DNA of 57,813 nt from NCBI GenBank assembly GCA_964372755.1, contig CAYJQX010000005.1, forward strand, positions 1 to 57,813. Direction: 5' to 3'. The notes below the pieces were generated by a model. The model was not told the DNA's origin. It saw only the letters and a program-made list of their open reading frames with translations, and did not search any database. The DNA is from an uncultured Candidatus Saccharibacteria bacterium (GTDB lineage: Bacteria > Patescibacteriota > Minisyncoccia > UBA9983). Positions 1 to 57,813 of this stretch are shown here, in pieces. Each line of letters opens with the position of its first letter. Positions within the stretch are counted from its first letter, which is position 1. The position numbers and the translations under genes were made by a program.

Positions 1-14
1 AGGGAGCATAATTC

Positions 15-3000
15 TCAAGCAAATAAGCCAAGTTTTTGTGGGGCAATCCACTCATCGCTCGTGGTGGTGGCACCCGTCCCCGCCCATGCGATTTCGTTTA
101 TAACAATCGGCAAAGCGCGATATTCAACAGCAGTTGGAGAAGAACTCCCGTGATTATTTGAAGTATCCACCGCTCGGATTAAAAGATTATGCGCGCCTTC
201 GATTAAATTAATATTGGCCGAAAAACTGGTTGTCGTCGCCAAAATTGTTTCGCTCGGGAGTGTGTCAACAATTTCGTAATAGGAAATATCGGTGGAAGTG
301 GAGCTCCAAGAAAGAGTAGCGGTATTTTGAGTGATCAAACACCCGCCATCGGTCCGCAAAGTATAGTTGCAGTTTAAAACGGCAAAATTATCTACAGAGG
401 GCGAGACAGAATCTGTTATTGGCGTGACCGTGGCGGTGTTGCTAAAGACGGAAAAATTTTCATCGAGCGCCCAGTAAGAAAAATCCGTATCGTCATAAAC
501 TTCATCGCCTAATCCATCGGGATTAAGACCGCTGTGGTATGGTCCGCTCAAATCTCCCCACCAAGAGTTTTGGGCGTCTAAATTTTCACTCGTTCCGTTA
601 TAGAGACCGTAATCGGAATTGCCATAGAAAGAATTGTTTTCAAGTGCCAGAGAGCTCCCGTAATAATCCAAACCTATTTCATTGTCATAGAAGCGACTAT
701 CGGAAACATCGGCAGAACTGCTGTAAAAAGATGCTCCCGCGCCGTCAAAACCGAATACGGAAACATTGTCTAGAACAACACTCGGTGAGGAATAAAAAGA
801 AATACCATTGGATAAACCGCCGGAAAAAATGGAGTTTAGGATGTTAGCCCGTCCGCTATAGACACCGAGGGAGTCGCCTGAAGACACCGTTACGCCCTCC
901 AAAGAAACCAAAGAGTTGTTATAAGCTCCAATAGCATCTCCGAAAAGAAATCCACTGAAAGTTGAGTTGATCGCGTTTAGGGAACTGGAAGCATAAAGGG
1001 CAATGCCGTCTCTCAAAAAATCCTTAAAAGAAGAATCGGAAACAGACAAAGACCCGCCGGAATAAACAGAGAGGCCATCGCGCCAATTTTGGGCTTCTAC
1101 ATCTTCAAGAGAAAGATTTACAGCCTCTGTTTCTATTCCAGCTTTCAAATTTTTTATCTCGGCGTTTTTTATGGATGAACCTTCTGAACCGGAATAAAAA
1201 ATAAAACCTCCAGCGCGAATCTGGGAAAAAAACGGAGCCTCGGCTGGTTTTATCGTTACAACTTCTCCTCCAATCTCCCCTATTGAAACCAATCCATAAG
1301 CAAAAAGACAAGCGCAAGTGGAGGAATCCGGGTCGCTGAAATAAAGAGTAACGCCCGGCTCTATTTGCAGAGAGCCCGAGGCGATAATGTTCTGTGGGGC
1401 AATTATGTAAAAAGGCGAACGCGAAGATTTTAATACGACAGCCGAAGATATTTCTCGTCCGGCGTTTACCATCATATTCCTGCCATTTCTCCCTCCGGGC
1501 GTGCCTTCTACCGACGAATTGCCGGAATCCTCAAGACTGGAAAAAAACGGGTCGGCCTGCGCCCAGTTATTTTCATCTTCGCCCGAAAATTCATAATCTA
1601 TCCTCTCAACTCCGCCGATAAAGCCCGGGTTCGCCCAAGATTCATTTCGAGGCGGTGTTTTGTCCACTACTTCCTCCCTATATTTCAAAACAAGACTTTC
1701 CTCGGAAATATCGGCCAGGGAAAAATCTTCATTGGTAATGAAATCGGCAGGCAAGTTTAAAATAGTGTCATCCGAACTCCATTCAATAACATAGTAATTT
1801 CCCGCTCCGATAGTTCCCGAAAGAGGAATGTTTAAAGTGCTTGAAGAAGAAACAAGTGACCACTCATCTAGGCTTATTTCATTCTCGCCATAATTGTAAA
1901 GCTCCAGCCAATATCCGTCCGGATCGGACAAGGTGCCGTTCCAGGCGATTTCATTAATAACCAAGGTTTTCGGACTCTCTTCCGCCTCCGCTTGTATTTC
2001 TGTTTCTGAATCGTCAAGAGAAACAGGCGCCCCCCCGCCAAAGCCGGGAAAATAAGAGGGAGGGTTTGGAGGCTTGTCTTTATTGCTTGGAGGCAAAATA
2101 TCAGGAGGCTTCGGGACATTTAATATTTCTTCAACGGGAAGAGGATTATCATCTCCAATCGTTTTTTGAGGAAGAGAAACTTTTGGTAACAAAACAGGAT
2201 TTTTTGGCACAACAATGTTTTGACTCAAAATTGGAGAAAGCACGCTGGCAGTTTGAGGCTTTATTCCCGAAACCCGCAAAACCTTAGAAACCGTTTCTCC
2301 TATTTTGTTGGAAGCCGATTGGGCCATTTCTTTGGCTTTGGCATAAGCGCGGTTTATCCTGAAGGCTTCCCCGACGGGAGAAAGGATGGATTGGGTAAAA
2401 GTTTCCAAACGATTTAAAACCACCGGAGGCGCCACAGCCTCTTTGTCTTTTTTCACTTTCTCCACTTCGCGAAAAAATAAATCTATCACTCCCGCGCCAG
2501 CCAAAACGGCTCTCTTGGAAAGAAAATCAAAATACTGGGAAAGAATTTTTGGATCGTTGATGGTGTATTCGTAATCGAAATTATCAGAACCTTTTTTTCT
2601 TGTTTTAATAGCTAAAGAAATTTTTTTTCCATCTATAAAACCAATGAGATTAGAAACATTCTTGTCTATTTGCTCCACCTCCACTACAAGAGGATTTTTA
2701 TACTTATCATCCCCTATCGTCTCCTCACTAAAAAAATTCTCATTGCTATATTTTGCCGTATATTCAAAAGCTTCTCCGACGGATGAAAAAACAGGCGCGG
2801 AAACTTTGTTTTTTATAAGCTCTTCGGCCGTCTGAAGATTACGACTATTGGTGTGCTTCTCCACCCATTCTTCGTAAGGACTTCCCGGATCTCCCGCGAC
2901 ATGAGGATGGGAGTCGTTCCTCGTATGGTCGGGTACAGTAGCATCCTGTATCAGATGAAGGATATGCCCCAAAGATTCCAAACCTTCTTTCTCTCTACCT

Positions 3001-3470
3001 TGCGCAAAATCATGCACGGCCTTTTGCCAAGAATGGTCTCCGCCGTAGAGAGAAAATTTGAGCTGATCAAAAGAAGATTCCGCCCATTTCTTTGAAGGCA
3101 TGGGCTTTTGGGAGACGGAGACAAGATTAAAAACGGTTTTCTGGATAGACTCCTTGTCATAAGGTCCCCAGCGCTCTCCCGTCCATCCCTCGCCCGTTGT
3201 AGGGTCGTAGAAGTGGTTTATCCATCTCGGCTCCAAATCTTCTTCTATCGTCCCTTTTCTGATTGTTTTGACATTTTCTCCGCTAATTTTCTTGGGAGAA
3301 AAACCGTTGTAAAACTCAACGGATTCTTCCGACAAGTCGGGATGGGTAAAGGCGGGAGAATAAGCCAAAAGGATGGTAAAAAACAAAATACCTCCCAAGA
3401 CGGAGAGGATGGCTGAATACATGAAAAAATATTTTTTCATAACCTGTTTTACAGGAGAGTGATTTTCCAA
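15..3470 (-). CDS. Secreted multidomain protein: Zn-dependent phospholipase C/P1-nuclease-like domain, Pro-rich linker, lamin-tail domain, right-handed beta-helix, Ig-like domain, truncated second lamin-tail domain
   Basis: N-terminal hydrophobic segment; HFYDP, LGHILHLIQD, HTRNDSH and YEEW motifs; LVINEIAW...WLELYN lamin-tail motif, repeated at the C-terminus as IVINEIAW...DEWI just before the stop; periodic Asn/Gly/Ser beta-helix region. Confidence 0.7.
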   Translation of the reverse strand: MENHSPVKQVMKKYFFMYSAILSVLGGILFFTILLAYSPAFTHPDLSEESVEFYNGFSPKKISGENVKTIRKGTIEEDLEPRWINHFYDPTTGEGWTGERWGPYDKESIQKTVFNLVSVSQKPMPSKKWAESSFDQLKFSLYGGDHSWQKAVHDFAQGREKEGLESLGHILHLIQDATVPDHTRNDSHPHVAGDPGSPYEEWVEKHTNSRNLQTAEELIKNKVSAPVFSSVGEAFEYTAKYSNENFFSEETIGDDKYKNPLVVEVEQIDKNVSNLIGFIDGKKISLAIKTRKKGSDNFDYEYTINDPKILSQYFDFLSKRAVLAGAGVIDLFFREVEKVKKDKEAVAPPVVLNRLETFTQSILSPVGEAFRINRAYAKAKEMAQSASNKIGETVSKVLRVSGIKPQTASVLSPILSQNIVVPKNPVLLPKVSLPQKTIGDDNPLPVEEILNVPKPPDILPPSNKDKPPNPPSYFPGFGGGAPVSLDDSETEIQAEAEESPKTLVINEIAWNGTLSDPDGYWLELYNYGENEISLDEWSLVSSSSTLNIPLSGTIGAGNYYVIEWSSDDTILNLPADFITNEDFSLADISEESLVLKYREEVVDKTPPRNESWANPGFIGGVERIDYEFSGEDENNWAQADPFFSSLEDSGNSSVEGTPGGRNGRNMMVNAGREISSAVVLKSSRSPFYIIAPQNIIASGSLQIEPGVTLYFSDPDSSTCACLFAYGLVSIGEIGGEVVTIKPAEAPFFSQIRAGGFIFYSGSEGSSIKNAEIKNLKAGIETEAVNLSLEDVEAQNWRDGLSVYSGGSLSVSDSSFKDFLRDGIALYASSSLNAINSTFSGFLFGDAIGAYNNSLVSLEGVTVSSGDSLGVYSGRANILNSIFSGGLSNGISFYSSPSVVLDNVSVFGFDGAGASFYSSSADVSDSRFYDNEIGLDYYGSSLALENNSFYGNSDYGLYNGTSENLDAQNSWWGDLSGPYHSGLNPDGLGDEVYDDTDFSYWALDENFSVFSNTATVTPITDSVSPSVDNFAVLNCNYTLRTDGGCLITQNTATLSWSSTSTDISYYEIVDTLPSETILATTTSFSANINLIEGAHNLLIRAVDTSNNHGSSSPTAVEYRALPIVINEIAWAGTGATTTSDEWIAPQKLGLFA

Positions 3471-4006
3471 ACTTTGCTGTATTTATTTAAGTCAAAAATA
3501 ATCTGGCCTTTATATTCACCAGGTTTTATTTTTTCCTTAAAGCCAAATTTATCAGTCAAAATAACTTCTTTTTCAACTAAAAAAGTGTACCTAACAGTCG
3601 CGTGAGTTTCCCAATCGTTATATTCGTCGCGCACTTCTTCAAAAGTTTCCCTCGCCTCTTTCCAATTTTCCACTTGTTTCGCGAGTGCTCCGTCATTTTT
3701 CATTTTGTTTAATTTCGCAAGCCACTCGTCCTGCTTGTCCAAAACAAAAAACCGGCTCGCTTTTTCGGTGTCGCCGGCCTCGAGCGCCTCCAGAAACATA
3801 TCAAAAGTCTCCTGTGGCGTTTCCCCGCCATAAATATCGGCGGAGTATATTTTGGAAATTTCCTCGTTTGCCCTGCTTATCCGCCACTGCCCCAGCCAGC
3901 GCAGAAATGTTTCCGAAGTGGTGCCGTATAAAATAACCAGCGAGACAAAAATAACAATCAGAAACCCGATGGTGAATTTCCAAAAAGTTTTATCGAAGTA
4001 TTTCAT
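3449..4006 (-). CDS. Membrane-anchored hypothetical protein (NTF2-like fold possible)
   Basis: ORF 3449-4057; start moved to ATG 4006 (MKYFDKTFW) because the longer N-terminus lies in a repeat element; one N-terminal TM segment. Confidence 0.7.
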   Translation of the reverse strand: MKYFDKTFWKFTIGFLIVIFVSLVILYGTTSETFLRWLGQWRISRANEEISKIYSADIYGGETPQETFDMFLEALEAGDTEKASRFFVLDKQDEWLAKLNKMKNDGALAKQVENWKEARETFEEVRDEYNDWETHATVRYTFLVEKEVILTDKFGFKEKIKPGEYKGQIIFDLNKYSKVWKITLL

Positions 4007-4010
4007 GGTA

Positions 4011-4117
4011 ACGACGCTAATACACGAATAATACAGGCGAATGAACACGAATAACAAAGAAGGGGGCCAAATCTGATACTACATTAGTGTTATTGGTGTT
4101 CATTTACATATTGGTGC
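4011..4117. repeat. Inverted-repeat element copy A (empty, degenerate right arm)
   Basis: acgacgctaatacacgaataatacaggcgaatgaacacgaat...attagtgttattggtgttcatttacatattggtgcgg; matches copies at 17469, 38929, 53612 and 55162. Confidence 0.85.
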
Positions 4118-4120
4118 GGG

Positions 4121-4939
4121 TTACTTAACCGACCCTTTTTCCTTTTCTAACGTTCCCGCCAGAGCCGTATTTCCTGCCGCTTTGGCGATTTCTATCGCTT
4201 TGTCGTAATAAACAAGAGCCTCTGAATTCATTTTTGTCTCGGCATAATATTGAGCCAAGCGGACATGTAAATCCAGAGATTTGGGATTTTTTTCAATACC
4301 CCGTTTCAAAATATCATCAGCTTGATCGGACTTTTGAAGATACGAGAAACGATATAGATCATGCAGGGACAAATACGCTGGTATATAGTCGGCTTTTATC
4401 TCCAACCCTTTCATCAAATTTTTCTCCGCTTGCGGATAATCTTTGAGGTAGAAACGATACAGGTCGCCGAGATTCATATAAACCACTTCGTATTGGGGTC
4501 TATTCAGAGAAACGAATTTCCAAATCTCCTCGGCTCCTTTATAATCTCCGATATTTTTCTTGTATGTCCCCAAATCCATCCAATGGCTGATGAGGGTATT
4601 GTCTTTTTTCAGGACCTCGGATATTTCTTTGATCTTATCCGTATAAAACTTCTTTTCCTCCTCCGATAAAGAAGCGGTAACAACTATCAGCTTTGCAAGA
4701 TCAGGGGCGACCCCTTTGAGCTTGTCGGAAATAATTGTAACGAAAGGGGCACCCTCTTTGTTTGTATTATCATTTTTCGGGTCGCCTGATATATCTTTAT
4801 CTTTTTGGGAGTTTAAATTCTCCGCTTTTTCCTTGTTAAAAATCTTGATATCCTGCCATGAAAAATATGAAATACCGCCAACCACCAAAACCAAAAGAAG
4901 GATCGATAATGCCAGTTTTATTTTTTCTGATTTCTCCAT
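4121..4939 (-). CDS. TPR-repeat protein with N-terminal membrane anchor
   Basis: Helical repeats (YMNLGDLY...AEKNL; YLSLHDLY; HVRLAQYY...ALVYYDKAIE); hydrophobic N-terminus. Confidence 0.85.
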   Translation of the reverse strand: MEKSEKIKLALSILLLVLVVGGISYFSWQDIKIFNKEKAENLNSQKDKDISGDPKNDNTNKEGAPFVTIISDKLKGVAPDLAKLIVVTASLSEEEKKFYTDKIKEISEVLKKDNTLISHWMDLGTYKKNIGDYKGAEEIWKFVSLNRPQYEVVYMNLGDLYRFYLKDYPQAEKNLMKGLEIKADYIPAYLSLHDLYRFSYLQKSDQADDILKRGIEKNPKSLDLHVRLAQYYAETKMNSEALVYYDKAIEIAKAAGNTALAGTLEKEKGSVK

Positions 4940-5045
4940 AAAAACATTATAGATAATTCCAAAGAGAAGAACAATACTCTATCTTGATATTCAATTTTGC
5001 AAAAAATCTTGAAATAAGTTTATTTTCTATGTTTTAAAGACAAAC

Positions 5046-5077
5046 GAAAACCCCCTGTCGTTCGACAGGGGGTTTTC
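5046..5077 (-). terminator. Intrinsic terminator downstream of S-layer-like gene
   Basis: gaaaaccccctgtcg-t-tcgacagggggttttc inverted repeat with flanking A/T tracts. Confidence 0.8.
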
Positions 5078-5133
5078 TTGATTAACCCAACTCTATCACA
5101 AGTAAAGCTGGATTAATTCCGCAAAACCGGAAA

Positions 5134-8100
5134 CTAGTTAGACTGCAAGACTTCCTGGGACATGTTGTCGGTTGGAAGACCTGGCAACTGATAACCGTTG
5201 GTGAAGTCAAGATTTGCAATGTTGATAGTCGTGCTGGTTGAGTTTGGAGACCAGATAAAGTCATCACTGGCATCTCCATCTGTGCCAGAAGCCGTGTTCA
5301 TGAGAGTTGAAGCGTTTACTGGAAACGCAGCGTCACCTTCAAGCTGTACAGAGATGCTGTCTATGTTGGTCGTACCGCTTTCAACATTAGTCACCGTACC
5401 CTGAAGAGCGAAGTATCTAGTAAGACCCGCACCTATGGTATAGGTGGTCGTGGCACCATTACATGACGTTGAGTCTGCATAAATCTCTACGGCTCTAGGA
5501 CCAGCACCTGTGGATTGTAGGCCGTTGAAACATTGTCCGGCGTTAAATCGTCCGTTGGATGCGAAGGTCGTATCCAAGTTTGAGAAACTTGAATCTCCGT
5601 AGATCAACACCGTATACAAGGATGTCGTGGCCGCTAGAGTAGATGAACCCATCTGGAAGGTAAACTTGTAGAGGGAAACATCTCCGCCGTTGGCTGTCAC
5701 AGAAAACTTGTACAAGTTTTTGCCTGCTGTTGTTCCAGCCGCTAGAACTTTTTCCGCGCTCGTCAAAGGAATGTGAGCAAATGTCGGATACGCCTTCATG
5801 ATCCTGACTCCGGATGAAGCTGTGTCGCCTGATGTCGGTGTTCGGGTAGAACCTGAAGACACGCCCGTTCCGTAGTTACCGTTCAAACCGTTGTTGTTGC
5901 CATCGTAATCGACAGCTAACAAATCGCCTGAAGCGGTAAGAGGACCTGAGGCAGACACTGCCGCAATATCACCCTTTACAACCAATATCTTGCTACCGTC
6001 TCGAGGAATTATAAAGGTTCCGGAAATCGTGCCCGTAGCGGTGTCTGCTGAAGGAAATACGGCGCTACCGACTTTTACTCCATCCGTTGTCCAAAGGGTA
6101 ACTGTGCGTCCTACAAGATCAGTAGGCGTGTTGGAAGCCACCGAGCTAAGCTGGAGAGCAACCTGTCTCAAGCTAATGTCTTCGTTTGTAGCCGTAAACT
6201 TAATTCTTGAAAGCTCAACACCAGTCGCTCCGGCGGAGACGATCTTATATGAAGGGCTCGAAGAATCAAGGGAAGAAGCAAGAGTTCCGCCAGCAGAAGC
6301 TGTCATTAGCTGACCTTCAGAATCGGTTACTGTTTCTACAATAGTCTGACCACTTGTAAGACCGGTGACACCGGTGTAAGTCGTAGCGGTATCGTCTACT
6401 GCTCCATCAATACCCCATTCGTAAGTTCCCGTTGCGCCTCCGGCAACATCACATTTCAATGTAACAGTCTTTGGCGATCCTTTTGAGACAACCAAACCTG
6501 TGCCATCAAAAGTGAAGGATGTTGAAGAAGAAGCGGCTGAAGGATTCTTAACGTTAGAACCTGTTGTTACTGCCGTAGTTCCGTCGTAAAGCTGACAGTT
6601 CGTAAGGTCGGTAGCCGATCCACCGCCACCTACGTTGTATTCAAGCGGTATTGAGGTAACGCGAAGATCTTCTCCTGATGCTGTTGCGTCAAGAATATAG
6701 TTGGCAAAAACAAATTGTTTTGAATTTGCTATAACATTCTGCGCGATAGGAACAGGAGATACGCTGATAGACATAGCTCCAGACTTTACAGTCATCGTGT
6801 TCAAGGTAATCGCAGAGCTTGGTGTCGGGGTAATCGTGTTTCCAGTAACCAAACCACGGACTGTAGCCCAGTCGTTGTTAGGCGTTGTGGAAGCGGCGAT
6901 AGTTACATTGTTGTCAATGTCTGTCCCGATTTTACCTCGCAATTTATAGACGCGAAGACCCGGCTGGAAGGTAACGCTGTCTGTAAAGACAACGGAACCG
7001 TCGCCTGATCCAGAAGTATTAGCGCTATCTGCGGCAGTACCGTCTACTGGGCCTGCAACCACAGAACCGTTTTCATCTACGATGGTAACATTGGTAATGT
7101 CGTCAACATCATCATTAGCTCCCTCGGAGCCAAGAGTGATATTGAAACCGATTCTACCCACAGAGATAGCCTCGCCTTTTACATCAACAGTAAAGGAACC
7201 CAAAGGCTGGTTCGCCAAGTTTAGAGCGATGTTTTGAGCAGGATCAGCGCTTGAAGTGGAAATCTGAATGGTTCCCGCGCTTACTGTAACCTGCGCGGCA
7301 TCATACCATGGGTCTTCAGATGAACTGAAAGCCGCGGTATCAGCCGTAGGAACAGAAGATCCGGTCTGAGGAGGGACAATGCCCCACCCGTAAAGCTCCC
7401 CGACAACATCGATATCTGTTCTCTTCGCGATGTCAAAATCCACTGTTCTTCCAGACCCTCCAATCACATCTCCTTTAATGGAAACCTCTTTGGAAAATCC
7501 TTTGTCTATAAGGATGCCTTTGCCTCCGTTATCAGTAAATTTGGTAACATAGTACTTTCCGTCGGAAGAAACAACCGTGTCGTAAGCAACCCCCTCAACA
7601 TAAGTTTTCATCATTCCAAGGTCTCCGGAGCTTACGGAACCTGTCTGGTTCCATCTGATACCTTTCAAGTAAACCTTTTCAGCGGAACCGGCCGTAACCT
7701 TCACGGAAGAGAAGGTATAACCAGAAGCATCGCCTACGGATTTTGTTACCGAAGAGCCTGGATCAAGAGAGCCTCTCTGCATCGTTACTGTTCCGATTGT
7801 AAGACCTTCGTTGATCGTGTGCGCAGCTCCTACTGTTATAGGAAGAGATCCGGAAACTGCGGCGCTGGTGTTGACACTCACAACAGCCAAACCGACAACC
7901 ATGCCTGCATGAGCAGCTGTGGTGCCTGACGGTCTGTTAGCGCCAATAGTAAGTGTTCGGCTCGTGCCTTTCTTAACCACTATCGGGTCGCCAACCGTTG
8001 CTTGGTGGCTCGCGTTAAGGGTTTTTGAAATACCAATTTGAGCTCCGTCTTCATCCAAGAGAACTACACCGTCCAAGGATGCGTCTACAGAAGGACCCGT

Positions 8101-8826
8101 TCTTTCTACCGTCACGCTGTTTACGGTAACATCTCCGTCATTTCCAGCGGTAAGAACGAATCTAGTGAAAGGAATCCTTGCTGCTCCAAGAGGAGCAAGA
8201 GCGGCTGCCGGCTGTGTTGAAGCGGCGGCTACCGTTAAGCCGGTTCCAGCTGTTGGAACTGGCGTTGTGCCTGTGCCTGTTCCGGTTCCAGTGCCGGTAC
8301 CCGTGCCTGTTCCCATAGAAGCATATTTTGCTCTAGAGATAGGACCGAAGTAACCGGAAGCTGGAGAAACTCCGGAAGCTGCCTGCCATTTTATAACAGC
8401 AGCCTTTGTTGCAGGTCCGAAGAACATTGTTTCATTTCCCGGAGAACCCGCGCCAGAGGCGGCAACTTGAAAACCGTTTGCATTTAATGTTTGTTGCAAG
8501 CACTTTACATCTTCACCCGTAGATCCTACTTGAAGATCCCTAGTGAAAGTACATGTTGCGCCTGTTGTCATCGATCCGCCAGTTGACGATGTAGGAGCAC
8601 CTCCCGTAAGAGAAGCTTTTACATTTGCAACCACGCTCGCATCAGCTCCAAAGGAGTTCAAAAGAGCAAGAATTGCGTCAACCTGTGTCTGGGTCAAACC
8701 TGCTGCGTGAGCGGATCTGGCGCCAGATGGAACGAGTGCAACGAATCCAGCGATAACCAATGCCATCGCAAGACCCACAAAAACAGAAGTCATTTTACCG
8801 ACTCTATTTTTTAAAAATTCACTCAT
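5134..8826 (-). CDS. Large S-layer-like surface protein with peptidoglycan-binding domain
   Basis: 1230 aa; signal peptide; FTRDLQVGSTGEDVKCLQQTLN...FGPATKAAVIKWQ PG-binding motif; (GT)n linker; Ser/Thr/Gly-rich beta-sandwich repeats. Confidence 0.8.
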   Translation of the reverse strand: MSEFLKNRVGKMTSVFVGLAMALVIAGFVALVPSGARSAHAAGLTQTQVDAILALLNSFGADASVVANVKASLTGGAPTSSTGGSMTTGATCTFTRDLQVGSTGEDVKCLQQTLNANGFQVAASGAGSPGNETMFFGPATKAAVIKWQAASGVSPASGYFGPISRAKYASMGTGTGTGTGTGTGTGTTPVPTAGTGLTVAAASTQPAAALAPLGAARIPFTRFVLTAGNDGDVTVNSVTVERTGPSVDASLDGVVLLDEDGAQIGISKTLNASHQATVGDPIVVKKGTSRTLTIGANRPSGTTAAHAGMVVGLAVVSVNTSAAVSGSLPITVGAAHTINEGLTIGTVTMQRGSLDPGSSVTKSVGDASGYTFSSVKVTAGSAEKVYLKGIRWNQTGSVSSGDLGMMKTYVEGVAYDTVVSSDGKYYVTKFTDNGGKGILIDKGFSKEVSIKGDVIGGSGRTVDFDIAKRTDIDVVGELYGWGIVPPQTGSSVPTADTAAFSSSEDPWYDAAQVTVSAGTIQISTSSADPAQNIALNLANQPLGSFTVDVKGEAISVGRIGFNITLGSEGANDDVDDITNVTIVDENGSVVAGPVDGTAADSANTSGSGDGSVVFTDSVTFQPGLRVYKLRGKIGTDIDNNVTIAASTTPNNDWATVRGLVTGNTITPTPSSAITLNTMTVKSGAMSISVSPVPIAQNVIANSKQFVFANYILDATASGEDLRVTSIPLEYNVGGGGSATDLTNCQLYDGTTAVTTGSNVKNPSAASSSTSFTFDGTGLVVSKGSPKTVTLKCDVAGGATGTYEWGIDGAVDDTATTYTGVTGLTSGQTIVETVTDSEGQLMTASAGGTLASSLDSSSPSYKIVSAGATGVELSRIKFTATNEDISLRQVALQLSSVASNTPTDLVGRTVTLWTTDGVKVGSAVFPSADTATGTISGTFIIPRDGSKILVVKGDIAAVSASGPLTASGDLLAVDYDGNNNGLNGNYGTGVSSGSTRTPTSGDTASSGVRIMKAYPTFAHIPLTSAEKVLAAGTTAGKNLYKFSVTANGGDVSLYKFTFQMGSSTLAATTSLYTVLIYGDSSFSNLDTTFASNGRFNAGQCFNGLQSTGAGPRAVEIYADSTSCNGATTTYTIGAGLTRYFALQGTVTNVESGTTNIDSISVQLEGDAAFPVNASTLMNTASGTDGDASDDFIWSPNSTSTTINIANLDFTNGYQLPGLPTDNMSQEVLQSN

Positions 8827-9179
8827 AAATTAATTTTTTAATAAATAACCTAACTACTAATATATTCGCGCGATATCGTTTTTGGTTGGTTTCGACTTAT
8901 GCCAACTTAAAATACCGCGCAACGTCCTGACTAATTAACTTGTTCTCCTTATTAGAGTTTTCTAAAAATATTTAGAAATTCCCCAACTTAAGAACAGCCG
9001 ATTTCATTTTGATTTTCTTATCCTCTTCTTTACAGAAAAAATAAACAGAATGTTTTTCATTCCAAGTCTAATTTTTTGAGTCAAACAGAATTTAACTCCC
9101 TATTTAGATGTCAAAGTTCTGGAAAGTAAAAAGTATCTTCCACATTATAAATCCAGCTAAATGGCCAACAAAGCAGTAT

Positions 9180-9188
9180 TGTGGATAA
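9180..9188 (-). promoter_or_regulatory. Single consensus DnaA box
   Basis: tgtggataa on + strand = TTATCCACA; isolated, no cluster. Confidence 0.35.
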
Positions 9189-9295
9189 CTGCTCCATAAA
9201 AACCTTCTAGCGAATTTTTGATACTGTGGTCAACACGTTTTCTACCCTGCAATACTACTATATTGGGCCAACAAAAGTCAACGCCAGCCCCGAAA

Positions 9296-10072
9296 TTAAT
9301 CCTTATTTGAGGCTACTATCCCCAACTCGTCAAGACCAGCTAGATAATATTTACGCCATCTTTTTTCCCCTTTCGCCTGAATAAGACCATTCTGTATTAG
9401 TTCAATCAAATCTCTTTGAATAGTTTTACTACTCACATCCGGCACTAAAACAGACAATTCTCCGGCTGTTTTAGCCCCCTCGTTTTTCAAAGCGAGAAGT
9501 AATTTTTCCCTTCTCTCACTATTTAAAACTTTTGAATTACCGCTAATTTGCCTTGTTTTTCTATCATCATCACTATTTAGAGTCTCATTTTTATTTTCTT
9601 TCTGTTCCGCCTGTTCCGCAAAAAAATCCTTTTTATTATTTTGTCCAATCAATAAACTCTTATTTAAGAAATCCTTTTCCCTCTCAATATTTTCCAAAGA
9701 ATAGATTTGGGTTTTAGGATCAATTTCCGGCAACAAGATATTATTGTCCGTTATTAAATTATCTTTTTGTTTTTCCAATATGTCCTTTAACTTTTCATAT
9801 TCTCTGTCCAATATCTCAAAGTTTCTTTTGGACACATATATACCGACAGAGAATAAAGAAAAAATTGAACGTATGTTATCAAGAAAAGACATAATTTCAT
9901 TGTAGTTATTAGACCCTTGTCTAATGGACATTATTCCATTAAGGACATCTATAGCCTTGTCCCTTAATGTCCATTTGATTGGTTCTCTATCGGACATAAG
10001 TTCAGTTACCCTGTAAAGAGCGGCTGTAAGTTTTTGTACATCATTTTGCAACTGTCCGATAAGTTGGTTCAT
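9296..10072 (-). CDS. Putative regulator with C-terminal DeoR-like HTH and N-terminal helical bundle
   Basis: C-terminal RREKLLLALK...VSSKTIQRDLIELIQNGLIQAKGEKRWRKY winged HTH. Confidence 0.7.
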   Translation of the reverse strand: MNQLIGQLQNDVQKLTAALYRVTELMSDREPIKWTLRDKAIDVLNGIMSIRQGSNNYNEIMSFLDNIRSIFSLFSVGIYVSKRNFEILDREYEKLKDILEKQKDNLITDNNILLPEIDPKTQIYSLENIEREKDFLNKSLLIGQNNKKDFFAEQAEQKENKNETLNSDDDRKTRQISGNSKVLNSERREKLLLALKNEGAKTAGELSVLVPDVSSKTIQRDLIELIQNGLIQAKGEKRWRKYYLAGLDELGIVASNKD

Positions 10073-10174
10073 TGATGTTTATGCTATCAGACATGGATAA
10101 TGGACGCAAAAAAAGACTTCATTACACAGCCATATTTTTCTTTAGTCCATAGTTTTCCGCTATAATATATTGGT

Positions 10175-12358
10175 ATGGCTAATAAAAAGAAAATCTCGAA
10201 AGAAAAGAACGGAAAAGAAAACTTTTCCGAGTCTTGGTGGAGCACTCTTCAAGACAAGACCCGCCACTCGATTCTCTCGATAAGTTTTTTGGTTTTAGGA
10301 ATATTTTTTATATTGGCTTATTTAGGAAAAGCCGGAGTTTTGGGCAATGCGTTATATGAAGGATTTGTTTTTCTCTTTGGAGCTGGATATTTTTTGGTGC
10401 CCACCCTCTTGTTTGTGGCTTCTGTTTCTTTAGTTATCTCTCTTCGGCCTAACATTGTAAAAAGCTCCCTCATCGGCGGAGGCATATTTCTTTTGAGCGC
10501 TCTTGCTCTCTCAAGCATTGTCATAAGCAATGAGACAGGTGGCAAAATCGGTTATCTTATCGCTTGGCCTTTTCTTCAGTATCTGGATTTTTGGGTTTCA
10601 ATCATTGTCTTCGGCGCTCTTTTTGTTGTTTCCCTGCTGGTCATACTAAACGGAGCGATTACCCTTAATCCTTTTCAAAAAAATAATGAGGAAGATGATA
10701 TTCTGATTAAAGACACCTCTGACAAAAAAGAAGATGAGGCAAAAATACACGAGGCTTCTTCCCCCTCTCCTCTAATCGCCAAAACAGAATCAAAGGGTGA
10801 CACCGGCTCCAAAGACTTTACTCTCCGGCCAACAAAAAATGTCGTTAAAAGAATTTTCACTCCGCCTCCTCTGGACTTGCTTGAAACAGATAAAGGCAAA
10901 CCTTCCAGTGGCGATATCAAAGCCAATTCCAACATTATCAAACGCACCCTTCAAAACTTCGGCATTGAAGTTGAAATGGCCGAGATCAGTATCGGGCCTT
11001 CGGTTACTCAATACACTTTGAAGCCGGCCGAGGGCGTGAAAGTTTCCAGAATTTTGGGTCTTCAAAATGATTTGTCTTTGGCTTTAGCCGCCCACCCTCT
11101 TCGCATAGAAGCGCCTATCCCGGGCCGACCTCTTGTTGGCATCGAAGTTCCCAATAGTTCCAAAACAATCATCGGTTTGGGAACTCTTCTTGCCAGCGAA
11201 AACTTTCAGAAATCCCCCGAACCGTTACTCATTGCTCTTGGTAAAGATGTGACTGGTTCTATAATTTTTTCTGACATTGCTAAAATGCCTCACAGTCTTA
11301 TCGCTGGGGCAACCGGCGCGGGAAAATCCGTCACAATCCACTCAATTATCACAAGTCTTCTTTACCGCAATTCGCCGGAATCTCTTCGCCTAATCATGAT
11401 CGACCCAAAACGAGTGGAGCTTTCCATTTATAATAAAATTCCCCATATGCTCTCCCCTGTCATCACGAGCGCCAAGCAAGCCATCCTCACTTTAAAATGG
11501 GCCGGCAGTGAAATGGATCGCAGATATGATGTTCTTCTTAAAGCGGGCGCGAGAGATGTGAAATCCTATCATGAATCGCAAGGCGGGTTTGGAGAAATGC
11601 CCTATCTTGTTATTTTGATAGACGAATTAGCCGATCTGATGACAACTTATCCAAGAGAGATGGAAGCTTCCATAGTTCGACTGGCCCAAATGTCGCGAGC
11701 TGTCGGCATCCATCTAGTCCTTTCCACGCAAAGACCTTCGGTGGAAATTATCACCGGCCTCATCAAAGCCAACATAACCACGCGCATCGCCCTGCAAGTT
11801 GCTTCCCAGATTGATTCAAGAACCATTTTAGACATGGCTGGAGCCGAAAAACTTTTGGGTAAAGGAGACATGCTCTATCAAGGGAGCGACACGGCTAAAC
11901 CAAAACGTCTGCAAGCGCCTTATATTTCTGAAAAAGAAGTGAAAAAAGTGGTGGATTTCTTGGAAAAAGAATATAAGGATGCCGATTTTGAAGATGTTAG
12001 CTCGCCTGACGCCATTATTGGCATTGAAGATGGAGCAAATAGGTCTTCCTCAAACGGCAACGGTTGGCAACCGGTTCTTGATTTGGAAGCTATGGAAGCG
12101 CAAAACAATTCTAACGACGACGATTTATATGAGGCCATCCGTGAAGAAGTGATAAGAAGCGGGAAAGCCTCCACTTCCTTTCTTCAGCGCAAATTCAGCA
12201 TTGGTTACGCTCGAGCCGCGAGACTAATGGATATTCTGGAAGAACGCGGAGTGGTAAGCCAAGGCCAAGGAGCAAGACAACGGGAAGTTCTAATAAAAAG
12301 CAACGATCCGCTTGAAGGAACAGAACCCCAAGAAAAACAAAACGAGGTGATGTTTTAA
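10175..12358 (+). CDS. ftsK: DNA translocase FtsK/SpoIIIE
   Basis: N-terminal TM helices; Walker A GATGAGKS; IDPKRVEL; IDELADLM; C-terminal gamma domain LQRKFSIGYARAARLMD. Confidence 0.97.
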   Translation: MANKKKISKEKNGKENFSESWWSTLQDKTRHSILSISFLVLGIFFILAYLGKAGVLGNALYEGFVFLFGAGYFLVPTLLFVASVSLVISLRPNIVKSSLIGGGIFLLSALALSSIVISNETGGKIGYLIAWPFLQYLDFWVSIIVFGALFVVSLLVILNGAITLNPFQKNNEEDDILIKDTSDKKEDEAKIHEASSPSPLIAKTESKGDTGSKDFTLRPTKNVVKRIFTPPPLDLLETDKGKPSSGDIKANSNIIKRTLQNFGIEVEMAEISIGPSVTQYTLKPAEGVKVSRILGLQNDLSLALAAHPLRIEAPIPGRPLVGIEVPNSSKTIIGLGTLLASENFQKSPEPLLIALGKDVTGSIIFSDIAKMPHSLIAGATGAGKSVTIHSIITSLLYRNSPESLRLIMIDPKRVELSIYNKIPHMLSPVITSAKQAILTLKWAGSEMDRRYDVLLKAGARDVKSYHESQGGFGEMPYLVILIDELADLMTTYPREMEASIVRLAQMSRAVGIHLVLSTQRPSVEIITGLIKANITTRIALQVASQIDSRTILDMAGAEKLLGKGDMLYQGSDTAKPKRLQAPYISEKEVKKVVDFLEKEYKDADFEDVSSPDAIIGIEDGANRSSSNGNGWQPVLDLEAMEAQNNSNDDDLYEAIREEVIRSGKASTSFLQRKFSIGYARAARLMDILEERGVVSQGQGARQREVLIKSNDPLEGTEPQEKQNEVMF

Positions 12359-12379
12359 ACCGAGCATATCCAATAAAAA

Positions 12380-12739
12380 ATGACGATTAAAAAAAGCAGG
12401 CTTCCTTTTGCTTACACGACCACGATTGTTATCGCTCTTGTTATTTTTTTTGGCCTTTACGGCCTCCTGCGAGCTAAAGAATTTATTCGTGGACCAAATT
12501 TATCTATCGCAAGCCCTCAAGACGGAGCGGAGATTCACGATACTGATTTGGAAATAAGAGGTTCGGCAAAAAATATTTCAAATATCAGTCTGAACGGAAG
12601 ACAGATTTTTACCAATAACGAGGGAGAGTTTAAAGAGCATTTACTCCTTCCTTTAGGATATACTATAATAGAGGTCAAAGCTTCTGATCGATTCGGGAGA
12701 GAGGTTTCCCTAAGACGAGGCGTCACTTTAAGTAAATAA
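12380..12739 (+). CDS. Membrane-anchored small Ig-like domain protein
   Basis: TM segment followed by GPNLSIASP...LNGRQI...[14 protein letters not shown] beta-sandwich pattern. Confidence 0.7.
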
Positions 12740-12746
12740 AAACAAA

Positions 12747-13757
12747 ATGAATTTTGCCAAAAAAGAGCCGAAGAAACTAAAAACAACAAACGCCGGATTA
12801 GAGAGCGCCCTAGACGACATAAAAGCAAAGTTCGGCGATGGCGCCATTATCCGTTTAGGCGAAGCGCCGAAAGTGGATGTCAATGTTATTCCCTCCGGTT
12901 CTCTGGCCGTAGATATCGCCTTAGGAGTTGGCGGTGTTCCCCGAGGACGCGTTCTGGAAATCTTCGGCCCGGAGTCATCAGGCAAAACTACTCTGGCTCT
13001 CCATATCATAGCCGAAGCCCAAAAAAAAGGAGACATTTGCGCTTTTGTTGATGCCGAACACGCCCTTGATCCCGAATACGCAAAGCGTATCGGCGTAAAA
13101 ATTGACGATCTGCTTGTTTCCCAACCCGACACCGGCGAGCAAGCTTTGGAAATAACCGAGAGCTTGGTACGCTCCGGAACAGTCGGCGTGATAGTGGTGG
13201 ACTCCGTAGCCGCTTTGACTCCCAAAGCGGAAATAGAGGGAGAGATGGGTCAATCCCATGTTGGGTTGCAGGCAAGACTTATGTCTCAAGCCTTAAGAAA
13301 GCTCACTTCCATTGTTGCCCGAAGCAAAACAGTGGTTATTTTCATAAATCAAATCAGAATGCAGATCGGCATCATGTTTGGCAATCCCGAAACAACTCCC
13401 GGAGGAAAAGCCTTAAAATTTTATGCTTCCGTTCGCATTGAAGTCCGCCGAGCGGCCCAGATCAAAAAAGGGGAAGACGTGGTGGGAAGCCGAACCAAAG
13501 TCAAAGTGGTCAAAAACAAAGTGGCCGCTCCTTTCCGCACCGCTGAATTTGATATTTACTACAACGAGGGTATTTCTTACGAAGGGGATGTCATTAATAT
13601 GGGAGAAAAATACGGCGTTATCAAAAAATCCGGCGCCAGCTATTCTTATGAGAAAACCAGCCTCGGGCGAGGTTATGACAACGCGAGAACTTTCCTCAAA
13701 GAAAACAGCAAAATCACTAAAGAAATAGTGAAACTCATAATGGAAAAAGCGGGATAA
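12747..13757 (+). CDS. recA: Recombinase RecA
   Basis: [38 protein letters not shown] motifs. Confidence 0.99.
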
Positions 13758-13782
13758 GTGTTTTGGGAATATTAAGCCTAAC

Positions 13783-13838
13783 AAACAAAAACGCATTGAG
13801 CGCCTATAAGTAAGGCCCGCTCAACGCGTTTTTTGTTT
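13783..13838. terminator. Bidirectional terminator between recA and convergent gene
   Basis: aaacaaaaacgcattgagcg...cgctcaacgcgttttttgttt imperfect inverted repeat. Confidence 0.65.
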
Positions 13839-13864
13839 CGGTAAAATATTCTCCCAAAAATTCC

Positions 13865-14227
13865 TTACCTGAAGGACGCCTCTTCAATGCCCAACTCTTT
13901 TTTAAATGCTCTTTTGGTAAAGTAAAACACCATGAGAATACCCGTTGCAAGAGTGAAAGTAAAGCTGATAAGCGTATCAGTACCGGCGTGAGCAAGGGCG
14001 CTTGCCACAAAATTCAACATATTTTCCAAACCCTTGGCTGATAACATAAAGTTAGTCAATATCTCCGTAAAATTAATAAGCGCCCCCAGTGTTGAAGCAA
14101 AAGCCCAAAAAAGAATTGCGTTTAAAACTAGAGGGCTTCTGAATTGCTTTACAAACCAGAAAAAATAAACTCGGCGCATAACCGCGCTTTTTAATTTGCT
14201 GTTGTTTCTTTGGTTAAATTTATCCAT
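13865..14227 (-). CDS. Small membrane protein overlapping ECF sigma gene (anti-sigma candidate)
   Basis: Two hydrophobic segments; overlaps the 3' end of the sigma factor gene; anti-sigma role inferred from position only. Confidence 0.55.
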   Translation of the reverse strand: MDKFNQRNNSKLKSAVMRRVYFFWFVKQFRSPLVLNAILFWAFASTLGALINFTEILTNFMLSAKGLENMLNFVASALAHAGTDTLISFTFTLATGILMVFYFTKRAFKKELGIEEASFR

Positions 14228-14841
14228 GATTTTGTTTTTTCTTCTTTTTCTTTTGCGACCTTTTGAAATATTTTTCTAGCCCGAAAGAGACGCATTTTGA
14301 TGGAAGCGACGGTATTTCCTTCTTCCTCTGCAATCTCCTGCTGGCTTTTTTCCTCTACATAATATTTGCCTAAGACACTTCTGAAATTTTCTGGGATTTT
14401 AGCCATTAACTCCTCGGTTAAATAACGAGCGCCCAGTCTATTCCCCAAGTTGGCATCCTCTCTCGCCAAAGAATTTTCAAATATTTCTGCATCCACGGAA
14501 ACAAATCTGGAACGGTCTTTTTTCCTTTTGTTGTAACGATTAATGCTCACGTTCATCAAAATCCTGAAAGCCCAACTCTTAAAACTCGCTCCGGGCATCG
14601 GCTCGTATTTCGAAGCATTTTTATAAATTTTTATGAAAGCCTCTTGAACCGCGTCTTCCACTTCCTCCCCGTCTCTTAAAACTCTAAAAGCCGTGCGCCT
14701 GAAAGAATCTTGGTACCTGTCCACAATTACACCGAAAAGATTCGGGTGTTTCTCCGATCTCTTTAAGACCTCTTCATCGGGGAGGTTTTTTAAAAATTCA
14801 TCCTTTGAACTTGAGAGAAAAGAAATCATAATTTTAAGCAT
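14191..14841 (-). CDS. ECF (sigma-70 group 4) RNA polymerase sigma factor
   Basis: EDAVQEAFIKIY, FKSWAFRI (region 2); KSQQEIAEEEGNTVASIKMRLFRAR (region 4). Confidence 0.92.
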   Translation of the reverse strand: MLKIMISFLSSSKDEFLKNLPDEEVLKRSEKHPNLFGVIVDRYQDSFRRTAFRVLRDGEEVEDAVQEAFIKIYKNASKYEPMPGASFKSWAFRILMNVSINRYNKRKKDRSRFVSVDAEIFENSLAREDANLGNRLGARYLTEELMAKIPENFRSVLGKYYVEEKSQQEIAEEEGNTVASIKMRLFRARKIFQKVAKEKEEKTKSWINLTKETTAN

Positions 14842-14979
14842 CTTTTAAAGAGAATCTCTTCTACTTTCCTTCCGCTTAATACAACAGGCAGTGTCGTCTT
14901 GAGGTTTCTCTTATTTTTCTGTACTATAGCACATGTCGATCTTTTGTAAATTTACCAAAAACCCTATTTAAAACCCGCA

Positions 14980-15543
14980 ATGTTAAACTATAACGAAATT
15001 AAACCCGGCAAATACATAATTTTAGATGGCGATCCTTATCTTGTTTTAGAATATTCCTTTTCCCGCGTCCAACAAATGAAGCCGGTGGCCCAAACAAAAA
15101 TCCGCAATCTTATCACCGGCCGGATCATAGAAAAAGCTTTCCGGCAAACAGAAAAAGTGGAAGAAGCCGAAATAGAAAAAAGGGATATTAAATATCTTTA
15201 CACAAACAAAAGAGAGTTTTGGTTTTGTGAAATGAACGACCCTTCAAAAAGATTCAAACTAAACGAAAAGGAAATCGATTCGGATACGGCAAAATTTTTA
15301 AAAACCAATATGGCTGTAGAGATCGTAACTTTTGACGAAAAAATTATCTCCGTAAATTTGCCCATTAAAATGGAGCTTAAAGTAACGGAAGCTCCTCCAT
15401 CCATAAAAGGCAATACCGCTCAAGGCGGAAGCAAACCCGTAACGCTTGAAACAGGCGCCATTATCAACGCTCCTCTTTTCATTGAGGAAGGAGATGTTGT
15501 TGTGGTTAATACTCAAACCGGAGAATATGTGAGCAGAGTTTAA
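14980..15543 (+). CDS. efp: Translation elongation factor P
   Basis: KPGKYIILDG start; GNTAQGGSKPVTLETG, PLFIEEGD and NTQTGEYVSR C-terminal motifs. Confidence 0.95.
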   Translation: MLNYNEIKPGKYIILDGDPYLVLEYSFSRVQQMKPVAQTKIRNLITGRIIEKAFRQTEKVEEAEIEKRDIKYLYTNKREFWFCEMNDPSKRFKLNEKEIDSDTAKFLKTNMAVEIVTFDEKIISVNLPIKMELKVTEAPPSIKGNTAQGGSKPVTLETGAIINAPLFIEEGDVVVVNTQTGEYVSRV

Positions 15544-15614
15544 AAGAGCAAAAACGTCCTCCTTCAAACTCATCAAGACTTTCCTCTTACAACGCTTTAT
15601 ATTTTTTTCTATAT

Positions 15615-16985
15615 TTACTCGTATTCTTCTTGAACATATTGAAGAATCTTTCTTGTTTCTTCCACAACATCCCTCGCGCCCAAAACCACTATCACCACAG
15701 GTCTTTTCTTTCCTCCTTGGAGAGAAACGTTAAAAACAGAAATCATGGTATTTTCATCCTCTTCCGCTGTTCCGGTTTTACCGCCCACGAAATTTGGATG
15801 GTTAGAAAAACCATTCAAATTTTGTAATCCAGAAAATGAAGATTGCGAGTAAGCGCCATTGGTTTCTCTGCCTGCTGTCACGTCAAAAATAAAACTCCTG
15901 TTGTTTAGAAGATATTTTGCCAAACTGAATAAATCCTCCGCGCTGGAAGCATTGCCGTCAGAAATTCCGGTCGGATCAACAAAAGTGGTATGTTCCATGC
16001 CCAAAGACTTGGCGTTCTCGTTCATTGAACGAATAAAGCCAGATCTCCCGAATTGAATCGCCAACGCTTCCCCTGCTTCATTTGAAGATTCTTCTAGGAG
16101 CGGGAACAACAAGTCATAAGCAGTAACAGGTTTTCCCGAAGACAAACGAGGCTTGATTGTTTGAACCAAAGCTTCGTCCGTAATAGATATTTTTTTATCC
16201 AAATTTATTCTCTCTGCCGAGACCACTCCCGTCATCAATTTTGTGATGGAATACACAGGAAGAACTTCAGTGGAATTTTTTTCTATAAAAACAAAATTGT
16301 TCTTTAGATCAGCGGCCAAATAAGCTTGAGCGGATATTTCAGGCGCTTTTGGCCTGTATTGAAAATTATCCGAAAGAAAATCGTCTTCAAAAACCAAGAT
16401 CGGCATTCCAGCGTTAGACAGCGCATAAACCTTTTCAGCGTCTTCAGTAGAAAGCCTCACGCAACCACCAGAATAAGAAGATGTGACGGGTTGGCCGTCG
16501 CTATAATAAGGCCAGCCGTGGATAAAAAAATTTCCTTGAAATTGCATGCTCCAAGGCATAGTTACCTTGCCAATGGATGAATAATGGCTTTTTTCTTTGG
16601 TTTTTATGGAATAAAGACCAGCGGGAGTTTCCCACCAGGATCCTTTTCTTCCTTTTGTAAGAATCGGAACTTCAAGATTGACCTCGCCGTTTTTGTAGAC
16701 TTTTACAACCATAGAGGAAAGATCCGCCTCAATAAAGTCTTTCTTGCCATTGAGAAATTCTTTTTTTACTCTTTCAAAAAAATCTGCGTTGGTAAGAGAC
16801 GGCCATGGCCCGTAACGTAGAGAGCTTTTTTTTCCATCTATTCCGGTAATGGAAAAGTTATCGTCAACCGTGCTGGATCTTTGCGCCGCCATGGAACTCA
16901 AATAGCCCAAGGCTACCAAAAAAAACCCGGCAATCACAATCGCCCATCTTGAATTCTTGGTTTTGGGAAAATTTTCTTCCGCCAT
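15615..16985 (-). CDS. L,D-transpeptidase (YkuD) fused to D-Ala-D-Ala carboxypeptidase (S11)
   Basis: WETPAG and FIHGW...SGGCVRL (YkuD); SITK (SxxK), SSN (SxN) and KTG (PBP). Confidence 0.88.
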   Translation of the reverse strand: MAEENFPKTKNSRWAIVIAGFFLVALGYLSSMAAQRSSTVDDNFSITGIDGKKSSLRYGPWPSLTNADFFERVKKEFLNGKKDFIEADLSSMVVKVYKNGEVNLEVPILTKGRKGSWWETPAGLYSIKTKEKSHYSSIGKVTMPWSMQFQGNFFIHGWPYYSDGQPVTSSYSGGCVRLSTEDAEKVYALSNAGMPILVFEDDFLSDNFQYRPKAPEISAQAYLAADLKNNFVFIEKNSTEVLPVYSITKLMTGVVSAERINLDKKISITDEALVQTIKPRLSSGKPVTAYDLLFPLLEESSNEAGEALAIQFGRSGFIRSMNENAKSLGMEHTTFVDPTGISDGNASSAEDLFSLAKYLLNNRSFIFDVTAGRETNGAYSQSSFSGLQNLNGFSNHPNFVGGKTGTAEEDENTMISVFNVSLQGGKKRPVVIVVLGARDVVEETRKILQYVQEEYE

Positions 16986-17089
16986 AGATTTTTGCTAATT
17001 ATATATTAAAGAAATAAAAGTATAAATATATTATGGTTTAACTTCTAAATATTACGCATGCAGGAATACGGAAATGAAAATCTCCTATA

Positions 17090-17126
17090 CCCCCATCTAA
17101 CGAAGTCGGACTTCGTTAGATGGGGG
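17090..17126. repeat. Perfect 18-bp palindrome with 1-nt spacer (GTC-N-GAC centre)
   Basis: cccccatctaacgaagtc-g-gacttcgttagatggggg. Confidence 0.9.
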
Positions 17127-17134
17127 TTTCCAAG

Positions 17135-17203
17135 AAATTTGAGAACAAAAAAATCGGAAAGGTAACGTTTATCCGCCTCACCGATTTTTTTATTCTCAAA
17201 TTT
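17135..17203. terminator. Long hairpin downstream of rpsR (probable terminator)
   Basis: aaatttgagaacaaaaaaatcgg / ccgatttttttattctcaaattt, 23-bp arms with one mismatch. Confidence 0.6.
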
Positions 17204-17220
17204 CAATATTTACTAAAAAA

Positions 17221-17427
17221 TTAATGAGCGACAAAAGGAAGCAAAGCCAGAAAACGCGATCTCTTAACCGCTTCAGACAGCCGGCGCTGATGCTTGGCGC
17301 AGATTTCAGATTGTTTTTTGGATACAATCCTTGCTTGTGGCGTCAAAAATTTTTTTAAGGTTTCCGTATCTTTGTAATCCAGCTCTTTATTGTTTACGCA
17401 AAAATAGCATTGTTTTATTTTATTCAT
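17221..17427 (-). CDS. rpsR: 30S ribosomal protein S18 (Zn-binding Cys motif)
   Basis: CYFC...LDYKD...CAKHQRRL...KRSRFLALLPF; rpsF-ssb-rpsR order. Confidence 0.97.
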   Translation of the reverse strand: MNKIKQCYFCVNNKELDYKDTETLKKFLTPQARIVSKKQSEICAKHQRRLSEAVKRSRFLALLPFVAH

Positions 17428-17468
17428 GGAATTTTTTGAGAATTGTTTTTTATTTTAATATTTTAACT

Positions 17469-17594
17469 CGACGCTAATACACGAATGACGCACGACACCA
17501 ATACACGAATGGACACGAATGACACTAATATAATACCCGACCTTAACTTTTTCTATTCGTGTTATTCGCCTGTATTATTCGCGTATTAGTGTCG
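17469..17594. repeat. Inverted-repeat element copy B (empty) between ssb and rpsR
   Basis: cgacgctaatacacgaatgacgcacgacaccaatacacgaatggacacgaat...attcgtgttattcgcctgtattattcgcgtattagtgtcg. Confidence 0.9.
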
Positions 17595-17607
17595 GTCTCG
17601 GGTAATC

Positions 17608-18078
17608 TTAGAATGGAATATCGTCGGGATTGATTTCGTCGTCAGGATACTCTATTGTAGCCAATTCTTCCTTGGGTTGGCTTTTATTGCCGTCTTCTTT
17701 CTTGAAATTTCCTTCGTTGCTGTTTGGAGAATATCCTCCGCCTGCTCCGCTTTGCCTTGGGCCAAATTGGATATTTTCGGCCACAATCTCCGTTCTGTTT
17801 TTCTTTGTTCCGTCAGTCGCGTCCCAAGTCCTATTCTGGATTCTTCCTTCTATAAAAACACTCGCTCCTTTTCTCAAATATTGAGAGGCCGTTTCTGCTT
17901 GGCGTCCAAAGACGACAATATTGTGAAATTGGGTATCCTCTTGCCGAGCTCCGCTTTGATTCTTCCAAACTCTGTTGGTCGCTACTCCAAAGGAAGCCAC
18001 CTGTGTTCCGGAAGGCAGACTTTTTAATTCCGGATCTCTGGTCAAATTCCCGATAATAAAAGCTTTATTTAAATTCAT
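17608..18078 (-). CDS. ssb: Single-stranded DNA-binding protein
   Basis: NKAFIIGNLTRDPE...EGRIQNRTW; acidic tail DDIPF. Confidence 0.99.
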   Translation of the reverse strand: MNLNKAFIIGNLTRDPELKSLPSGTQVASFGVATNRVWKNQSGARQEDTQFHNIVVFGRQAETASQYLRKGASVFIEGRIQNRTWDATDGTKKNRTEIVAENIQFGPRQSGAGGGYSPNSNEGNFKKEDGNKSQPKEELATIEYPDDEINPDDIPF

Positions 18079-18091
18079 CTTTTTTTATCTT

Positions 18092-18610
18092 TTAGACACC
18101 GGCCATTTCTTCGCTTATTAATTCTTCAAGTTTTTTGTCTATTTCTTCGTCGTTAATCGGCTGAGATTTTTTTTCTACTATTTCAGGAGTTCTCGGCTTA
18201 AGATTTGTTTTATTCATTCCGGAACTATAACTAGACAATGGTTTACTTTCTTTTTGGTTATTATTGATTAATAAAAAGCGCAAAATATTCCCCTCTCCTT
18301 TAAAAGCTTTATGCACTTCTTCCACGGCATTTGATTTCAAAATAAATTTCATCCAACCAAAATAAGCTGAGCTCTGTTTGCTTATCGGATAGGATAATCG
18401 GCGCATTTCCGGCATACCTTCGCTTACGATCATTCCGCCTTTTGACTCAATAGTTGAGCGCAAAAAGACAACAACCTTTCCCGCTTCTTCTTCGGGAAGC
18501 AAGGGCGACAAAAGATAGCCCATCTCATAAGGTTTTGGTTCTGCTTCCAGAGAAACCACCTCGTCAATGTTTTCTTCAGTTTCTATAAGGTCTTTTATTT
18601 CATCTGCCAT
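18092..18610 (-). CDS. rpsF: 30S ribosomal protein S6 with terminal extensions
   Basis: YEMGYLLSP...RRLSYPISK...ILRFLLI; position upstream of ssb; start set at MADEIK. Confidence 0.9.
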   Translation of the reverse strand: MADEIKDLIETEENIDEVVSLEAEPKPYEMGYLLSPLLPEEEAGKVVVFLRSTIESKGGMIVSEGMPEMRRLSYPISKQSSAYFGWMKFILKSNAVEEVHKAFKGEGNILRFLLINNNQKESKPLSSYSSGMNKTNLKPRTPEIVEKKSQPINDEEIDKKLEELISEEMAGV

Positions 18611-18678
18611 AATCGCCACCAATACTAACAAAGACAGAAAAGCTTTGCAAGAAAGGGTTTTTTCGGGAAAACAGCTTT

Positions 18679-19509
18679 TTACCTTAGATTAAAAACTCTT
18701 TTGGCGTTTTCAAAAATTTTTTTCTCCGTCAAAGAATAGTCTTCACCTCTGATTTCAGCGATTTTTTTGATGACTTCCAAGACATAAGCCGGTTCGTTGC
18801 GTTTGCCCCGATAAGGCACGGGCGTAACATAAGGCGCGTCGGTTTCGGCCATAATCATATCTAGCGGGATTTTTTTGATCACCTCGTCGTAATTTCGGGC
18901 AAAGGTGATAACGCCGGTAAAAGACATAGTGAATCCGAGGGCTAAAAACTGCTGGGCCGTTTCCCAATCGCCGGCAAAAAAATGAACATTACCCCGCAGT
19001 TTGTCGCCAAATTTATTTTTGTATTCTTTAATCATTGAAATGGTTTCCGAATACGCCTCACGCACATGGAGCATAAGAGGTTTGTTAAGCTCCAGCGCCA
19101 ACTCTATTTGCGCTTTAAAAGTATCCACCTGCTTTGCTTCGTTACTTTTTTCACCTCGATAAAAATCCAGTCCGCATTCCCCTATCGCTACCACTTTCTC
19201 GTCCATCGCCAAGTTTTTGTAATATTCATAATCAAAATCTTCGGCGCGGGAATTAAAAGTTTGTCCGTTCTCTCCCACTTCGTCCTCATCATGGAATGAT
19301 TCAAAAGTGTGGATCGGATGCAAACCGACTATCCCCCAAAGACCGCTCTCGCGCAAATGCGCCGTCTCAACTGCTCGTTTGGATGTGCGGGCTTCGGCGC
19401 CAACGGTAATAATCCCTACACCAGTTTTAAACGCGCGATCAATAACCGCTTCTTTGTCATCCTTAAAAGCGAAAAAATTCAAGTGGGAGTGGATGTCTAT
19501 CGCTTTCAT
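18679..19509 (-). CDS. tatD: TatD family deoxyribonuclease
   Basis: DIHSHL, GLHP, AIGECGLD, LHVR, VHFFAG and ETDAPY motifs. Confidence 0.96.
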   Translation of the reverse strand: MKAIDIHSHLNFFAFKDDKEAVIDRAFKTGVGIITVGAEARTSKRAVETAHLRESGLWGIVGLHPIHTFESFHDEDEVGENGQTFNSRAEDFDYEYYKNLAMDEKVVAIGECGLDFYRGEKSNEAKQVDTFKAQIELALELNKPLMLHVREAYSETISMIKEYKNKFGDKLRGNVHFFAGDWETAQQFLALGFTMSFTGVITFARNYDEVIKKIPLDMIMAETDAPYVTPVPYRGKRNEPAYVLEVIKKIAEIRGEDYSLTEKKIFENAKRVFNLR

Positions 19510-19557
19510 AATTTATCAGTCAGTATAACATAAACAAAATCGAGGAATAAAAAAGTG

Positions 19558-19594
19558 CCCCAGACTCCACAGGTCTGACCTGTGGAGTCTGGGG
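19558..19594. repeat. Perfect 18-bp palindrome with 1-nt spacer (GTC-N-GAC centre)
   Basis: ccccagactccacaggtc-t-gacctgtggagtctgggg. Confidence 0.9.
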
Positions 19595-19626
19595 GCTTTC
19601 AGTATATCAGTTTGAATATAAAAAAA

Positions 19627-19654
19627 CCCTCGGTCTGCCGAAGCAAACCGAGGG
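19627..19654. other. GC-rich hairpin 3' of DGR-type variable region (cis hairpin and/or terminator)
   Basis: ccctcggtctgc-cgaa-gcaaaccgaggg, ~25 bp downstream of the target gene stop. Confidence 0.7.
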
Positions 19655-19678
19655 TCTGAGCGTCCAAGAGACAAAGTA

Positions 19679-20413
19679 TCAGGCTTGCGCTGGAGCCAAA
19701 GTTTCCGAGGATTCAAGCACAGAATTGAGAGAGAACACCTGATTGCCAGCATTCCACCTGCTCGGATTCCCGACGGAGAGCGCATAGACGAGCCAGCCGT
19801 CAGCGCTCCAGCTCCAGTACACGCCGACCGTCCGGAGCAAACCAGCGCTATCCCTGACATAGAAGATGTTGGCGTAGCCGTCGGTGAGAAGAGCGCCGTT
19901 TTCGCCATTCGATTGTTTCTCCATAAGGGAGAAAACTTCCGTCAGAGTGGTTTCTGCTCTCGCCTCACCGCCGAGTTCGGCGATGATAGGGCCGTCCATC
20001 GAGGACTGCCGCAACTTGTGGTAGCGGAGAGTTTGCTCGCTGATCGGGTCTTCGGTTTTGCCGTCACCTGCGAGGTACCACTCGGTGAAGTTGCCGCCAA
20101 GGTGGCTAATCTTGACCTTGGCTTTGCGGCCAGTGTCACGAATAAACTTCTCTTTGGCGACGAACTTGCTAGTGGTCGCAGGCACTACAACCGTCGAGAC
20201 GAGCTCGAGGAGGGATGGTTCATTGGTCACTTGCTCACCAATAACCTTCCCTCCATTCTTGAGGAAGGAGGTGAACTGTCGTCCGGCTTCCTTCGGGTTA
20301 CGGACGATGAAATCCTGTAAACCCGACGTCTTAAAGTCAACATCTTCCCAGTCAGTGTTCACGGCCAGGGTGGCCATAACCTGATGGGATTGGTCAAGAG
20401 TGATTTGTCCCAT
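19679..20413 (-). CDS. DGR-type variable (CLec-fold-like) target protein 1
   Basis: C-terminus NIFYV...TVGVYWSW..DGWLVYALSVGNPSRWNAGNQVFS resembles DGR variable regions; NNY codons at putative variable sites; GC-richer than flanks; downstream hairpin. Confidence 0.75.
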   Translation of the reverse strand: MGQITLDQSHQVMATLAVNTDWEDVDFKTSGLQDFIVRNPKEAGRQFTSFLKNGGKVIGEQVTNEPSLLELVSTVVVPATTSKFVAKEKFIRDTGRKAKVKISHLGGNFTEWYLAGDGKTEDPISEQTLRYHKLRQSSMDGPIIAELGGEARAETTLTEVFSLMEKQSNGENGALLTDGYANIFYVRDSAGLLRTVGVYWSWSADGWLVYALSVGNPSRWNAGNQVFSLNSVLESSETLAPAQA

Positions 20414-20548
20414 TGCAGTTTCCTTTCTTTAACAATATGCTTTCGCTCGGTAAACCTGCCGAGCCAAGTAGGGAGAAGAGCTCCCAGAAATCTGTGGTGG
20501 AGATTAGCACAGGCAGGCTGGTTTGTCAAAGTTTTTTAGCAATAACCC

Positions 20549-21220
20549 CTACCTAATCAACCTATCTGCAATAACAGGAATTTCTTTGGTAAAAAATTCT
20601 TTTACCGTATTCCAGACGGCAGAGAAAAGTATCTCTGGCTCGGGATCGCTTTCAGCGTCCTCAAAGTAGACCAAGGCTTTCAAGATATGATGGTAGTCGT
20701 GAGCAATAGACGGATACTGAACTTTAAGCCTTTTAATAGTCTCCTCTAAAGGTTCAAGATTGTTCGCGCACCAATACAGGTCAAAGAAATCGCGTTTCCT
20801 GCCTCTTTGGGATACGGCTGTGATTTTCATTACGGCGACATCAATTTTATCAATTATCCGAATTGATCCGTGCCAGAGAAATTCTTGTTTCGGAACAAAA
20901 AACGGATAAGTGATAAAACTTATTTTTGCGCCGAATAATTCTCCATAAATTGTGTTTTTTTCCATCACTTCTGTCATCCAATCAGGGTTGTTTATGAAAT
21001 TAGCCAAAAGCTCTTGCCCGTCAAAATCTTTTTCTTGAGTAAAAAAATCAAGGTCATAAGATTTGCGGTTACCGGTCTGTAAAGCGAGTGCTGTACCTCC
21101 AGCCAAATACCAAGAAGAGTCTTTTAGCCAATTTTCCGAAGACAAATAATCAAGAGCTTTTTTTGTCTCGCTCGGCAAGGTTTCGTAATGCCAATTTAGT
21201 TTTTTAGCATCAGCGTCCAT
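20549..21220 (-). CDS. AbiEii/MenT-like nucleotidyltransferase toxin (type IV TA)
   Basis: LAGGTALALQ.G.R.SYDLDFF; MKITAVSQRGRKRDFFDLY. Confidence 0.9.
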   Translation of the reverse strand: MDADAKKLNWHYETLPSETKKALDYLSSENWLKDSSWYLAGGTALALQTGNRKSYDLDFFTQEKDFDGQELLANFINNPDWMTEVMEKNTIYGELFGAKISFITYPFFVPKQEFLWHGSIRIIDKIDVAVMKITAVSQRGRKRDFFDLYWCANNLEPLEETIKRLKVQYPSIAHDYHHILKALVYFEDAESDPEPEILFSAVWNTVKEFFTKEIPVIADRLIR

Positions 21221-21420
21221 AAATTTTTAGTGCTGGGCCTCAAGGACCTTGATTTTGAGATAACGTCTCTTAAAAATGACCTGTCGTAATGATCCAAAAC
21301 CCAACGGGCTTCTTTGTCGTTGCCAAGGTCAGCGATGCGTTCAATGATATATTGAGCGTTTTTCTCCACATCTATTTTTTTTGGGTCAGTGTCCCAAAAT
21401 AATGCTTGACGAAACTCCAT
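21196..21420 (-). CDS. Small antitoxin partner (DUF6922-like)
   Basis: LFWDTDPKKIDVEKNAQYIIERI..LG pattern; overlaps the toxin start. Confidence 0.75.
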   Translation of the reverse strand: MEFRQALFWDTDPKKIDVEKNAQYIIERIADLGNDKEARWVLDHYDRSFLRDVISKSRSLRPSTKNLWTLMLKN

Positions 21421-21472
21421 AATACTTCTAATTATAGCACATTTATTCCAAACAATAAAGAACGGATTTTCG

Positions 21473-22897
21473 TCAGTCTCTGCGTGGAAACAAAGACTCG
21501 TTTGGGACCTTGTTTTCTTTTATGAGATTTTTAATTTTCTCCGCTGTCTCCGGCAAAATCGGAGTAAGTAAAAAGGCGATAAACGAAAGTTCGCCCACCA
21601 TTTTTTTAATCATCTCCTTCCCTCTTTCCGAGTCCGATTTTACAACCACGAAAGGTTTTTCTCTTTGGATAAAACCGTCCATCTCGGCGATCTTCGCCCA
21701 AATAAAGTCGCTGGCTTTGTTTATTTCAAATTTTTCCAAGTAATTTGTGTACTCCGCGGGAAAATCACATTCTTTAAGAGAGTCTGGTTTATCCACATTA
21801 TCCGAAGCCATTTTCATTACACGACTTACCAAGTTCCCCAAACCATTCGCCAAGTTGGCGTTATAGGCCATTTTAAATTTTTCCATCGTCATATCGCTGT
21901 CTTCAAAAGGGTGAAGCTCACGGGCAATATAATAACGCAGGGCGTCCGTGCCGTAGTCCCTGACAATTTCCTCAGGCGAAATAACATTGCCCAAAGATTT
22001 GGACATTTTTTGGCCGTCGCTCACAATAAAGCCAAAAATAATAATTTGTTTTGAGAGTAGAATACCGGAGGACAAAAGCATCGCCTGCCACATAGCGGAT
22101 TGTTGTCGTAAATTGTCTTTTCCCGCCACTTGCGTTACCGGCCACCATTTGTTAAACATCTCCATATCACTGGGGAACCCTATCGCCGAAATGTAGCTCA
22201 CAAGCGCGTCAAACCACACATACATCACTTGGCTGTCATCATTTGGCACCGGCACACCCCACGGCATTTTGGATTTGAGTCGCGAGATACTGAAGTCGGT
22301 TAAGCCTTGCGAAACAAACGACTTTATTTCGTGGAGCCTTGTCTCCGGCAAAACAAAATCTGGATTTTTTTCATAAAGCTCTAGCAAAGCCGATTGATAT
22401 TTAGAAAATCGAAAAAAATAATTTTCCTCTTCAATTAGTTCAATGTCTTTATTGGGGTGGATAGGACAACGGCCATCCTCAAGCTCCGAATCGGTTTTCT
22501 CCAACTCACAGCCGACACAATATTTTACGGCGTATAATTTTTTGTAGATATCGCCGTTTTTGTTACATCTATTCCAAAATTCCTGCGCCGCTTTAACATG
22601 GCTTTCACTAGTCGTTCGGAGGAAACTATCCGTGCTCAAATTAAGAACACTTTTGAGTTCCTCAAATTTTTTGGCGCAAGCGTCAACATACTCCTGCGGA
22701 GTCTCCCCCTCCTCTATCGCCTTTTGATAAATTTTTTGCCCATGTTCATCCGTGCCGGTATTAAAAAAAACTTCTTGGCCTTGTGCTTTCTTAAACCGCG
22801 CCACAATATCCGCCCGCACAATCTCGGCGGCAAAACCGATGTGCGGTTCGCCGTTTACATAAGGTAACGTTGTAGTAATATAATATTTATCTTTCAT
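21473..22897 (-). CDS. metG: Methionine--tRNA ligase (short form)
   Basis: YITTTLPYVNGEPHIG, TGTDEHGQK, YVWFDAL, KMSKS; start set at ATG 22897 because the 26-aa extension is encoded by a repeat. Confidence 0.97.
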   Translation of the reverse strand: MKDKYYITTTLPYVNGEPHIGFAAEIVRADIVARFKKAQGQEVFFNTGTDEHGQKIYQKAIEEGETPQEYVDACAKKFEELKSVLNLSTDSFLRTTSESHVKAAQEFWNRCNKNGDIYKKLYAVKYCVGCELEKTDSELEDGRCPIHPNKDIELIEEENYFFRFSKYQSALLELYEKNPDFVLPETRLHEIKSFVSQGLTDFSISRLKSKMPWGVPVPNDDSQVMYVWFDALVSYISAIGFPSDMEMFNKWWPVTQVAGKDNLRQQSAMWQAMLLSSGILLSKQIIIFGFIVSDGQKMSKSLGNVISPEEIVRDYGTDALRYYIARELHPFEDSDMTMEKFKMAYNANLANGLGNLVSRVMKMASDNVDKPDSLKECDFPAEYTNYLEKFEINKASDFIWAKIAEMDGFIQREKPFVVVKSDSERGKEMIKKMVGELSFIAFLLTPILPETAEKIKNLIKENKVPNESLFPRRD

Positions 22898-22908
22898 ATT
22901 TTCCTGCT

Positions 22909-22945
22909 TTGCCAAGCCATAGCTTCTTAGCGAAGGCTGGCGGGG
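22909..22945. repeat. ccatagcttc-NN-agcgaagg palindrome family copy upstream of metG
   Basis: Shares its core with the 33-bp inserts at 43755-43787 and 53699-53731. Confidence 0.7.
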
Positions 22946-23021
22946 CGTCTTTTTTGCATAAGCTCCGAGAAACACGGATAATTTTCTGCTGAAAATTTCC
23001 TAATGCTCGCTCCGGTCGAGC

Positions 23022-23050
23022 CTCTCCTCGAGTCTGAGCGACCTCGGAGT
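23022..23050. repeat. Intergenic copy of 29-bp repeat also found in uvrB
   Basis: ctctcctcgagtctgagcgacctcggagt vs 51603-51631 ctctcctcgattttgagcgacctcggagt (2 mismatches). Confidence 0.85.
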
Positions 23051-23113
23051 CGATGACGAAATTGTTTCTCTGGGAGCCTTATGCGGAAATTACAAGAGCA
23101 GATTACAGGAAAG

Positions 23114-24172
23114 TTATGTGTTTTCTGAAGCTTTCCTCTTTTTCATCTCTATATCATCCACAAATTCCATCAACACAGTGGCGACAGGCACAGCTAGAAG
23201 CAAACCAAAAAACCCTCCTAATCTCCCTCCAATCACTAAAGCAAGTATGACTATCATAGGAGAAACGCCGATAACGCGCCTCACTACCAGCGGATAAATC
23301 AAATGATTTTCAAATTGTTGGATAATCACATAAAGAAGAAAAGTATAAATGGCGAGAACTGGACTCTGGAGAAGAGCGATAGCAATGGCGGGAATAGCCG
23401 CTAAAACGGGACCAAAAAGAGGAATAAGTTCCAGAAGACCGGCCAAAATAGCCAAAGGAAGAGGATAATCCACTTTTAGGATGAGCAAGCCTAGGAAAGT
23501 AAGCACGCCCACCAAAAGCCCGAGGAGCAACTGTCCTTTTGCCCATATTCCAATCTTGTCTCTGCTTCTTCGCCATAGGTCCAAAATATATTTCTCGTGC
23601 TGGGACGGCGTTACCACCCGCAAAAAATTTTCCACTCCTTTTTCTTGCACTGCCAAATAAAAAGAAAAAACCACCATAAGGGCAAAAGAAACCACACCCC
23701 CAAAAGCTTCGGTAATGGTGGTAAAAGAACCGTTAGTGAAATTTTGAACGGCGATTTTCATGGTCGTCGCCACTTCCAGCAACGGCTTTGAGATGAAAAC
23801 AGGGAGTCCGGGAAAAATCTTGCCAATCCCTTGAGGTCCAAAGGTTTGATCCAGATAAATCGGCGCTGAAGCCACAAAATCGCTCAAATCTTTAAAAAGA
23901 GGCGGAACAAAAATATAGATGATCGCTCCGAGCGATGAAAAAAGAGCAAGATAAACAAGAATAACGGAAAAAACTCGCGGAATTTTTCTTTTTGCTAAAA
24001 ACAAAACCGCTGGTTCTATGCCTGAAGCGATAACCACGGAAAACAAAACCACCGCCGCCAAATCGCGCAAATAATATAAAATGGCAATAAGAATAAGAGC
24101 CAAAAAAGCACGGAAAAATGTTCCGGTAGTGATAGTGATAACTTTGTTCTTATTTACGATTCTTGTGCTCAT
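23114..24172 (-). CDS. AI-2E (PerM) family transporter
   Basis: Multi-TM protein; LELIPLFGP, QQFENHLIYPLV and GGFFGLLLAVP motifs. Confidence 0.92.
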   Translation of the reverse strand: MSTRIVNKNKVITITTGTFFRAFLALILIAILYYLRDLAAVVLFSVVIASGIEPAVLFLAKRKIPRVFSVILVYLALFSSLGAIIYIFVPPLFKDLSDFVASAPIYLDQTFGPQGIGKIFPGLPVFISKPLLEVATTMKIAVQNFTNGSFTTITEAFGGVVSFALMVVFSFYLAVQEKGVENFLRVVTPSQHEKYILDLWRRSRDKIGIWAKGQLLLGLLVGVLTFLGLLILKVDYPLPLAILAGLLELIPLFGPVLAAIPAIAIALLQSPVLAIYTFLLYVIIQQFENHLIYPLVVRRVIGVSPMIVILALVIGGRLGGFFGLLLAVPVATVLMEFVDDIEMKKRKASENT

Positions 24173-25455
24173 ATGCTTTTTAATATTTCCAGGGTTTTTG
24201 TTTCTTGATTCTGGAAATCCCCTTCTTTAGTGATAACAGCAAGCGAAGTATTGTCCCTAGTGAATATTTCGTTCGCTACTTCTACAATATCACGATTTGT
24301 CACTTTCTCAATTTTGTCCATGATTTCTTTCGCCATAATAATTTTATTATAAAAAAGTTCTTGGTTTGCGAAGTATCCGGCAACATCGTCCGTTGTCTCA
24401 AACTGCAAGGCCAGCTGTCCTCTTATATGGCTTTTGGCATTTTTCAGCTCTTCTGATTTTAAGCCTTTCTTCTTTATTTCCCTGATTATTTTTACAACCG
24501 CGCCTACAGCTTCCTCCAGTTTATCGTGCCTAACACCCGAAGAGATTCCAAAAATTCCGGCATCCCTATAATAACTAGGACTGGCGTAAATATAATAGGC
24601 CAAACCTTTTTTGACTCTAATTTCCTGAAAAAGTTTAGAAGACATGCAACCCCCCAAGACAACCGCAAGAATATCCAGCACGTAACGCTTTTCGTCATAC
24701 ATATCAAACGAGCGGAAACCAAGAGAAAAATGAGTTTGATCCACTTTTTTCGTTTTAATTTTCACTTTGGATTCCTGTTTATGGAGGTTGGTTTTTAAAA
24801 TCTCCGGCCGAGCCTTGCGTGGCAATCTGCCAAAAACTTTTTTTATATCTTCCAAAACTTCCTTAGTTTTAAAATTTCCCGCTACGGCAATGACGGTGTT
24901 TTTTCCCAAATAGTATTTTTGCTTATGATGTAAAATATCTTCTCTGGTAATGGATTTCAAACTTTCTTTTTTCCCGATAATATCCCGCCCTATCGGCTCA
25001 TCGCCAAAAACAATATTTTCCAATACATCGTGCACCTTTCGGCGCGGATTATCTTCGTTCATGTCCATTTCTTGCTCAATAACGGATTTTTCTTTTTTGA
25101 TTTCTTTATTGTCAAAAAGAGAGTTGAGAAGCATATCTCCCAAAACATCCAGCGCGATCTTGAAATCTTTTGAAGCGGATTTTACCCAAAATCCTGTTTC
25201 TTCTTTGGAGGTAAAAGCGTTGTAAGACGCGCCGATTTTGTCCAATTCTCGGCTAATAGCCCCAGAGCTCGATCTTTTCTTTGTCCCTTTAAAAAATAAA
25301 TGCTCCAGAAAATGGGAGATGCCGGCAAGTTTGGTATTCTCATCGCGCGAGCCGACGCCAAAAAGCACGGCCAGCGTTACCGCTTCCGTGTTTTTGTTTG
25401 GGATCAGCACGACTCTCGCGCCGTTTGGAAGAGCGTATTTTTGATAATCTGTCAC
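24169..25455 (-). CDS. M16 family Zn peptidase
   Basis: GISHFLEHLFFKGT (HxxEH), NAFTS, SSKLFQEIRVKKGLAY. Confidence 0.95.
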   Translation of the reverse strand: MTDYQKYALPNGARVVLIPNKNTEAVTLAVLFGVGSRDENTKLAGISHFLEHLFFKGTKKRSSSGAISRELDKIGASYNAFTSKEETGFWVKSASKDFKIALDVLGDMLLNSLFDNKEIKKEKSVIEQEMDMNEDNPRRKVHDVLENIVFGDEPIGRDIIGKKESLKSITREDILHHKQKYYLGKNTVIAVAGNFKTKEVLEDIKKVFGRLPRKARPEILKTNLHKQESKVKIKTKKVDQTHFSLGFRSFDMYDEKRYVLDILAVVLGGCMSSKLFQEIRVKKGLAYYIYASPSYYRDAGIFGISSGVRHDKLEEAVGAVVKIIREIKKKGLKSEELKNAKSHIRGQLALQFETTDDVAGYFANQELFYNKIIMAKEIMDKIEKVTNRDIVEVANEIFTRDNTSLAVITKEGDFQNQETKTLEILKSI

Positions 25456-25559
25456 TTTCTACATTATATCATAAATATAGAAAAATGCAAAGCCAAGCCT
25501 CGCCGTACAAAACAAAAGCCCCGATATTCCTATCGAGGCCGAAATAATCGTATATGTTT

Positions 25560-26051
25560 TTATACAATTTTTCTGGATTTAACTATTGAGCTCACCCATC
25601 GAGAAAATAATCTGGAAAACAGTCTTGCCAGCGTTATGTGAATAGCAATACTGTTGAACAGTCTGAAATTTTCCTCCGCGCCACGAAACTCTTCTTGTAC
25701 CTTTCTTGGTGTTTTTTCTAGCCCAAATCGAAGATTGTTTATTTTATAAATAATAAAAAACAAAGGAACAAGAAACAGGTTTGCCGAAAGATGAAAAGAG
25801 ACATAAAAAAGCACCCACAGAAAAATAAAGTCCAAGTCTCTATTTTCGAAAATAATCGACGTCTGGCTTAAATCTGCGGCCATACCTCCTCCGAATATGA
25901 TTCCGCTCACAACACCGATAAGTCCGGCAAAAGCCATTATGCCCATTACTTCAGCTTCATTGTCTTTTTCCTCGTAAGAGGAATGAGCAGATCTTTTTAC
26001 CAATTTCAAGACTCTGAAAACCGCTAAGAAAAAATGTGTCGGGGAATTCAT
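25560..26051 (-). CDS. Orphan membrane protein
   Basis: 163-aa ORF with two TM segments, GGAGG SD and own downstream hairpin (25518-25539). Confidence 0.6.
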   Translation of the reverse strand: MNSPTHFFLAVFRVLKLVKRSAHSSYEEKDNEAEVMGIMAFAGLIGVVSGIIFGGGMAADLSQTSIIFENRDLDFIFLWVLFYVSFHLSANLFLVPLFFIIYKINNLRFGLEKTPRKVQEEFRGAEENFRLFNSIAIHITLARLFSRLFSRWVSSIVKSRKIV

Positions 26052-26277
26052 TTCAACACCTCCGTTTTTTTGGAAAAAAAGTAATGAGAAAAATTTATAA
26101 AGAAAAAACCTCTTCTATCCTAATTCTTTGACATCAAGAAATCAAGAATATATCGATCTGTTCTGGCTTTCCAAAAAAACAAAACTTGGAGTCAATCTGC
26201 TCCGAGTCTTAAAATCTTATTCTTCACCACTCCCTTTTGGGGGATGGCATCTATAAAGACGACGCGTCAACCAGTCT

Positions 26278-27579
26278 TTAAGAAAGTTTACTTGCAAGCT
26301 CGCTGATAACTACCCTCTCCTGCTTCCCAGAATCCCTGTCGCGAAGGGTAACCGTCCCATCCTCGAGTGTTTGAAAATCCACCGTTACGCAAAATGGCGT
26401 GCCGATTTCGTCTTGGCGACGATAGCGTTTGCCGATATTGCCGTTGTCGTCCCAAACAACAGCAGGAATTTCTTTTTTCAAATTTTTAAAAATCTCGCGC
26501 GCTTTATCCACCAACTCCGATTTATTTTTTAGCAGAGGGAAAACCGCCACTTTAATCGGCGCAAGGGCCGGAGCAAGTTTAAGGTAAGCGCGAGGCTCGC
26601 CATTCATCTTGTCTTCGGTATAAGCATCGCAAAGGACAGCAAGAACGGTGCGACCTACACCGAGAGATGGCTCAATAACATGAGGAATAAATGCAGTATT
26701 GTTTTCCTCGTCGCGATAAGTTAAGTCCACCCCGCTCGCTTCGCTATGTTTTTTTAAATCATAATCCGTGCGATAAGCAAGGCCGTAGAGCTCTTTTCGC
26801 CCGAAAGGAAAATCATATTCAAAATCTATGGTGCGACTTGAGTAATGCGCTCTATCACCATCTCCCACCTCCAACTCGTGAACATTATCTTTGTTTAGCC
26901 CCAAAGCCTTAAACCATTCGTGCATCATGCCACGCCACTCCTCAAAAGAGCTTTGCCAATCATCCGGACGAGTAAAATATTCCACTTCCATCTGTTCGAA
27001 CTCCCGCGAACGGAAAACAAAATCTCGTGGAGCTATCTCATTCCTAAACGCTTTGCCGATTTGCCCCAAACCGAATGGCAACTTGGGATGGATGGAATCG
27101 ATAATGTTTTTAAAATTCACGAACATCCCTTGAGCCGTCTCGGGACGGAGATACGAGACAGAGCTTTCGTCTTTCACGGGACCGATATTTGTTTCAAACA
27201 TCATATTGAATTGTCTTGGCTCGCCAAATTCTCCCTTACACTCTGGACATTTTTTCGCATCTTCAAGTAAATCGGCCCGAAAACGCTTTTTACATTTTTT
27301 GCATTCCACCATCGGGTCGGAAAATCCTTCCGTATGTCCCGAAGCTTGCCACACTTTTTGGTTCATCAGTATCGCCGAGTCCACGCCATACATATCTTCG
27401 CGTGATTCGACAAACATCCGCCACCACATTTTTTTGATGTTGTTTTTGAGCGCCACGCCATACGGGCCGTAATCCCAAGTACCCGCCAAACCGCCGTAGA
27501 TTTCCGAACCCGGATAAATAAATCCGCGCCTTTTGCAAAGAGAAATTATTTTTTCCATAAGTATGTTATCTTTTATCAT
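26278..27579 (-). CDS. glyQS: Glycine--tRNA ligase, alpha2 type
   Basis: RRGFIYPGSEIYGG, LRPETAQG, FRNEI.PR.F.FR.REFEQME, IEPSLGVGR, anticodon-binding domain. Confidence 0.97.
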   Translation of the reverse strand: MIKDNILMEKIISLCKRRGFIYPGSEIYGGLAGTWDYGPYGVALKNNIKKMWWRMFVESREDMYGVDSAILMNQKVWQASGHTEGFSDPMVECKKCKKRFRADLLEDAKKCPECKGEFGEPRQFNMMFETNIGPVKDESSVSYLRPETAQGMFVNFKNIIDSIHPKLPFGLGQIGKAFRNEIAPRDFVFRSREFEQMEVEYFTRPDDWQSSFEEWRGMMHEWFKALGLNKDNVHELEVGDGDRAHYSSRTIDFEYDFPFGRKELYGLAYRTDYDLKKHSEASGVDLTYRDEENNTAFIPHVIEPSLGVGRTVLAVLCDAYTEDKMNGEPRAYLKLAPALAPIKVAVFPLLKNKSELVDKAREIFKNLKKEIPAVVWDDNGNIGKRYRRQDEIGTPFCVTVDFQTLEDGTVTLRDRDSGKQERVVISELASKLS

Positions 27580-27588
27580 AAAGAAACT

Positions 27589-29508
27589 TTATTCTACAAC
27601 TCGCGCTTGATCAGCGCTAAAACCTGGTTCATTTTTCATATCCGTTGTAAGGAACGGGCGAGAATCTTGTATTGTTCGGTCAATAAGCAAATCATGTCCA
27701 GTAAGAACCGTCTCTGAAAGCAGAATTGGGGAAGTGCCTACTTGATTTGAAGCTGGAGTAAAGCCAATTTGGAAAGAGACCACTCTCGCGGAACGGTTTA
27801 TACCTGTGCCGGCTTTAACCACTCCTGTTTTCCATTCCACTCGTCCAGTGGACTCTTCAAAAAAAACATCCTCGTCGGGAGAGACATTGCCTGTCCAGCG
27901 AACATAGGCCGGCAGAGAAGAAACAACTTTCACGTTACCAAAATCATTTAAGTTATTGCTCAACGACCACGAAACGGTGTAAGTAGTCTCCTGTCCGACT
28001 CTTGGTGGCAGTGGACCAGAGTTATTAAAAACACCCGCGCCGTGAGAAATTCTCGAAACTAACTGAAGACGAGAAGCAATTTGAATATTCTGGCTAGAGA
28101 TGCCTTCAACTTGATTTGTTTGAGATTCGTCAGAAACACTTAATCCTTTTATTGAGACTTTGATATTTACTGCGCTTGAGTCATTGCCGACGGCAATATT
28201 TTTCGGCACGCGAAACGAAAAACTAATTTTCCCGCCTTCTCCCGGTTGAATTTCTTCCAAATCTCTCAGGCTGGAAGCATTCCAAACTATGGTTTTATTA
28301 CTGGAACGATAGGAGCCACTGACAACATTAATGCTGTTTTCTTCAAAACCAATACCTTCCAAAGTAGCTTCTACAAAATTATTTCTTATTGGCACAGGTA
28401 AATTATTTGTATATTGAACAGAGACATTAACCGTATCCCCTACCGAAGCAAAAGCCTTTTCTGATTTTATGCCGTTTACCAAAATATCCAACCCCAAAAA
28501 GGGTCTTTTTATTTCTAGACTTTCCACCACAATTCCATAAGGACGAAGATTGTTATTTTCTCCCAAAACTCCTACCTCTGCGCGGAAAGCTTTCTCTTCC
28601 AAATCTTGGCCTTGAACTAACCCTTTGATAACTATGGTTCTTTTTTCTTGAACCGGAAGAAATCCCACAGACCATTCGTTTCTACCTTGAGAGGGATTGG
28701 GGGTTGCCGAAATAAATTGAAAACCCGGCGGATATTCCATCCTCAACAAAAGGTTCGAGAGATCCGAGTCCGAGTTAGAAACTATCTCTGTTGAAATTTC
28801 CACGGTTTGTCCGGAATTAAGTTCTTTGGGAATAGATATGGAAACCCCGATCGGCGAACGAGTGATTTTTATTGAATAAGAAGATTCTTTGGCAAAAATG
28901 GCATTTGAATCAGAGAGCCTGTATTCTAAAGTTATTTTCACTTCTTTTTCTTCATTCTCATTGCCATAAAAAATAACTTCTGTTTTTTTATTCAAAGTTT
29001 CTCCGGACTTGATGACACCAAGAGCGCTGCGCTCTCTGCCCAACTTTTTTCCTTCCTTGGAAAAAACACCCGTCGGATATTCTAAAATAAGATCCGCCAA
29101 CTCTAGAGAAACGGCGTTTTTGTTTGTCACAGAAATAACAATCTCGTTTAATGCCCCTCCGTCCGTAAAAGCGGAATATTGCGTTTCTATATCAATATTC
29201 CTGGCAGAAACTGATTTTCCATTTTCAAAAAAAACAAAATATCCGGCGGTAACTATGCCGGCAAAAAGAAAAATGAGACTCGCCCAAATTATTTTTTTCA
29301 TTATGGATTTATTGCCCTCAAAAGAGGAGTCTTTCGCTGTTTCTGGCTCCGATTCTTCCTTTGTTTGCCAATCAAGAACATCGGAAACTTTTTCGCTTGT
29401 AACCGCCCTATCGGCATGAATCTGAAAAGCTTCCCTTTCTGGAGTTTTGTTTTCGCTCCCTCTGCGATAAAGACCTTTTTTTATCTCATCTAGCGCGCTA
29501 TCGTCCAT
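27589..29508 (-). CDS. Membrane-anchored multi-Ig-like (DUF11-type) surface protein
   Basis: One TM segment then repeated beta-rich modules; GPLPPRVGQETTYTVSW. Confidence 0.7.
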   Translation of the reverse strand: MDDSALDEIKKGLYRRGSENKTPEREAFQIHADRAVTSEKVSDVLDWQTKEESEPETAKDSSFEGNKSIMKKIIWASLIFLFAGIVTAGYFVFFENGKSVSARNIDIETQYSAFTDGGALNEIVISVTNKNAVSLELADLILEYPTGVFSKEGKKLGRERSALGVIKSGETLNKKTEVIFYGNENEEKEVKITLEYRLSDSNAIFAKESSYSIKITRSPIGVSISIPKELNSGQTVEISTEIVSNSDSDLSNLLLRMEYPPGFQFISATPNPSQGRNEWSVGFLPVQEKRTIVIKGLVQGQDLEEKAFRAEVGVLGENNNLRPYGIVVESLEIKRPFLGLDILVNGIKSEKAFASVGDTVNVSVQYTNNLPVPIRNNFVEATLEGIGFEENSINVVSGSYRSSNKTIVWNASSLRDLEEIQPGEGGKISFSFRVPKNIAVGNDSSAVNIKVSIKGLSVSDESQTNQVEGISSQNIQIASRLQLVSRISHGAGVFNNSGPLPPRVGQETTYTVSWSLSNNLNDFGNVKVVSSLPAYVRWTGNVSPDEDVFFEESTGRVEWKTGVVKAGTGINRSARVVSFQIGFTPASNQVGTSPILLSETVLTGHDLLIDRTIQDSRPFLTTDMKNEPGFSADQARVVE

Positions 29509-29626
29509 ATAAGCACATTATATAACAGGAAACACATAACATGTAGCATCCTCGGCGGAAAAACATTTCGTATTTTGAGGTGATATTTTCCATCTTGCCA
29601 TTCTCTTTCAAGTTCCCCACCTCTAG

Positions 29627-30163
29627 CTAAAGCTGGCTAGCCTCCACTGCCCTTCCTAAAGCCTCTTGCAGGCTTCTTACGGAAATTTTTTCTTTGTCTC
29701 TGCCAATATAACCAAGCTCTCTTAGAATATGAAAGATGGTTTTTATTTCTATCTCATGAAGATTTTCTTCTCCTCGATCGTCTTTTGAAAGATAAAGAAA
29801 GAGTCCCTTCATTTTTTGCCATATTACTTCATTAGCGCCTTCTCCTTGAACAAGTCTATTGAGAAGCGCGGACACACCAGCGTAAAGCCTCAACCTGTCT
29901 AAATTAGAAAGAAGCAGTGTCCCAGAAAAAGCTTCATGAACATCCACGATTCTATATCCGCTTTTGCCGGAAACAAAAGAAAAAGTGCCCAATGTATAAA
30001 GACCTAATTTCCCCCGAAGCTTTGCTCGGTTCAATCTTACCCCTTGCGCGATTGAATGTATTTTTCCGAATTTATGAGTATAGAAAGTGATAAGCTGGTT
30101 GGCTTCTCGATAGTTTTGTTTGGCAATAACAATACCTTCAGTGGTAATAATCGGATGATACAT
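29627..30163 (-). CDS. recO: DNA repair protein RecO
   Basis: TEGIVI...YREAN..ITFYT..FGKI...AQGVR...AKLRG OB-fold N-terminus. Confidence 0.88.
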   Translation of the reverse strand: MYHPIITTEGIVIAKQNYREANQLITFYTHKFGKIHSIAQGVRLNRAKLRGKLGLYTLGTFSFVSGKSGYRIVDVHEAFSGTLLLSNLDRLRLYAGVSALLNRLVQGEGANEVIWQKMKGLFLYLSKDDRGEENLHEIEIKTIFHILRELGYIGRDKEKISVRSLQEALGRAVEASQL

Positions 30164-30199
30164 AAAAATTGCGCACTAATCTTAAATAGAGATAAGGGT

Positions 30200-33100
30200 T
30201 TATATTTTGAAAATAAATTCAAGGCCGCCAATTAACACACTCTCTCCGGAGTGCACCGAAGAAAATTTTATTTCCGACATGTTGGTGGCTTTCTTAAGGG
30301 AATTCTCTATCGTTCTTATTAATGACTCGCCTTCCATTTCAGTTTGAACATAAAGAACGGCTTGTTCACCAGTTTTGAGGCCAGATTTTTTCCGTAAATC
30401 CTGCACGGCACGCACGAGGTCTCTCAACATTCCTTCCTCTTTCAATTCCTCGGTTATATTGGTATCGATTTCCGCTTCATTTTCTATAGAATCGTCAAAA
30501 ATAATTTCTTTGACGTTCACCTCCTCCTTTATCAAATCCTGCATTCCAAGATTGTTTCGGATTTCGGATTTCGTGCTTCTGATTTTTAGACTTGCAAGTG
30601 GTTGACGCACTTTAATATTCGCTCTCATGCGGGCTTCAAGACCGAATGAGGTAATCTTTCTTGCTTCTGACATTTTTTCTACCAAATTTTTTTGTAAGTC
30701 GTCTTGAAAGAGGTCTTCTTCAAATACAGGCCAACTCGCAAGATGCACGCTTTCTACATCATCTTCTTTTTTTATTCCTTGCCAAATTTCTTCAGACACA
30801 AAAGGCATAAATGGAGCCATGATAAGAGAAAGAGTACGCAGTACATGGTAAGTAGTATTCAGAGCGCCCGAATCGCCATCTCGCATTCTGTCGCGAGATC
30901 TGCGGATATACCATGTAGATAAATCTTCCACAAATCCTTCAATCGGACGAGTGGCCTTATCTAATTCATAATTTTCCATAGCTCTAGTTACTTCGTAGAA
31001 AAGCTGGTAAAGGCGTATGACTATCCACTTATCAAGAACATTTTCTATTTCTTTCAGATTTTGAATTCCGTATTCCACATCATGAATTTTATTTTGCTCA
31101 AAAAATAAAACCACATTTTTTAATCGTCCGATCACCTTGTTCATTATTTCTTGGACTTCTTTTTCAGAAAAATTCAAATCTCCGCCCCGCACCACGGGAG
31201 AATTAAGAAAATAATAGCGAAGAGCATCCGCGCCGTATTTACCCACGACAAACATCGGATCGGGATAATTTTTTAGACGCTTGCTCATTTTCTGACCGTC
31301 TTCGGCAAGAATAAGACCCGTAGAGGTGACATTCAAGAAAGAAGTTTTATCAAAAAGAGCCACTCCCAAAACATGCATTGTATAAAACCATCCTCTTGTC
31401 TGATCCACCGCTTCACCAATAAAATCGGCCGGATATCCCACCCCCCTTTTCGGATCAAAATCTTCTTTGGGTTTTCCTAGATATCCCGCAGACGCGTACG
31501 GCATGGAGCCTGATTCGTACCAACAATCAAAAACTCCGCTCACTCTCTGTAACTGCGCCCCGCAATCGCATTTTAATAAAATCTCGTCTATAAAAGGACG
31601 GTGAAGATCCAGATCATAATTTTCGTTATGAGGTATGGGCACAAAATCCAGACTTTTTATTTCTGAATTTTTTATGAATTCCCCTTCTTTTTCCTGTAAA
31701 AACTTTATGGCTTCATCCGTCGTGAGCCCCTTCGCGCCAGAGATCATCATCCAAGCCGGAGTAGAATGAGTGATAATGAGTATCTTTTTATTATTATATT
31801 TACTCTCCAGCTCGTAGATAAAATTCGAGACTCTCTTTTTTACATCCAAAAGATTTTCTCCCTCAGGGACTCTTTTCTCAAATCTTTCTTCCATGGAATC
31901 AAAGTAGCCATGATATTGCGAGGTCGGATGATTGTTCATTTGACCAAAATTTACTTCTCGCAACCTTTCGTCAAAAAACAAGGCTGATTTTTCCAAACCT
32001 GTACTTTCTCTTACAATCTCGGCCGTTTCCTTAGTGCGGATAAAATCAGAACTGAAAATAAAATCCAATTCTATTTCCTTGATTGTTGAAATAGAATTTT
32101 TCACTTGTCTAACTCCCTCTTCTGTAAGATGATGAGGATTTTTTGGATCGGAGCTCAAAATTTCCAGGACATTGTTTTCTGCCTGTCCGTGTCGCATCAC
32201 AAAATATTTGTTATGAGATTTTAATGCGTGTTTTTTTGTATCTTCAACAGAGCCTATAACCTCCACCTTCTTACATTCCTTACATTTCCATACGGGAATA
32301 GGAGCTCCCCAATAACGGGAACGCGAAATCGCCCAGTCTTTTGCGCCGAGGAGCCATTTGCCAAAACGGCCGTCGCGAAGATGCTCCGGAACCCAATGAA
32401 TTTTTTGATTTTCAGAAATTATTTTTTCATGTAATTTGTCGTCCGAAACTTTCACAAACCAAGATGAGGAAGCATAATTTATAAGCGGAGTATCGCACCG
32501 CCAGCAATGAGGATACGAGTGGGTAATATTTTCTTTGGCAAAAAATAAATTTCTCTCTTCTAAATTTTTTAAAATGGCAATGTCGGTAGCCAAACGCTCT
32601 TTATCTTCTCCTTTTGGTTTAACCGCCATCCCTTTGAAATCCAAAACTTCCATTTTCATTCTTCCGTCTTCAGCAACATGTTGGATAAAAGGCAAATTCT
32701 CTTTCTGGCCTAAAAGCATGTCGTCTTCTCCAAAAGCGGGCGCAATATGCACAATGCCAGTACCTTCGTCCGTTGTTACAAAATCCGCGCTATAGGTTTT
32801 CCAGCCCCGCCCGAACGATTGAGATCGTTCAGTCGAGCTGGCGTTTTCTTTATTTTTTAGGCTTTCTTCTTTGAAGTAATAATCGAAGATTGGTTTGTAT
32901 GATTTGCCAATCAAGTCATTCCCTTTGATTTCTTTAACCAACTGATATTGGATATTTTTAAAAACGGATTCAAGGCGATCTTTTGCGATAATCAGATATT
33001 CTTTTTTTTGAGATTTTTCATTTAGTACTTCAACCTGGCTGTAAATTATTTTTTTATTGACAGCCAAAGCCACGTTGCCCGGCAATGTCCACGGTGTCGT

Positions 33101-33877
33101 CGTCCATGCTAAAACGTATGTTTTAGCATGCCCTGTCCTCAACTCTGAGGGAAGAGTATCGCTCGGACTCGAACAAGAGCTTGTCGAAAGGCTACCCCCC
33201 TCATCCACCAACTCAAACTTTGCATAAATGGAAATATCTTTGATATCCTTGTAACCCTGATTGACTTCAAAATTAGAAAGAGTCGTCCCACAACGAGAAC
33301 AGAGATGCATGGATTTATACCCTTCATAGATAAGACCTTTACCATAGAGAGTCTTGAAAGACCACCAGACGGATTCCGTATAGCTCGCATCCATCGTTTT
33401 GTAATCAGCCTGCATGTCCGCCCACCTACCTATTCTCGGGATTATTCTTCGCCAGTCGTCCGCAAAACGCAAAACAGCGTTTCTGGCGGATTGGTTGAAC
33501 TTTTGGACTCCAAGATCCTCTATCTCCTTTTTTGTCCTGATACCCAATTCAGATTCAATAATGTTTTCAAGAGGAAGTCCGTGACAATCCCACCCCCACC
33601 TGCGCGGTACTCTGTACCCATGCATAGTTTTGTATCGAGGTATAACATCTTTGATGATGCTCTGTAAAATATGCCCGTAATGAGGCAAACCAGTGGCAAA
33701 AGGCGGGCCGTCATAAAAAACAAAATCACCAGCTTTGGATTTTTTCTCAAGGCTTTTTTCAAAAATCTTATTCTCGTTCCAAAAAGCCAGAATTTTTTCT
33801 TCGTCTTTAGAAATCAAGCTTTTTTCTTCTTTTTGATCTTTACTATCCATAGTTTTTTGAATTTCGTTCTCTCCCAT
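30200..33877 (-). CDS. ileS: Isoleucine--tRNA ligase with inserted histidine-phosphatase domain
   Basis: DGPPFATGLPHYGH, GWDCHGLP, WTTTPWTLP, DQTRGWFY, KMSKR; RHG domain at ~31640-32215. Confidence 0.96.
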   Translation of the reverse strand: MGENEIQKTMDSKDQKEEKSLISKDEEKILAFWNENKIFEKSLEKKSKAGDFVFYDGPPFATGLPHYGHILQSIIKDVIPRYKTMHGYRVPRRWGWDCHGLPLENIIESELGIRTKKEIEDLGVQKFNQSARNAVLRFADDWRRIIPRIGRWADMQADYKTMDASYTESVWWSFKTLYGKGLIYEGYKSMHLCSRCGTTLSNFEVNQGYKDIKDISIYAKFELVDEGGSLSTSSCSSPSDTLPSELRTGHAKTYVLAWTTTPWTLPGNVALAVNKKIIYSQVEVLNEKSQKKEYLIIAKDRLESVFKNIQYQLVKEIKGNDLIGKSYKPIFDYYFKEESLKNKENASSTERSQSFGRGWKTYSADFVTTDEGTGIVHIAPAFGEDDMLLGQKENLPFIQHVAEDGRMKMEVLDFKGMAVKPKGEDKERLATDIAILKNLEERNLFFAKENITHSYPHCWRCDTPLINYASSSWFVKVSDDKLHEKIISENQKIHWVPEHLRDGRFGKWLLGAKDWAISRSRYWGAPIPVWKCKECKKVEVIGSVEDTKKHALKSHNKYFVMRHGQAENNVLEILSSDPKNPHHLTEEGVRQVKNSISTIKEIELDFIFSSDFIRTKETAEIVRESTGLEKSALFFDERLREVNFGQMNNHPTSQYHGYFDSMEERFEKRVPEGENLLDVKKRVSNFIYELESKYNNKKILIITHSTPAWMMISGAKGLTTDEAIKFLQEKEGEFIKNSEIKSLDFVPIPHNENYDLDLHRPFIDEILLKCDCGAQLQRVSGVFDCWYESGSMPYASAGYLGKPKEDFDPKRGVGYPADFIGEAVDQTRGWFYTMHVLGVALFDKTSFLNVTSTGLILAEDGQKMSKRLKNYPDPMFVVGKYGADALRYYFLNSPVVRGGDLNFSEKEVQEIMNKVIGRLKNVVLFFEQNKIHDVEYGIQNLKEIENVLDKWIVIRLYQLFYEVTRAMENYELDKATRPIEGFVEDLSTWYIRRSRDRMRDGDSGALNTTYHVLRTLSLIMAPFMPFVSEEIWQGIKKEDDVESVHLASWPVFEEDLFQDDLQKNLVEKMSEARKITSFGLEARMRANIKVRQPLASLKIRSTKSEIRNNLGMQDLIKEEVNVKEIIFDDSIENEAEIDTNITEELKEEGMLRDLVRAVQDLRKKSGLKTGEQAVLYVQTEMEGESLIRTIENSLKKATNMSEIKFSSVHSGESVLIGGLEFIFKI

Positions 33878-33904
33878 CCTACCTCAAAATATGCAAAAAA
33901 TAAA

Positions 33905-33945
33905 AAGCCCGCTTCTTTCTCCATCAAAGAAACGGGTGTGTTTTT
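33905..33945 (-). terminator. Terminator-like hairpin immediately upstream of ileS
   Basis: Minus strand cccgtttcttt-gatggag-aaagaagcggg followed by ctttttattttt. Confidence 0.6.
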
Positions 33946-34240
33946 ATTTTCTTTCTTCAAATACAGTGAGGTGATCGCTGTTGTCTGTCTCCAGAAGCTC
34001 TTTTAGAGCCAAGGAATTCTTGTAAAAGAAATCCCCCACAAGAATCAGGAGAAAAATAACTGAACCGGCAAAAAATATGGTCCCGGAAATAACGCCTCTC
34101 CATTTGAAAGGAAGAGAGGTCGTGAAAAACACTAGCATAGACAAAAAAATAAGAGCGCCGGATAAAATCTTTGCCCAATATCTTGCCCTCAAATAATTAA
34201 GGGATTCGGCATATTCATCCGCTACTATATCCTCTTCCAT
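33944..34240 (-). CDS. Orphan two-TM membrane protein
   Basis: Start at ATG 34240 (MEEDIV) with GGAGG SD; two hydrophobic helices. Confidence 0.6.
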   Translation of the reverse strand: MEEDIVADEYAESLNYLRARYWAKILSGALIFLSMLVFFTTSLPFKWRGVISGTIFFAGSVIFLLILVGDFFYKNSLALKELLETDNSDHLTVFEERK

Positions 34241-34327
34241 TGTTTGCCTCCTTTTGAGGATTTGCAAAAGAACCGGGCTAAAAAATCTTCTCCTTTATAA
34301 AACCACAAATACGCAAAAAATGTAACC

Positions 34328-36076
34328 TTACATTTTTTGAGGAGCAGGAATACCCAGTATGACAAGGCCGTTTAAAAGAACATGGGAAACGGCTTTCGCT
34401 AAAAGCACTCTGTAGCAAGAGAAGGGATCATCCTTGTCTACAATCCTATTTTTGTTGTAGTAAGCGTTAAAACTCTGGGCGATGTCGCAGAGATATGTAG
34501 CTATGTAATGCGGAGCGTATTTTTCTCCGGCTTTTTCGATAATCTCCGGAAAGCGATAAAGAAGTTTTTCTATTTCAGAGGTGCCAAGTCCGTTTCCTTC
34601 GACAATTTTCGGGAAAATTCCCTCCTCTTCTGCCTTGTCCAATAAAGATTTTGCTCTGGCATATGTATATTGAATATAAGGACCGGAATTCCCTTCAAAG
34701 GAAACAGACTCGTCAAAATCAAAGGCTATATCTTTGGATATTTCCTGTCGCAAAATAGAATATTTGACGGCTCCGATCGCCACCATTTTTGCCACATTTT
34801 CTTTTTCCGATTCTGGCACCTTAACGGTATGCTTCATTTTTTCTTCCGCCATCCTCACCGCCTCTTCTAATATTTCTTCCCCTGTCACAACATTTCCCTT
34901 GCGGGAAGACATCTTGCCGTTTTTGAGGCGCATCATTCCGTGAGAAAGATGCAACATTTTTTTTGCGACATCGGGGCGAATCTGTTCAAGCGCTTTGATA
35001 AGCACCGAGAAATAACCGCTCTGCTCGCTGGCGGTAATAATGATAGACTTTTCTAATTTTGGTTCCTTCTCAAATTTTGTGATATTCAGTCCCAAATCTT
35101 TCGCTTCGTAAGTCGGCAAGCCTTGCGAATTTATAAACACGCGGGTGTGCAAGCCATATTTTTCCGCCGGAAATATCACGGCCCCGTTCGATTCTTCAAA
35201 AACACCTTTTTTCCTAAATTCTTCCACAATTTTTGCGCCCATTTCCGTAAACTGGCTCTCAAAAAAATAATAATCAAACTTTGTCCCCAGAAGAGAATAT
35301 ATTTCTTCGAATTTTTCCAGCGTCCAAGCCCTGCCTTTTTCGTAGATTTTATTTATTTCTTCGTCAGACTTTTCAAAAATTTTTTTGTTGATTATTTTTA
35401 TCTCCGCTTGCGCTGTTTCATCCTCTTCGTATTTAGAAGAACCAAGAACATAGGCTTTGCCTATGTAGGCGATTCTCTCCTTGAGAGAAACCTCTTCCTC
35501 CGGAGGAGGCTCATTCATATGTCCAATTCCCCAAATAGCTTTGGCGACATGCAAGCCAACATCACCTTGATAATTGGCCCGCAATACTTTTGCGCCCTGT
35601 CCTTCCAATATTCTTGTAATTGCCTCGCCGATAGCGTTGCTCATCAAGTGGCCGATATGAAATTCCTTGAAGGGATTGGGATCGGTATATTCCACCATGA
35701 TGAGTTTTTCTTTTAAAGAATCGTTTCGCCCGAATTTTTCTCCCGCCTCGCTAATTTCTTTGATGGAGTTAATAAAGAACCCCGGAGTCATATAAAAATT
35801 AATAAAACCCGCTCCGGCAAGTTCTATCTTTAAAACAACCTCTTCTAGGCTCTTGTCTTTTCTAAGCTCCTCTACCAGAATTGAGGCTATTTCCTTAGGA
35901 CTTTTGGAAACATAATCCTTTAAAGACAAAGCCACCGGAGTGGAATAATCCCCGAAAGAAAGATCTTTCGGATGTTCCAGTGTTGTAAAACGAGAAATCA
36001 ATTCTCCTTCTAATAATTCCGGAAAAGCCTTGGGGACGGCTTTTTCCAGAGATCTTTTGATAATTTCCCTTGCCAT
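34328..36076 (-). CDS. argS: Arginine--tRNA ligase
   Basis: FGDYS, AGAGFINF, EYTDPNPFKEFHIGH, KMSSRKG, GNSGPYIQY. Confidence 0.97.
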   Translation of the reverse strand: MAREIIKRSLEKAVPKAFPELLEGELISRFTTLEHPKDLSFGDYSTPVALSLKDYVSKSPKEIASILVEELRKDKSLEEVVLKIELAGAGFINFYMTPGFFINSIKEISEAGEKFGRNDSLKEKLIMVEYTDPNPFKEFHIGHLMSNAIGEAITRILEGQGAKVLRANYQGDVGLHVAKAIWGIGHMNEPPPEEEVSLKERIAYIGKAYVLGSSKYEEDETAQAEIKIINKKIFEKSDEEINKIYEKGRAWTLEKFEEIYSLLGTKFDYYFFESQFTEMGAKIVEEFRKKGVFEESNGAVIFPAEKYGLHTRVFINSQGLPTYEAKDLGLNITKFEKEPKLEKSIIITASEQSGYFSVLIKALEQIRPDVAKKMLHLSHGMMRLKNGKMSSRKGNVVTGEEILEEAVRMAEEKMKHTVKVPESEKENVAKMVAIGAVKYSILRQEISKDIAFDFDESVSFEGNSGPYIQYTYARAKSLLDKAEEEGIFPKIVEGNGLGTSEIEKLLYRFPEIIEKAGEKYAPHYIATYLCDIAQSFNAYYNKNRIVDKDDPFSCYRVLLAKAVSHVLLNGLVILGIPAPQKM

Positions 36077-36114
36077 TAGCCTAAATACTAGCATATGTAA
36101 TATAATTGCGTGTA

Positions 36115-36783
36115 ATGGCCTTATCGGATAAAAAAATTCTCCTAGAGAAAAAATCAGGCAATATTGTTATAGAGCCGTTCAACCAAAAAAATCTGTCTAC
36201 TTCAAGTTACGACGTAACTTTGGGAGAATGGTATTTCAGGGAACAACCGCCCCAAGGATATTTGAATGTTTATGACATTTTCAGCAAAAAACATACCGAC
36301 AAAGTTTGGGGAACAAAGCCTCTCAAAGCCAAAAAGGCAAAAGAAATTTTCAAAGACTTCTCTCTCGAGGGGATTGGCGCGAGCGACAGAATAATTGTTT
36401 TAAATCCGGGAGAAACCATCCTTGCCCACACCAACGAATTTATCGGCGGAAAAAATAAAATTACCACCATGATGAAAGCGCGATCGTCTTTGGGAAGAAA
36501 TTTTATAGAAATTTGCAAGTGCGCCGGCTGGGGAGACGTAGGCTATGTAAATCGCTGGACAATGGAGATTACCAACAATTCCAAACATTACGTTATACCT
36601 CTTGTTGTCGGCATGCGGGTGGCCCAAATTGTCTTTTTTGAAACTGGCGAGATCCTGGATGCGACAAAAGATTATTCCCAAAAAGGAAAATACCAGACGA
36701 CTCAAGATATAAGTGAGCTTAAGAAAAAATGGCACCCGAAAGACATGGTACCGAAACTCTGGAAAGACAAGATGAAAAAATAA
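36115..36783 (+). CDS. dcd: dCTP deaminase
   Basis: LSDKKI, SSYDVTLG, ARSSLGR, GWGDVGY...TMEI, AQIVF, KYQ; TATAAT at 36101-36106 supports ATG 36115. Confidence 0.9.
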   Translation: MALSDKKILLEKKSGNIVIEPFNQKNLSTSSYDVTLGEWYFREQPPQGYLNVYDIFSKKHTDKVWGTKPLKAKKAKEIFKDFSLEGIGASDRIIVLNPGETILAHTNEFIGGKNKITTMMKARSSLGRNFIEICKCAGWGDVGYVNRWTMEITNNSKHYVIPLVVGMRVAQIVFFETGEILDATKDYSQKGKYQTTQDISELKKKWHPKDMVPKLWKDKMKK

Positions 36784-36784
36784 A

Positions 36785-36815
36785 AAAACGGCATAAGATT
36801 TCCTCATGCCGTTTT
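36785..36815. terminator. Bidirectional terminator between dcd and tmk
   Basis: aaaacggcataag-atttc-ctcatgccgtttt. Confidence 0.65.
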
Positions 36816-36831
36816 CGGAGAAAGTTTTTGG

Positions 36832-37473
36832 TTATATTCCCAAATCCAAAATTTTCCCCGCTTCTCTTTTTATATCTTCAAACACTTCAAAAGGCGGGCG
36901 ATTGCCGTCCACCAAGACAACCGGACACGGAAGCTGTCTTAATCCATAAACCTCTTCCAAATAAGCATTGCGGACTTTTTCCAAGAAATCCGCTTTTTCA
37001 AAAAGTTCCGGTTTTTCTTCGGCGCCCATTCTTTTGAGAGCTACCGGAACCGGAACATCAATGAAAATATTCAGCGTCGGCCAGATCATCCATTCGCCAA
37101 GAGCTTGGCGATGAATGTTTATTATCTCCGACTCATCCAAGCCCTTGGCTCTGCCATAAGCCAATGTGGACATGACGCACCGATCGGTGAAATATCCTCT
37201 CACGCCCAATCCGAAATCTCGACGGATTTCGAGCATATGAACAGCTCTTTCCAGAATGAAAAGTCTCTGGAATTCCAACGGTTTTTCCGGGCAGGTTGCT
37301 TCACCGCGCAAAACCAACCGAATATACTTTCCAATCAAGTTATCTTCGTTTGGTTCCGCCCCAAATTTAAGATAAGGATCGAAACGCAAAAGATGGCGCA
37401 ATAAATTTATCTGCGTCCCTTTTCCGCACTTGTCTATCCCTTCAAGAGCGATAAGAACCGGCTTCTTTTCCAT
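36832..37473 (-). CDS. tmk: Thymidylate kinase
   Basis: EGIDKCGKGTQ P-loop; FTDR...STLAYG. Confidence 0.93.
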   Translation of the reverse strand: MEKKPVLIALEGIDKCGKGTQINLLRHLLRFDPYLKFGAEPNEDNLIGKYIRLVLRGEATCPEKPLEFQRLFILERAVHMLEIRRDFGLGVRGYFTDRCVMSTLAYGRAKGLDESEIINIHRQALGEWMIWPTLNIFIDVPVPVALKRMGAEEKPELFEKADFLEKVRNAYLEEVYGLRQLPCPVVLVDGNRPPFEVFEDIKREAGKILDLGI

Positions 37474-37567
37474 TTAACTCCCCTTTGTTTTGGTTTTATT
37501 TGATTATACAGAATACAAAGCCTTTTCTTTTCTAGCATAAGGAGTTCGCCCATGCAACAAAAAATAC

Positions 37568-37600
37568 AGCGCGCCTCTTCTTTAGATAAAGAGGCGCGCT
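37568..37600 (-). terminator. Terminator downstream of thyX
   Basis: agcgcgcctctt...aagaggcgcgct 12-bp stem. Confidence 0.7.
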
Positions 37601-37608
37601 CTGCAAAC

Positions 37609-38391
37609 TCACACTTTGCTGTTCGGAGAGAAATATTTGTTTATCCCATCTACTTCTTCGGCGATCATGTCGCCAAATAGATTCGGGTAGCGTCCGATAA
37701 CAATTTCCGCTACTTGCGCAAAGACCAGCCGGATTTCCTCCTCGGCGCTCTCATGGGTGCGCATTTCAATCACCCATCGCAAGGCGCGCGGATTGGCCGA
37801 CCAGCCAATGGTGGTCGCAAGGCCTATCGGGGCGATGCGCCTCATCGCTGAAGTGATTACCTTCTTCTTGCCAAAATTGGACATTTTGTCCAATTTAAAA
37901 TATTCCGCTAGTTCCAGCTGAAGTTTTTCAAGTTCTTCAAAAGTCTCGGCAAAAATGGACATAGCTTTTTCGTCTTCTCGGATAACCGTCGGGAGCCATT
38001 GCCCGAGTTCCGTAAGACGAACAAACCGCAGACTCTCTTGGGAGATCGCCACCCCTTGGCGATGGCGAACCAGTTCGTGAGTAAAAACTCGCGAGACATC
38101 CGCAAAGACGAAGTTCAACATTGGATGCTCAATCACCGAACCGTGACGGGTTTTCAAAATATTCGCTATGTATTCATCATTGTGTTCGCGAATTTTTGTG
38201 ACGTTTTTGTTCATCCCCGGCTGAAAGCTCCGGTAACAAAGACGCCCCATTATTTCAATAATCTTCTCTGCGTCAGATGGGGCGTCTGACGTCCAATCGG
38301 AAATACCGAGATGATCCAAATACGCCTGCAGACCATCCTCAACAATTCTGGTCTCTCCGACCAAAAAAACCTTAGGTTCCACGGGATGCAT
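37609..38391 (-). CDS. thyX: FAD-dependent thymidylate synthase
   Basis: GRLCYRS, HGSVIEH, THELVRHR...SQESLRF ThyX motif. Confidence 0.95.
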   Translation of the reverse strand: MHPVEPKVFLVGETRIVEDGLQAYLDHLGISDWTSDAPSDAEKIIEIMGRLCYRSFQPGMNKNVTKIREHNDEYIANILKTRHGSVIEHPMLNFVFADVSRVFTHELVRHRQGVAISQESLRFVRLTELGQWLPTVIREDEKAMSIFAETFEELEKLQLELAEYFKLDKMSNFGKKKVITSAMRRIAPIGLATTIGWSANPRALRWVIEMRTHESAEEEIRLVFAQVAEIVIGRYPNLFGDMIAEEVDGINKYFSPNSKV

Positions 38392-38495
38392 TTTTTCCTC
38401 CTTGAAAGAGAATTAGAAATGATGGGAAAAATATCAAAAACCAAAAAACTGTGGCTAGGTTACCACGGTTTTTTGAGTAAAACAAGTATCTTAAA

Positions 38496-38918
38496 CTATT
38501 TGATCTCCACCCCCATTGAGCGAGCCGTGCCAGCAATAATTTTCTCCGCGGCTTCTATGTCGTTAGCGTTTAAATCGTCCATTTTCTTTTCAGCGATTTC
38601 TCTAAGCTGAGTTTTGGTAATTTTACCCGCTTTGCTCAACGCGTTTTTTCCAGATCCTTTGGAAATACCGGCGGCTTTTCGCAAAAGATCGGAAGCGGGA
38701 GGAGTTTTAAAAGTGAGCTCAAATGTCCTGTCCTCAAAAACCTTTATCTCCACAGGCACAATTTCACCCATTCTCTCTCTAGTTCCCTCATTAAAACGGG
38801 AAACGAAGTCGGCGATATTTAATCCATGCTGGCCCAAAGCCGGCCCGACTGGAGGAGCGGGTGTGACCTTTCCGGCCGGAATCTGAAGTTTTACGATTGT
38901 TTTGATTGATTTAGCCAT
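38496..38918 (-). CDS. rplK: 50S ribosomal protein L11
   Basis: [33 protein letters not shown]. Confidence 0.99.
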
Positions 38919-38928
38919 AAAATTTATC

Positions 38929-39395
38929 CGACGCTAATACACAAATAATACGCACGAATGACACGAATTTAAATCCTTTCGGAAAAAATAATCCTTTTTG
39001 GTTTTAAGTATCTATTTCTAAAATTAACCACCAATCCTAGTTTGTATTTGGAAGCCTTCAAGTATCTAAGCATTTGATAATAGTCTTCTTTCTCGGTAAA
39101 GGGTTTGGCTTTCAAGTCCACCAATATCTTGCCTTCAATGGAGAAATCTACCTTATTAGTAGCCTTGTTGTCAATCAAGTCAACCGATATATTTTTCTCC
39201 CTTTCAAAAACCACTTCTGAAGCAACTAAAAGTTTCTCTAATGCGTCCGCATATTGGCGCTCTCTACAAAACCGACCCAATTCGTTATGAACCTTAAAAC
39301 ATAGACCAGAAATAGTATAAGAAAGCTCGGGGTATAAAATTGTCCTTTCCTTTTTACTATTCGTGTCATTCGAATCCATTAGCGTATTGGTGTCG
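38929..39395 (-). mobile_element. GxxExxY nuclease gene bracketed by ~40-bp imperfect inverted repeats (putative mobile cassette)
   Basis: Left arm 38929-38968 cgacgctaatacacaaataatacgcacgaatgacacgaat; right arm 39359-39395 attcgtgtcattcgaatccattagcgtattggtgtcg; interrupts the normally adjacent nusG-rplK. Confidence 0.6.
38969..39379 (-). CDS. GxxExxY family PD-(D/E)XK nuclease-like protein
   Basis: ILYPELSY.I.G..FKVHNELG...E.QY..AL; VDF.IE.KILVDLKA; QML.YLKAS...LGLVVNF. Confidence 0.9.
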   Translation of the reverse strand: MDSNDTNSKKERTILYPELSYTISGLCFKVHNELGRFCRERQYADALEKLLVASEVVFEREKNISVDLIDNKATNKVDFSIEGKILVDLKAKPFTEKEDYYQMLRYLKASKYKLGLVVNFRNRYLKPKRIIFSERI

Positions 39396-39397
39396 TG

Positions 39398-39943
39398 TTA
39401 TATTTTCTTCGCCTGCAAGAAATCTATTTCCACCGGCGTTTCGCGCCCAAAGATAGAGACAAGAATCTTGATTTTGCCACGCGCTTCGTCCACTTCGTTT
39501 ATTCTGCCTTCAAAATCTTTAAAAGGACCATCGGTAATTTTCACAATATCCCCTTCTTTTACGTCCAATTTATATTTCGGTTCTTCCACTCCCATGCGTT
39601 TGAACAGGGAATCTATTTCCTCTTTGGAAAGAGGGATTGGAGTTGTTCCACTGCCCACAAACCCAGTTACCCTTGGGGTGTTTCTCACCACATACCACGA
39701 GTCGTCCGAAACTATCATATCCACCAAGACATACCCCGGATAGATTTTTTCTTCTATCACCTGCCGTTTGCCTCCTTTAATTTTTATCTTTTTTTCTGTT
39801 GGCACCACTACTTCAAAAATTTCGTCCTCTTTTCCTAAAGATTCTATGCGCTGTTTTAAATTTCTTACCACAGCATCTTCATAACCAGAGTAGGTGTGGA
39901 TAGCGTACCAATTTCTGCCGGCTTGAACTTCTTGTCTTGCCAT
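39398..39943 (-). CDS. nusG: Transcription termination/antitermination factor NusG
   Basis: WYAIHTYSGYE, YPGYVLV, VRNTPRVTGFVG, KOW GPFKDFEG, FGRETPVE. Confidence 0.99.
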   Translation of the reverse strand: MARQEVQAGRNWYAIHTYSGYEDAVVRNLKQRIESLGKEDEIFEVVVPTEKKIKIKGGKRQVIEEKIYPGYVLVDMIVSDDSWYVVRNTPRVTGFVGSGTTPIPLSKEEIDSLFKRMGVEEPKYKLDVKEGDIVKITDGPFKDFEGRINEVDEARGKIKILVSIFGRETPVEIDFLQAKKI

Positions 39944-39963
39944 ATTTTTATTATTAATATTTT

Positions 39964-40149
39964 TTAAAAAATTGATAACTTTACAAGATAACTAAAAAGA
40001 AAATCAAAAGCGCCCAAGAAAATCGCCGCCACGAGAGAAAAAATAATCACCGCGATAGTGTAGTTTATAGACTCTTGCCTGGTAAGCCAACGGACATTTT
40101 TAAGCTCGCCTCTTGTTTCTTTTATGTAACTCGTTATTTTGTTGGCCAT
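39964..40149 (-). CDS. secE: Preprotein translocase subunit SecE
   Basis: ELKNVRWLTRQE plus single TM; upstream of nusG. Confidence 0.93.
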   Translation of the reverse strand: MANKITSYIKETRGELKNVRWLTRQESINYTIAVIIFSLVAAIFLGAFDFLFSYLVKLSIF

Positions 40150-40241
40150 AATATTAAATAAATTTGTTTAATTTAAAAAGCCCCTCGGGGCTCAATACCC
40201 ACAGTATACCCCTCCAAACAAACAAAGTCAATAAAAATTAG

Positions 40242-41255
40242 CTAATCGGGGGTTTCCTTCTGCGCTTTGTAATGAAAAAACCTTTCCGTAATCTGGCTTC
40301 CAACGACAGATACAATCAAAAGAGAAATATATAAACTTAGCATCTCTTCAAAAGGCAGAGGTGAAAAATTTAGAAATCCTAAAACAGCCACAGAATACCA
40401 CGAGGTAAGAGAAATCGCCCCCATGGCAAAAGCTATTCTTCTTAAGAGGTGAAGTTCTCCCGCTTGGTGTTCGTGTTTTTTATGGAAAGAGATTTTCACC
40501 AATCTGGGTGAAATTAAAAGATTCAAAAAAGCGCCGTTTATGATAATAATTCCTACCGCAATAATCTTTGTGAGGAATTTAGCTGAATGATTTAATTTTT
40601 CCGCCTCCGGCAAATACAAGGCAAGACCGCTTAATACGGCCAATCCCAGTCCGAACCAAATGACGTCCGAAACGACTTTCATAGTTTCTGACTCGCTCTC
40701 TGAAATCCTAAAATCTTTAAGAAATCGAAAAAAGAAAAGATCGGTAATAGTGGCGCCACCCACTCCCAAAGCAAAACCGATAAGATGAATAAAAACGGCC
40801 ATCTCCTTATATTGGGCGAGAAGATCTATTATATTAAAATCGGTAAGATAGATAGCGATAGAGAAAATAAAAGTCGTAATCGTGGCCGAACCAAGACACC
40901 ATGTGCACCATTCTCTTATGACCACGCCTTGAATAAAAGTAAGGTAAAGAGAAAAAAGAAAAGATCCCGCCGTAATCAGGAGAAAAACAAATTTCAGTTC
41001 AACGGAAATTAAGTTTTCAAAAGCAAGAAAAGCTCCATAATACAAAGCGAGAAAACCATAATAAAAAATCCCTATAACCTCAATAGGAACCCCGAAAAAT
41101 CTTGAGTAGTCGCTGTGAACCACATTGTCACAGCTTGAGCCTATCGGACAAACCAAAACTTCTGACGATTTTTTCTTGTGATAAATATAAAAAGAAATAG
41201 CCAGACCGCCAAAAGCCAAAAAAAGAGATAACACAAAAAAAGAAATTGTTTCCAT
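40242..41255 (-). CDS. Vitamin K epoxide reductase family protein with extra C-terminal membrane domain
   Basis: CPIGSSCDNVVHSDYS loop cysteines; CTWC CxxC. Confidence 0.85.
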   Translation of the reverse strand: METISFFVLSLFLAFGGLAISFYIYHKKKSSEVLVCPIGSSCDNVVHSDYSRFFGVPIEVIGIFYYGFLALYYGAFLAFENLISVELKFVFLLITAGSFLFSLYLTFIQGVVIREWCTWCLGSATITTFIFSIAIYLTDFNIIDLLAQYKEMAVFIHLIGFALGVGGATITDLFFFRFLKDFRISESESETMKVVSDVIWFGLGLAVLSGLALYLPEAEKLNHSAKFLTKIIAVGIIIINGAFLNLLISPRLVKISFHKKHEHQAGELHLLRRIAFAMGAISLTSWYSVAVLGFLNFSPLPFEEMLSLYISLLIVSVVGSQITERFFHYKAQKETPD

Positions 41256-41259
41256 TTAC

Positions 41260-42444
41260 CTAAATAATACCAGAGAGATATTTTTCTTGGAAATCGCTGT
41301 ATCTGTCATCTTTGATAGCCTCACGGATTTTCTTCATCAGATCGCTAAAAAAATAGATATTATGAATGGAGCCAAGCGCTTCGGCTTCGCCGTATTCTTT
41401 CGTTCCCTTTCCTGTCTTAAAGTAAGCCCGGAGTTCTCCGCGCGTAATTTTTCTTTTCTCACAAGAGAAACATTCGCAACCGTTCTCAAGTAAATTTTCG
41501 TCATTTTTGTATTGACTGGCCAAAACATTAACCCTTCCTTTGCTTGTCCATACTCCTCCGTGTCGGCCTTCTCTGGTCGGCACCACGCAATCAAAAGTAT
41601 CTATCCCTGCTTCTACTCCTTTAAAAACATCTTCAATCTTGCCGATACCCAACAGATGCCGAGGTTTACCTTCAGGCAAAAAAGGAACAGCCCAATCCAA
41701 CTCGCGGTAAGTCACCTCCTTGGAATCCCCGAATGACGAACCAAAAGCGCCACCCAAAGCAAAACCATCAAAAGGCATTTCGCTTATGGTTTTTGCGCTC
41801 TCTTTCCTTAATTCTTCATATGGTCCGCCTTGAACTATACCGTAGAGAAGCTGGCCGTTTTTAGATTTAGTCTCCAAACATCTCTTTGCCCAACGATGGG
41901 TGCGTTCCATCCTCTCCCGTGTTTTTTCCGCAGATTCCAAGGGAGAGCTTGGATCGTCAAAAGCAAAAATAATATCGGCTCCGAGAGCCTCCTGTATCCA
42001 TATAGATTTTTCCGGACTCAAAAAATAATCTATTCCCTCATCCTCAAAACGCACTCCGTTTTCGTTTACAACAACAGCGCTATTTTTCTTGTAACTATTC
42101 CCGTCACTCATGCCGATTTTCCCCACATTTTGCTCTTTGGCCACACCGAGACTAAAAACTTGAAACCCACCGGAATCCGTCATAATCGGTTTTTGCCAAT
42201 TAGACATTTCATGCAATCCAGAAAAATTTTTAAGACGATCTTCTCCCATATCCCGCCATAAATGATAAGTATTCATCATCAGAATTTCCGCCCCTGCTTC
42301 CATCAATTTTTCCGCATTCAAACCTTTTACAAACCCATGCGTGCCGACAATGGCGTACGAGGGCGTTTCCAAAACGCCGTGGGCTGTGTATATCTCCCCC
42401 GCTCTCGCCCGACTATCATTATCTTTATTTAAAACTTTGAACAT
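41260..42444 (-). CDS. tgt: Queuine tRNA-ribosyltransferase
   Basis: NTYHL, TDSGGFQVFSL, GIVQGG, PRHLLGIG, FDCVVPTR, CECFSC Zn site. Confidence 0.96.
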   Translation of the reverse strand: MFKVLNKDNDSRARAGEIYTAHGVLETPSYAIVGTHGFVKGLNAEKLMEAGAEILMMNTYHLWRDMGEDRLKNFSGLHEMSNWQKPIMTDSGGFQVFSLGVAKEQNVGKIGMSDGNSYKKNSAVVVNENGVRFEDEGIDYFLSPEKSIWIQEALGADIIFAFDDPSSPLESAEKTRERMERTHRWAKRCLETKSKNGQLLYGIVQGGPYEELRKESAKTISEMPFDGFALGGAFGSSFGDSKEVTYRELDWAVPFLPEGKPRHLLGIGKIEDVFKGVEAGIDTFDCVVPTREGRHGGVWTSKGRVNVLASQYKNDENLLENGCECFSCEKRKITRGELRAYFKTGKGTKEYGEAEALGSIHNIYFFSDLMKKIREAIKDDRYSDFQEKYLSGII

Positions 42445-42527
42445 TTCATTTTAGGGAAAGAGAAGTATTTTGAAAAGCAAAAAAGACCTCGTCATCACTA
42501 CAATAATGCAGTTATGTATTACATCCA

Positions 42528-42881
42528 TTATTTAGCTCCGAATGTATCCGACTCCTTCTCCAAAGATTTGGTAATCTTATTTTTTAGAATTACTATATCA
42601 GACAAAACAGTATTCCACACGACATCAATATCAACTTCAAAATAATCATGGATCGCCCTATCTCTAAAACCAGCAATATCTTTCCAAGGCAAATTGATGC
42701 TAGTTTTTGTCTCTGGTGATATTTTTTTTGATAACTCTCCGATCAGAGCCAGTTGCATAATTACAGCGCTTTGTGTTTTGGCGTCAGAAATAAAAATTTC
42801 TTTATCCATCTTCGCGGTAAATAATTCAACCTTGTCCACTGCCTCAAGTATCCTCTTTAAGTAGACTTCATCGCTTTTCAT
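42528..42881 (-). CDS. HEPN (DUF86/HepT-like) ribonuclease toxin
   Basis: IGE...PWKDIAGFRDRAIHDYF (RxxxxH); downstream of MNT gene. Confidence 0.9.
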   Translation of the reverse strand: MKSDEVYLKRILEAVDKVELFTAKMDKEIFISDAKTQSAVIMQLALIGELSKKISPETKTSINLPWKDIAGFRDRAIHDYFEVDIDVVWNTVLSDIVILKNKITKSLEKESDTFGAK

Positions 42882-43158
42882 ATACGGTTTTTATTTCCGG
42901 CAACACATATGGTTTTATGTGTTTGTTCAAACTTTTTTCCGTTATAAGATCAACTTTCCTCCCAAGAGATTTTTCAATGGCGCCAATTAACTCCATATAC
43001 AAAAACATGCCCATGGGTTTTCCCGGACGAATAAGTATATCAACATCACTTTCTGGTCTATCTTCTCCTCGAGAAACTGAGCCAAAAACACCGGCATATT
43101 CCACGCCATAAGAATCTAAAATCGGAGATATTTTTTCTTGTATATCGGATATCGTCAC
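42868..43158 (-). CDS. Minimal nucleotidyltransferase (MNT) antitoxin
   Basis: FGSVSRGE...SDVDILI, RKVDL; GTG start at 43158 preferred because a TATAAT lies in the longer extension. Confidence 0.9.
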   Translation of the reverse strand: MTISDIQEKISPILDSYGVEYAGVFGSVSRGEDRPESDVDILIRPGKPMGMFLYMELIGAIEKSLGRKVDLITEKSLNKHIKPYVLPEIKTVYEKR

Positions 43159-43208
43159 ACAAAAAATTATAGCATAAAACACCTAAAAACCATAATTCTA
43201 CCGATTTT

Positions 43209-43262
43209 TATTTCTCCCACTCCGGCTTTAGAATTTTTGTCCTTATTTAAAACTTTGAACAT
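43209..43262 (-). pseudogene. Remnant 5' end of tgt overlapping uvrC stop
   Basis: Encodes MFKVLNKDKNSKAGVGEI vs tgt MFKVLNKDNDSRARAGEI; 23 bp identical (43243-43265 = 42425-42447). Confidence 0.75.
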
Positions 43263-44583
43263 TTCGTATTTTTTTGTGGTAGCTGATGGCAAACCTGTGC
43301 GCTTCGTCGCGAAGGCGAATTAAGGTGATGGGCAAAACATTTTTAGGAATCGCGCCAATGAAGTCATTTCGCTTGCGCTCTGGCCCCTTAGCAATACCCA
43401 CCACAGGAATTTCATAACCATATTCGGCAAGCACTTCTTTCACGGCATTGACCTGTCCTTTCCCCCCGTCAATCAAAAAACAAACAGGCAGAGGCCACTG
43501 GTCATGATTCAACCGCCTGCGTAAAACTTCTTTAAGCATTCCCGTGTCCCCGCCAGTGGCTCGGGCAGGATTAGCGCCCTCTATCGTTTTTATTTTAAAC
43601 TTGCGGTAGTCACTTTTCTTCGGCTCGCCATCTTCAAAAACAACCATCACGCCCACAGCCGAAGTTCCCGAAATATTCGAGATATCATAGCCTTCAATCC
43701 TGGTATTTCGATTTTTTGGCTTAGTATTATTCGTGTCATTCGTATCCATTCGCGCTTGCCCGCCCATAGCTTCCCAGCGAAGGAGGGTATTGGTGTCGTC
43801 ATGAATTAACGCCACATCATTGATATGATTGATGGCGAAAACTTGGCGTTTTATTTTTTCGGCTTTCTCAAATTCAAGATTTCTGCTTGCCTTTTTCATC
43901 TCGGCTTCAAGATTTCGCAAAATCTTTTTCTTCTCGCCTTTGAAAAAAAGTTTTATGTTTGAAATATTTTTCGCGTAATCGGCTTTGGAAATTAAACCCG
44001 CGCAAGTGCCCGGGCAAAGCCCTATCTGATAATCAAAACAAGGTTTACCCCGCGGAGCTTCAGCAGAGTGGGGGCGACTTTCTGGATGAACGCTATAAGG
44101 AAAAATCCTACGGATAATCTTTAGCGCTTCGCGCAAACTGGATGAAGAAGTGAACGGGCCGAAATTCGTCCCTTTTGCCAAAATCCCTTTCTCTCTAATA
44201 ATCAAAACTCTCGGGAATTTGTCTTTGGTAATTTGAACATAAAGAAAGCTCTTGCCATCCTTCTCGCGGATATTAAATGGCGGTTGATACTTTTTAATCA
44301 ACTCCGCCTCGAGTATCAAAGCTTCTACAGCATTGGCTGTTTCGCGGTAATCAATTTTTGCAATTTGCCCCACCATCGCCTCAATCCGCGCGTCGTGAGG
44401 ATGAGTAAAATAACTCTCTACTCTTCTTTTGAGACTTGTGGCTTTGCCCACATAAAGGATTTTGGCATCCTTGTCACACATCAAATACACCCCGGGCGAT
44501 TCCGGCAAAACTCCATTTTTGATTTTTACTTGCCCCTTAAAGCTCTTTGAGCGAAGTAGGGATTGTTTTGGAACCTGCGACAT
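43243..44583 (-). CDS. uvrC: Excinuclease ABC subunit C (short, no HhH tail)
   Basis: PGVYLM...YVGKATSLKRRVESYF GIY-YIG; UVR coiled coil LEFEKAEKIK; RIEGYDISN; LIDGGKGQ; RDEAHRFA. Confidence 0.95.
   Translation of the reverse strand: MSQVPKQSLLRSKSFKGQVKIKNGVLPESPGVYLMCDKDAKILYVGKATSLKRRVESYFTHPHDARIEAMVGQIAKIDYRETANAVEALILEAELIKKYQPPFNIREKDGKSFLYVQITKDKFPRVLIIREKGILAKGTNFGPFTSSSSLREALKIIRRIFPYSVHPESRPHSAEAPRGKPCFDYQIGLCPGTCAGLISKADYAKNISNIKLFFKGEKKKILRNLEAEMKKASRNLEFEKAEKIKRQVFAINHINDVALIHDDTNTLLRWEAMGGQARMDTNDTNNTKPKNRNTRIEGYDISNISGTSAVGVMVVFEDGEPKKSDYRKFKIKTIEGANPARATGGDTGMLKEVLRRRLNHDQWPLPVCFLIDGGKGQVNAVKEVLAEYGYEIPVVGIAKGPERKRNDFIGAIPKNVLPITLIRLRDEAHRFAISYHKKIRNVQSFK
43730..43798. repeat. 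Single arm of inverted-repeat element (copy D) with nested 33-bp insert, in frame in uvrC
   Basis: 43735-43798 identical to 53679-53742 over 64 bp. Confidence 0.92.
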
Positions 44584-44648
44584 AACCGCATACTACACTT
44601 TTTACTGTGTGTCTGTCATCCAAAACCAAAATATATTAAAAATAGAAA

Positions 44649-44676
44649 GAGCCCCCGCGCAAGCGCGCGAGGGCTC
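44649..44676. other. GC-rich hairpin 3' of DGR-type variable region
   Basis: gagcccccgcgc-aagc-gcgcgagggctc; separated from the target stop by tandem CTTGA units. Confidence 0.7.
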
Positions 44677-44714
44677 AAGGATTCAAGAGGATCAAGTCCT
44701 CAAGGGTTCGAGGC

Positions 44715-45521
44715 TCAGAACTTCCGAGACGCCGAAACGCCCAAAACGGAGAACCGGAAGTCGTCCCAATAGCAGCTGACGCGGAGGCCGTCGGAATCGA
44801 AAGGGCCGACGAACACGCGAGCACCGCCCGAGCCGAAACTGCTGGTGCGAACGTAGATGTCCTCCAGCAGATAGTCGTCGTTGACGGCCTTATAAGTCGT
44901 GAGACCCCAGGTCGCTTCGGTGGCGTTCGGCACGGAGAGCGGCGTCTTGACCAACGCTTCCTGCTCCGACCAGTTCTTGGACAGCGAATCGTCGACCGGC
45001 TCCTTGCGAAGCGCAATCCAGACCGGCTTGGCCTTGTCGTTGCGGACGAACTTCTCGTTGGCCTTGTCGTACCAACCAGAATCGTCCTTGTCCGGCCCCT
45101 TCGAGTAGAAGTAGTCGGCGTGGATGGCGCGGATGTCGAGCATGGACATCGCCGTAGGCGGTCCCGCCACCAGCATCATGCCGGCATCACGGATCGCTTC
45201 GAGTGTTGCCTGGTCGGGCAGACGCTTACCGAGATCGATGAGCTGATCCTCGGTGTAGGTAAGACCGCGAGCCGTGGCGATCTGATCGGCAGAGATGAAA
45301 TCCTTGCCGAGAATCGTGCGAGCCAGCGTGTAATCCGGCAGCTTGGAAGTGAACCGGTTGATGCCGGCCACGACGTAGGCCTGGAACTCGCCGCCACGCT
45401 CGATAAGCCGCTGAAGACCATCCTTGTCGGGGTTAATCTCCTTGAGGGCGCGATTGCTCGCGTCCTCCACAAAACGTCCGAACTGCTTGGTCTGGTCGGA
45501 CGTGATCGATTGCATCGTCAT
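44715..45521 (-). CDS. DGR-type variable (CLec-fold-like) target protein 2
   Basis: C-terminus YVRTSS...RVFVGPFDSDGLRVSCYWDDFRFSVLGVSASRKF resembles CLec variable regions; NNY codons at variable sites; GC-rich. Confidence 0.78.
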   Translation of the reverse strand: MTMQSITSDQTKQFGRFVEDASNRALKEINPDKDGLQRLIERGGEFQAYVVAGINRFTSKLPDYTLARTILGKDFISADQIATARGLTYTEDQLIDLGKRLPDQATLEAIRDAGMMLVAGPPTAMSMLDIRAIHADYFYSKGPDKDDSGWYDKANEKFVRNDKAKPVWIALRKEPVDDSLSKNWSEQEALVKTPLSVPNATEATWGLTTYKAVNDDYLLEDIYVRTSSFGSGGARVFVGPFDSDGLRVSCYWDDFRFSVLGVSASRKF

Positions 45522-45583
45522 CGTCGTATCCTTTCTAGGTTGAATTGCCCGAAACGCCCGGGTGGACGACTCGCCCCAAAGAT

Positions 45584-45632
45584 GAGACGAGTGTTTTAGG
45601 GGCTATATTTCAGCCCTCAAAACACTCGTCTC
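45584..45632. repeat. 21-bp inverted repeat upstream of DGR target 2
   Basis: gagacgagtgttttaggggct-atatttc-agccctcaaaacactcgtctc. Confidence 0.85.
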
Positions 45633-45735
45633 AACCAAATATGCTTTAAGGAACTCTTGGGTTAGCTAAGCATGATGAGTCTATTTTGTCAATTTTTTTT
45701 CCCTTGTCCAACAATCAGTGTTGTGAAAAACAAAA

Positions 45736-45765
45736 ATCGGCTCGTTTATAAAAACCCGAGCCGAT
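45736..45765 (-). terminator. Terminator of orphan membrane gene
   Basis: atcggctcg...cgagccgat with adjacent A-tract on + strand. Confidence 0.6.
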
Positions 45766-45789
45766 ATTATTTGTGACACTTTCCCAACA

Positions 45790-46182
45790 TCACACCTCCT
45801 TTAATTTGGTGGAAAGCCCTTTGGGATTGGCTAAGTGAAGAAAAATCAAACAGAAAACAAAACCCGCGCCCGAGAGATAAAAAAGTTCCTGTACTACTAC
45901 ATAATCTTCAAAAAAGATTATGCCGACAAAAACGGATAAAAAAAGACATATGAAAGAGAGGGCGCAGTGATAAAAAACCAGCATCCATCTCTCTTCATAA
46001 AAATCCTGCAAGACAAAGGCCGGTAAAAATATACCCGCCAATGCCAGAATTAAGCTGGCGGTCAGGGGTCCTGAAGCCATCATGATGAAAACGGCCAAAA
46101 GAAGAATTAAAGAAACTCTTCTCAACAGAGCCCCTTCAAAACTCAACTCCTCTCTTTCTTTCAAAAAAACATAAACAGACAT
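45790..46182 (-). CDS. Orphan four-TM membrane protein
   Basis: 130 aa, almost fully hydrophobic, GGAGG SD. Confidence 0.65.
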   Translation of the reverse strand: MSVYVFLKEREELSFEGALLRRVSLILLLAVFIMMASGPLTASLILALAGIFLPAFVLQDFYEERWMLVFYHCALSFICLFLSVFVGIIFFEDYVVVQELFYLSGAGFVFCLIFLHLANPKGLSTKLKEV

Positions 46183-46283
46183 TTCTCACCTCCCGCGAGA
46201 ATGAATGTTTTTTGGAAAAATAACATGACCAATCTGTTTTTAATTATAGCAAAAAATCTAGAAGAAATTCCAGCTTCTGTTTT

Positions 46284-48869
46284 TTAATCCAAAACTTTTC
46301 TCAAATATTGCCCAGTTAGTGATTCTTTGTTTTTGGCCAAAGTCTCCGGCGTCCCTACGCCGATTATCTTTCCGCCCTTATCGCCCCCGTCTGGCCCCAA
46401 ATCTATCACCCAATCGGCCGTTTTTATGACATCTAAGTTATGTTCAATTACGAGCACGGTATTACCTCTCTCCACCAACCTCTGCAAAACCTTGAGCAAA
46501 TTTTTGATGTCGGCAAAATGCAGTCCGGTTGTCGGCTCGTCCAAAAGATAAAGAGTGCGCATAGTGTCCCTCTTGCCGAGTTCGGCGGATAATTTGATGC
46601 GTTGCGCTTCTCCACCGGATAACGTCGTCGCCGACTGGCCAAGAGTAAGATAACCCAACCCTACGTCGTTTAAAATTTTAAATCTGTCTTCCAGCCACGG
46701 GATATCTACAAAAAATTTTAAGGCCTCTTCTATCGTCATCATCAAAATATCGTGAATATTTTTGCCCTTGTATTCCACTTCCAAAGTCTCTCGATCAAAT
46801 CTTTTGCCCTTGCAAACATCGCAAGAAACATAAACGGTCGGCAGAAAATGCATTTCAATGGCCAAGGTGCCATGACCTTCGCAATTTTCGCATCTTCCTC
46901 CCGGCACATTAAAACTAAACCGTCCGGGTTTGTATCCTCTGATACGCGCGTCTTCGGTGGAGGAAAAAATTTCTCGGATAAATGTCCACGCGCCTACGTA
47001 AGTGGCCGGATTGGATCGAGGCGTTCGCCCGATGGCCGATTGATCAATATTTATCACTCTGTTTATATATTCCGTGCCGGTGATGGCTTCATGGGCGCCC
47101 GGCTTTAGAGCCGCCCCGTTAAACCTGTTTGCCAAGGTTTTGTAGAGCACGTCATAGATAAGAGTGCTTTTTCCAGAACCGGAAACACCTGTCACCGCCG
47201 TAAGTCGTCTTAGGGGAATTTCCACCAAAACATTCTTCAGGTTATTATGCGTCGCTTTTTTTATTTTGATACTGTCATGAGGAGTGCCTATTTTTCTTCT
47301 TTCCTTTGGCACGGGGATTTTTTCTTCTCCTCTTAAATATTTCAAAGTCAGCGAATCAGTTGCTCCTTTTATTTTTGAATTCGGTTTTAAAATATCGGGA
47401 ATCGGGCCTTCGGTTACAATATGCCCGCCGTAAATACCCGCTCCGGGACCGATATCCACTAAATAATCCGAAGAGCGGATAGAATCTTCATCGTGCTCCA
47501 CAATAATAACCGTGTTTCCCAAATCACGGAGATTATGAAGAGTGTTTATGAGTTTGGCGTTGTCTCTTTGGTGCAAACCTATAGTCGGCTCGTCTAAAAT
47601 ATAAAGAGTGCCCACAAGCCGAGAGCCAATTTGTGAAGCTAAACGAATGCGCTGGGATTCTCCGCCTGACATTGAACCGGAGCGCCTGTCCAGGGTGAGA
47701 TAATCCAGACCCACATCGGATAAAAACTTTAGTCTGCTTTTTATCTCTCTCAGAGGCGTCTCGGCTACTTCAAGAAAAGAAACATCTCCCTGATTTTCCA
47801 GATCATTAAAAAAAGCAATGGCTTCGGTGATGGATAAACCGGTCACGCCGGCAATATTCTTCTCCCCCAAAAGAACGCTCAGAGCCTCTTTCTTGAGTCT
47901 TCGGCCAGCGCAACTCCCACAAAGATTTTCCGACCACACATCTTCCGTGCCAAGCCCGTGGCAAGTTTCGCAAGCGCCATACGGGCTGTTGAAAGAAAAA
48001 AGTCTTGGTTCAATTTCGGGAAAAGCAAAACCGTCGTTCGGGCAGGTAAATTTGGCCGAAAGAGTGTGCTCCTCCACTACGCCTAAACGGCCCCGCGAAG
48101 CAAGCTCTCCTTTGGATTTGCCTTCGGGCTTCATTATCAAACGCATAATATCGTTGCCATATTTCAAGGCGGTCTCAATAGCTTCCGACAATCGAAGCCT
48201 GTTGTCTTTCACCCTGAAATCAAAAGCGGAAGGAATAGTGTCCACAACTAAGTCTATGGTGTGGCTTTTATATCTGCTCAAAATTATTCTGGAGCGAAGA
48301 GATTTAAAAACACCGTCCACTCTCGCTTCGCCAAAACCGGCATTCAGAAAATCATATAGCATCTGATAGTACTCTCCTTTTCTGCCCATGACCGCCGGCG
48401 CCAAAATTTTTACTTCTCCCTTGCCTTTTAATTTTTTAGCCATTTCAATCGCCACATCCACAATTTCTTCGGCCGTCATTTTTTTTATCGGATGCCCGCA
48501 CTCCGGACAATATGGTTTGCCAAGACGGGCAAAAAGCACCCGCAAATAATCATAAATTTCGGTAACGGTAGCGACTGTGGAGCGCGGATTCCCCGAGTGG
48601 CTTTTTTGATCTATGGAAATGGCCGGCGAAAGCCCTTCTATTTCATCCACATCGGGCTTGTCCAAACGCCCTAAAAATTGGCGGGCATAAGCGGAGAGAG
48701 ATTCTATATAACGCCTCTGTCCTTCGGCAAAAATGGTATCAAACGCCAAAGATGATTTACCCGAACCGGACAAGCCCGTAAAAACAATCATTTTATTACG
48801 AGGCAACTCCAATTTGATATTCTTTAGATTGTGTTCGCGCGCGCCTTTGATAATAATTTTTTCTTTCAT
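46284..48869 (-). CDS. uvrA: Excinuclease ABC subunit A
   Basis: GAREHNLKN, TGLSGSGKSSLAFDT, LSGGEAQR, DEPT motifs; start set at MKEKIIIKGA (the longer ORF crosses a terminator). Confidence 0.98.
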   Translation of the reverse strand: MKEKIIIKGAREHNLKNIKLELPRNKMIVFTGLSGSGKSSLAFDTIFAEGQRRYIESLSAYARQFLGRLDKPDVDEIEGLSPAISIDQKSHSGNPRSTVATVTEIYDYLRVLFARLGKPYCPECGHPIKKMTAEEIVDVAIEMAKKLKGKGEVKILAPAVMGRKGEYYQMLYDFLNAGFGEARVDGVFKSLRSRIILSRYKSHTIDLVVDTIPSAFDFRVKDNRLRLSEAIETALKYGNDIMRLIMKPEGKSKGELASRGRLGVVEEHTLSAKFTCPNDGFAFPEIEPRLFSFNSPYGACETCHGLGTEDVWSENLCGSCAGRRLKKEALSVLLGEKNIAGVTGLSITEAIAFFNDLENQGDVSFLEVAETPLREIKSRLKFLSDVGLDYLTLDRRSGSMSGGESQRIRLASQIGSRLVGTLYILDEPTIGLHQRDNAKLINTLHNLRDLGNTVIIVEHDEDSIRSSDYLVDIGPGAGIYGGHIVTEGPIPDILKPNSKIKGATDSLTLKYLRGEEKIPVPKERRKIGTPHDSIKIKKATHNNLKNVLVEIPLRRLTAVTGVSGSGKSTLIYDVLYKTLANRFNGAALKPGAHEAITGTEYINRVINIDQSAIGRTPRSNPATYVGAWTFIREIFSSTEDARIRGYKPGRFSFNVPGGRCENCEGHGTLAIEMHFLPTVYVSCDVCKGKRFDRETLEVEYKGKNIHDILMMTIEEALKFFVDIPWLEDRFKILNDVGLGYLTLGQSATTLSGGEAQRIKLSAELGKRDTMRTLYLLDEPTTGLHFADIKNLLKVLQRLVERGNTVLVIEHNLDVIKTADWVIDLGPDGGDKGGKIIGVGTPETLAKNKESLTGQYLRKVLD

Positions 48870-48966
48870 ATTTTTTTTATTCCAAAAACCAAACTCCCCA
48901 AAATAAGATGACTGGGGTAAGTAAGTATACTCTACCCCACGATAAAGAAACAGGTCAAATAAAAAA

Positions 48967-48990
48967 CACCCCGCTAAATCCAGCGGGGTG
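48967..48990 (-). terminator. Terminator of 367-aa orphan gene
   Basis: caccccgct-aaatcc-agcggggtg next to an A-run on + strand. Confidence 0.7.
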
Positions 48991-48996
48991 TGACAG

Positions 48997-50100
48997 TTAG
49001 GCAAGAAGTGCTTGCAGTTCCTCTAAGGCCACAAGCTTTTCTTTTATGACTTCGATCTTAGCATTGAGAGCCCCCTTGCTAATATCGATTCCGACAAGTT
49101 CAGCGCGGAGCTCATTTTCTCTACTCTCCAGCTCGGAGATTGAAAATCTGAGCTCCTCTATCTTCTTTTCTGCTATCGAAGTAACAATTTGCAAGGTCTG
49201 CTCTCCTTCCTCTTCATTCCCCTTAAACAAAATTTCAGAGGCTTCAGAGGCTTGATTTTTCCGTAAAAACTTTTCCGGCACCTCAAAGCCGTTTGACTCA
49301 AGAAGATCCGCGCCGTCTTGAGTCAAAAGATAGGAACCCCAATATTGGCGATTAACTGTGACCAAATATTTTTTTGCCTTCGGGCTATGATTTCGGAAAA
49401 CCTTAGCAGCAACTTTGGTTGCCATTGACCGGTTTTCTTTTACCTCATAAGAAAAACCCGCAAGTTCAAGGACAATCTGCAAAATTTCTTGCCCTCGGAT
49501 ATAATCGTTCTCACCTGAACGATCAATAATCTCCGCCAAGGCAAAAGCCACTTCCTCCGGTTTCCGAAAACGATCCATAATGTCATTCCATTTTGCTTCT
49601 TTTGGAAGCAAAGGCTCATCTGCTTGAGCCTCGTGAGGAGTTTCCTCTGAGACATCATGCATCATTGGTATCCCCACTTTTTCAACGGTGATAGCATTAT
49701 CATCACCATTTATCATCGGATCGATCTTCCTTTCGGGATTATCAACTTTAATCAGCGGGACTTCTTCATTACACCTCAAGAAAATCTCCAGAGGTGAAAA
49801 ATTACAATCACCTTCTGGCGACACTCTAAAAGCATGGGAAGTTTCTCTCCCGTTCGGTCTCGCTCTGACAGAAACACTGGACCTCGTGTGTCCCGAACAG
49901 ATCACTTGTCCCGGAAAACCGACAAATCCCCTGTTCCGAGATACCGAGGCATTCAGTGTTCCGTGCACACCTCGTTCTTCAAAATAGTTGGCCATCAATT
50001 TTGCGTGGCCTCCTATCCTATCCCGATGATGATCGCCTCCAATAACCACCCGAGTTAATTTGTTGGACGAAAACGCATCTTCTATAGGTTTTTTATGCAC
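48997..50100 (-). CDS. Orphan protein with C-terminal coiled coil
   Basis: 367 aa; GTG start with GGAGG SD; heptad-rich C-terminus. Confidence 0.7.
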   Translation of the reverse strand: MHKKPIEDAFSSNKLTRVVIGGDHHRDRIGGHAKLMANYFEERGVHGTLNASVSRNRGFVGFPGQVICSGHTRSSVSVRARPNGRETSHAFRVSPEGDCNFSPLEIFLRCNEEVPLIKVDNPERKIDPMINGDDNAITVEKVGIPMMHDVSEETPHEAQADEPLLPKEAKWNDIMDRFRKPEEVAFALAEIIDRSGENDYIRGQEILQIVLELAGFSYEVKENRSMATKVAAKVFRNHSPKAKKYLVTVNRQYWGSYLLTQDGADLLESNGFEVPEKFLRKNQASEASEILFKGNEEEGEQTLQIVTSIAEKKIEELRFSISELESRENELRAELVGIDISKGALNAKIEVIKEKLVALEELQALLA

Positions 50101-50285
50101 AGTATCCTCCTTTTTTTGGAAAACTTTTTGATTTATGAAAGATCATTTAGGTAACTGCCAAAGACATTAACAAATTTGACTTTATAATGCAAGTATTTTG
50201 TAAAAACTCTGCTCTGCTCTTGTTTTCTGGTTCTTTTTGATTTATAAATTACATAGATAATTTCTCATTTTAAAAGGAGGTTCAA

Positions 50286-50468
50286 ATGTCCAGATATATT
50301 CCCCTGCGAGTGTTGAAAGAAACAGTAAAAAAAATCAAGAAAACGAAAAACAGAAGAACTTCTTCCTGCTACGGAAGGCTCTCAAGACTTCAGAGAGAAA
50401 TCAAGAGAAGGGAAGAGGTCAATCATCTCGTAGACATGGAAGCAGAAGAACTATTGTCTATGAGGTAA
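50286..50468 (+). CDS. Small basic orphan protein
   Basis: aggagg SD before ATG; followed by bidirectional hairpin 50474-50500. Confidence 0.5.
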   Translation: MSRYIPLRVLKETVKKIKKTKNRRTSSCYGRLSRLQREIKRREEVNHLVDMEAEELLSMR

Positions 50469-50473
50469 AAAAA

Positions 50474-50500
50474 TAGCAGACGCCTTTTTCGCGTCTGCTA
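50474..50500. terminator. Bidirectional terminator
   Basis: tagcagacgc-ctttttc-gcgtctgcta between convergent small ORFs. Confidence 0.7.
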
Positions 50501-50523
50501 ATTTATTTTCCGTCTTTGAAATA

Positions 50524-50859
50524 TCAGACCATCGGCATTATTTCAGTTGATGCCGATGTAATGACCTTCCGGTTAAAAAACTCCAAGTGGATATTTTTTT
50601 CACCGACCCACTTACCAACAATCCATTCTGGGTTTCTCAAGACGTCCATGGCTCTTTTTCCTGAAGGGATATCCTTCACTTCCGTCCCATCACTAACAAA
50701 AACAGAAAAAGAATCTTTCGGTTTAACAGCGACAGAAAGATGAGCATCTTCCATCTTTGTGTTGCGACAAAGAAAAATTTCTTCCGCTTCATCAACAATT
50801 TTCCCTGCGAAAGGATAAACTGCCAATAATTCTTGGTAGCTCATCTCGTGGACAGGCAT
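50524..50859 (-). CDS. Orphan hypothetical protein
   Basis: 111 aa with GGAG SD, ends at the shared terminator. Confidence 0.55.
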   Translation of the reverse strand: MPVHEMSYQELLAVYPFAGKIVDEAEEIFLCRNTKMEDAHLSVAVKPKDSFSVFVSDGTEVKDIPSGKRAMDVLRNPEWIVGKWVGEKNIHLEFFNRKVITSASTEIMPMV

Positions 50860-50957
50860 AATCTCTCCTCCATTAGCAAAATGGTGAAAATCGACAGGAA
50901 ATAAAAAAACTAACTTTCCCTAGTTTATTTTCTTCCCATTGCTTGTCAAGAGATAAA

Positions 50958-53075
<2,118 letters not shown>

Positions 53076-53155
53076 GTTTTAATTTTGCTTTTAATAAATA
53101 CAAGCAAATTAAAGAATAGGGATTAGAGTAAATTAAATCAAATATTTTTAGAGAA

Positions 53156-53530
53156 TTATTTGGATGCTTTTTTTTGGCTCTTTATTTTCCTTGCTCCGTC
53201 TCTCGCGCGAGCAATATTTTTACCGTGAGTCCGAACAAGTTCTTTTTTGATTTCGTCTTTGGCCTTATCGATAGCTTTATAAATATCAGTCTCCTCCGCC
53301 GTCGCTCGCAAGCCTTTTTTGGAACGCGCCGGCATTATTTGGATTTCGGCCCGAAAAACTTCGCCTTTATGGTGCCGGCTCGTTACCATGCCCACTTCCA
53401 CAAAAATACCCGCGTTTTCGCTGTAACCGTGTATGAATTTCTCGATAGAAAAAACTTTTTTCAAAACATATTCCCTGACGGCATCGGTTAAAACAAATTT
53501 TGTGGCTTGAATTGAGATTAGACGTTTCAT
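53156..53530 (-). CDS. hpf: Ribosome hibernation factor (HPF/RaiA, short)
   Basis: LTDAVREYV.KK...FRAEIQI...ATAEETDIYKAIDKAKDEI. Confidence 0.88.
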   Translation of the reverse strand: MKRLISIQATKFVLTDAVREYVLKKVFSIEKFIHGYSENAGIFVEVGMVTSRHHKGEVFRAEIQIMPARSKKGLRATAEETDIYKAIDKAKDEIKKELVRTHGKNIARARDGARKIKSQKKASK

Positions 53531-53611
53531 ATCTTGAGTATAACACGAGGGAGAATGTGGGGGCTAGTATATCCTGAAATTTAAGATAAGAATGGAATCT
53601 ACGCAATTTAA

Positions 53612-53742
53612 CAACGCTAATAATACGCGTGAATGAAGCAAACAGAAGAAACTGGGGCAGACGCATTGCATTATTAGCGTCATTCGTATCCATTCGCGCT
53701 TGCCCGCCCATAGCTTCCCAGCGAAGGAGGGTATTGGTGTCG
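53612..53742. repeat. Inverted-repeat element copy E (degenerate left arm; right arm with nested 33-bp insert)
   Basis: caacgctaataatacgcgtgaatg...attagcgtcattcgtatccattcgcg[cttgcccgcccatagcttcccagcgaaggaggg]tattggtgtcg. Confidence 0.88.
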
Positions 53743-53743
53743 G

Positions 53744-54355
53744 TTAATTATATTTCTTCAGTGTCTGAAAATCCTTAAGTAACTCCGGTTTTTCGTGAAT
53801 ATTGTAAATAGCCACAGCCGGATGATAGAGAGGTAAAATGTCTAATTCTCCATAGGAGGTTTTGGCTTTAAAAACTCTGCCATGCATTTGGCTTATCGGA
53901 CCGCATTGCAGTCCTAAACCGAATTTTTCCATTATATAGACCATGGAAAATCTGCCCAAGGTAGCGATTACCCGAGGCTGAATTGTTTCTATTTGTCTGT
54001 CTAAAAATGGGCTATATAAATTTATTTCGGCCGGAGTCGGGTCGCGATTTTCTGGCGGACGATCTTTGACAATATTGGTAACATAAACATCTTCTCTTTT
54101 TATGCCAACAGAGAAAAGCAGTTCGTCCAAAACCCTCCCCGACGCGCCACAAAAGGGCCGTCCTGTTTGGGCTTCATTTTTCCCCGGCGCTTCGCCGACA
54201 AACATTATTTTAGCGGAGTGGCTCCCCTCCCCGATAACAGGAAAGGATTTATTCTGAATTCTATATTCGTAAAGAGGCGAAACTTTGAGATTTAAAACTT
54301 CTTCTTTAATTTTTTTGAGTTGTCCTGTTTTTTTATTCGTGTCATTCGTGAACAT
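53744..54355 (-). CDS. Uracil-DNA glycosylase family 4
   Basis: MFVGEAPG..E...GRPFCGASG, VYVTNIVKDRPPENRDP, LYHPA. Confidence 0.94.
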   Translation of the reverse strand: MFTNDTNKKTGQLKKIKEEVLNLKVSPLYEYRIQNKSFPVIGEGSHSAKIMFVGEAPGKNEAQTGRPFCGASGRVLDELLFSVGIKREDVYVTNIVKDRPPENRDPTPAEINLYSPFLDRQIETIQPRVIATLGRFSMVYIMEKFGLGLQCGPISQMHGRVFKAKTSYGELDILPLYHPAVAIYNIHEKPELLKDFQTLKKYN

Positions 54356-54371
54356 TCGCGTATTGGTGTCG
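54335..54371. repeat. Single arm of inverted-repeat element (copy F) containing the UDG start codon
   Basis: attcgtgtcattcgtgaacattcgcgtattggtgtcg; ATG at 54355. Confidence 0.9.
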
Positions 54372-54373
54372 GG

Positions 54374-55150
54374 TTATCTGATTTCGTAGGTAATAGTGAC
54401 CGAAGCTTTCACTTCTTCCGAGCCCGGCTCTATTTGAGGAGCAGAGCTTTTTTGAATGGAAGCTCCGGCAAAATCACCCCCATAAACTTCATAAAAAGGG
54501 GAGTTCGGTGAGTTGTCATAGATACTGGTTATTCTCCCTATTTTGAATCCGCCTGCCTCCGCTATAACCAAAGCTTTTTCTTTGGCCTTTTTTATCGCTT
54601 CCGCCCTAGCTTCTGCCTCGGCTTTCTCTGGATTGTCTATAACAAAGAAAAGTTGGGAAACAGAATTAGCTCCGTTTTTCACCACTCCGCTTACCACATC
54701 CCCTGTTTTTGTGAGATCACGAATTTTGATTTCCAAAGTCTGACTGACAGTATAACCGGATATTTCCGGCGCCGGACAGATTCTGTCCGTGCAGTTGTAA
54801 TAAGGATATTTCGGAACAACATTGTAATTTAGGGTTTTGATATCTTTAGGATCCACGCCTTTGGCTTTCACAAAATCTATAACCTTATTTGCGTTTTCAG
54901 TATTCTTTGTTTGAATGGCGTTTAAATCTTTGCCACCTTCAGTGATAACACTGGCTGTAAATTTTGCCACGTCGGGCACTGTAATAACCTTGCCTTCGGA
55001 TGTAACAGAAAACGTCCTGTTGTAATAGGAATCGAGAGAATCATAACTTGTCCAAGCAAAAAACACCCCATATGAAATAGCCGCTAGAGCAATCGACGAT
55101 GAGCCGATAATGATAGAGATTCCTAAGTATTTTTTTATTTTTGGTTCCAT
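54374..55150 (-). CDS. SIMPL (DUF541) domain protein
   Basis: VTSEGKV...PDVA, GANSVSQLFF, ARAEAIKKAKEKA...A; start set at MEPKIKK. Confidence 0.9.
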   Translation of the reverse strand: MEPKIKKYLGISIIIGSSSIALAAISYGVFFAWTSYDSLDSYYNRTFSVTSEGKVITVPDVAKFTASVITEGGKDLNAIQTKNTENANKVIDFVKAKGVDPKDIKTLNYNVVPKYPYYNCTDRICPAPEISGYTVSQTLEIKIRDLTKTGDVVSGVVKNGANSVSQLFFVIDNPEKAEAEARAEAIKKAKEKALVIAEAGGFKIGRITSIYDNSPNSPFYEVYGGDFAGASIQKSSAPQIEPGSEEVKASVTITYEIR

Positions 55151-55161
55151 AATTTTTATAA

Positions 55162-55270
55162 CGACGCTAATACACGAATAATACACGAATGTCGCGAATA
55201 ATAAAGAGGGAAGACAAGATTTGGTATTATACTATTAGTGTCATTCGTGAACATTCGTGTATTGGTGTCG
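55162..55270. repeat. Inverted-repeat element copy G (empty)
   Basis: cgacgctaatacacgaataatacacgaatgtcgcgaat...attagtgtcattcgtgaacattcgtgtattggtgtcg. Confidence 0.92.
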
Positions 55271-55272
55271 GG

Positions 55273-55647
55273 TTATAAATATTCCCTCACTTTTTTCACT
55301 ATTTCGTCCAAGCTATTGTGCGCTTTCACCAAAAAAGCATCTGCACCGAGGGCTTTTGCCGAAGCCATGTCTTCCTGTGAACCAAGGTTAGTAAAAAGAA
55401 TGACCGGTATTTTCTTGGTTGCGTCGCCTACTTTCAAAAGCTTCAAAATTTCGAAGCCGTCAAGGCCGGGTAAAATGATATCCAGTAAGATGACGCTTGG
55501 GATCTTGTCTTTGGCAATTTTTATGGCTTCTTCTCCCTCCGAAGCGATAAAAACTTCTAAGTTTTCTTTTTTGAAAGCTTTTTCCGTTAAATCTCTCAAA
55601 AACTTATCGTCTTCTATAATAAGGACGCTTTTTTTGTTTTCTTCCAT
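55273..55647 (-). CDS. Single-domain response regulator (receiver)
   Basis: VLIIEDD, LLDIILPGLDG, ILFTN, FLVKA. Confidence 0.95.
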   Translation of the reverse strand: MEENKKSVLIIEDDKFLRDLTEKAFKKENLEVFIASEGEEAIKIAKDKIPSVILLDIILPGLDGFEILKLLKVGDATKKIPVILFTNLGSQEDMASAKALGADAFLVKAHNSLDEIVKKVREYL

Positions 55648-55681
55648 CTAATTTTTTTGTAAAAACAATACTATTGTATAC

Positions 55682-57367
55682 TTATTTTGAAACCTTTGCA
55701 ATCGGAAGACTCACCGTAAAAGTCGTGCCCTTCCCTTCTTCCGAAGAAAAAGAAATTTTTCCACCGTGGGCTTGGATGATGTTTTTGGCTATGTATAATC
55801 CAAGGCCAGTTCCTTCTGTTTCCATATGAAAAGCATTTCTGCTTCTAAAAAACTTTTCAAATATCCTCGGCTTATCTTTCTCGGGCACGCCAATACCAGT
55901 ATCGCTGATCGTCACTATAATTTTGCCATTTTCCGATTTCAAGAAAATCTTTATTGTACCTTCGGCAGGCGTGTACTTAATGGCGTTGCTGATTATGTTT
56001 TCAAAAGCAACGGTTATTTTTTCTTCGTCCAAAGAGAGTGGCGCGATAATTTTTACCTGTTCCTCTATTTTTAACCCTTTATTTTCTGCAATGATTCTAT
56101 TTTGACCTATAACGGAGAGCAGTACTTGGGCTAAATCAATTTTCTGAAAAGAAAATCCAAATCGGCCTTCTTCTATTCTTATGACATTCAACAAATCATC
56201 CACCAGTTCTATAAGATTTTCTGTTACCTCATTTAATTTTTCTACGTGTTCTTTTTGCTCAGAAGAAATCTTCCCGAGTGAGCCCTTGGAAAAAAGCCTG
56301 CCTATCCATTTTATGGCCGTGAGCGGAGTCCTAAGCCTGTGAGCAATCAGGGTTAAAAACTCGTCTTTTTGTCTGGATAAAGCTTCCAACCGCTTGTTTC
56401 TTTCCATCAGTTCTTTTGTCTGCTCAATTACCTTGCCCCTTAGGTTTGAAGTAAGATTCTGAAGCTGTAAAGCGAGAGCTTCTTGTTTTTCCTTCTGTCG
56501 CACTTCTTCTCTTATGCTTTTTATAAGAAACAAGCCAAGGATAAAAACAAAAATAAAAACAAAAATATCCACCAATTGATCGCCTGAATTTCTTTCAAGA
56601 AGAATTCTGGTGATAAGAAAAAACCACAAAAGCGCCACCAAAACTTCCGTCAGAACAGTCCGAACATTGAAAAGTTTGTAACGCAAAATAGCATAAGTCA
56701 TGATCATAGGATAAACGGCCACCATAAAATTAGCGTAAGGATAAATATCTACCTCAAAAACCGGCAAAAAAGCAGTCAGACCGCCGATTAATCCGGTCAA
56801 GGTGGCAAGCATAAAATATTTTGCCTGCATTCTTTTTCCCTCTTCTATTTTTTTATTTCTTGAAAACATCCAGAGCCGGTAATGAGAAAGGCCAAGAAGA
56901 CAAACAAAAAAGAAGACAAATAAAACATAGAGATCCGACGGAGGAGAATCATAATAAAAAGAACCGAAAACAAATCTCATTGATTCAATAAAATAAGGAG
57001 TGAGATTTAAAACCAGAAAAAAACCAGCGACAGAATAAACCGCCAAAGCCTCCATTTTTCTCCGCAAACCAAGAAACGAGTAAGTGAAAGCGTAATAAAC
57101 AGTTGGAATAAGGATAACTCCACCATGAGCCACTCGCCACCAGAATCTTGCCGCTTCAGGCATTGAAGCAGTTGCAACAAAAAATATTCCTAGTCCGTAA
57201 AGCGCCACGGAAAAAGCCTCCAGACACCAGAGTTTGGTGGCTTGATTGCGAAAACCTTTTACAAAAACATAAATGCCGAAAGCAAAATTTGTGATAAAAA
57301 TAAGGATACCCGAAATAGCAAAGGGATTAAGGTGAGAAAATAATGAATAAAAGTTCATTTTAAGCAA
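55682..57367 (-). CDS. Sensor histidine kinase with N-terminal multi-TM domain
   Basis: AHRLRTPL H-box, NIISNAIKY N-box, DTGIG, GTGLGL and GGKI boxes; ~9 N-terminal TM segments. Confidence 0.95.
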   Translation of the reverse strand: MLKMNFYSLFSHLNPFAISGILIFITNFAFGIYVFVKGFRNQATKLWCLEAFSVALYGLGIFFVATASMPEAARFWWRVAHGGVILIPTVYYAFTYSFLGLRRKMEALAVYSVAGFFLVLNLTPYFIESMRFVFGSFYYDSPPSDLYVLFVFFFVCLLGLSHYRLWMFSRNKKIEEGKRMQAKYFMLATLTGLIGGLTAFLPVFEVDIYPYANFMVAVYPMIMTYAILRYKLFNVRTVLTEVLVALLWFFLITRILLERNSGDQLVDIFVFIFVFILGLFLIKSIREEVRQKEKQEALALQLQNLTSNLRGKVIEQTKELMERNKRLEALSRQKDEFLTLIAHRLRTPLTAIKWIGRLFSKGSLGKISSEQKEHVEKLNEVTENLIELVDDLLNVIRIEEGRFGFSFQKIDLAQVLLSVIGQNRIIAENKGLKIEEQVKIIAPLSLDEEKITVAFENIISNAIKYTPAEGTIKIFLKSENGKIIVTISDTGIGVPEKDKPRIFEKFFRSRNAFHMETEGTGLGLYIAKNIIQAHGGKISFSSEEGKGTTFTVSLPIAKVSK

Positions 57368-57445
57368 ATCTTATCTATATGCCTATTATAATTGAAAATT
57401 TTTATTAAGGCATGCGCGGGTCTTGACATTTTTTTTTGTCGTTAT

Positions 57446-57740
57446 GGCATGGAAGGTACCGGGCCACGAGGTGTCTCTTGCACCCAAATGCCGGCTCGGT
57501 AAATGTTCTTTTTTTCAAAAGAGGGAGCGCGTATGCGGACGGGACTGAAAATCCCCAATCCAAAATACGACAAAATAACCGGCGATTAAAAGTCGTCGGT
57601 GCGAAGAGCGACCAAAAACGAGAGCCATTTTCCTACACGGAAAGGCTCACTGCCTCGCGCGAGGCCACAGGTCGCCAGAGCCTAGGAAGCTCCCAGCTTC
57701 ATGACCGGCAATCCAAAACAACGATTGCCGGTTTTTTTAT
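57446..57740 (+). ncRNA. Unidentified structured RNA candidate ending in intrinsic terminator
   Basis: Continuous base-pairing potential including an H-type pseudoknot; TTGACA at 57423; terminator accggcaatc/gattgccggt plus T-tract. Confidence 0.6.
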
Positions 57741-57813
57741 CTAAGCGAAAAAAATTTTTACGCTTAGATAAATACCTATGGTACTTCAAAATCTGCTGAT
57801 TTTGAACACCACC

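Follow-up and report, generated by a model that had tools for sequence, protein, structure and literature searches.

The stretch of DNA considered here (the window, 57,813 nucleotides) is the entire contig C5 of a genome of 745,750 bp, assembled in 21 contigs and 96.6% complete. One of its genes ends in what looks like the variable repeat (VR) of a target of a diversity-generating retroelement (DGR), and in the whole 57.8 kb no reverse transcriptase (RT), Avd or template repeat (TR) is present. The locus raises the question of whether this gene is a DGR target at all and, if it is, whether anything in the cell can still rewrite it. A previous reading, made from the letters alone (the sequence-only reading), had proposed a DGR-type target gene that is either diversified in trans or an orphan.

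The gene is an intact open reading frame of 244 codons on the minus strand (19679-20413), encoding a protein of 244 amino acids, and it sits in an island of 52% GC within a contig and genome of ~41-42% GC. Profile searches with the protein gave no Pfam, NCBIfam or PDB sequence match, and an Rfam scan of the locus gave no family at gathering score. Since neither a signal peptide nor a membrane segment is evident by eye, the protein is probably cytoplasmic. A second GC-rich gene belongs to a separate family; kinship of the two proteins was considered and rejected (BLASTP E = 0.13). The parts of the locus, in the order in which the gene is read, are the following:

20501..20529, minus strand: promoter-like element, with a -35 TTGACA (20524-20529), a 17-nt spacer and a -10-like TAATCT (20501-20506)
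20414..20500, minus strand: 5' leader, with a small hairpin (~20445-20464) and a purine-rich ribosome-binding stretch, AAAGAAAGGAAAC
20243..20413, minus strand: N-terminal module, codons 1-57, predicted to form three short helices and swappable among family members
19853..20218, minus strand: conserved core domain, ~residues 66-187 (to ~190), with a mean column entropy of 0.6 bits in 120 homologues
19724..19852, minus strand: VR, ~residues 188-230, homologous to the TRs of the family, its hypervariable codons lying between 19742 and 19825
19679..19723, minus strand: conserved C-terminal tail and TGA stop, SVLESSETLAPAQA, of low entropy in 120 homologues and outside the TR homology
19614..19678, minus strand: conserved 3'UTR, with a small hairpin, GTCTCTTGGAC, and then an intrinsic terminator
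19600..19613, minus strand: final cassette-homologous stretch, AAACTGATATACTG, matching AAATTGATATACTG of locus L028 at 13/14 positions
19546..19595, minus strand: second intrinsic terminator, a 17-pair stem (19558-19594) plus T-run, dG -37.1 kcal/mol, z = -6.6
18679-19509: tatD, with the second terminator directly upstream

Upstream of the gene, the TTGACA/TAATCT element would act as a promoter. The consensus promoter scan did not call it because its -10 fits at just 3/6 positions; homologous genes of another genome (G004) carry TTGACA-N17-TATAAT at the corresponding place. The three helices of the N-terminal module were taken from a low-confidence AF2 model (35 close homologues, pLDDT 49).

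The gene belongs to what is shown by homology searches to be a very large, unannotated protein family of Patescibacteria. We collected 784 homologues at 90% clustering, typically of ~237 aa and 55-75% identical, and when 1.84 billion representatives of 50% clusters were searched with a profile, 4,055 clusters were recovered, 921 of them below 1e-30; longer or multi-copy homologues, too, had no match in Pfam. The family alignment falls into three parts: a swappable N-terminal module of ~55 residues, for which at least five unrelated-looking types occur, a conserved core, and a hypervariable C-terminal segment followed by a conserved tail. The consensus of the C-terminal segment is V-x-V-x-W-xxx-G-W-x-V-x-A-x-S-V-E-x-P-x-R-W-x-D-G-x-Q-V-F-S-R-N.

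In 120 homologues the variation of this segment is concentrated in ten residues (197, 199, 203, 208, 210, 212, 216, 218, 221 and 224), each with 3.0-3.5 bits, set in a scaffold (V196, V198, W202, G206, W207, V209, A211, S213, P217, W220, G223 and V226-N230) that does not exceed 0.42 bits. All ten positions are AAC or AAT (Asn) in the TRs of relatives, and six more positions show D/G/V, E/G/V, R/G or Q/R mixtures, as expected from codons with a single adenine. The proposal of variable NNY codons within an invariant scaffold thus holds far beyond chance. The same reading had counted the aat codons as scaffold; this was mistaken, since N216, N221 and N224 are variable positions that happen to be unmutated in the window copy. 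Two peculiarities of this copy were also considered. The change R229L (CGC>CTC) is a non-adenine change of the scaffold and unique to it among the 120 homologues. The loop between the two tryptophans, WSWSADGW, spans eight codons and contains a 'tggagc tggagc' repeat of two codons; we rejected these two extra codons as a sign of decay, because the TRs of three other loci (L058, L095 and L105) have the same longer loop.

The evidence on the nature of the family comes from other genomes. Complete cassettes, composed of the gene, a 110-130-nt repeat of its 3' end and an RT, are present in the same taxonomic family (G010/L018, G006/L019 and G007/L027). When one genome per species was scanned, 78 loci of the family were recovered, and in 24 of them a TR lies ~320 nt past the stop codon, with an RT 400-500 nt further on in 20 of the 24; the order in relatives is target-VR, TR, an Avd gene on the opposite strand and a DGR-type RT. 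Over the 24 TR-VR pairs, 440 mismatches fall at adenines of the TR and 21 elsewhere (~95% adenine). By these sequence comparisons the family is a DGR target family, being the cognate target of cassettes in relatives, and the proposal of a DGR-type target gene is supported in this sense. Compared with the nearest foreign TRs (L028/L031/L052 types), the window VR has 13 differences at TR adenines and 3 at other sites, the latter all synonymous C>T changes (AAC/AAT) that vary among TRs too. This pattern suggests that mutagenic retrohoming, in an ancestor or donor, produced the VR.

The comparison with complete cassettes also clarifies the downstream region. In the terminator of the 3'UTR, 15 base pairs form the stem (19624-19657), the loop reads UUCG on the sense strand and CGAA on the plus strand, and a T-run comes next (dG -26.9 kcal/mol, z = -7.6); it is because the T-run follows the stem that we read the hairpin as an intrinsic terminator. 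The whole 3'UTR is kept nearly base for base, with compensatory changes in the stem, in TR-linked and TR-less loci of other genomes, and the hairpin looks to be first of all the terminator of the cassette. A 12-bp hairpin with a GAA-type loop had been described at this place: the hairpin is real, but the stem has 15 pairs and the loop is UUCG. The CTTG-rich tract described with it is weak, with 2 CTTG in 146 nt against ~0.7 expected, and was rejected as an element, being mostly the coding tail SVLESSE...PAQA and the conserved 3'UTR. Homology of the window to complete cassettes stops ~25 nt past the terminator, where the second terminator and then tatD follow, and the space between the gene and tatD is too short for any remnant of a TR or RT. 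The last homologous positions, 19600..19613, may be what is left of TTGATATACT, a promoter-like sequence found ahead of the TR transcript in complete cassettes; given how short and AT-rich the match is, we take this reading as suggestive only. The second terminator has no counterpart in the cassettes of the family and is, for this reason, probably part of the host backbone or of an insertion junction.

If the VR was diversified once, its template could still be elsewhere in the cell. The absence of RT, Avd and TR from the window was correctly noted, and in the rest of the genome RVT_1 matches were found only on contigs C9 and C10 and a bAvd on C9 only. The RT on C10 carries QGAPTSP/YVDD motifs and lacks the GNLTSQ-type motif of the RT on C9. 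The genes of the DGR on C9 are the following:

C9:808-1086, minus strand (the opposite strand): bAvd gene, the only one of the genome
C9:936-2156: RT, an RVT_1 ORF with GNLTSQ and YADD motifs

The target gene of this resident DGR starts at C6:49439 and runs off the end of the contig, which overlaps C9 by 110 nt at 98% identity; the VR of this target occupies C9:129-257 and the TR C9:601-729, and 19 of the 20 mismatches between the two are at TR adenines. These data show that the resident DGR is the single DGR of the genome and that it is complete and serves its own adjacent target. The genome consequently has a DGR-type RT and a bAvd, both tied to another TR and another target. The C9 TR encodes ...NANRDNDGRWLNAYNDRPDNRWNCDNGFAFAV and is unrelated in sequence to the window VR: BLASTN gives no match, and the gapped local score of 57 lies within the range of shuffled sequences (38.9 +/- 5.3, maximum 57.5). 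As a template of the window VR it was rejected on these grounds. The RTs serving the two target families are closely related, with up to 65% aa identity.

In the whole genome (745 kb) no other template was found for the window VR, since BLASTN at word size 7, TBLASTN and a six-frame protein search returned the self match only. The BLASTN comparison of the VR region with the genome, which had been recommended as a check of the trans hypothesis, thus revealed no second copy of the VR, and diversification in trans is not supported, the one TR of the genome being unrelated. The orphan alternative fits best, no sequence of the genome being able to template this VR. In the contigs of the three source runs, too, nothing at least 80% similar to the VR was found except the VR itself. 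A search for RNA runs gave none. The VR is identical in contigs from three runs of one study (X1-X3) and in a fragment from another (X4); this stability has no power as a test, because the resident DGR's own VR, used as control, is equally invariant (X1, X2) and assembled contigs hide rare variants.

The window gene and the target of the resident DGR have ~300 nt of 5' sequence in common at ~85% identity, comprising promoter, leader and the first 57 codons. The promoter-like element is also kept 5' of the target on C6 in the sequence comparison, and the leader is ~85% identical to that of the C6 paralogue, apart from one indel. Codons 1-57 are 86% identical to C6:49439-49609 in amino acids and 84% in nucleotides, and then similarity ends abruptly. 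Other N-terminal types cross both target families as well, as in P0030, whose N-terminus matches that of the cognate target of G035. The common 5' module suggests, as far as we can infer, that different variable heads are regulated together and have a partner in common. Two side observations concern the same module: G004 has two genes that bear it, both at contig ends, and an AbiEii toxin gene precedes both the window gene and the C6 target, the two AbiEii proteins being 29% identical.

It could be asked whether the lack of a template is an artefact of an incomplete assembly. This is probably not the case, because the same arrangement is found in a relative of the same class whose genome is closed in a single contig (G035). 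There a copy of the family lies at 167 kb, and its VR has only the self match in the genome; the one DGR of that genome is at ~47 kb, and its target belongs to the family of the C6/C9 target. More generally, among the Patescibacteria loci that could be assessed, ~25/51 have a TR and ~26/51 do not, and of the 23 genomes with TR-less copies ~19 are without any TR-like fragment and 10 without a DGR-type RT. Short RT fragments directly adjoin the TR-less gene in two genomes (G068 and G075), from which it can be concluded that former cassettes decay. Scaffold changes at non-adenine sites, for the most part W>C, were seen chiefly in close relatives without a TR; overall, however, TR-less and TR-linked copies do not differ significantly in scaffold decay (mean 2.0 vs 1.5, p = 0.5). 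No VR is common to Patescibacteria copies from different genomes, and no pair is alike at more than 6/10 variable positions.

On this evidence we regard it as likely that the window gene is a stand-alone, template-less orphan copy of a DGR target gene, with its VR frozen. After the initial diversification of the VR, the TR-avd-RT part would have been deleted, or the gene would have moved without it. The VR would now be fixed, so that the cell makes a protein with a single frozen binding surface, predicted by the model to consist of the beta-hairpin, the loop and the last strand of an alpha/beta domain. For its expression, this protein would rely on the promoter, leader and N-terminal module that also belong to the real target of the resident DGR.

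Three other explanations have to be weighed against this one. The gene could be an active remote target, whose matching TR is in the cell (in an unassembled repeat, a plasmid or a phage) and missing from the bin, the VR being rewritten in trans. Targets at distances above 100 kb from their RT are on record (PMC5758913), and a possible case in the family itself is the second copy of G006 (L021), which has no adjacent TR and differs from the TR of that genome at 27 A-sites and 9 non-A sites. The window copy has a scaffold, an IMH-like end and a conserved 3' hairpin that are almost intact, and DGR loci do break assemblies: in this bin of 21 contigs even the resident DGR lies on a contig break. 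Against this, 745 kb at 96.6% completeness contain neither a TR-like sequence nor a second DGR RT, the source runs contain no other contig similar to the VR, the family copy of the closed relative G035 is likewise without a TR, and ~19 of the 23 genomes with TR-less copies have no TR-like fragment. A degenerate-pattern scan of JGI metagenome contigs for the VR/TR lineage also gave 0 matches. We consider an active remote target unlikely. Much more improbable, to the point of being hardly credible, is that the resident C6/C9 DGR diversifies the window gene as a second target by way of the common promoter, leader and N-terminal module. The two genes do have this 5' sequence and, in both 3'UTRs, the motif GTCCCTTGGA in common, and the relatedness of the RTs would be consistent with it. 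Retrohoming, however, copies the information of a TR into a homologous VR, and the C9 TR has no significant similarity to the window VR. In addition, 550 nt separate the VR from the common stretch at the 5' end, and in the BPP-1 model homing does not need sequences upstream of the VR (PMC3240598).

The orphan copy could also be a decaying pseudogene, the remnant of a former DGR cassette without present function. The loss of TR and RT, the unique substitution R229L, the RT fragments seen beside other TR-less copies and the fact that frozen VRs were not seen to persist across species (in pairs of Patescibacteria copies from different genomes) would all agree with decay. But the frame of 244 codons is intact, the residues invariant in the family core are all retained, promoter-like element, leader, ribosome-binding stretch and terminator are all there, and TR-less copies generally keep the scaffold as well as TR-linked ones. 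We give this explanation a small chance, lower than that of an active remote target.

What kind of domain carries the VR was evaluated with an AF2 model of residues 60-244, built from a diverse alignment of 62 sequences (pLDDT 91.9, pTM 0.87). The modelled domain is predicted to be an alpha/beta domain of roughly 170 residues whose last four strands form a meander, and the VR would cover the strands of a beta-hairpin (model residues 134-142 and 147-154), a loop and the last strand (166-170). A Foldseek search with this model found no PDB or BFVD match at E <= 0.001, the best TM-scores being ~0.2-0.27. The C-type lectin (C-Lec) fold is held to be near-universal for VRs, and unknown CPR domains are expected to be new C-Lec variants (PMC8144416). 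The negative Foldseek result is compatible with a remote C-Lec variant, and on the basis of the model the domain of the family may be either a very divergent variant of this fold or a different scaffold. Homologues from Verrucomicrobiota (35-42% identity), which have no TR or RT, keep the ten 'variable' positions as RGAVDIDLNH even at a core identity of only 50-80%. Because this string is conserved there, compared with at most 6/10 positions alike in Patescibacteria, the ten positions can be read as a functional surface that is fixed in Verrucomicrobiota and randomised in Patescibacteria.

A broader interpretation is that template-less copies are a regular end state and not debris: diversify, select, then freeze. 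We hold it only tentatively and think it somewhat doubtful. Cassettes of one RT lineage would move from one Patescibacteria genome to another, make a binding surface random and then shed TR-avd-RT, while the selected variant would remain expressed. As two VR scaffolds use the same promoter, leader and N-terminal module, their variable heads would be interchangeable, with a single docking partner in the cell and a common regulation. The scaffold of the window family would be a DGR-variable fold other than the C-type lectin, with an undiversified, ancestor-like form in Verrucomicrobiota. As an observation on the same genome, it holds three unrelated VR scaffolds, namely the window gene, the gene at 44715-45521 and the C6/C9 target.

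Concerning the systems already described, the closest are the DGRs of Patescibacteria, or CPR, that is the 'CPR set' of Wu et al. 2018 (PMC5758913) and the 'DGR clade 2' of Roux et al. 2021 (PMC8144416). The host group is the same, the cassettes of the relatives comprise target-VR, TR, bAvd and an RT with GNLTSQ and YADD as in those surveys, and the differences between TR and VR are adenine-specific. The window protein also resembles CPR targets in being small, with a C-terminal VR and no evident signal peptide, membrane segment or Pfam domain, and in its modular N-terminus. Roux et al. proposed intragenic recombination in DGR targets (PMC8144416), and the ~300-nt module present in two target families of one genome is a concrete case of it. 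Unlike those targets, the window copy is not accompanied by a TR, Avd or RT, nor does any TR of the genome match it, and it is not a working DGR target as these surveys define one.

For remote targets, the working definition admits no differences from a TR of the genome other than A-to-N (Wu et al. 2018, PMC5758913), an example being the DGR of Treponema denticola with its seven targets (PMC5758913). The window gene is like these in that its VR lies far from any RT in a genome that contains a DGR; it differs in that its VR is unrelated to the only TR there, and since the C9 TR does not match it with only A-to-N differences, the gene falls outside the definition. A different comparison is offered by the variable proteins with a C-type-lectin fold, such as Mtd of phage BPP-1, TvpA, TaqVP and the archaeal AvpA (PMC2408619, PMC6328139, PMC5006420). 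In all of them, as in the window protein, the VR is C-terminal and has variable residues alternating with an invariant, Trp- and Gly-rich scaffold, which presumably form a ligand-binding surface, whereas the window protein has neither a Foldseek match for its AF2 model nor a PDB profile match. If its domain is not a C-type lectin, the view that only the C-Lec fold tolerates DGR hypervariation would be weakened, and a second natural scaffold would be available for protein engineering.

In phage BPP-1 the target is recognised through the IMH and a GC-rich hairpin/cruciform with a stem of 7-10 bp and a 4-nt GRNA loop, 4-34 bp from the VR (Guo et al. 2011, PMC3240598). All members of the window family have a conserved GC-rich hairpin with a 4-nt loop 3' of the VR, but its stem is of 13-16 bp, its loop in the sense strand is UUCG, and it lies ~65-70 nt beyond the end of the TR homology and is followed by a T-run. 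We did not find it convincing as a BPP-1-type cruciform, loop and distance being wrong and a T-run coming after it; it may still have a role in homing.

Finally, DGR surveys find targets through the TR, and for this reason template-less copies go uncounted. Such copies make up about half of the loci of this family in the species genomes, one of them in a closed genome, which suggests that DGR cassettes pass through a life cycle: they are gained, diversify their target and lose the machinery, and expressed proteins of a single fixed specificity remain. If this is true, current counts of 'DGR-diversified' proteins in ultra-small bacteria would be underestimates. The basic picture of DGR biology is unchanged by the window gene; compared with the systems known so far, its interest comes mainly from the frequency of template-less copies, from the common 5' module and from a fold without a solved match.

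The single complete diversity-generating retroelement (DGR) of the source genome lies on contig C6 (49439-49963) joined to contig C9 (1-2156), loci L024 and L023, and the contig break runs through its target gene. Of the 20 mismatches between its template repeat (TR) and its variable repeat (VR), 19 fall at adenines; the accessory gene bAvd lies on the opposite strand, the reverse transcriptase (RT) is 407 codons long, and the target protein has no match in Pfam. This target gene and the main gene of the window, a probable orphan DGR target, have their 5' region in common and are otherwise unrelated: window 20243-20529 is about 85% identical in nucleotides to C6:49300-49609, across a promoter-like element, the leader and the first 57 codons. 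Directly upstream of both target genes is a gene for an AbiEii nucleotidyltransferase toxin, and the two toxins are 29% identical to each other. The features concerned are the following.

C9:129-257, VR of the resident DGR
C9:601-729, TR of the resident DGR
Window 20549-21220, minus strand, AbiEii toxin gene before the main gene
C6:48509-49192, plus strand, AbiEii toxin gene before the C6/C9 target
Window 44715-45521, minus strand, second GC-rich gene, 268 aa

The last of these belongs to another large family, in which the C-terminus is hypervariable within a fixed scaffold (YVRTSSxDSxGxRVxVGxFDAxGLxVxxxWDxxRxxxLGVSAxRKF). As for the main gene, no TR for it was found in the genome. This gene, too, is probably an orphan target of a DGR.

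A second reverse transcriptase is encoded at C10:5901-7073 (RVT_1, 46 bits); it has QGAPTSP and YVDD motifs and lacks the GNLTSQ-type motif present in the C9 enzyme. Members of the main gene's family (window 19660-19678) and the unrelated C9 target (C9:290-330) both have the motif GTC(C/T)CTTGGA in their 3'UTR, a match that may be due to chance. The window also carries an intergenic family of dispersed repeats of 30-80 nt, in direct and inverted copies (for example CGACACCAATACACGAATG), located as follows.

Window 4004-4125, 17461-17594, 38921-39401, 43719-43798 and 53663-55284, dispersed repeats

Concerning relatives of the main gene, at L003:10001-12054, from one NCBI MAG, the family gene continues directly into TR-like, Asn-rich sequence and then into an RT, with no separate VR; the VR and TR were probably collapsed by the assembler. 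Short RT fragments directly adjoin TR-less family genes in two genomes (G068:C45:4595-4780 and G075:C4:22999-23190), one of them containing an in-frame TGA, and they look like decaying DGR cassettes. In P0241, a family representative of 926 aa with no Pfam domain, the 160-residue family domain is repeated five times in tandem. The homologues from Verrucomicrobiota (L078, L080, L083, L085-L087 and L090-L094) have neither TR nor RT, and their ten "hypervariable" positions, which are AAY codons in the TRs of related Patescibacteria, are kept as RGAVDIDLNH across 50-80% core identity.

Follow-up and report, generated by a model that had tools for sequence, protein, structure and literature searches.

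Why does a small nuclease gene stand between nusG and rplK, and why do the repeats that bound it recur elsewhere in the same DNA? This locus lies in a stretch of 57,813 nucleotides, hereafter the window. An earlier note on the window had proposed an autonomous element that mobilizes itself and its gene-less relatives. We followed this proposal through the locus itself, the encoded protein, the other copies in the window, and related loci in other bacteria.

A nuclease gene and two arms fill the nusG-rplK spacer

On the minus strand of the window, the gene order is secE (39964-40149), nusG (39398-39943), a 136-aa open reading frame (ORF; 38969-39379), and rplK (38496-38918). Profile matches, an AlphaFold2 model, and conserved residues identify the 136-aa ORF as a gene of the GxxExxY (PDDEXK_3) nuclease family, and this gene with its two arms occupies the whole nusG-rplK spacer. 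Read on the gene strand, the 5' arm (CACGACACCAATACGCTAATGGATTCGAATGACACGAAT; 39359-39397, minus strand) lies 0-3 nt past the nusG stop codon and holds the ATG of the ORF (39377-39379); the 3' arm (ATTCGTGTCATTCGTGCGTATTATTTGTGTATTAGCGTCG; 38929-38968, minus strand) abuts the stop codon of the ORF and stops 10 nt short of the rplK start. Coordinates, ORF, and profile matches therefore agree with the earlier note, which had placed a GxxExxY gene at this junction between two inverted arms of ~40 nt, and the positions it had given for the start codon inside one arm and for the stop codon next to the other were both verified. The nuclease is the sole ORF between the arms.

The description of the arms as inverted repeats needs qualification. 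The arms are real, inverted, ~40 nt long, and made of AYACGAAT-type subunits, but they are imperfect: perfect complementarity is limited to a 14-nt core, CGAATGACACGAAT. Outside this core, the outer 12 nt match at 10 of 12 positions, and a 3-nt indel distinguishes the two arms in the middle; the outer ends are alike (CGACGCTAATAC and CGACACCAATAC). Residues 1-17 of the protein (MDSNDTNSKKERTILYP; MDSNDTN...) are in part encoded by the arm, and the family domain spans residues 18-131.

The window protein is probably a minimal nuclease of the RecB/Cas4 branch

The window ORF matched TIGR04256 (GxxExxY) with 80.7 bits against a cut-off of 35, over profile positions 1-116 of 116, and PF13366 (PDDEXK_3) with 80.5 bits against a cut-off of 22. 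Residues E40, D78, (D/E)88-x-K90, and Q102xxxY106 are conserved across 60 homologs. The AlphaFold2 model of the window protein (pLDDT 88.9) has an alpha-beta-beta-beta-alpha-beta core in the expected order of secondary structure, and a Foldseek search of the PDB with this model returned Cas4, lambda exonuclease, LHK-Exo, and RecB-type nucleases as top folds (best match Cas4 4r5q, E = 9e-4), with TM-scores of only about 0.5, which is weak. The earlier note had called the nuclease restriction-like; compared with the PDB, the predicted structure instead resembles RecB, Cas4, and lambda exonuclease. From the model and the conserved residues, the window protein is probably a minimal, active PD-(D/E)XK nuclease of the RecB/Cas4 branch.

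The GxxExxY protein shares its core fold and the D...(D/E)xK...QxxxY motifs with Cas4, RecB, and lambda exonuclease, but it is half their size and has no helicase partner. Unlike Cas4, it has no Fe-S cysteine cluster, with a single conserved Cys (C38), and the neighbors of the window gene are nusG and rplK rather than a CRISPR context. A profile search of PDB sequences found no sequence relative of the protein, the PADLOC defense models gave no match at E ≤ 0.1, and PHROGs gave only a weak match, to a family of unknown function. We found no GxxExxY relative in viral contigs, and hence no sign of a phage vector. The PF13366/GxxExxY family comprises 6,893 clusters at 50% identity, and a census of PD-(D/E)XK proteins lists its function as 'Unknown' (PMC3424549).

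Copies of the arms are dispersed through the window

When up to 3 mismatches were allowed, the 14-nt core had 16 matches in the window versus 5.7 ± 2.4 in shuffled sequence, and none of 100 shuffles reached 16. Six other loci carry the arms, and all six, which the earlier note had listed as four hairpins, one start-codon arm, and one arm in uvrC, proved to be real. The four full hairpins are gene-less, with loops of 30-40 nt. One lies at 4010-4125 and has both arms around a loop of ~35 nt; another, with an extended left arm, lies upstream of ssb (17468-17597). The hairpin at 53612-53742, between the gene for a ribosome hibernation factor (HPF/YfiA) and a UDG gene, has a nested 33-nt insert in its right arm, and pairing between the arms is best in the one at 55160-55276 (-42.5 kcal/mol, z = -8). 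The remaining two loci are single arms. At 54335-54376, an arm gives the ATG of the longest ORF of a family-4 uracil-DNA glycosylase gene (53744-54355, minus strand). At 43729-43798, a long variant with the nested 33-nt insert lies in frame inside uvrC as a 27-aa insertion, and comparison with the UvrC of another bacterium of the candidate phyla radiation (CPR) placed this insertion exactly at the arm.

The nested 33-nt insert is identical in the uvrC arm and in the arm at 53673-53742 and occurs nowhere else in the window. All window copies share one orientation, with GACGCTAATA on the left and TATTGGTGTC on the right, and most window genes point likewise. New sites have received copies both of whole hairpins and of single arms, in some cases in frame within coding genes.

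We considered the hairpins as intrinsic terminators and rejected this on direct reading, T-runs being absent from the window hairpins. Rfam, searched at the gathering threshold over the whole window, returned no family over the arms or hairpins and no rRNA or other RNA family; at relaxed E-values, a search of the window locus and of the Bacteroides, Bernardetia, and Treponema loci described below likewise returned no family over arms or hairpins.

A single unit of gene and arms in CPR bacteria

We assembled 80 GxxExxY loci, each from a distinct CPR species, and scanned a total of 1.13 Mb of sequence for the arm pattern, defined strictly as three or more CNAAT subunits. Nearly all 80 loci have a 5' arm in which GCGAYRC is followed by CNAAT subunits, often together with the ATG, and a 3' arm in which ATTCGTAA or ATTCGTAG often provides the stop codon and whose terminus is ..TTAGTRTCGC. 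In each arm, 3-5 AYACGAAT-type subunits are repeated in direct orientation at intervals of about one helical turn, between the ends GCGAYRC...GYRTCGC. The AYACGAAT consensus is common to most CPR arms, and the details vary from genome to genome. The idea of sharply genome-specific subunit codes was dropped, since the variable subunit positions co-varied only modestly within genomes (0.66 versus 0.55). Arm-encoded N-terminal peptides were present in about half of the 120 closest homologs; the N-termini M..NDTNK, MTHEFTNK, and M(R)MTRI are three reading frames of CGAATGACACGAAT.

The proposal that gene and repeat belong together presupposes that GxxExxY homologs usually carry the arms, and they do: the inverted-repeat score across the gene ends exceeded the 95th percentile of controls for 53 of 70 GxxExxY genes (76%) versus 46 of 1040 control genes (4%). 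The strict pattern picked out 202 arms in the 1.13 Mb, compared with 7 in shuffled sequence. The distance from a forward arm to the next reverse arm was below 60 nt in 24 pairs and 300-460 nt in 46 pairs, with 2 others. A GxxExxY gene was enclosed by 47 of 48 long-spaced pairs, and none of the other genes (~1,000) was enclosed. Filled and gene-less copies in the same genome have near-identical arms (L081, L082, L031, L024, L078, and L004). From the bimodal spacing, the identity of the enclosed genes, and the likeness of arms within a genome, it follows that the arms of the CPR loci are specific to the GxxExxY gene family and occur in two states only, gene-bearing or gene-less. In 66 of 71 cases, the cassette and the gene upstream of it point the same way, versus a background of 74%. 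Across CPR bacteria, the GxxExxY gene and its arms are one unit.

Occupancy of the nusG-rplK junction differs between close relatives

In 24 of the 80 CPR species, the cassette lies at nusG-rplK; identity to the window in these 24 is 64-75% for NusG, 54-69% for RplK, and 51-69% for the GxxExxY protein. A NusG-centered scan of metagenomes yielded 72 further loci with both nusG and rplK, at 67-81% NusG identity. By tblastn, 71 of these 72 relatives have no GxxExxY gene at the junction, the single cassette being that of L106, and most have a tight nusG-rplK junction of 0-60 nt. About 6 of the 72 have a gene-less hairpin of the CNAAT-arm family there (L086, L089, L125, L154, L157, and perhaps L135), and 3 of the 72 (L117, L141, and L146) have a four-helix-bundle gene in a differently armed cassette.

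Filled genomes were scattered among unfilled ones in a neighbor-joining tree of NusG plus RplK, which is short and weakly resolved. Filled L073, for example, neighbors unfilled L101, with a 3-nt spacer, and filled L004 neighbors unfilled L137 and L150, with spacers of 14-17 nt; the element replaces exactly a nusG-rplK spacer of 0-17 nt. No convincing target-site duplication was found at the filled/empty junctions of nusG-rplK or at the nested insertion; the flanks have diverged enough to hide a 2-nt duplication. In the GxxExxY tree, L073, L106, and L028 stand apart from the main nusG-rplK clade, a placement that suggests that at least three GxxExxY lineages colonized this junction. The filled and empty alleles that the earlier note had suggested looking for in relatives were found both here and at other sites, so that occupancy of a given site differs between close relatives.

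In-frame cassettes and gene-less derivatives

At one codon of folD, we found empty, hairpin-only, and filled alleles. The whole cassette lies in frame between the two FolD domains in three diverged FolD proteins, with the closest other FolDs uninterrupted; the predicted fusion from a filled allele is 424 aa long. In FolD P0273, the in-frame insertion consists of the two arms alone. The DNA of the hairpin-only folD allele retains DEKIEE, the first codons of the nuclease ORF, which marks it as an internal-deletion derivative of the cassette. Gene-less hairpins are such internal-deletion derivatives, with the arms of the resident cassette. The relation of an autonomous element to non-autonomous derivatives, as originally proposed, is supported by the spacing of the arms and their 47 of 48 enclosed genes, by the arm identity within genomes, and by the hairpin-only folD allele.

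The same 105-nt hairpin, loop included, is present at 92% identity between pilin and pilT genes in L082 and at nusG-rplK in L089, and the L089 copy is nested in another hairpin. Cassettes also lie in frame within RecG, an M50 protease, and several GT4 glycosyltransferases, and read-through fusions to pseudopilins and archease are recurrent.

Units with other arm sequences occur beyond CPR bacteria

On large replicons of Bacteroides, Bernardetia, Sphingomonas, and Treponema, GxxExxY genes sit between co-oriented housekeeping genes, at sites such as radA-x, ade-x, and fabD-x-fabG. Their arms are inverted and built of direct subunits of 8-9 nt, with sequences other than those of CPR bacteria. The Bacteroides arm, TTCACCACAGAGGACGCAGAGGACACGGAGG, has 30 nt that are 90% complementary, and the Sphingomonas arm, TTCACGCGAAGGCGCGAGGACGCGA, has 25 nt that are 92% complementary. 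A Bacteroides homolog, WP_032839887, comes from the culturable species B. finegoldii. In Bacteroides, gene-less hairpins with matching arms separate gmd from fcl and dnaN from an exonuclease gene, and others lie elsewhere; those of Sphingomonas are nested in one another. A 40-kb stretch of Bernardetia had arms around the gene only and no extra hairpins, and one copy in Fusobacteria has flanking repeats that are direct, not inverted. Analogous units with other subunit sequences are therefore present in Bacteroidota, Alphaproteobacteria, and Spirochaetes. Taken over all the genomes compared, the data show a gene with arms that appears to behave as a mobile cassette in several bacterial phyla.

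The window copy is an old resident

For the close pair L009/L019, nusG, rplK, and the nuclease core show the same saturation at third codon positions (identity 0.46-0.48), and overall identity is similar across the three. Such equal divergence indicates that the cassette has co-diverged with its neighbors under purifying selection; the window copy is an old, vertically inherited resident and not a recent insertion. Most cassette copies look old and vertically inherited. The non-coding arms of L009 and L019 are 82% and 97% identical, as against 47% at third codon positions, and by this measure the arms are conserved far above the neutral rate.

A model for movement and its rivals

We favor, with a probability of roughly 0.55, the reading that the locus is a GxxExxY cassette, that is, a semi-autonomous unit composed of a gene for a nuclease of ~125 aa and two arms that resemble terminal inverted repeats (TIRs), with the nuclease mobilizing the arms through host repair. 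In this reading, the nuclease is the putative mobilizer. The nuclease would bind the subunit arrays as a multimer, their spacing of about one helical turn being like that of transposase or iteron sites, and would cut either the arm boundaries or an extruded hairpin or cruciform. Host recombination and repair would then copy or move the cassette and, in trans, its gene-less derivatives. To our knowledge, a 125-aa nuclease has no strand-transfer activity, so movement would have to depend on host functions. Given the co-orientation with the upstream gene and arms that are compatible with read-through, the ORF may be expressed by host read-through or as an in-frame fusion. The system would be a functional analog of the RAYT-REPIN partnership, in which a REP-associated tyrosine transposase goes with gene-less repeat doublets, or of a homing endonuclease, but with a different class of enzyme. 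A broader statement we make only tentatively, at somewhat less than even odds: GxxExxY cassettes may be an unrecognized class of element in multiple phyla, in which the nuclease, as the only protein, reads its own arms, while the element spreads itself and its hairpins via host repair and can live in frame in the essential genes folD, recG, and uvrC as an intein-like, non-splicing passenger, without a DDE, HUH, serine, or tyrosine recombinase.

The ORF could instead be cargo of a cassette like an intervening sequence (IVS), in which the arms serve mainly as an RNA stem that either draws the neighboring cistrons or exons together or is a substrate of RNase III, as happens with the IVSs of 23S rRNA. 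Insertion into operons would thus be harmless, spread would come from some trans-acting or host mechanism, and the nuclease would have another role, in repair, defense, or addiction. The arms do begin right past the upstream stop codon and finish right ahead of the downstream start, the cassette is co-oriented with the upstream gene, and sense-RNA arm duplexes of ~-30 kcal/mol are possible. The four-helix-bundle genes found at nusG-rplK, in inverted arms of other direct-repeat subunits, point the same way, since their products belong to the protein family of 23S rRNA intervening sequences, and this family is already known from rRNA insertions in CPR bacteria (PMC11270868). Non-nuclease genes in cassettes of the same architecture mean that the architecture needs no nuclease, and a model with the ORF as cargo stays viable. 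The mismatches in the arms, however, favor the antisense strand: there were 101 A.C versus 55 G.U on the sense strand, and the antisense duplex was more stable in 32 of 47 cases, which is weak evidence because the cases are not phylogenetically independent. A lone arm is unable to pair into a stem, but such arms have been copied and translated, as in uvrC. Stop-free in-frame insertions in folD, RecG, and others are tolerated as protein, so that removal as RNA is not required, with the bias that only uninterrupted ORFs are visible. CNAAT arms, moreover, enclose GxxExxY genes only, each ORF family having its own arm type, and CPR rRNA insertions have no reported PDDEXK_3 ORFs. We regard the cargo account as the minority view, improbable but deserving real weight.

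Two other explanations set the nuclease aside as a mobilizer. The hairpins could be REP-like elements moved by a Y1 (HUH) transposase of RAYT type encoded elsewhere, with the GxxExxY gene merely lodged in their loops. In the closest relative, L001/L004, the cassette does have a PF01797 (Y1_Tnp) gene at a distance of 6 kb, and a second such gene is present in L029; several arm variants also contain CTAC/GTAG, a tetranucleotide that is conserved next to REPs of E. coli. GTAG is absent, however, from the arm variant of the window, only 2 of the 81 loci have a Y1 gene, and a tblastn search of the 57.8-kb window with a Y1 protein from CPR bacteria found none. Known RAYTs are flanked by their own REPs, and the Y1 genes here have no arms. 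The link of gene and arms in four phyla, with different arm sequences, argues for the GxxExxY protein as the common factor. We therefore consider a RAYT-type mobilizer unlikely, and accord the account as a whole only a slim chance. Least of all would we expect an immobile host gene, a chromosomal nuclease or regulator whose arms and hairpins are operator- or terminator-like sites kept by selection. Such a gene would fit the long vertical inheritance of the nusG-rplK copy under purifying selection, the conservation of the arms above the neutral rate, and the lack of relatives in viral contigs. It would not fit presence or absence that varies among close relatives at several sites, the same hairpin at non-homologous sites, copies nested inside one another, hairpins without the T-runs of intrinsic terminators, or in-frame insertions that interrupt folD, RecG, uvrC, an M50 protease, and glycosyltransferases. 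These comparative data already make the host-gene reading unlikely, and we hold it to be very improbable.

Comparison with known mobile systems

On the proposed behavior, the closest analog of the GxxExxY cassette would be the RAYT-REPIN partnership, with a close resemblance also to pairs of miniature inverted-repeat elements (MITEs) and their parents, to Rickettsia palindromic elements (RPEs), and to homing endonuclease genes. As in REP/REPIN-RAYT systems, one small enzyme gene lies between inverted copies of a repeat that is also dispersed gene-less, the repeat sequence is genome-specific, and the enzyme gene has long been kept vertically, as if domesticated. The enzyme, unlike a RAYT, is a RecB/Cas4-like nuclease of PF13366 and not a Y1 HUH transposase (PF01797); each arm strings together direct subunits of 8-10 nt, where a REP is a self-folding palindrome; and the gene occupies the loop of a single long hairpin, with in-frame insertions into coding genes as well. 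With MITEs and their autonomous parents, the cassette has in common terminal inverted repeats on gene-bearing and short gene-less copies, internal deletion, and nesting, but its sole protein is a minimal nuclease, with no DDE, serine, tyrosine, or HUH transposase, and no target-site duplication was detected at the junctions examined. The in-frame translated insertions in essential genes (uvrC here; folD and RecG elsewhere) recall RPEs.

Homing endonuclease genes are also small nuclease genes between or inside highly conserved genes, with presence/absence polymorphism at the same site (here nusG-rplK and folD) and repeated occupation by different lineages, and expression of the cassette, like theirs, appears to depend on host genes. 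The cassette differs from them in its long structured arms, in the gene-less hairpins that it leaves, and in having no intron or intein splicing module. With a different enzyme class, no recognized transposase, no target-site duplication found at the diverged junctions, and no splicing module, the GxxExxY element is not a member of the RAYT-REPIN, MITE, RPE, or homing endonuclease groups. Our search of the literature on GxxExxY, PF13366, and CPR MITEs found GxxExxY named in passing and no description of the arms, and we see a substantial chance that the cassette represents a new class of mobile element.

Through these results PF13366/GxxExxY, a large family without an assigned function, is connected with a defined cis element and with hairpins that lack the gene, in at least three phyla, and this link gives the family a testable role. 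The cassettes are also an origin of in-frame insertions in the essential genes of reduced genomes, and the arms account for many of the unusual N-terminal peptides and 'fusion' ORFs that CPR gene calls contain. Should the nuclease be the mobilizer, a further class of enzyme would join the ways in which DNA repeats spread in bacteria, and the cassette would be a second, independent gene-repeat partnership like RAYT-REPIN.

The cassette also resembles the IVSs of 23S rRNA that encode four-helix-bundle (PF05635) proteins, in that a small ORF lies within a long stem and four-helix-bundle cassettes occupy the same nusG-rplK junction in the three relatives named above. It differs from them in its position between or inside protein-coding genes rather than in rRNA, in its ORF family and arms, and in a wobble bias at the arms that does not favor a stem of sense RNA. 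When the four-helix-bundle family was searched for in plasmids, the matches were mainly cyanobacterial.

Arm insertions and their effect on gene calls

The uvrC gene of the window (43243-44583) carries an arm insertion at 43729-43798, and we observed that the encoded UvrC, which is short at 446 aa, contains an in-frame 27-aa insertion (LLRWEAMGGQARMDTNDTNNTKPKNRNT) composed of one repeat arm and a nested 33-nt insert. This GC-rich 33-nt segment, CTTGCCCGCCCATAGCTTCCCAGCGAAGGAGGG, sits within two arm copies 10 kb apart in the window (43755-43787 and 53699-53731) and is identical in both; possibly the segment is itself an inserted element, a second kind and of smaller size.

We also observed that the calling of ORFs and genes is led astray by the arms. 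On a 641-nt contig, the called protein of one GxxExxY homologue (P0002) consists of the NusG C-terminus fused to GxxExxY. Among the mechanically listed ORFs of the window, those at 3449-4057 and 55238-55651 start inside a hairpin arm; the latter, on the + strand, matched no family and is probably not a real gene.

Read-through fusions at recurrent sites

In three genomes, the GxxExxY ORF reads through the 3' arm into an archease gene (locus L035, 3855-4733; locus L060, 2297-3184; protein P0122). Archease is the activator of the RtcB RNA ligase. The recurrent read-through could merely reflect one more favoured site, or it could hint at an RNA-level link. Read-through likewise fuses GxxExxY to proteins that resemble type IV pilins and bear a GFTLIE prepilin motif, the linker being encoded by the arm (L078, 7395-8432; L050; proteins P0121, P0126 and P0141). 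Positions upstream of pilin or pilC genes are recurrent cassette sites.

Related cassettes and hairpins

[quoted passage not shown] Three of them, in metagenome relatives, occupy the nusG-rplK junction, the same site as the GxxExxY cassette (L117, 1170-1640; L141, 570-1060; L146, 1130-1620), and further examples were found at L066, L072, L074, L079 and L023. Their arms are built from different short direct-repeat subunits, for example TAAGTT, GGTCTAAG and ATGACAAAT. On a plasmid of Fusobacteria bacterium ZRK30 (L167, 1440-1960), a GxxExxY gene lies between 22-nt direct repeats (CAGATTTAATCCGTGTACCTAT) rather than inverted arms. We observed no arm repeats flanking the IS200/RAYT-like Y1_Tnp genes (PF01797) of the CPR contigs L001/L004 (3190-3879) and L029 (8089-8583).

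The nusG-rplK spacers of L093, L162 and L085 contain additional hairpin families that lack an ORF and share the same build: short subunits, for example GAAATTAG and AACTA, are repeated directly in arrays that face each other in inverted orientation. In Sphingomonas parapaucimobilis (L171, 880-1150), a single intergenic region holds three hairpins, nested one within the other, with related arm types whose subunits are CGCGAAG, CGCGGAG and CGCAGAG.

Follow-up and report, generated by a model that had tools for sequence, protein, structure and literature searches.

Genes and repeats at the locus

The window, that is, the whole stretch of DNA analysed here, comprises 57,813 nt of contig CAYJQX010000005.1 (assembly GCA_964372755.1) from an uncultured Patescibacteria (CPR) bacterium. 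It contains uvrC (43243–44583, minus strand, 446 aa), whose product has Pfam matches to GIY-YIG (residues 30–101), UVR (219–251) and UvrC_RNaseH_dom (291–433). Homologues numbered 7980, were named UvrC of Patescibacteria/Paceibacterota and were mostly 395–420 aa long; the closest among 5.8 billion proteins was 68% identical. In the linker that joins the UVR motif to the RNase H-like endonuclease domain, a composite repeat (43728–43798, plus strand) is carried in frame. Its outer layer is a single arm, arm A (43728–43754 plus 43788–43798; nhmmer E = 9.5e-8 for the match at 43728–43754), of an inverted-repeat intergenic element of 110–130 bp, and its inner layer is a 33-bp GC-rich hairpin that splits the arm (43755–43787, plus strand; covariance model R1, 42.7 bits, E = 6e-9).

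Comparison of the sequence within the window confirmed the preliminary description in that 43735–43798 and 53679–53742 are identical letter for letter. This identity spans exactly 64 bp and can be extended on neither side, while weaker similarity (94%) reaches left to a total of 80 bp (43719–43798 versus 53663–53742). The 33-bp insert CTTGCCCGCCCATAGCTTCCCAGCGAAGGAGGG was found at 43755–43787 and, detected both by sequence match and by the covariance model, at 53699–53731 (plus strand), and nowhere else in the window; its 28-nt core gave 2 matches at ≤3 mismatches versus 0 expected from 100 shuffles, and its G+C content is 67% versus 42% for the window. The insertion point lies within the arm sequence CATTCGCG|TATTGGTGTCG. 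As had also been proposed, the arm occurs unsplit nearby, at 54334–54371 (plus strand, E = 1.2e-13), where CATTCGCG^TATTGGTGTCG represents an empty site; further unsplit copies are at 55232–55270, 39358–39395 and, in reverse orientation, 17493–17530. The view that two repeat families are present, one nested within the other, is thus supported, and the composite is real.

The uvrC and intergenic copies differ at 0 of 64 positions and then at 5 of 16 in the adjoining recognisable arm sequence (43719–43734; Fisher p = 1.8e-4), which points to recent homogenisation rather than old shared ancestry. Homology to the left of the hairpin extends for 27 bp and then falls to 69% identity; to the right it extends for only 11 bp and stops at the arm terminus.

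The insert in uvrC

The composite corresponds to codons 262–286 (peptide D-DTNT-LLRWEAMGGQA-RMDTNDTN-N), and the 64 bp translate in the uvrC frame as ...DTNTLLRWEAMGGQARMDTND...; the hairpin contributes exactly 11 codons (LLRWEAMGGQA) and is stop-free in five of six frames, including the frame used. In agreement with the earlier proposal that a coding sequence had been entered, the peptide was absent from all 119 aligned UvrC orthologues. The linker is 34 aa here versus a median of 17 (range 12–33) in those 119, several of which bear unrelated repeat-like inserts at the same place. Alignments to the solved C-terminal structures 3c65 and 2nrt begin at residue 293–294, and the AlphaFold2 model (mean pLDDT 82) falls below 50 only at residues 1–17, 264–290 and 335–343. 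The contig that holds the closest UvrC (L061) is syntenic, with an unrelated uvrC linker, and contained no empty uvrC site.

The recognisable insert is 71 bp, or ~24 codons; as its 5′ arm boundary is ill-defined and 71 is not divisible by 3, the ancestral linker is not reconstructable. The uvrC arm ends in CGAC, whereas intergenic arms continue with N(1–2)TTA, whose TTA complements the TAA that ends the upstream gene; uvrC therefore received no stop codon with its arm. Flanked by the UVR motif, which binds UvrB, and the C-terminal endonuclease domain, the linker is variable and apparently disordered and would tolerate such an insert. Most likely the effect on UvrC is none or slight, the insert being a tolerated passenger and not an adaptation.

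Assembly support and further copies

Logan unitigs were searched in metagenome runs X1–X4 and X6, from studies P1, P2 and P3. The left uvrC junction (43300–43764) and the right junction (43735–43934; 43769–44300) were each matched without mismatch by unitigs of five runs from three studies. No single unitig crosses the whole 64 bp, because unitigs break at repeats; each junction unitig enters the repeat for ~30 nt, and the left and right unitigs share a 30-nt overlap inside it. That one copy is an artefact, misjoined at the repeat, has a practically negligible probability: a 64-bp repeat is long enough to break unitigs and none crosses it, but both junctions were recovered independently with 0 mismatches, with the overlap inside the repeat, and the flanks make up a single uvrC whose order matches that of every orthologue and whose frame is intact. 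The misassembly that the preliminary description had named as its refutation therefore found no support.

The same unitigs enter the composite from the left by at least four distinct sequences, all at single-copy depth; one of these joins it a mere 7 nt to the left of the insert. At least two further composite loci outside the window, which the preliminary description had suggested looking for, thus occur in the same metagenomes; judged by depth, they probably belong to the same genome as the window. Depth over the hairpin was 2–11 times single-copy depth in the source metagenomes. Unitigs pass through the arm at 54334–54371 unsplit, and none showed insertion polymorphism at filled or empty sites, with the limit that Logan contigs drop rare variants. 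The exact 32-mer was absent from JGI metagenome contigs. In metatranscriptomes, the one RNA run that matched the region covers 44159–44300 only, not the composite site.

The inner hairpin family

The hairpin formed by the 33-mer is imperfect, its outer stem covering 6 positions (one G·A mismatch) and its inner stem 3 bp. It had been called palindromic, which is true only in a loose sense and too strong for the 33-mer by itself: the folding energy was no better than that of shuffles for the 33-mer (z = −0.34) and likewise for the 80-bp composite. The hairpin reading instead rests on covariation over 57 family members, in which 84% of the outer-stem cells are paired and the observed score was reached by 0 of 500 shuffles. 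The family pattern is CYTGYC, stem, ATAGCTTC-NN-AGCGAA, complementary stem, with a covarying stem of 5–6 bp around the invariant ATAGCTTC-NN-AGCGAA core.

A search of GTDB genomes with 18 specified core bases gave 60 loci versus ~17 estimated by chance, and ~45 of the 60 also have a CCTGYC tag and complementary flanks, neither of which was part of the query. On this sequence evidence the inner element is a real family. It is present in several phyla, mostly in PVC bacteria, and occurs three times in the 58-kb window. The third, diverged member there (TTTGCCAAGCCATAGCTTCTTAGCGAAGGCTGGCGGGG; 22901–22948, plus strand; 44.1 bits, E = 2.5e-9) is intergenic, upstream of metG and outside any arm. Elsewhere, one copy is nested in the loop of another hairpin copy (L038), three are inside a CTGGGAGCGCCGGC palindrome (L029, L058, L059), three are among short periodic units (L028, L034, L071) and two occupy the same position of a TTTCGTA-type arm in another MAG (L036, L046).

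Rfam gave 0 matches at the gathering threshold over the whole window, and at E up to 10 gave chance-level matches (E = 0.5–7) around both hairpins, so that a known structured RNA was rejected. Literature searches by sequence or peptide strings returned primer coincidences only.

The outer inverted-repeat element and a GxxExxY ORF

Arms of the outer element are ~39 bp long and consist of ACGAAT-like units spaced 8–10 bp apart. In this Patescibacteria lineage the element fills spacers between same-direction genes, usually beginning 1–2 bp past the upstream stop codon, which the inverted repeat covers. The window contains 12 arm copies at 7 loci, all intergenic except that in uvrC. Four elements are complete (109, 126, 114 and 131 bp, with arms of ~39 bp). 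The intact element at 55162–55270 (plus strand; arm B 55162–55200, arm A 55232–55270), found by inverted-repeat search, fills the spacer from a response-regulator stop codon to the SIMPL start and folds as a long hairpin (−36.3 kcal/mol, z = −7.0 versus shuffles). A second intact element lies downstream of ssb (17469–17594, plus strand; inverted repeats, fold z = −3.7), and a more diverged one, also from the inverted-repeat search, is at 4012–4125 (plus strand). The fourth, from the repeat search (53612–53742, plus strand), separates the UDG stop codon (53744) from the HPF gene and has arm B at 53612–53639 and a hairpin-split arm A at 53672–53698 plus 53732–53742. The arm at 54334–54371, flanked by the SIMPL stop codon and the UDG gene, is solo, with no partner, and apparently contains the UDG start codon. 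Arms were also considered as promoters or terminators and rejected, the counts from a consensus scan of 53100–55700 being at chance level.

An ORF of the GxxExxY/PDDEXK_3 type (38969–39379), wedged between nusG and rplK, is bracketed by arm B (38929–38968) and arm A (39358–39395; whole feature 38929–39395, minus strand). The same ORF-between-arms layout was found on three other Parcubacteria contigs (L062, L063/L064 and L065), the four ORFs encoding 125–138 aa and three of the four loci having the same nusG–rplK position. This locus is a candidate for a gene-carrying form of the outer element, and its product, a nuclease-fold protein of the PD-(D/E)XK type, is at most a hypothetical cognate transposase. 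The idea that the ORF is a recently mobile autonomous element is weakened by the conservation of the nusG–rplK position in other Parcubacteria. A literature search for 'GxxExxY' found no work on mobility. No transposase, RAYT or other mobilising enzyme was found in the 58-kb window, and there were no transposase-like Pfam matches among its ~50 ORFs.

Origin of the composite

We favour, with a probability of about 0.6, the reading that two unrelated small-repeat families are present, that the hairpin spread among arms that already existed, and that the composite in uvrC is a tolerated passenger. The hairpin would first have been inserted into arm A at a single favoured site, CATTCGCG^TATTGGTGTCG, and would then have spread to at least four arms within the same population, one of which lay in uvrC. 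The likely route would be structure- or sequence-targeted insertion in trans with a few flanking bases co-copied; very short template-switch copying between arms could be an alternative. The preliminary description had inferred recent copying or conversion of a chimera, including into a coding sequence. Its recency agrees with the homogenised 64 bp. Transfer of the chimera as a unit does not fit as well: at least four arms that differ outside the insert hold the same 33-mer at the same position, the homology to the right is 11 bp, and the uvrC arm differs from the intergenic one at 5 of 16 positions. The mosaic identity together with the short right homology thus favours spread of the hairpin among pre-existing arms, which appears to fit the pattern better than a chimera moving as one. 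Counting against this is a GTATCC variant present in three of four filled arms and none of the four empty arms of the window, as expected if an already filled arm had been propagated.

Such propagation, in which arm plus hairpin (~72 bp, or the 64-bp block) is the copied unit and a filled arm was duplicated, including into uvrC, by solo-arm transposition or templated break repair, is a possible if doubtful alternative. It would account for the GTATCC distribution and for the identity of the two loci, which includes 20 bp of left arm carrying that variant; partnerless arms such as 54334–54371 do exist, and an arm (~39 bp) with a hairpin (33 bp) amounts to ~24 codons that could enter in frame in one step. 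Against it, mismatches occupy five of the 16 adjoining positions of that arm (p = 1.8e-4), the fourth filled arm diverges just 7 nt left of the hairpin, and a unit ending inside the arm must twice have landed where the neighbouring sequence continued the arm consensus by coincidence. Improbable in our estimate is RecA-dependent gene conversion between dispersed arms that homogenised a hairpin-containing tract. The mosaic identity with its sharp left border, the presence of recA and recO in the window and the many arm copies as possible donors agree with it, but conversion needs homology on both sides, and similarity ends 11 bp right of the hairpin and, on the left, drops to 69% identity after 27 bp. 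In E. coli the minimal processing segment for RecA recombination is ~20–40 bp, well above 11 bp. Very improbable, finally, is that the composite is a selected functional module, such as a signal for RNA processing or translational coupling, or an arm ATG (..QAR-M-DTNDTN..) that serves as an internal start for a separate C-terminal endonuclease. Intergenic arms begin 1–2 nt past stop codons in four of five cases, both UDG (MFTNDTNKK) and the GxxExxY ORF (MDSNDTN) appear to start at the arm ATG, and in uvrC that ATG is codon 279, in frame with the RNase H-like domain. Yet 119 orthologues function without the composite, arms vary freely among copies, the scan for promoters and terminators stayed at chance level, and the hairpin weakens the fold of its host inverted-repeat element (z = −0.4 versus −7.0).

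Comparison with known repeat systems

Small selfish repeats within repair genes are already known in other bacteria, and the composite is a further example. REPs and RPEs (Rickettsia palindromic elements) have been described inside uvrA (O. terrae, Thioalkalivibrio), uvrB (R. conorii) and other repair genes (Di Nocera et al., 2013; PMC3733652). Those intragenic REPs and the inner hairpin are alike in being stem-loops of 20–40 bp with a short unpaired end tag and covarying stems, and the 33-mer falls within the REP stem-loop definition (20–40 bp, stems of 5–13 bp). REPs in that survey and the repeats here are both mostly intergenic, near where the upstream ORF ends and in some cases providing its stop codon, with a minority lying in frame within coding sequences, particularly those for excinuclease ABC. 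No match to the hairpin core was found in the supplementary REP lists of PMC3733652, nor any match to the hairpin among the O. terrae REP peptides and sequences listed there. The inner hairpin differs from the REPs of PMC3733652 in having no RAYT nearby in the window and in being nested in another repeat, and its CPR host belongs to bacteria outside that survey. Whereas REP super-families have an unpaired GTAG/CGTC tag, the inner hairpin has a (G)CYTGYC 5′ flank, with ATAG/GTAG in its internal loop only. Unlike REPs, it also has an invariant 16-nt core and a 3 × 3 internal loop (ATA/GAA). REP super-families number tens to thousands of copies in a genome, and those with a GTAG tag are associated with a RAYT, an IS200/IS605-like Y1 transposase that the repeats flank.

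Rickettsia palindromic elements (RPEs) were reportedly first described by Ogata and colleagues in 2000, and RPE-1 elements are ~100–150 bp long. Both RPEs and the repeat here are selfish palindromic DNA of a small reduced genome that enters genes in frame, at surface or linker regions of the product, and leaves them functional. RPEs are Rickettsia-specific, while the present insert, in Patescibacteria, has 33 bp within an arm of 39 bp; it is far shorter than RPE-1 and probably unrelated in sequence, and the likeness is one of behaviour, namely in-frame carriage. In-frame insertion of RPEs is mentioned in PMC10969869 and PMC3733652.

The outer element resembles bacterial MITEs (Correia/NEMIS, ERIC, Nezha; PMC10969869) in its length of 110–130 bp and its ~39-bp terminal inverted arms, and also in its lack of coding capacity, its long hairpin fold and its position between co-directional genes. 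It falls within the MITE definition by size, terminal inverted repeats and non-coding content (70–300 bp); the target-site duplication expected of a MITE was not recognisable in flanks read by eye, the TTATAA on both sides of 55162–55270 being an extension of the inverted repeat (TTATAAC...GGTTATAA) and not a direct repeat, with nothing similar at the other copies. Unlike MITEs, its arms consist of periodic units of 8–10 bp resembling ACGAAT, and the sole gene found between arms codes for a GxxExxY PD-(D/E)XK protein rather than for any known transposase.

Mobile GC clusters and palindromic elements in fungal and algal mitochondria are GC-rich hairpins in an AT-richer genome, and mitochondrial GC clusters invade other repeats and coding regions with the frame intact. 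They are organellar and unrelated in sequence, so the likeness to the inner hairpin is one of analogy only.

Implications

CPR/Patescibacteria genomes are small, gene-dense and usually called poor in mobile DNA. The window holds at least three small-repeat families, two of them in frame within nucleotide-excision-repair genes (uvrC twice, uvrB once). On a broader and rather unlikely joint reading, the hairpin would represent an undescribed cross-phylum REP-like super-family, marked by the CYTG tag, the invariant ATAGCTTC-NN-AGCGAA core and the ATA/GAA internal loop, that homes into repeats (its own loop, palindromes and arms of periodic units) and is moved by a putative structure-specific enzyme. 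The ACGAAT-arm elements would then be gene-less forms of a GxxExxY cassette, which might be a new CPR class of selfish element that gives stop and start codons to its neighbours.

Inserts of this kind lengthen proteins and burden annotation with false ORFs and unusual peptides (..SYGGQA.., ..TNDTN..), and such repeats break short-read assemblies. Filled versus empty sites are possible strain markers. The conservation of the hairpin core across phyla, together with its nesting habit, offers a concrete way to search for its mobilising enzyme. A bias of REP/RPE-type repeats toward repair and replication genes, published but still without explanation, is now extended to a deep-branching new group.

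Composite Repeat and Assembly Support

The 64-bp composite at 43735–43798 is identical at 64 of 64 positions to that at 53679–53742, and the identity is not extendable by one base on either side. Its inner part, the 33-mer CTTGCCCGCCCATAGCTTCCCAGCGAAGGAGGG (67% G+C; window, 42%), occurs in the window at 43755–43787 and 53699–53731 only; with up to 3 mismatches allowed, its 28-nt core was found at these two sites alone, and at none in 100 shuffles. After excision of the 33-mer, CATTCGCG rejoins TATTGGTGTCG to give the unsplit arm at 54334–54371 and, bar 1–2 substitutions, the arms at 55232–55270, 39358–39395 and 17493–17530 of an outer inverted-repeat family. Within uvrC (ORF 43243–44583, minus strand; matches to GIY-YIG, UVR and UvrC_RNaseH_dom), the 64 bp are translated in frame as DTNTLLRWEAMGGQARMDTND. 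Recognisable repeat DNA in the gene covers 43728–43798 (71 bp, ~24 codons), and the hairpin accounts for exactly 11 codons and is stop-free in five of six frames. Intergenic arms run on as GTGTCG-N(1–2)-TTA, in which TTA is complementary to the TAA stop of the gene upstream; the uvrC copy stops at GTCG, and therefore no stop codon was imported. The preliminary description, a nested composite present identically in uvrC and at an intergenic site, is thus real, well replicated and correctly described, except that its 33-bp insert is inexactly called palindromic: on its own, the 33-mer folds into a hairpin that is weak and imperfect, with an energy not below that of shuffles (z = −0.34).

Parts of the region are present in eight public sequencing runs. 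Logan unitigs enter the repeat from the left uvrC flank at 43300–43764 (run X2) and 43314–43764 (X3) and leave it into the right flank at 43769–44300 (X1), 43735–43934 (X4) and 43769–43945 (X6). The five runs belong to three studies, and every one of these unitigs is free of mismatches. Because unitigs stop at repeats, these end ~30 nt into the 64-bp repeat and none spans it whole. Left and right junction unitigs share a 30-nt overlap, and the flanks of the composite are two halves of one uvrC, in frame and collinear with all orthologues. Given the clean junctions, the overlap and the collinear halves, misassembly of the uvrC copy, the reservation attached to the preliminary description, is very unlikely.

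UvrC Linker and Other In-Frame Extras

Homologues of this UvrC are from Patescibacteria/Paceibacterota (CPR), the best at 68% identity and most of 395–420 aa, compared with 446 aa here. In the protein, the UVR motif (residues 219–251) precedes the composite and the RNase H-like endonuclease domain (291–433) follows it. Across 120 aligned UvrCs, the ALI-to-RIEGYD linker is 34 aa here and has a median of 17 aa (range 12–33) in the others; the composite's peptide, whose absence from orthologues had been proposed as a check, occurs in no orthologue. Solved C-terminal UvrC structures align from residue 293–294 onward, and the AlphaFold2 model (mean pLDDT 82) falls below 50 in three segments only, 1–17, 264–290 (the composite) and 335–343.

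A second in-frame extra, the 7-aa PARATGG at residues 339–345 (43549–43569; pLDDT <50), is absent from the aligned UvrC orthologues and PDB homologues. By our own comparison, its coding-strand DNA, CCTGCCCGAGCCA followed by CTGGCGGGG, agrees with the two ends of the 22909-type hairpin at 18 of 22 positions, and reads as if a hairpin had lost its central 17 nt. Other CPR UvrCs have their own repeat-like in-frame extras (P0068, P0096, P0083, P0027, P0040, P0082, P0088, P0016); examples from the loop that precedes RPCF are KSYGGQGK, which is the peptide of the hairpin family, and NANDTKTNIRMMR followed by HSHTFVDSH, of ACGAAT type. GC-rich or palindromic peptides also occupy the same UVR-endonuclease linker in other CPR UvrCs.

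UvrB has a 37-aa in-frame insert (SGKVFDGVLNSEVAQNRGERSRTRETLRLAQGEDRQP; residues 473–509, window 51549–51659) that no solved UvrB shares. A segment of the insert's DNA (51603–51638) is 86% identical to 23022–23057, within a ~130-nt intergenic element (22956–23087) that forms a long hairpin (−59.9 kcal/mol) and matches no Rfam family; UvrB is therefore a second repair gene with a repeat-derived insert and an intergenic twin. A 62-bp direct repeat (42391–42452 and 43209–43270, 74% identical) flanks an MNT/HepT toxin-antitoxin pair at 42528–43182, and both copies hold the uvrC end (NVQSFK and stop) overlapping the TGT start (MFKVLNKD). As TGT directly follows uvrC in the syntenic relative L061, the cassette was seemingly inserted here, and the uvrC/TGT junction duplicated in the process. 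An isoleucyl-tRNA synthetase-like ORF (30200–33877, 1225 aa) contains a histidine-phosphatase domain, His_Phos_1, at residues 559–726, which separates the two stretches matched to its catalytic domain.

Outer Inverted-Repeat Element

Within the window, an HMM of the arm found 12 copies, spread over 7 loci. Inverted pairs form elements of 109–131 bp at 55162–55270, 17469–17594, 4012–4125 and 53612–53742 (the intergenic composite), in spacers between same-direction genes. The best-preserved elements fold as long hairpins (55162–55270, z = −7.0; 17469–17594, z = −3.7); the diverged 4012–4125 folds weakly (z = −1.2) and the hairpin-filled copy poorly (z = −0.4). The uvrC arm is the window's sole intragenic member of the family and is solo, without a partner arm.

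In 4 of 5 intergenic cases, arm A starts 1–2 nt past the upstream stop codon. This arm-to-TAA spacing is seen at 54353–54376, 55270–55275, 39377–39400 and 53742–53746, and the inverted repeat reaches across the stop codon (TTATAAC...GGTTATAA). UDG (MFTNDTNKK) appears to start at an ATG inside the arm, and so does a GxxExxY ORF (MDSNDTN). The SIMPL stop and UDG start are 18 nt apart in the same frame.

The 136-aa GxxExxY/PDDEXK_3 ORF (38929–39395 including arms) lies between nusG and rplK, which are neighbours in most bacteria, and is bracketed by both arm types; these are inverted, of ACGAAT type, and overlap the ORF at its start and its stop. In other Parcubacteria, GxxExxY-family ORFs lie between equivalent arms, also at nusG-rplK in L062 (2450–2927) and L063/L064 (L063, 2474–2941), and between pilT-like and pilC genes in L065 (2484–2916). 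In L061, a contig of the closest relative, an ACGAAT arm also directly follows nusG. From these conserved layouts, the outer family is an old, lineage-wide, MITE-like intergenic element. It is possibly kin to the GxxExxY cassette; that a GxxExxY-nuclease cassette was the parent of the arms is at most suggested. Many GxxExxY homologues are on very short contigs, as is multi-copy DNA.

Inner Hairpin Family

A search of one genome per GTDB species with the core CCATAGCTTCNNAGCGAAGG gave 60 loci, against ~17 expected by chance (our estimate for 18 fixed bases, 596 Gb and two strands), and some matches are chance-like. About 45 also carry a 5′ CCTGYC and complementary flanks, neither of which was in the query. 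Hosts are chiefly Verrucomicrobiota, Lentisphaerae/Victivallales and Kiritimatiellaeota, with two Patescibacteria and a few Proteobacteria-labelled MAGs besides; several genomes contain 3–6 copies each. The outer stem covaries (CCGCC/GGCGG, CCTCC/GGAGG, CCACC/GGTGG and a bulged CCNNGCC/GGCTGG), with 84% of cells paired and a covariation score reached by 0 of 500 shuffles. A covariance model recovered three copies in the window and no others, all on the + strand; one of the three is a diverged relative upstream of metG (22901–22948). The architecture, an unpaired tag plus a stem-loop, is REP-like; the hairpin matched no Rfam family and was not found in the literature searched.

The hairpin tends to be nested in other repeats. 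Elsewhere, one hairpin copy (32–33 bp) lies inside the loop of another (L038), the hairpin sits within a CTGGGAGCGCCGGC...GCCGGCGCTCCCAG palindrome (L029, L058, L059), or it stands amid short periodic units (L028, L055, L021, L042, L034, L047, L071–L073). In L036 and L046, from a MAG of 41–43% G+C, it lies close to the outer end of one arm, of TTTCGTA type, in an inverted-repeat pair, which by its layout is the composite design of the window in a different genome. In PVC genomes the hairpin is part of longer repeated blocks whose shared flanks exceed 100 nt, and also occurs nested in or tandem with itself (L004/L015 and L028/L055, Lentisphaerae GWF2_50_93; L038 and L053, Verrucomicrobiota SPRUCE 402). 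A cross-phylum super-family of repeat-homing hairpins is suggested, at most.

Origin of the Identical Composites

In the unitigs, at least four distinct sequences enter the composite from the left, all close to single-copy depth. Two are uvrC and the UDG-HPF spacer; a third carries G>A at 43752, and the fourth merges with the composite as late as 43748, 7 nt to the left of the hairpin. A right-hand exit, GGTTACGCTTC..., is foreign to the window. Further composites, for which the preliminary description had advised a search, therefore exist.

The preliminary description attributed the two copies to recent copying or gene conversion of the chimera; we favor spread of the hairpin into arms already in place (probability about 0.6). 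Identity over 64 of 64 bp is followed by 5 mismatches in 16 bp of adjoining arm (p = 1.8 × 10^−4), a mosaic that a uniformly diverging chimera would not yield. Copying of the filled arm as a unit is accordingly the unlikelier account, to which we still give some weight: the GTATCC variant is present in 3 of 4 filled arms and 0 of 4 empty arms, as propagation of filled arms would give. The evidence is against classical gene conversion between arms, since similarity right of the hairpin ends after 11 bp, at the arm terminus, and RecA recombination needs flanking homology above 11 bp.

Under spread into existing arms, the hairpin would enter at a preferred site, CGCG^TATTGG, and a short stretch of flanking sequence would be copied with it. 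The agent might be an enzyme or a template-switch process, neither visible in the window, which carries housekeeping genes, almost all of them minus-strand (among them uvrA, uvrB, uvrC, recA, recO, ssb and nusG-rplK), and in which no transposase was found. No presence/absence polymorphism was detected in the unitigs at filled or empty sites, and by this measure there is no sign that the hairpin is currently active.

Relation to Known Intragenic Repeats

REPs lie mostly just downstream of ORFs, sometimes providing the stop codon (Di Nocera et al., PMC3733652). Intragenic cases are described in uvrA (O. terrae, Thioalkalivibrio) and in uvrB (R. conorii), the last corresponding to RPE elements (PMC3733652). 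The composite behaves alike, in frame in an excinuclease gene, but its host phylum differs, its hairpin has an invariant core and no GTAG/CGTC tag, and here repeat is nested within repeat; the published O. terrae REPs are unlike the hairpin in sequence. The composite thus works like an intragenic REP/RPE while falling outside the REP super-family by its tag. In uvrC it is an instance of selfish DNA tolerated within a linker rather than of a new mechanism.

Follow-up and report, generated by a model that had tools for sequence, protein, structure and literature searches.

Orphan non-coding RNAs (ncRNAs) such as raiA, HEARO and OLE are stand-alone molecules of a few hundred nucleotides that are built around a multi-helix junction, and their function is not evident from the genomic context. 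Their junctions and loops are invariant, while their peripheral helices covary. The RNA described here shares these features and by kind is a stand-alone bacterial structured ncRNA, similar to the orphan motifs obtained by comparative genomics. Unlike raiA, HEARO and OLE, it matches none of the 4227 Rfam families, and it is so far known only from two lineages of one Parcubacteria clade. Its unusual traits are a mimic of a tRNA anticodon arm and a swappable central block.

Other described RNAs resemble it in organization. 6S RNA, an abundant-type RNA of 180-300 nt, also stands alone with its own promoter and terminator, and the present RNA would, like it, act via protein binding. However, the rod-like fold with a central bubble is absent here, and no 6S model matched. 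EutX/Rli55-type sRNAs, which lie beside a two-component system, are said to sequester the response regulator (RR). The present RNA is likewise a stand-alone, terminator-ended structured RNA adjoining a histidine kinase (HK) and RR gene pair, so that protein sequestration is conceivable. In contrast to EutX/Rli55, the RR encoded here is a bare receiver (PF00072 only) with neither a DNA-binding output nor an ANTAR domain, and the RNA has no cobalamin riboswitch match and no ANTAR-type pair of hexaloop hairpins.

Bacteria of the Candidate Phyla Radiation (CPR) have tiny genomes, and to our knowledge they are almost unexplored for non-coding RNA. The stretch analyzed here, referred to as the window, is an entire NCBI contig of 57,813 nt that ends at position 57813, 74 nt past the T tract of the RNA. 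The locus at 57452-57739 is very probably a genuine stand-alone structured ncRNA gene. In addition to the window's version, an RNA allele that is identical in four different assemblies (L002, L118, L119, and L120; the L002 type) and a divergent allele on the JGI metagenome contig L029 were available for comparison. The features of the locus are as follows.

55682-57358, minus strand: neighboring gene of a 7TM-receptor histidine kinase (PF16927, PF00512, PF02518), not part of the RNA.
57423-57428, plus strand: −35 box TTGACA, a perfect consensus that is invariant in the window, the L002 type and L029, with differing flanks.
57443-57451, plus strand: candidate −10 box (TATGGC / TGGCAT), which aligns with TATAGA/TAGATT of L002.
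57452-57739, plus strand: predicted ncRNA transcript of about 280 nt, 5′ end ±6 nt, based on fold, homologues, covariation and the lack of a conserved ORF.
57458-57500, plus strand: 5′ domain, helix P1 (ACCGGGCC at 57458-65 with GGCTCGGT at 57493-500) around hairpin P1a (57470-84).
57505-57528, plus strand: hairpin P2, with a U-rich 5′ strand and a purine-rich 3′ strand, present in all three independent folds.
57530-57569, plus strand: P4 arm, with a base helix (cgtat 57530-34 / atacg 57565-69), two internal loops and an apical hairpin.
57578-57600, plus strand: P5, variable hairpin A (accggcga 57578-85 / tcgtcggt 57593-600).
57608-57675, plus strand: three-way element of P6, variable hairpin P7 (57622-48) and palindromic hairpin P8 (57653-64).
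57678-57692, plus strand: hairpin P9, GAGC-CTAGGAA-GCTC, invariant, with a YUNR-type 7-nt loop.
57704-57739, plus strand: intrinsic terminator, with a 10-bp stem (ACCGGCAATC/GATTGCCGGT), a 9-nt loop and a T7 tract.

The plus strand of the locus folds with an MFE of −111.8 kcal/mol (z = −5.85), and none of 200 dinucleotide shuffles was as good. The opposite strand has z = −2.64, and the homologous versions have z = −6.88 and −5.84. The three distinct sequences, folded independently, form the same helices. An RNAalifold consensus of the three sequences and the three single-sequence folds give one architecture, which runs in the order P1 (around P1a), P2, P4 arm, P5, P6 (around P7 and P8), P9, and terminator. 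Standard pairs occupy 93.9% of the cells in the three-sequence alignment. The power of the covariation analysis is low, with n = 3 distinct sequences, two of them near-identical over about 60% of their length; within this set, 20 of the 89 pairs changed on both sides with pairing kept, compared with 0-3 when the partners were slid by 1-3 columns, a control in which the consensus structure is favored by its derivation from the same three sequences. The observed pairing values were reached by none of 500 column shuffles. About 28 G-U cells assign the ncRNA to the plus strand, since read from the opposite strand they would turn into A-C mismatches. The GC content of the ncRNA (0.50-0.55) is above that of the local flanks, but it is unexceptional for a contig with a mean of 0.42 and peaks to 0.64. 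High GC was therefore rejected as a signal, and it is the fold, not the composition, that marks the locus. The secondary structure is thus conserved, in agreement with the initial annotation of this DNA, which had described a structured RNA of about 290 nt: the z-score and the compensatory changes in almost every drawn helix bear out a structured RNA of about 280-290 nt, and all of the pairings it had listed are present in the window where it placed them. The collection of homologues and the analysis of their covariation, which it had named as a check, gave the three distinct sequences and the compensatory pairs described above.

Promoter and terminator signals frame this structure. In L002, the promoter TTGACA-17-TAGATT scores 10/12 and is the only good promoter there. 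The window's own −10 hexamer is weak, and the promoter scan made no call on it. Judging from the position of these boxes, transcription would start at about 57452-57460, a few nucleotides before P1. The terminator stem (accggcaatc / gattgccggt, 57704-32) is the same in all homologues. It escaped the terminator scan because its 9-nt loop exceeds the scan's 8-nt loop limit. A terminator after the multiloop had already been noted by eye of sequence, and the 10-bp stem followed by a T run agrees with that claim. By sequence prediction, the locus thus has both the promoter and the intrinsic terminator of an independent transcription unit, and, apart from the start site, the limits of the gene are defined.

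The 5′ end had additionally been drawn as an H-type pseudoknot, and this part of the initial annotation is not supported. The complementarity between ggcat (57446-50) and atgcc (57488-92) exists in the window, but the ggcat strand coincides with the predicted −10 box, so the pseudoknot is probably not part of the RNA. In the L002 type, the corresponding strand is the −10 hexamer, and pairing survives in L002 only if the register is shifted by 1 nt and one mismatch is allowed (UAGAUUG/CAACCUA). We regard the pseudoknot as doubtful, with its ggcat strand probably lying outside the RNA. The only crossing helix of the ncRNA is confined to 55 nt, and promoter DNA is probably part of it. A 5′-3′ closing helix, which appears when the leader is included in the fold, is unlikely.

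The helices differ in how they vary among the three versions. In the 5′ domain, the P1 core (accgggc 57458-64 / gctcggt 57494-500) tolerates G-U/A-U/G-C exchanges, and every pair of P1 is kept (100%) in the three versions. The ggtgt / gcacc hairpin at 57470-84 of the window forms P1a, whose stem varies (GGUGU/GCACC vs. GAACCGU/RCGGUUC) around an invariant CUCUU loop. P2 shows one both-sides change and four one-sided changes and is 100% paired. The base helix of P4 covaries from CGUAU/AUACG to GCAUG/CAUGC. At the apex of P4, which carries the hairpin GGGA-CTGAAAA-TCCC (57541-55), a 13-mer (GGACTGAAAATCC; GGACUGAAAAUCC) is invariant in all three versions. Five of the eight pairs of P5 change on both sides, and neither the sequence nor the length of its loop is conserved. 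P6 (gcgacc 57608-13 / ggtcgc 57670-75), which encloses gagcc/ggctc (57622-48) and gcctcgcgcgaggc (57652-65), becomes GUGGCU/AGCCAC in L029, with three both-sides changes and 100% pairing. P5 and P7 are replaced wholesale between versions with the hairpin kept. P8 is an invariant 12-nt palindrome, CCTCGCGCGAGG (57653-64; CCUCGCGCGAGG), whose closing pair changes from G-C to A-U. The junction GCRAASAG before P6 is invariant in all three versions, as is CCAGAGCYUAGGAAGCUCC, which comprises a junction and P9. The 25-nt block AGGTCGCCAGAGCYTAGGAAGCTCC is the same in the window and L002, and from CCAGAGC onward it is also the same in L029. The two invariant 7-nt loops, CUGAAAA in P4 and YUAGGAA in P9, both fit the YUNR U-turn pattern. 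The invariant stems might reflect merely a short evolutionary distance.

The apex of P4 had been likened to the anticodon loop of tRNA-Phe, and the comparison proved apt. The window sequence at 57540-56, CGGGACTGAAAATCCCC (CGGGACUGAAAAUCCCC), is identical at 15 of 17 positions to the E. coli tRNA-Phe arm, GGGGATTGAAAATCCCC, and it presents the 7-nt loop YU-GAA-AA on a GGA/UCC stem. The E. coli tRNA-Phe sequence was verified against 5,426 genomes with annotated tRNA-Phe. A match of this kind could also arise by chance, with a rough p of about 0.03 among approximately 8 hairpins. Compared with the tRNA-Phe arm GGGGA-UUGAAAA-UCCCC, P4 (GGGA-CUGAAAA-UCCC) likewise has U at loop position 2, GAA at the anticodon position and AA after it. 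Unlike tRNA-Phe, its stem has 3-4 bp instead of 5, and the D-arm, T-arm and acceptor are missing. tRNA-mimicking operators are known, for example the thrS operator of E. coli. In contrast to an operator of this type, the P4 mimic is located in a stand-alone RNA and not in a synthetase mRNA. The look-alike suggests a putative tRNA-binding partner, such as PheRS, MiaA and the like.

In Rfam 15, all 4227 covariance models were searched with cmscan, and there were no matches at the gathering threshold in the whole window. With permissive filters (E ≤ 10), the 514-nt region around the RNA gave noise only, with a best E of 1.5; the noise matches were miRNA and snoRNA models on the AT-rich palindrome and the terminator. 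The L002 and L029 versions under the same settings also gave noise only, with scores far below gathering. The best E ranged from 0.68 to 1.5 across the window, L002 and L029 versions, and the only noise common to all three was in the terminator region. ARAGORN found neither tRNA nor tmRNA (standard or permuted) in the whole contig. The absence of a match to tmRNA, RNase P, SRP, 6S, T-box or riboswitches, which had been claimed by inspection, is supported by these three-version searches and the ARAGORN result, and the cmscan comparison suggested at that time returned no family at gathering or at E ≤ 10. The RNA is therefore absent from the curated families, and a full-text literature search on structured RNAs in CPR, Patescibacteria and Parcubacteria found no description of it. 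It is apparently an undescribed RNA family with a narrow known distribution. Several motif-level candidates were tried and rejected. Conservation in L002 was lacking for the motif of an HDV-like double pseudoknot, which also has no P4/J4-2, and for a guanidine-III-like ACGAGGUG. A CsrA sponge was dismissed on the basis of a chance-level GGA count, a TIGR array on the lack of tandem units, and an antiterminator pairing hairpin A with the terminator on its absence from L029.

The histidine kinase gene is the first gene of a divergent HK-RR-SIMPL-UDG-HPF operon. As had been claimed, the RNA is divergent from the kinase gene, the former being on the plus strand and the latter on the minus strand. 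Close relatives of the kinase are few, with identities of 77% (P0002), 68% (P0003) and 52% (P0004). L002, the contig of the 77% relative, carries the RNA homologue upstream of and divergent from the orthologous kinase. No RNA was found at the locus or elsewhere on L003 (68%) and L004 (52%), which are contigs of 9 and 16 kb; an arginine decarboxylase gene (PvlArgDC) is located upstream of the HK gene there instead. L118, L119 and L120, which span the locus, and a partial L121 were reached via cluster members of the kinase and the neighboring permease. The homologue matches had E-values of 1e-84 to 1e-102 (nhmmer), and in total there are three distinct RNA sequences on seven contigs. Judging from these sequences, the ncRNA appears so far in two closely related groundwater Parcubacteria lineages only.

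The pattern CCAGAGCNTAGGAAGCTC, with 17 specified bases from the most conserved block, gave 19 matches in 185,579 GTDB species representatives, all of them chance; the one CPR match lies inside an exonuclease ORF. The same pattern gave 36 matches in JGI metagenomes, one of which was real (L029), and none in IMG/VR, where two other conserved RNA blocks gave 56 chance matches and 0 matches. Blastn against phages and plasmids found no RNA homologue. Neither the window nor approximately 50 kb of related Parcubacteria contigs contains another copy of the RNA, and the window has no VR-like repeat. Exact-match look-ups for the HK and the RR yielded only a 2-kb contig, with no extension of the locus.

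Identification of the downstream gene, another check that had been named, succeeded in the relatives. In L029, L118 and L119, the terminator is followed by a convergently oriented gene for a MacB/FtsX-type ABC permease, which has its stop codon about 60 nt farther on. In these relatives, the ncRNA has no downstream gene in its own orientation, and the convergent permease implies that it is not a leader, riboswitch or attenuator. The attenuator option of the initial annotation is thus not supported, there being nothing downstream to regulate in the relatives. No RNA follows the permease gene in the nearest permease relatives (71% identity), and L060 has a small Cys-rich ORF where the RNA would stand. 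The locus context is common to the two lineages on the HK side only. The neighborhood does not contain a candidate protein partner for the ncRNA.

Comparison of L029 with the L002 type revealed an allelic mosaic. The two are 100% identical over 126 nt, comprising the upstream region and the first approximately 30 nt of the RNA, and again over a stretch of about 135 nt that begins at CCAGAGC, takes in the terminator and reaches into the 3′ end of the permease gene. The 5′ domain has seven differing positions, all of which are structure-compatible. In the P5-P6-P7 block of about 120 nt, the divergence is about 50% with indels. Two peripheral hairpins and one stem have been swapped wholesale between otherwise near-identical strains, with pairing kept. 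The end of contig L121 coincides exactly with the 3′ boundary of this block. DGR mutagenesis of the block was ruled out, as the differences are whole-stem replacements and not adenine-specific changes. These differences are most simply explained by recombination with a divergent allele, or else by an assembly path that crossed into a closely related strain present in the same sample. In both cases there is a third, more distant RNA version, and the family extends beyond the sequences sampled here.

We tentatively propose that the ncRNA is independently transcribed, acts in trans and binds protein, as an RNP scaffold or a decoy. A sigma-70-type promoter (−35 TTGACA) would start the RNA just ahead of P1/P1a, followed by the U/purine hairpin P2, the multi-helix core (P4, P5, P6-P7-P8, and P9) and the strong terminator. 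The functional surface would be the invariant part, namely the P4 apex, the P9 YUAGGAA loop, the P1a CUCUU loop, P8 and the A-rich junction strands. P5, P6 and P7 would be structural spacers of free sequence, block-exchangeable between strains. The anticodon-arm-like U-turn loops may be presented to a partner that binds RNA or tRNA and whose gene lies elsewhere, and the ncRNA would not be a cis regulator of a neighboring gene. A more specific variant, which we consider unlikely, is that the sequence encodes a new class of tRNA-mimicking decoy or specificity RNA with P5-P6-P7 as its specificity module, or else a new ribozyme class.

Base-pairing provides the main rival explanation, itself rather unlikely, in which the RNA is an antisense sRNA whose YUNR loops CUGAAAA and YUAGGAA nucleate kissing with target mRNAs, and the adjacent two-component system may control its expression. 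The YUNR motif is reportedly typical of antisense-RNA recognition loops, and both invariant loops (CUGAAAA and C/UUAGGAA) have it. Like the antisense RNAs CopA, Sok and RNA I, which have YUNR U-turn recognition loops, the ncRNA has loops that fit YUNR, here two invariant 7-nt ones (CUGA... and YUAG...). The gene stands alone, ends in a terminator of its own and is divergent from the HK-RR operon in both lineages, and many sRNA genes adjoin their regulators. However, the bare receiver without a DNA-binding output speaks against such control, and CopA, Sok and RNA I are far smaller and simpler than the present RNA. When the translation-initiation regions of the window and L118 were scanned for complementarity to the invariant segments, a weak test, only scattered chance-level 8-mers appeared, none common to both lineages, and neither a cis-encoded nor a trans target was identified. 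Base-pairing sRNAs are typically simple stem-loops, and with 280 nt, a conserved multi-helix junction core and invariant stems, the ncRNA is more elaborate than is typical. A protein-recognized RNA fits better than a seed-and-scaffold sRNA, given the elaborate junction core and given that P4c, P8 and P9 vary neither in stem nor in loop, unlike the freely changing P5, P6 and P7. It is improbable that the junction and loops form the active site or pocket of a ribozyme or a trans ligand-sensing RNA. The compact multi-helix form, in which the junction nucleotides are invariant and the peripheral helices vary, would suit this idea, as would the lack of a family match, but no motif of a known self-cleaving class was found (Rfam, E ≤ 10, three versions), there is neither an expression platform nor a downstream gene, and no sequence pointer to catalysis was seen. 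We give little credence to a small-peptide mRNA, type I toxin or CreT-like transcript. All three versions have an SD-like purine run and then AUG, with AGAGGGAG-N5-AUG of the window aligning with AAGGAGG-N8-AUG of L002, and the resulting ORFs have 16-22 codons. Against this, a 1-nt indel places the invariant GGACUGAAAAUCC in different frames, no common peptide sequence extends beyond TGLKI in two of the three versions, the peptides are not hydrophobic, the AUG lies inside the covarying helix P4 and the SD-like run inside the covarying P2, and six-frame translation of L002 and L029 shows stops in every frame. The 102-aa ORF of the window, used as a protein query (also for gene-caller artefacts on the homologous RNAs), had no relatives. 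The ncRNA thus lacks coding potential.

The remaining explanations are the least probable. A cis-regulatory leader (riboswitch, T-box or attenuator) has only a very slim likelihood: the terminator is strong, and the window alone, ending where it does past the T tract, would be compatible with a downstream gene, but in each of L029, L118 and L119 a convergent gene comes next, no riboswitch or T-box matched at E ≤ 10, and there is no conserved antiterminator, as the complementarity of hairpin A to the terminator in the window is absent in L029. A highly divergent housekeeping RNA (RNase P, tmRNA, SRP or 6S) is equally hard to sustain. Its size would be compatible, CPR RNAs can be aberrant, and none of these four RNAs was found elsewhere in the 57.8-kb contig. 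On the other hand, the three versions gave no match at E ≤ 10, ARAGORN was negative, and a P4-type core, an acceptor or T-arm, a tag ORF and a rod with a central bubble are all missing. Specifically, RNase P RNA had no match at E ≤ 10, and no long-range P4 helix with CR-I/CR-V is present; the tRNA-like domain and the tag reading frame of a tmRNA are absent, with P1 lacking a G3-U70 pair; and a tRNA cloverleaf (acceptor, D and T arms) is not formed, the anticodon-arm look-alike being its sole counterpart. The RNA is also absent from the L003 and L004 contigs, which are only 9 and 16 kb long, and a central block swapped between strains would be unusual in an RNA that is essential. A template or guide RNA of an RT or mobile system (retron msr-msd, DGR TR, DRT-type, or bridge/omega RNA) merits just as little weight. 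A DGR-like bAvd+RT pair does occur on L003, at a distance of 2.5 kb from its HK operon, and the central block differs strongly between strains, but no RT, transposase, IscB or TnpB adjoins the RNA in any contig, the window has no RT and no second copy (VR/TR), the allele differences are compensatory stem replacements with indels and are not adenine-specific, and the variable parts are self-paired helices and not single-stranded guides.

A 280-nt RNA with a conserved multi-helix fold, equipped with a promoter and terminator of its own and retained in a genome this streamlined, is probably useful to the cell. The replacement of a block between populations with 100% identical flanks points to recombination among a hidden allele pool. 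If the family is confined to this clade, it would be a minor lineage-specific RNA. If the more specific tRNA-mimicking variant is true, the P4 mimic would engage a tRNA-directed enzyme or toxin and the P5-P6-P7 module would be under diversifying selection, as in a determinant of RNA-based immunity or compatibility in episymbiotic CPR bacteria. If covariance-model searches widen the family, it would become a new Rfam-grade family and may provide a handle on RNA-based regulation or conflict in CPR bacteria.

The histidine kinase of the window is of the HisKA_7TM type, and the cognate response regulator consists solely of a 124-aa receiver, without an output domain (both genes within window 55273-57358). 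Relatives carry an additional 64-aa ORF between the response regulator and SIMPL genes (L118:8068-8262). The UvrB ORF (window 50958-53075) encodes 705 aa, which is approximately 35-40 aa above the typical UvrB length, and has an additional charged segment around ...GVLNSEVAQNRGERSRTRETLRLAQGEDRQP... No tRNA, tmRNA, or Rfam match at the gathering level was present in the entire 57.8-kb contig (window 1-57813).

The relatives whose kinases are 68% (L003) and 52% (L004) identical to that of the window contain the following features.

L003:7722-8220, L004:5037-5458, and L004:13356-13978: HicAB and MazE-Fic toxin-antitoxin-type modules
L003:132-1503: DGR-like pair, located 2.5 kb upstream of the HK operon and made up of bAvd (-) and a reverse transcriptase of the RVT_1 type (+)

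The toxin-antitoxin modules are insertions into otherwise syntenic UDG/HPF and RarA neighborhoods, and they are absent from the corresponding places in the window. The L003 contig begins 131 nt from bAvd, and there is no reverse transcriptase in the window.

Two inverted repeats lie between the terminator of the structured RNA and the contig end.

Window 57736-57772: AT-rich palindrome with 18-nt arms
Window 57785-57806: inverted repeat with 9-nt arms

The sequence downstream of the RNA in the window is unrelated to its counterpart in the L002 lineage. In a Parcubacteria relative with a 71% identical MacB permease (L060:7246-8060), the gap after the permease gene lacks the RNA, whose place is taken by a promoter-like site and an oppositely oriented, small Cys-rich ORF.

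Within the RNA itself, CAATCCAAAA is present in two copies, on the 3' side of helix P4 (window 57556-57565) and in the terminator loop (57709-57718), and the 5' strands of P5 (57575-57591) and the terminator (57701-57717) are 76% alike over 17 nt. Because neither feature is kept in the divergent allele of L029, both probably reflect chance or an old duplication. The P5-P6-P7 block (L029:2102-2233), which makes up the middle ~120 nt of the RNA, is approximately 50% different between L002 and L029, and its flanks are 100% identical. A third, partial contig, L121 (1381-1443), terminates exactly at the boundary of this block. The divergence of the block between identical flanks, together with the position of the L121 end, suggests coexisting alleles or recombination.
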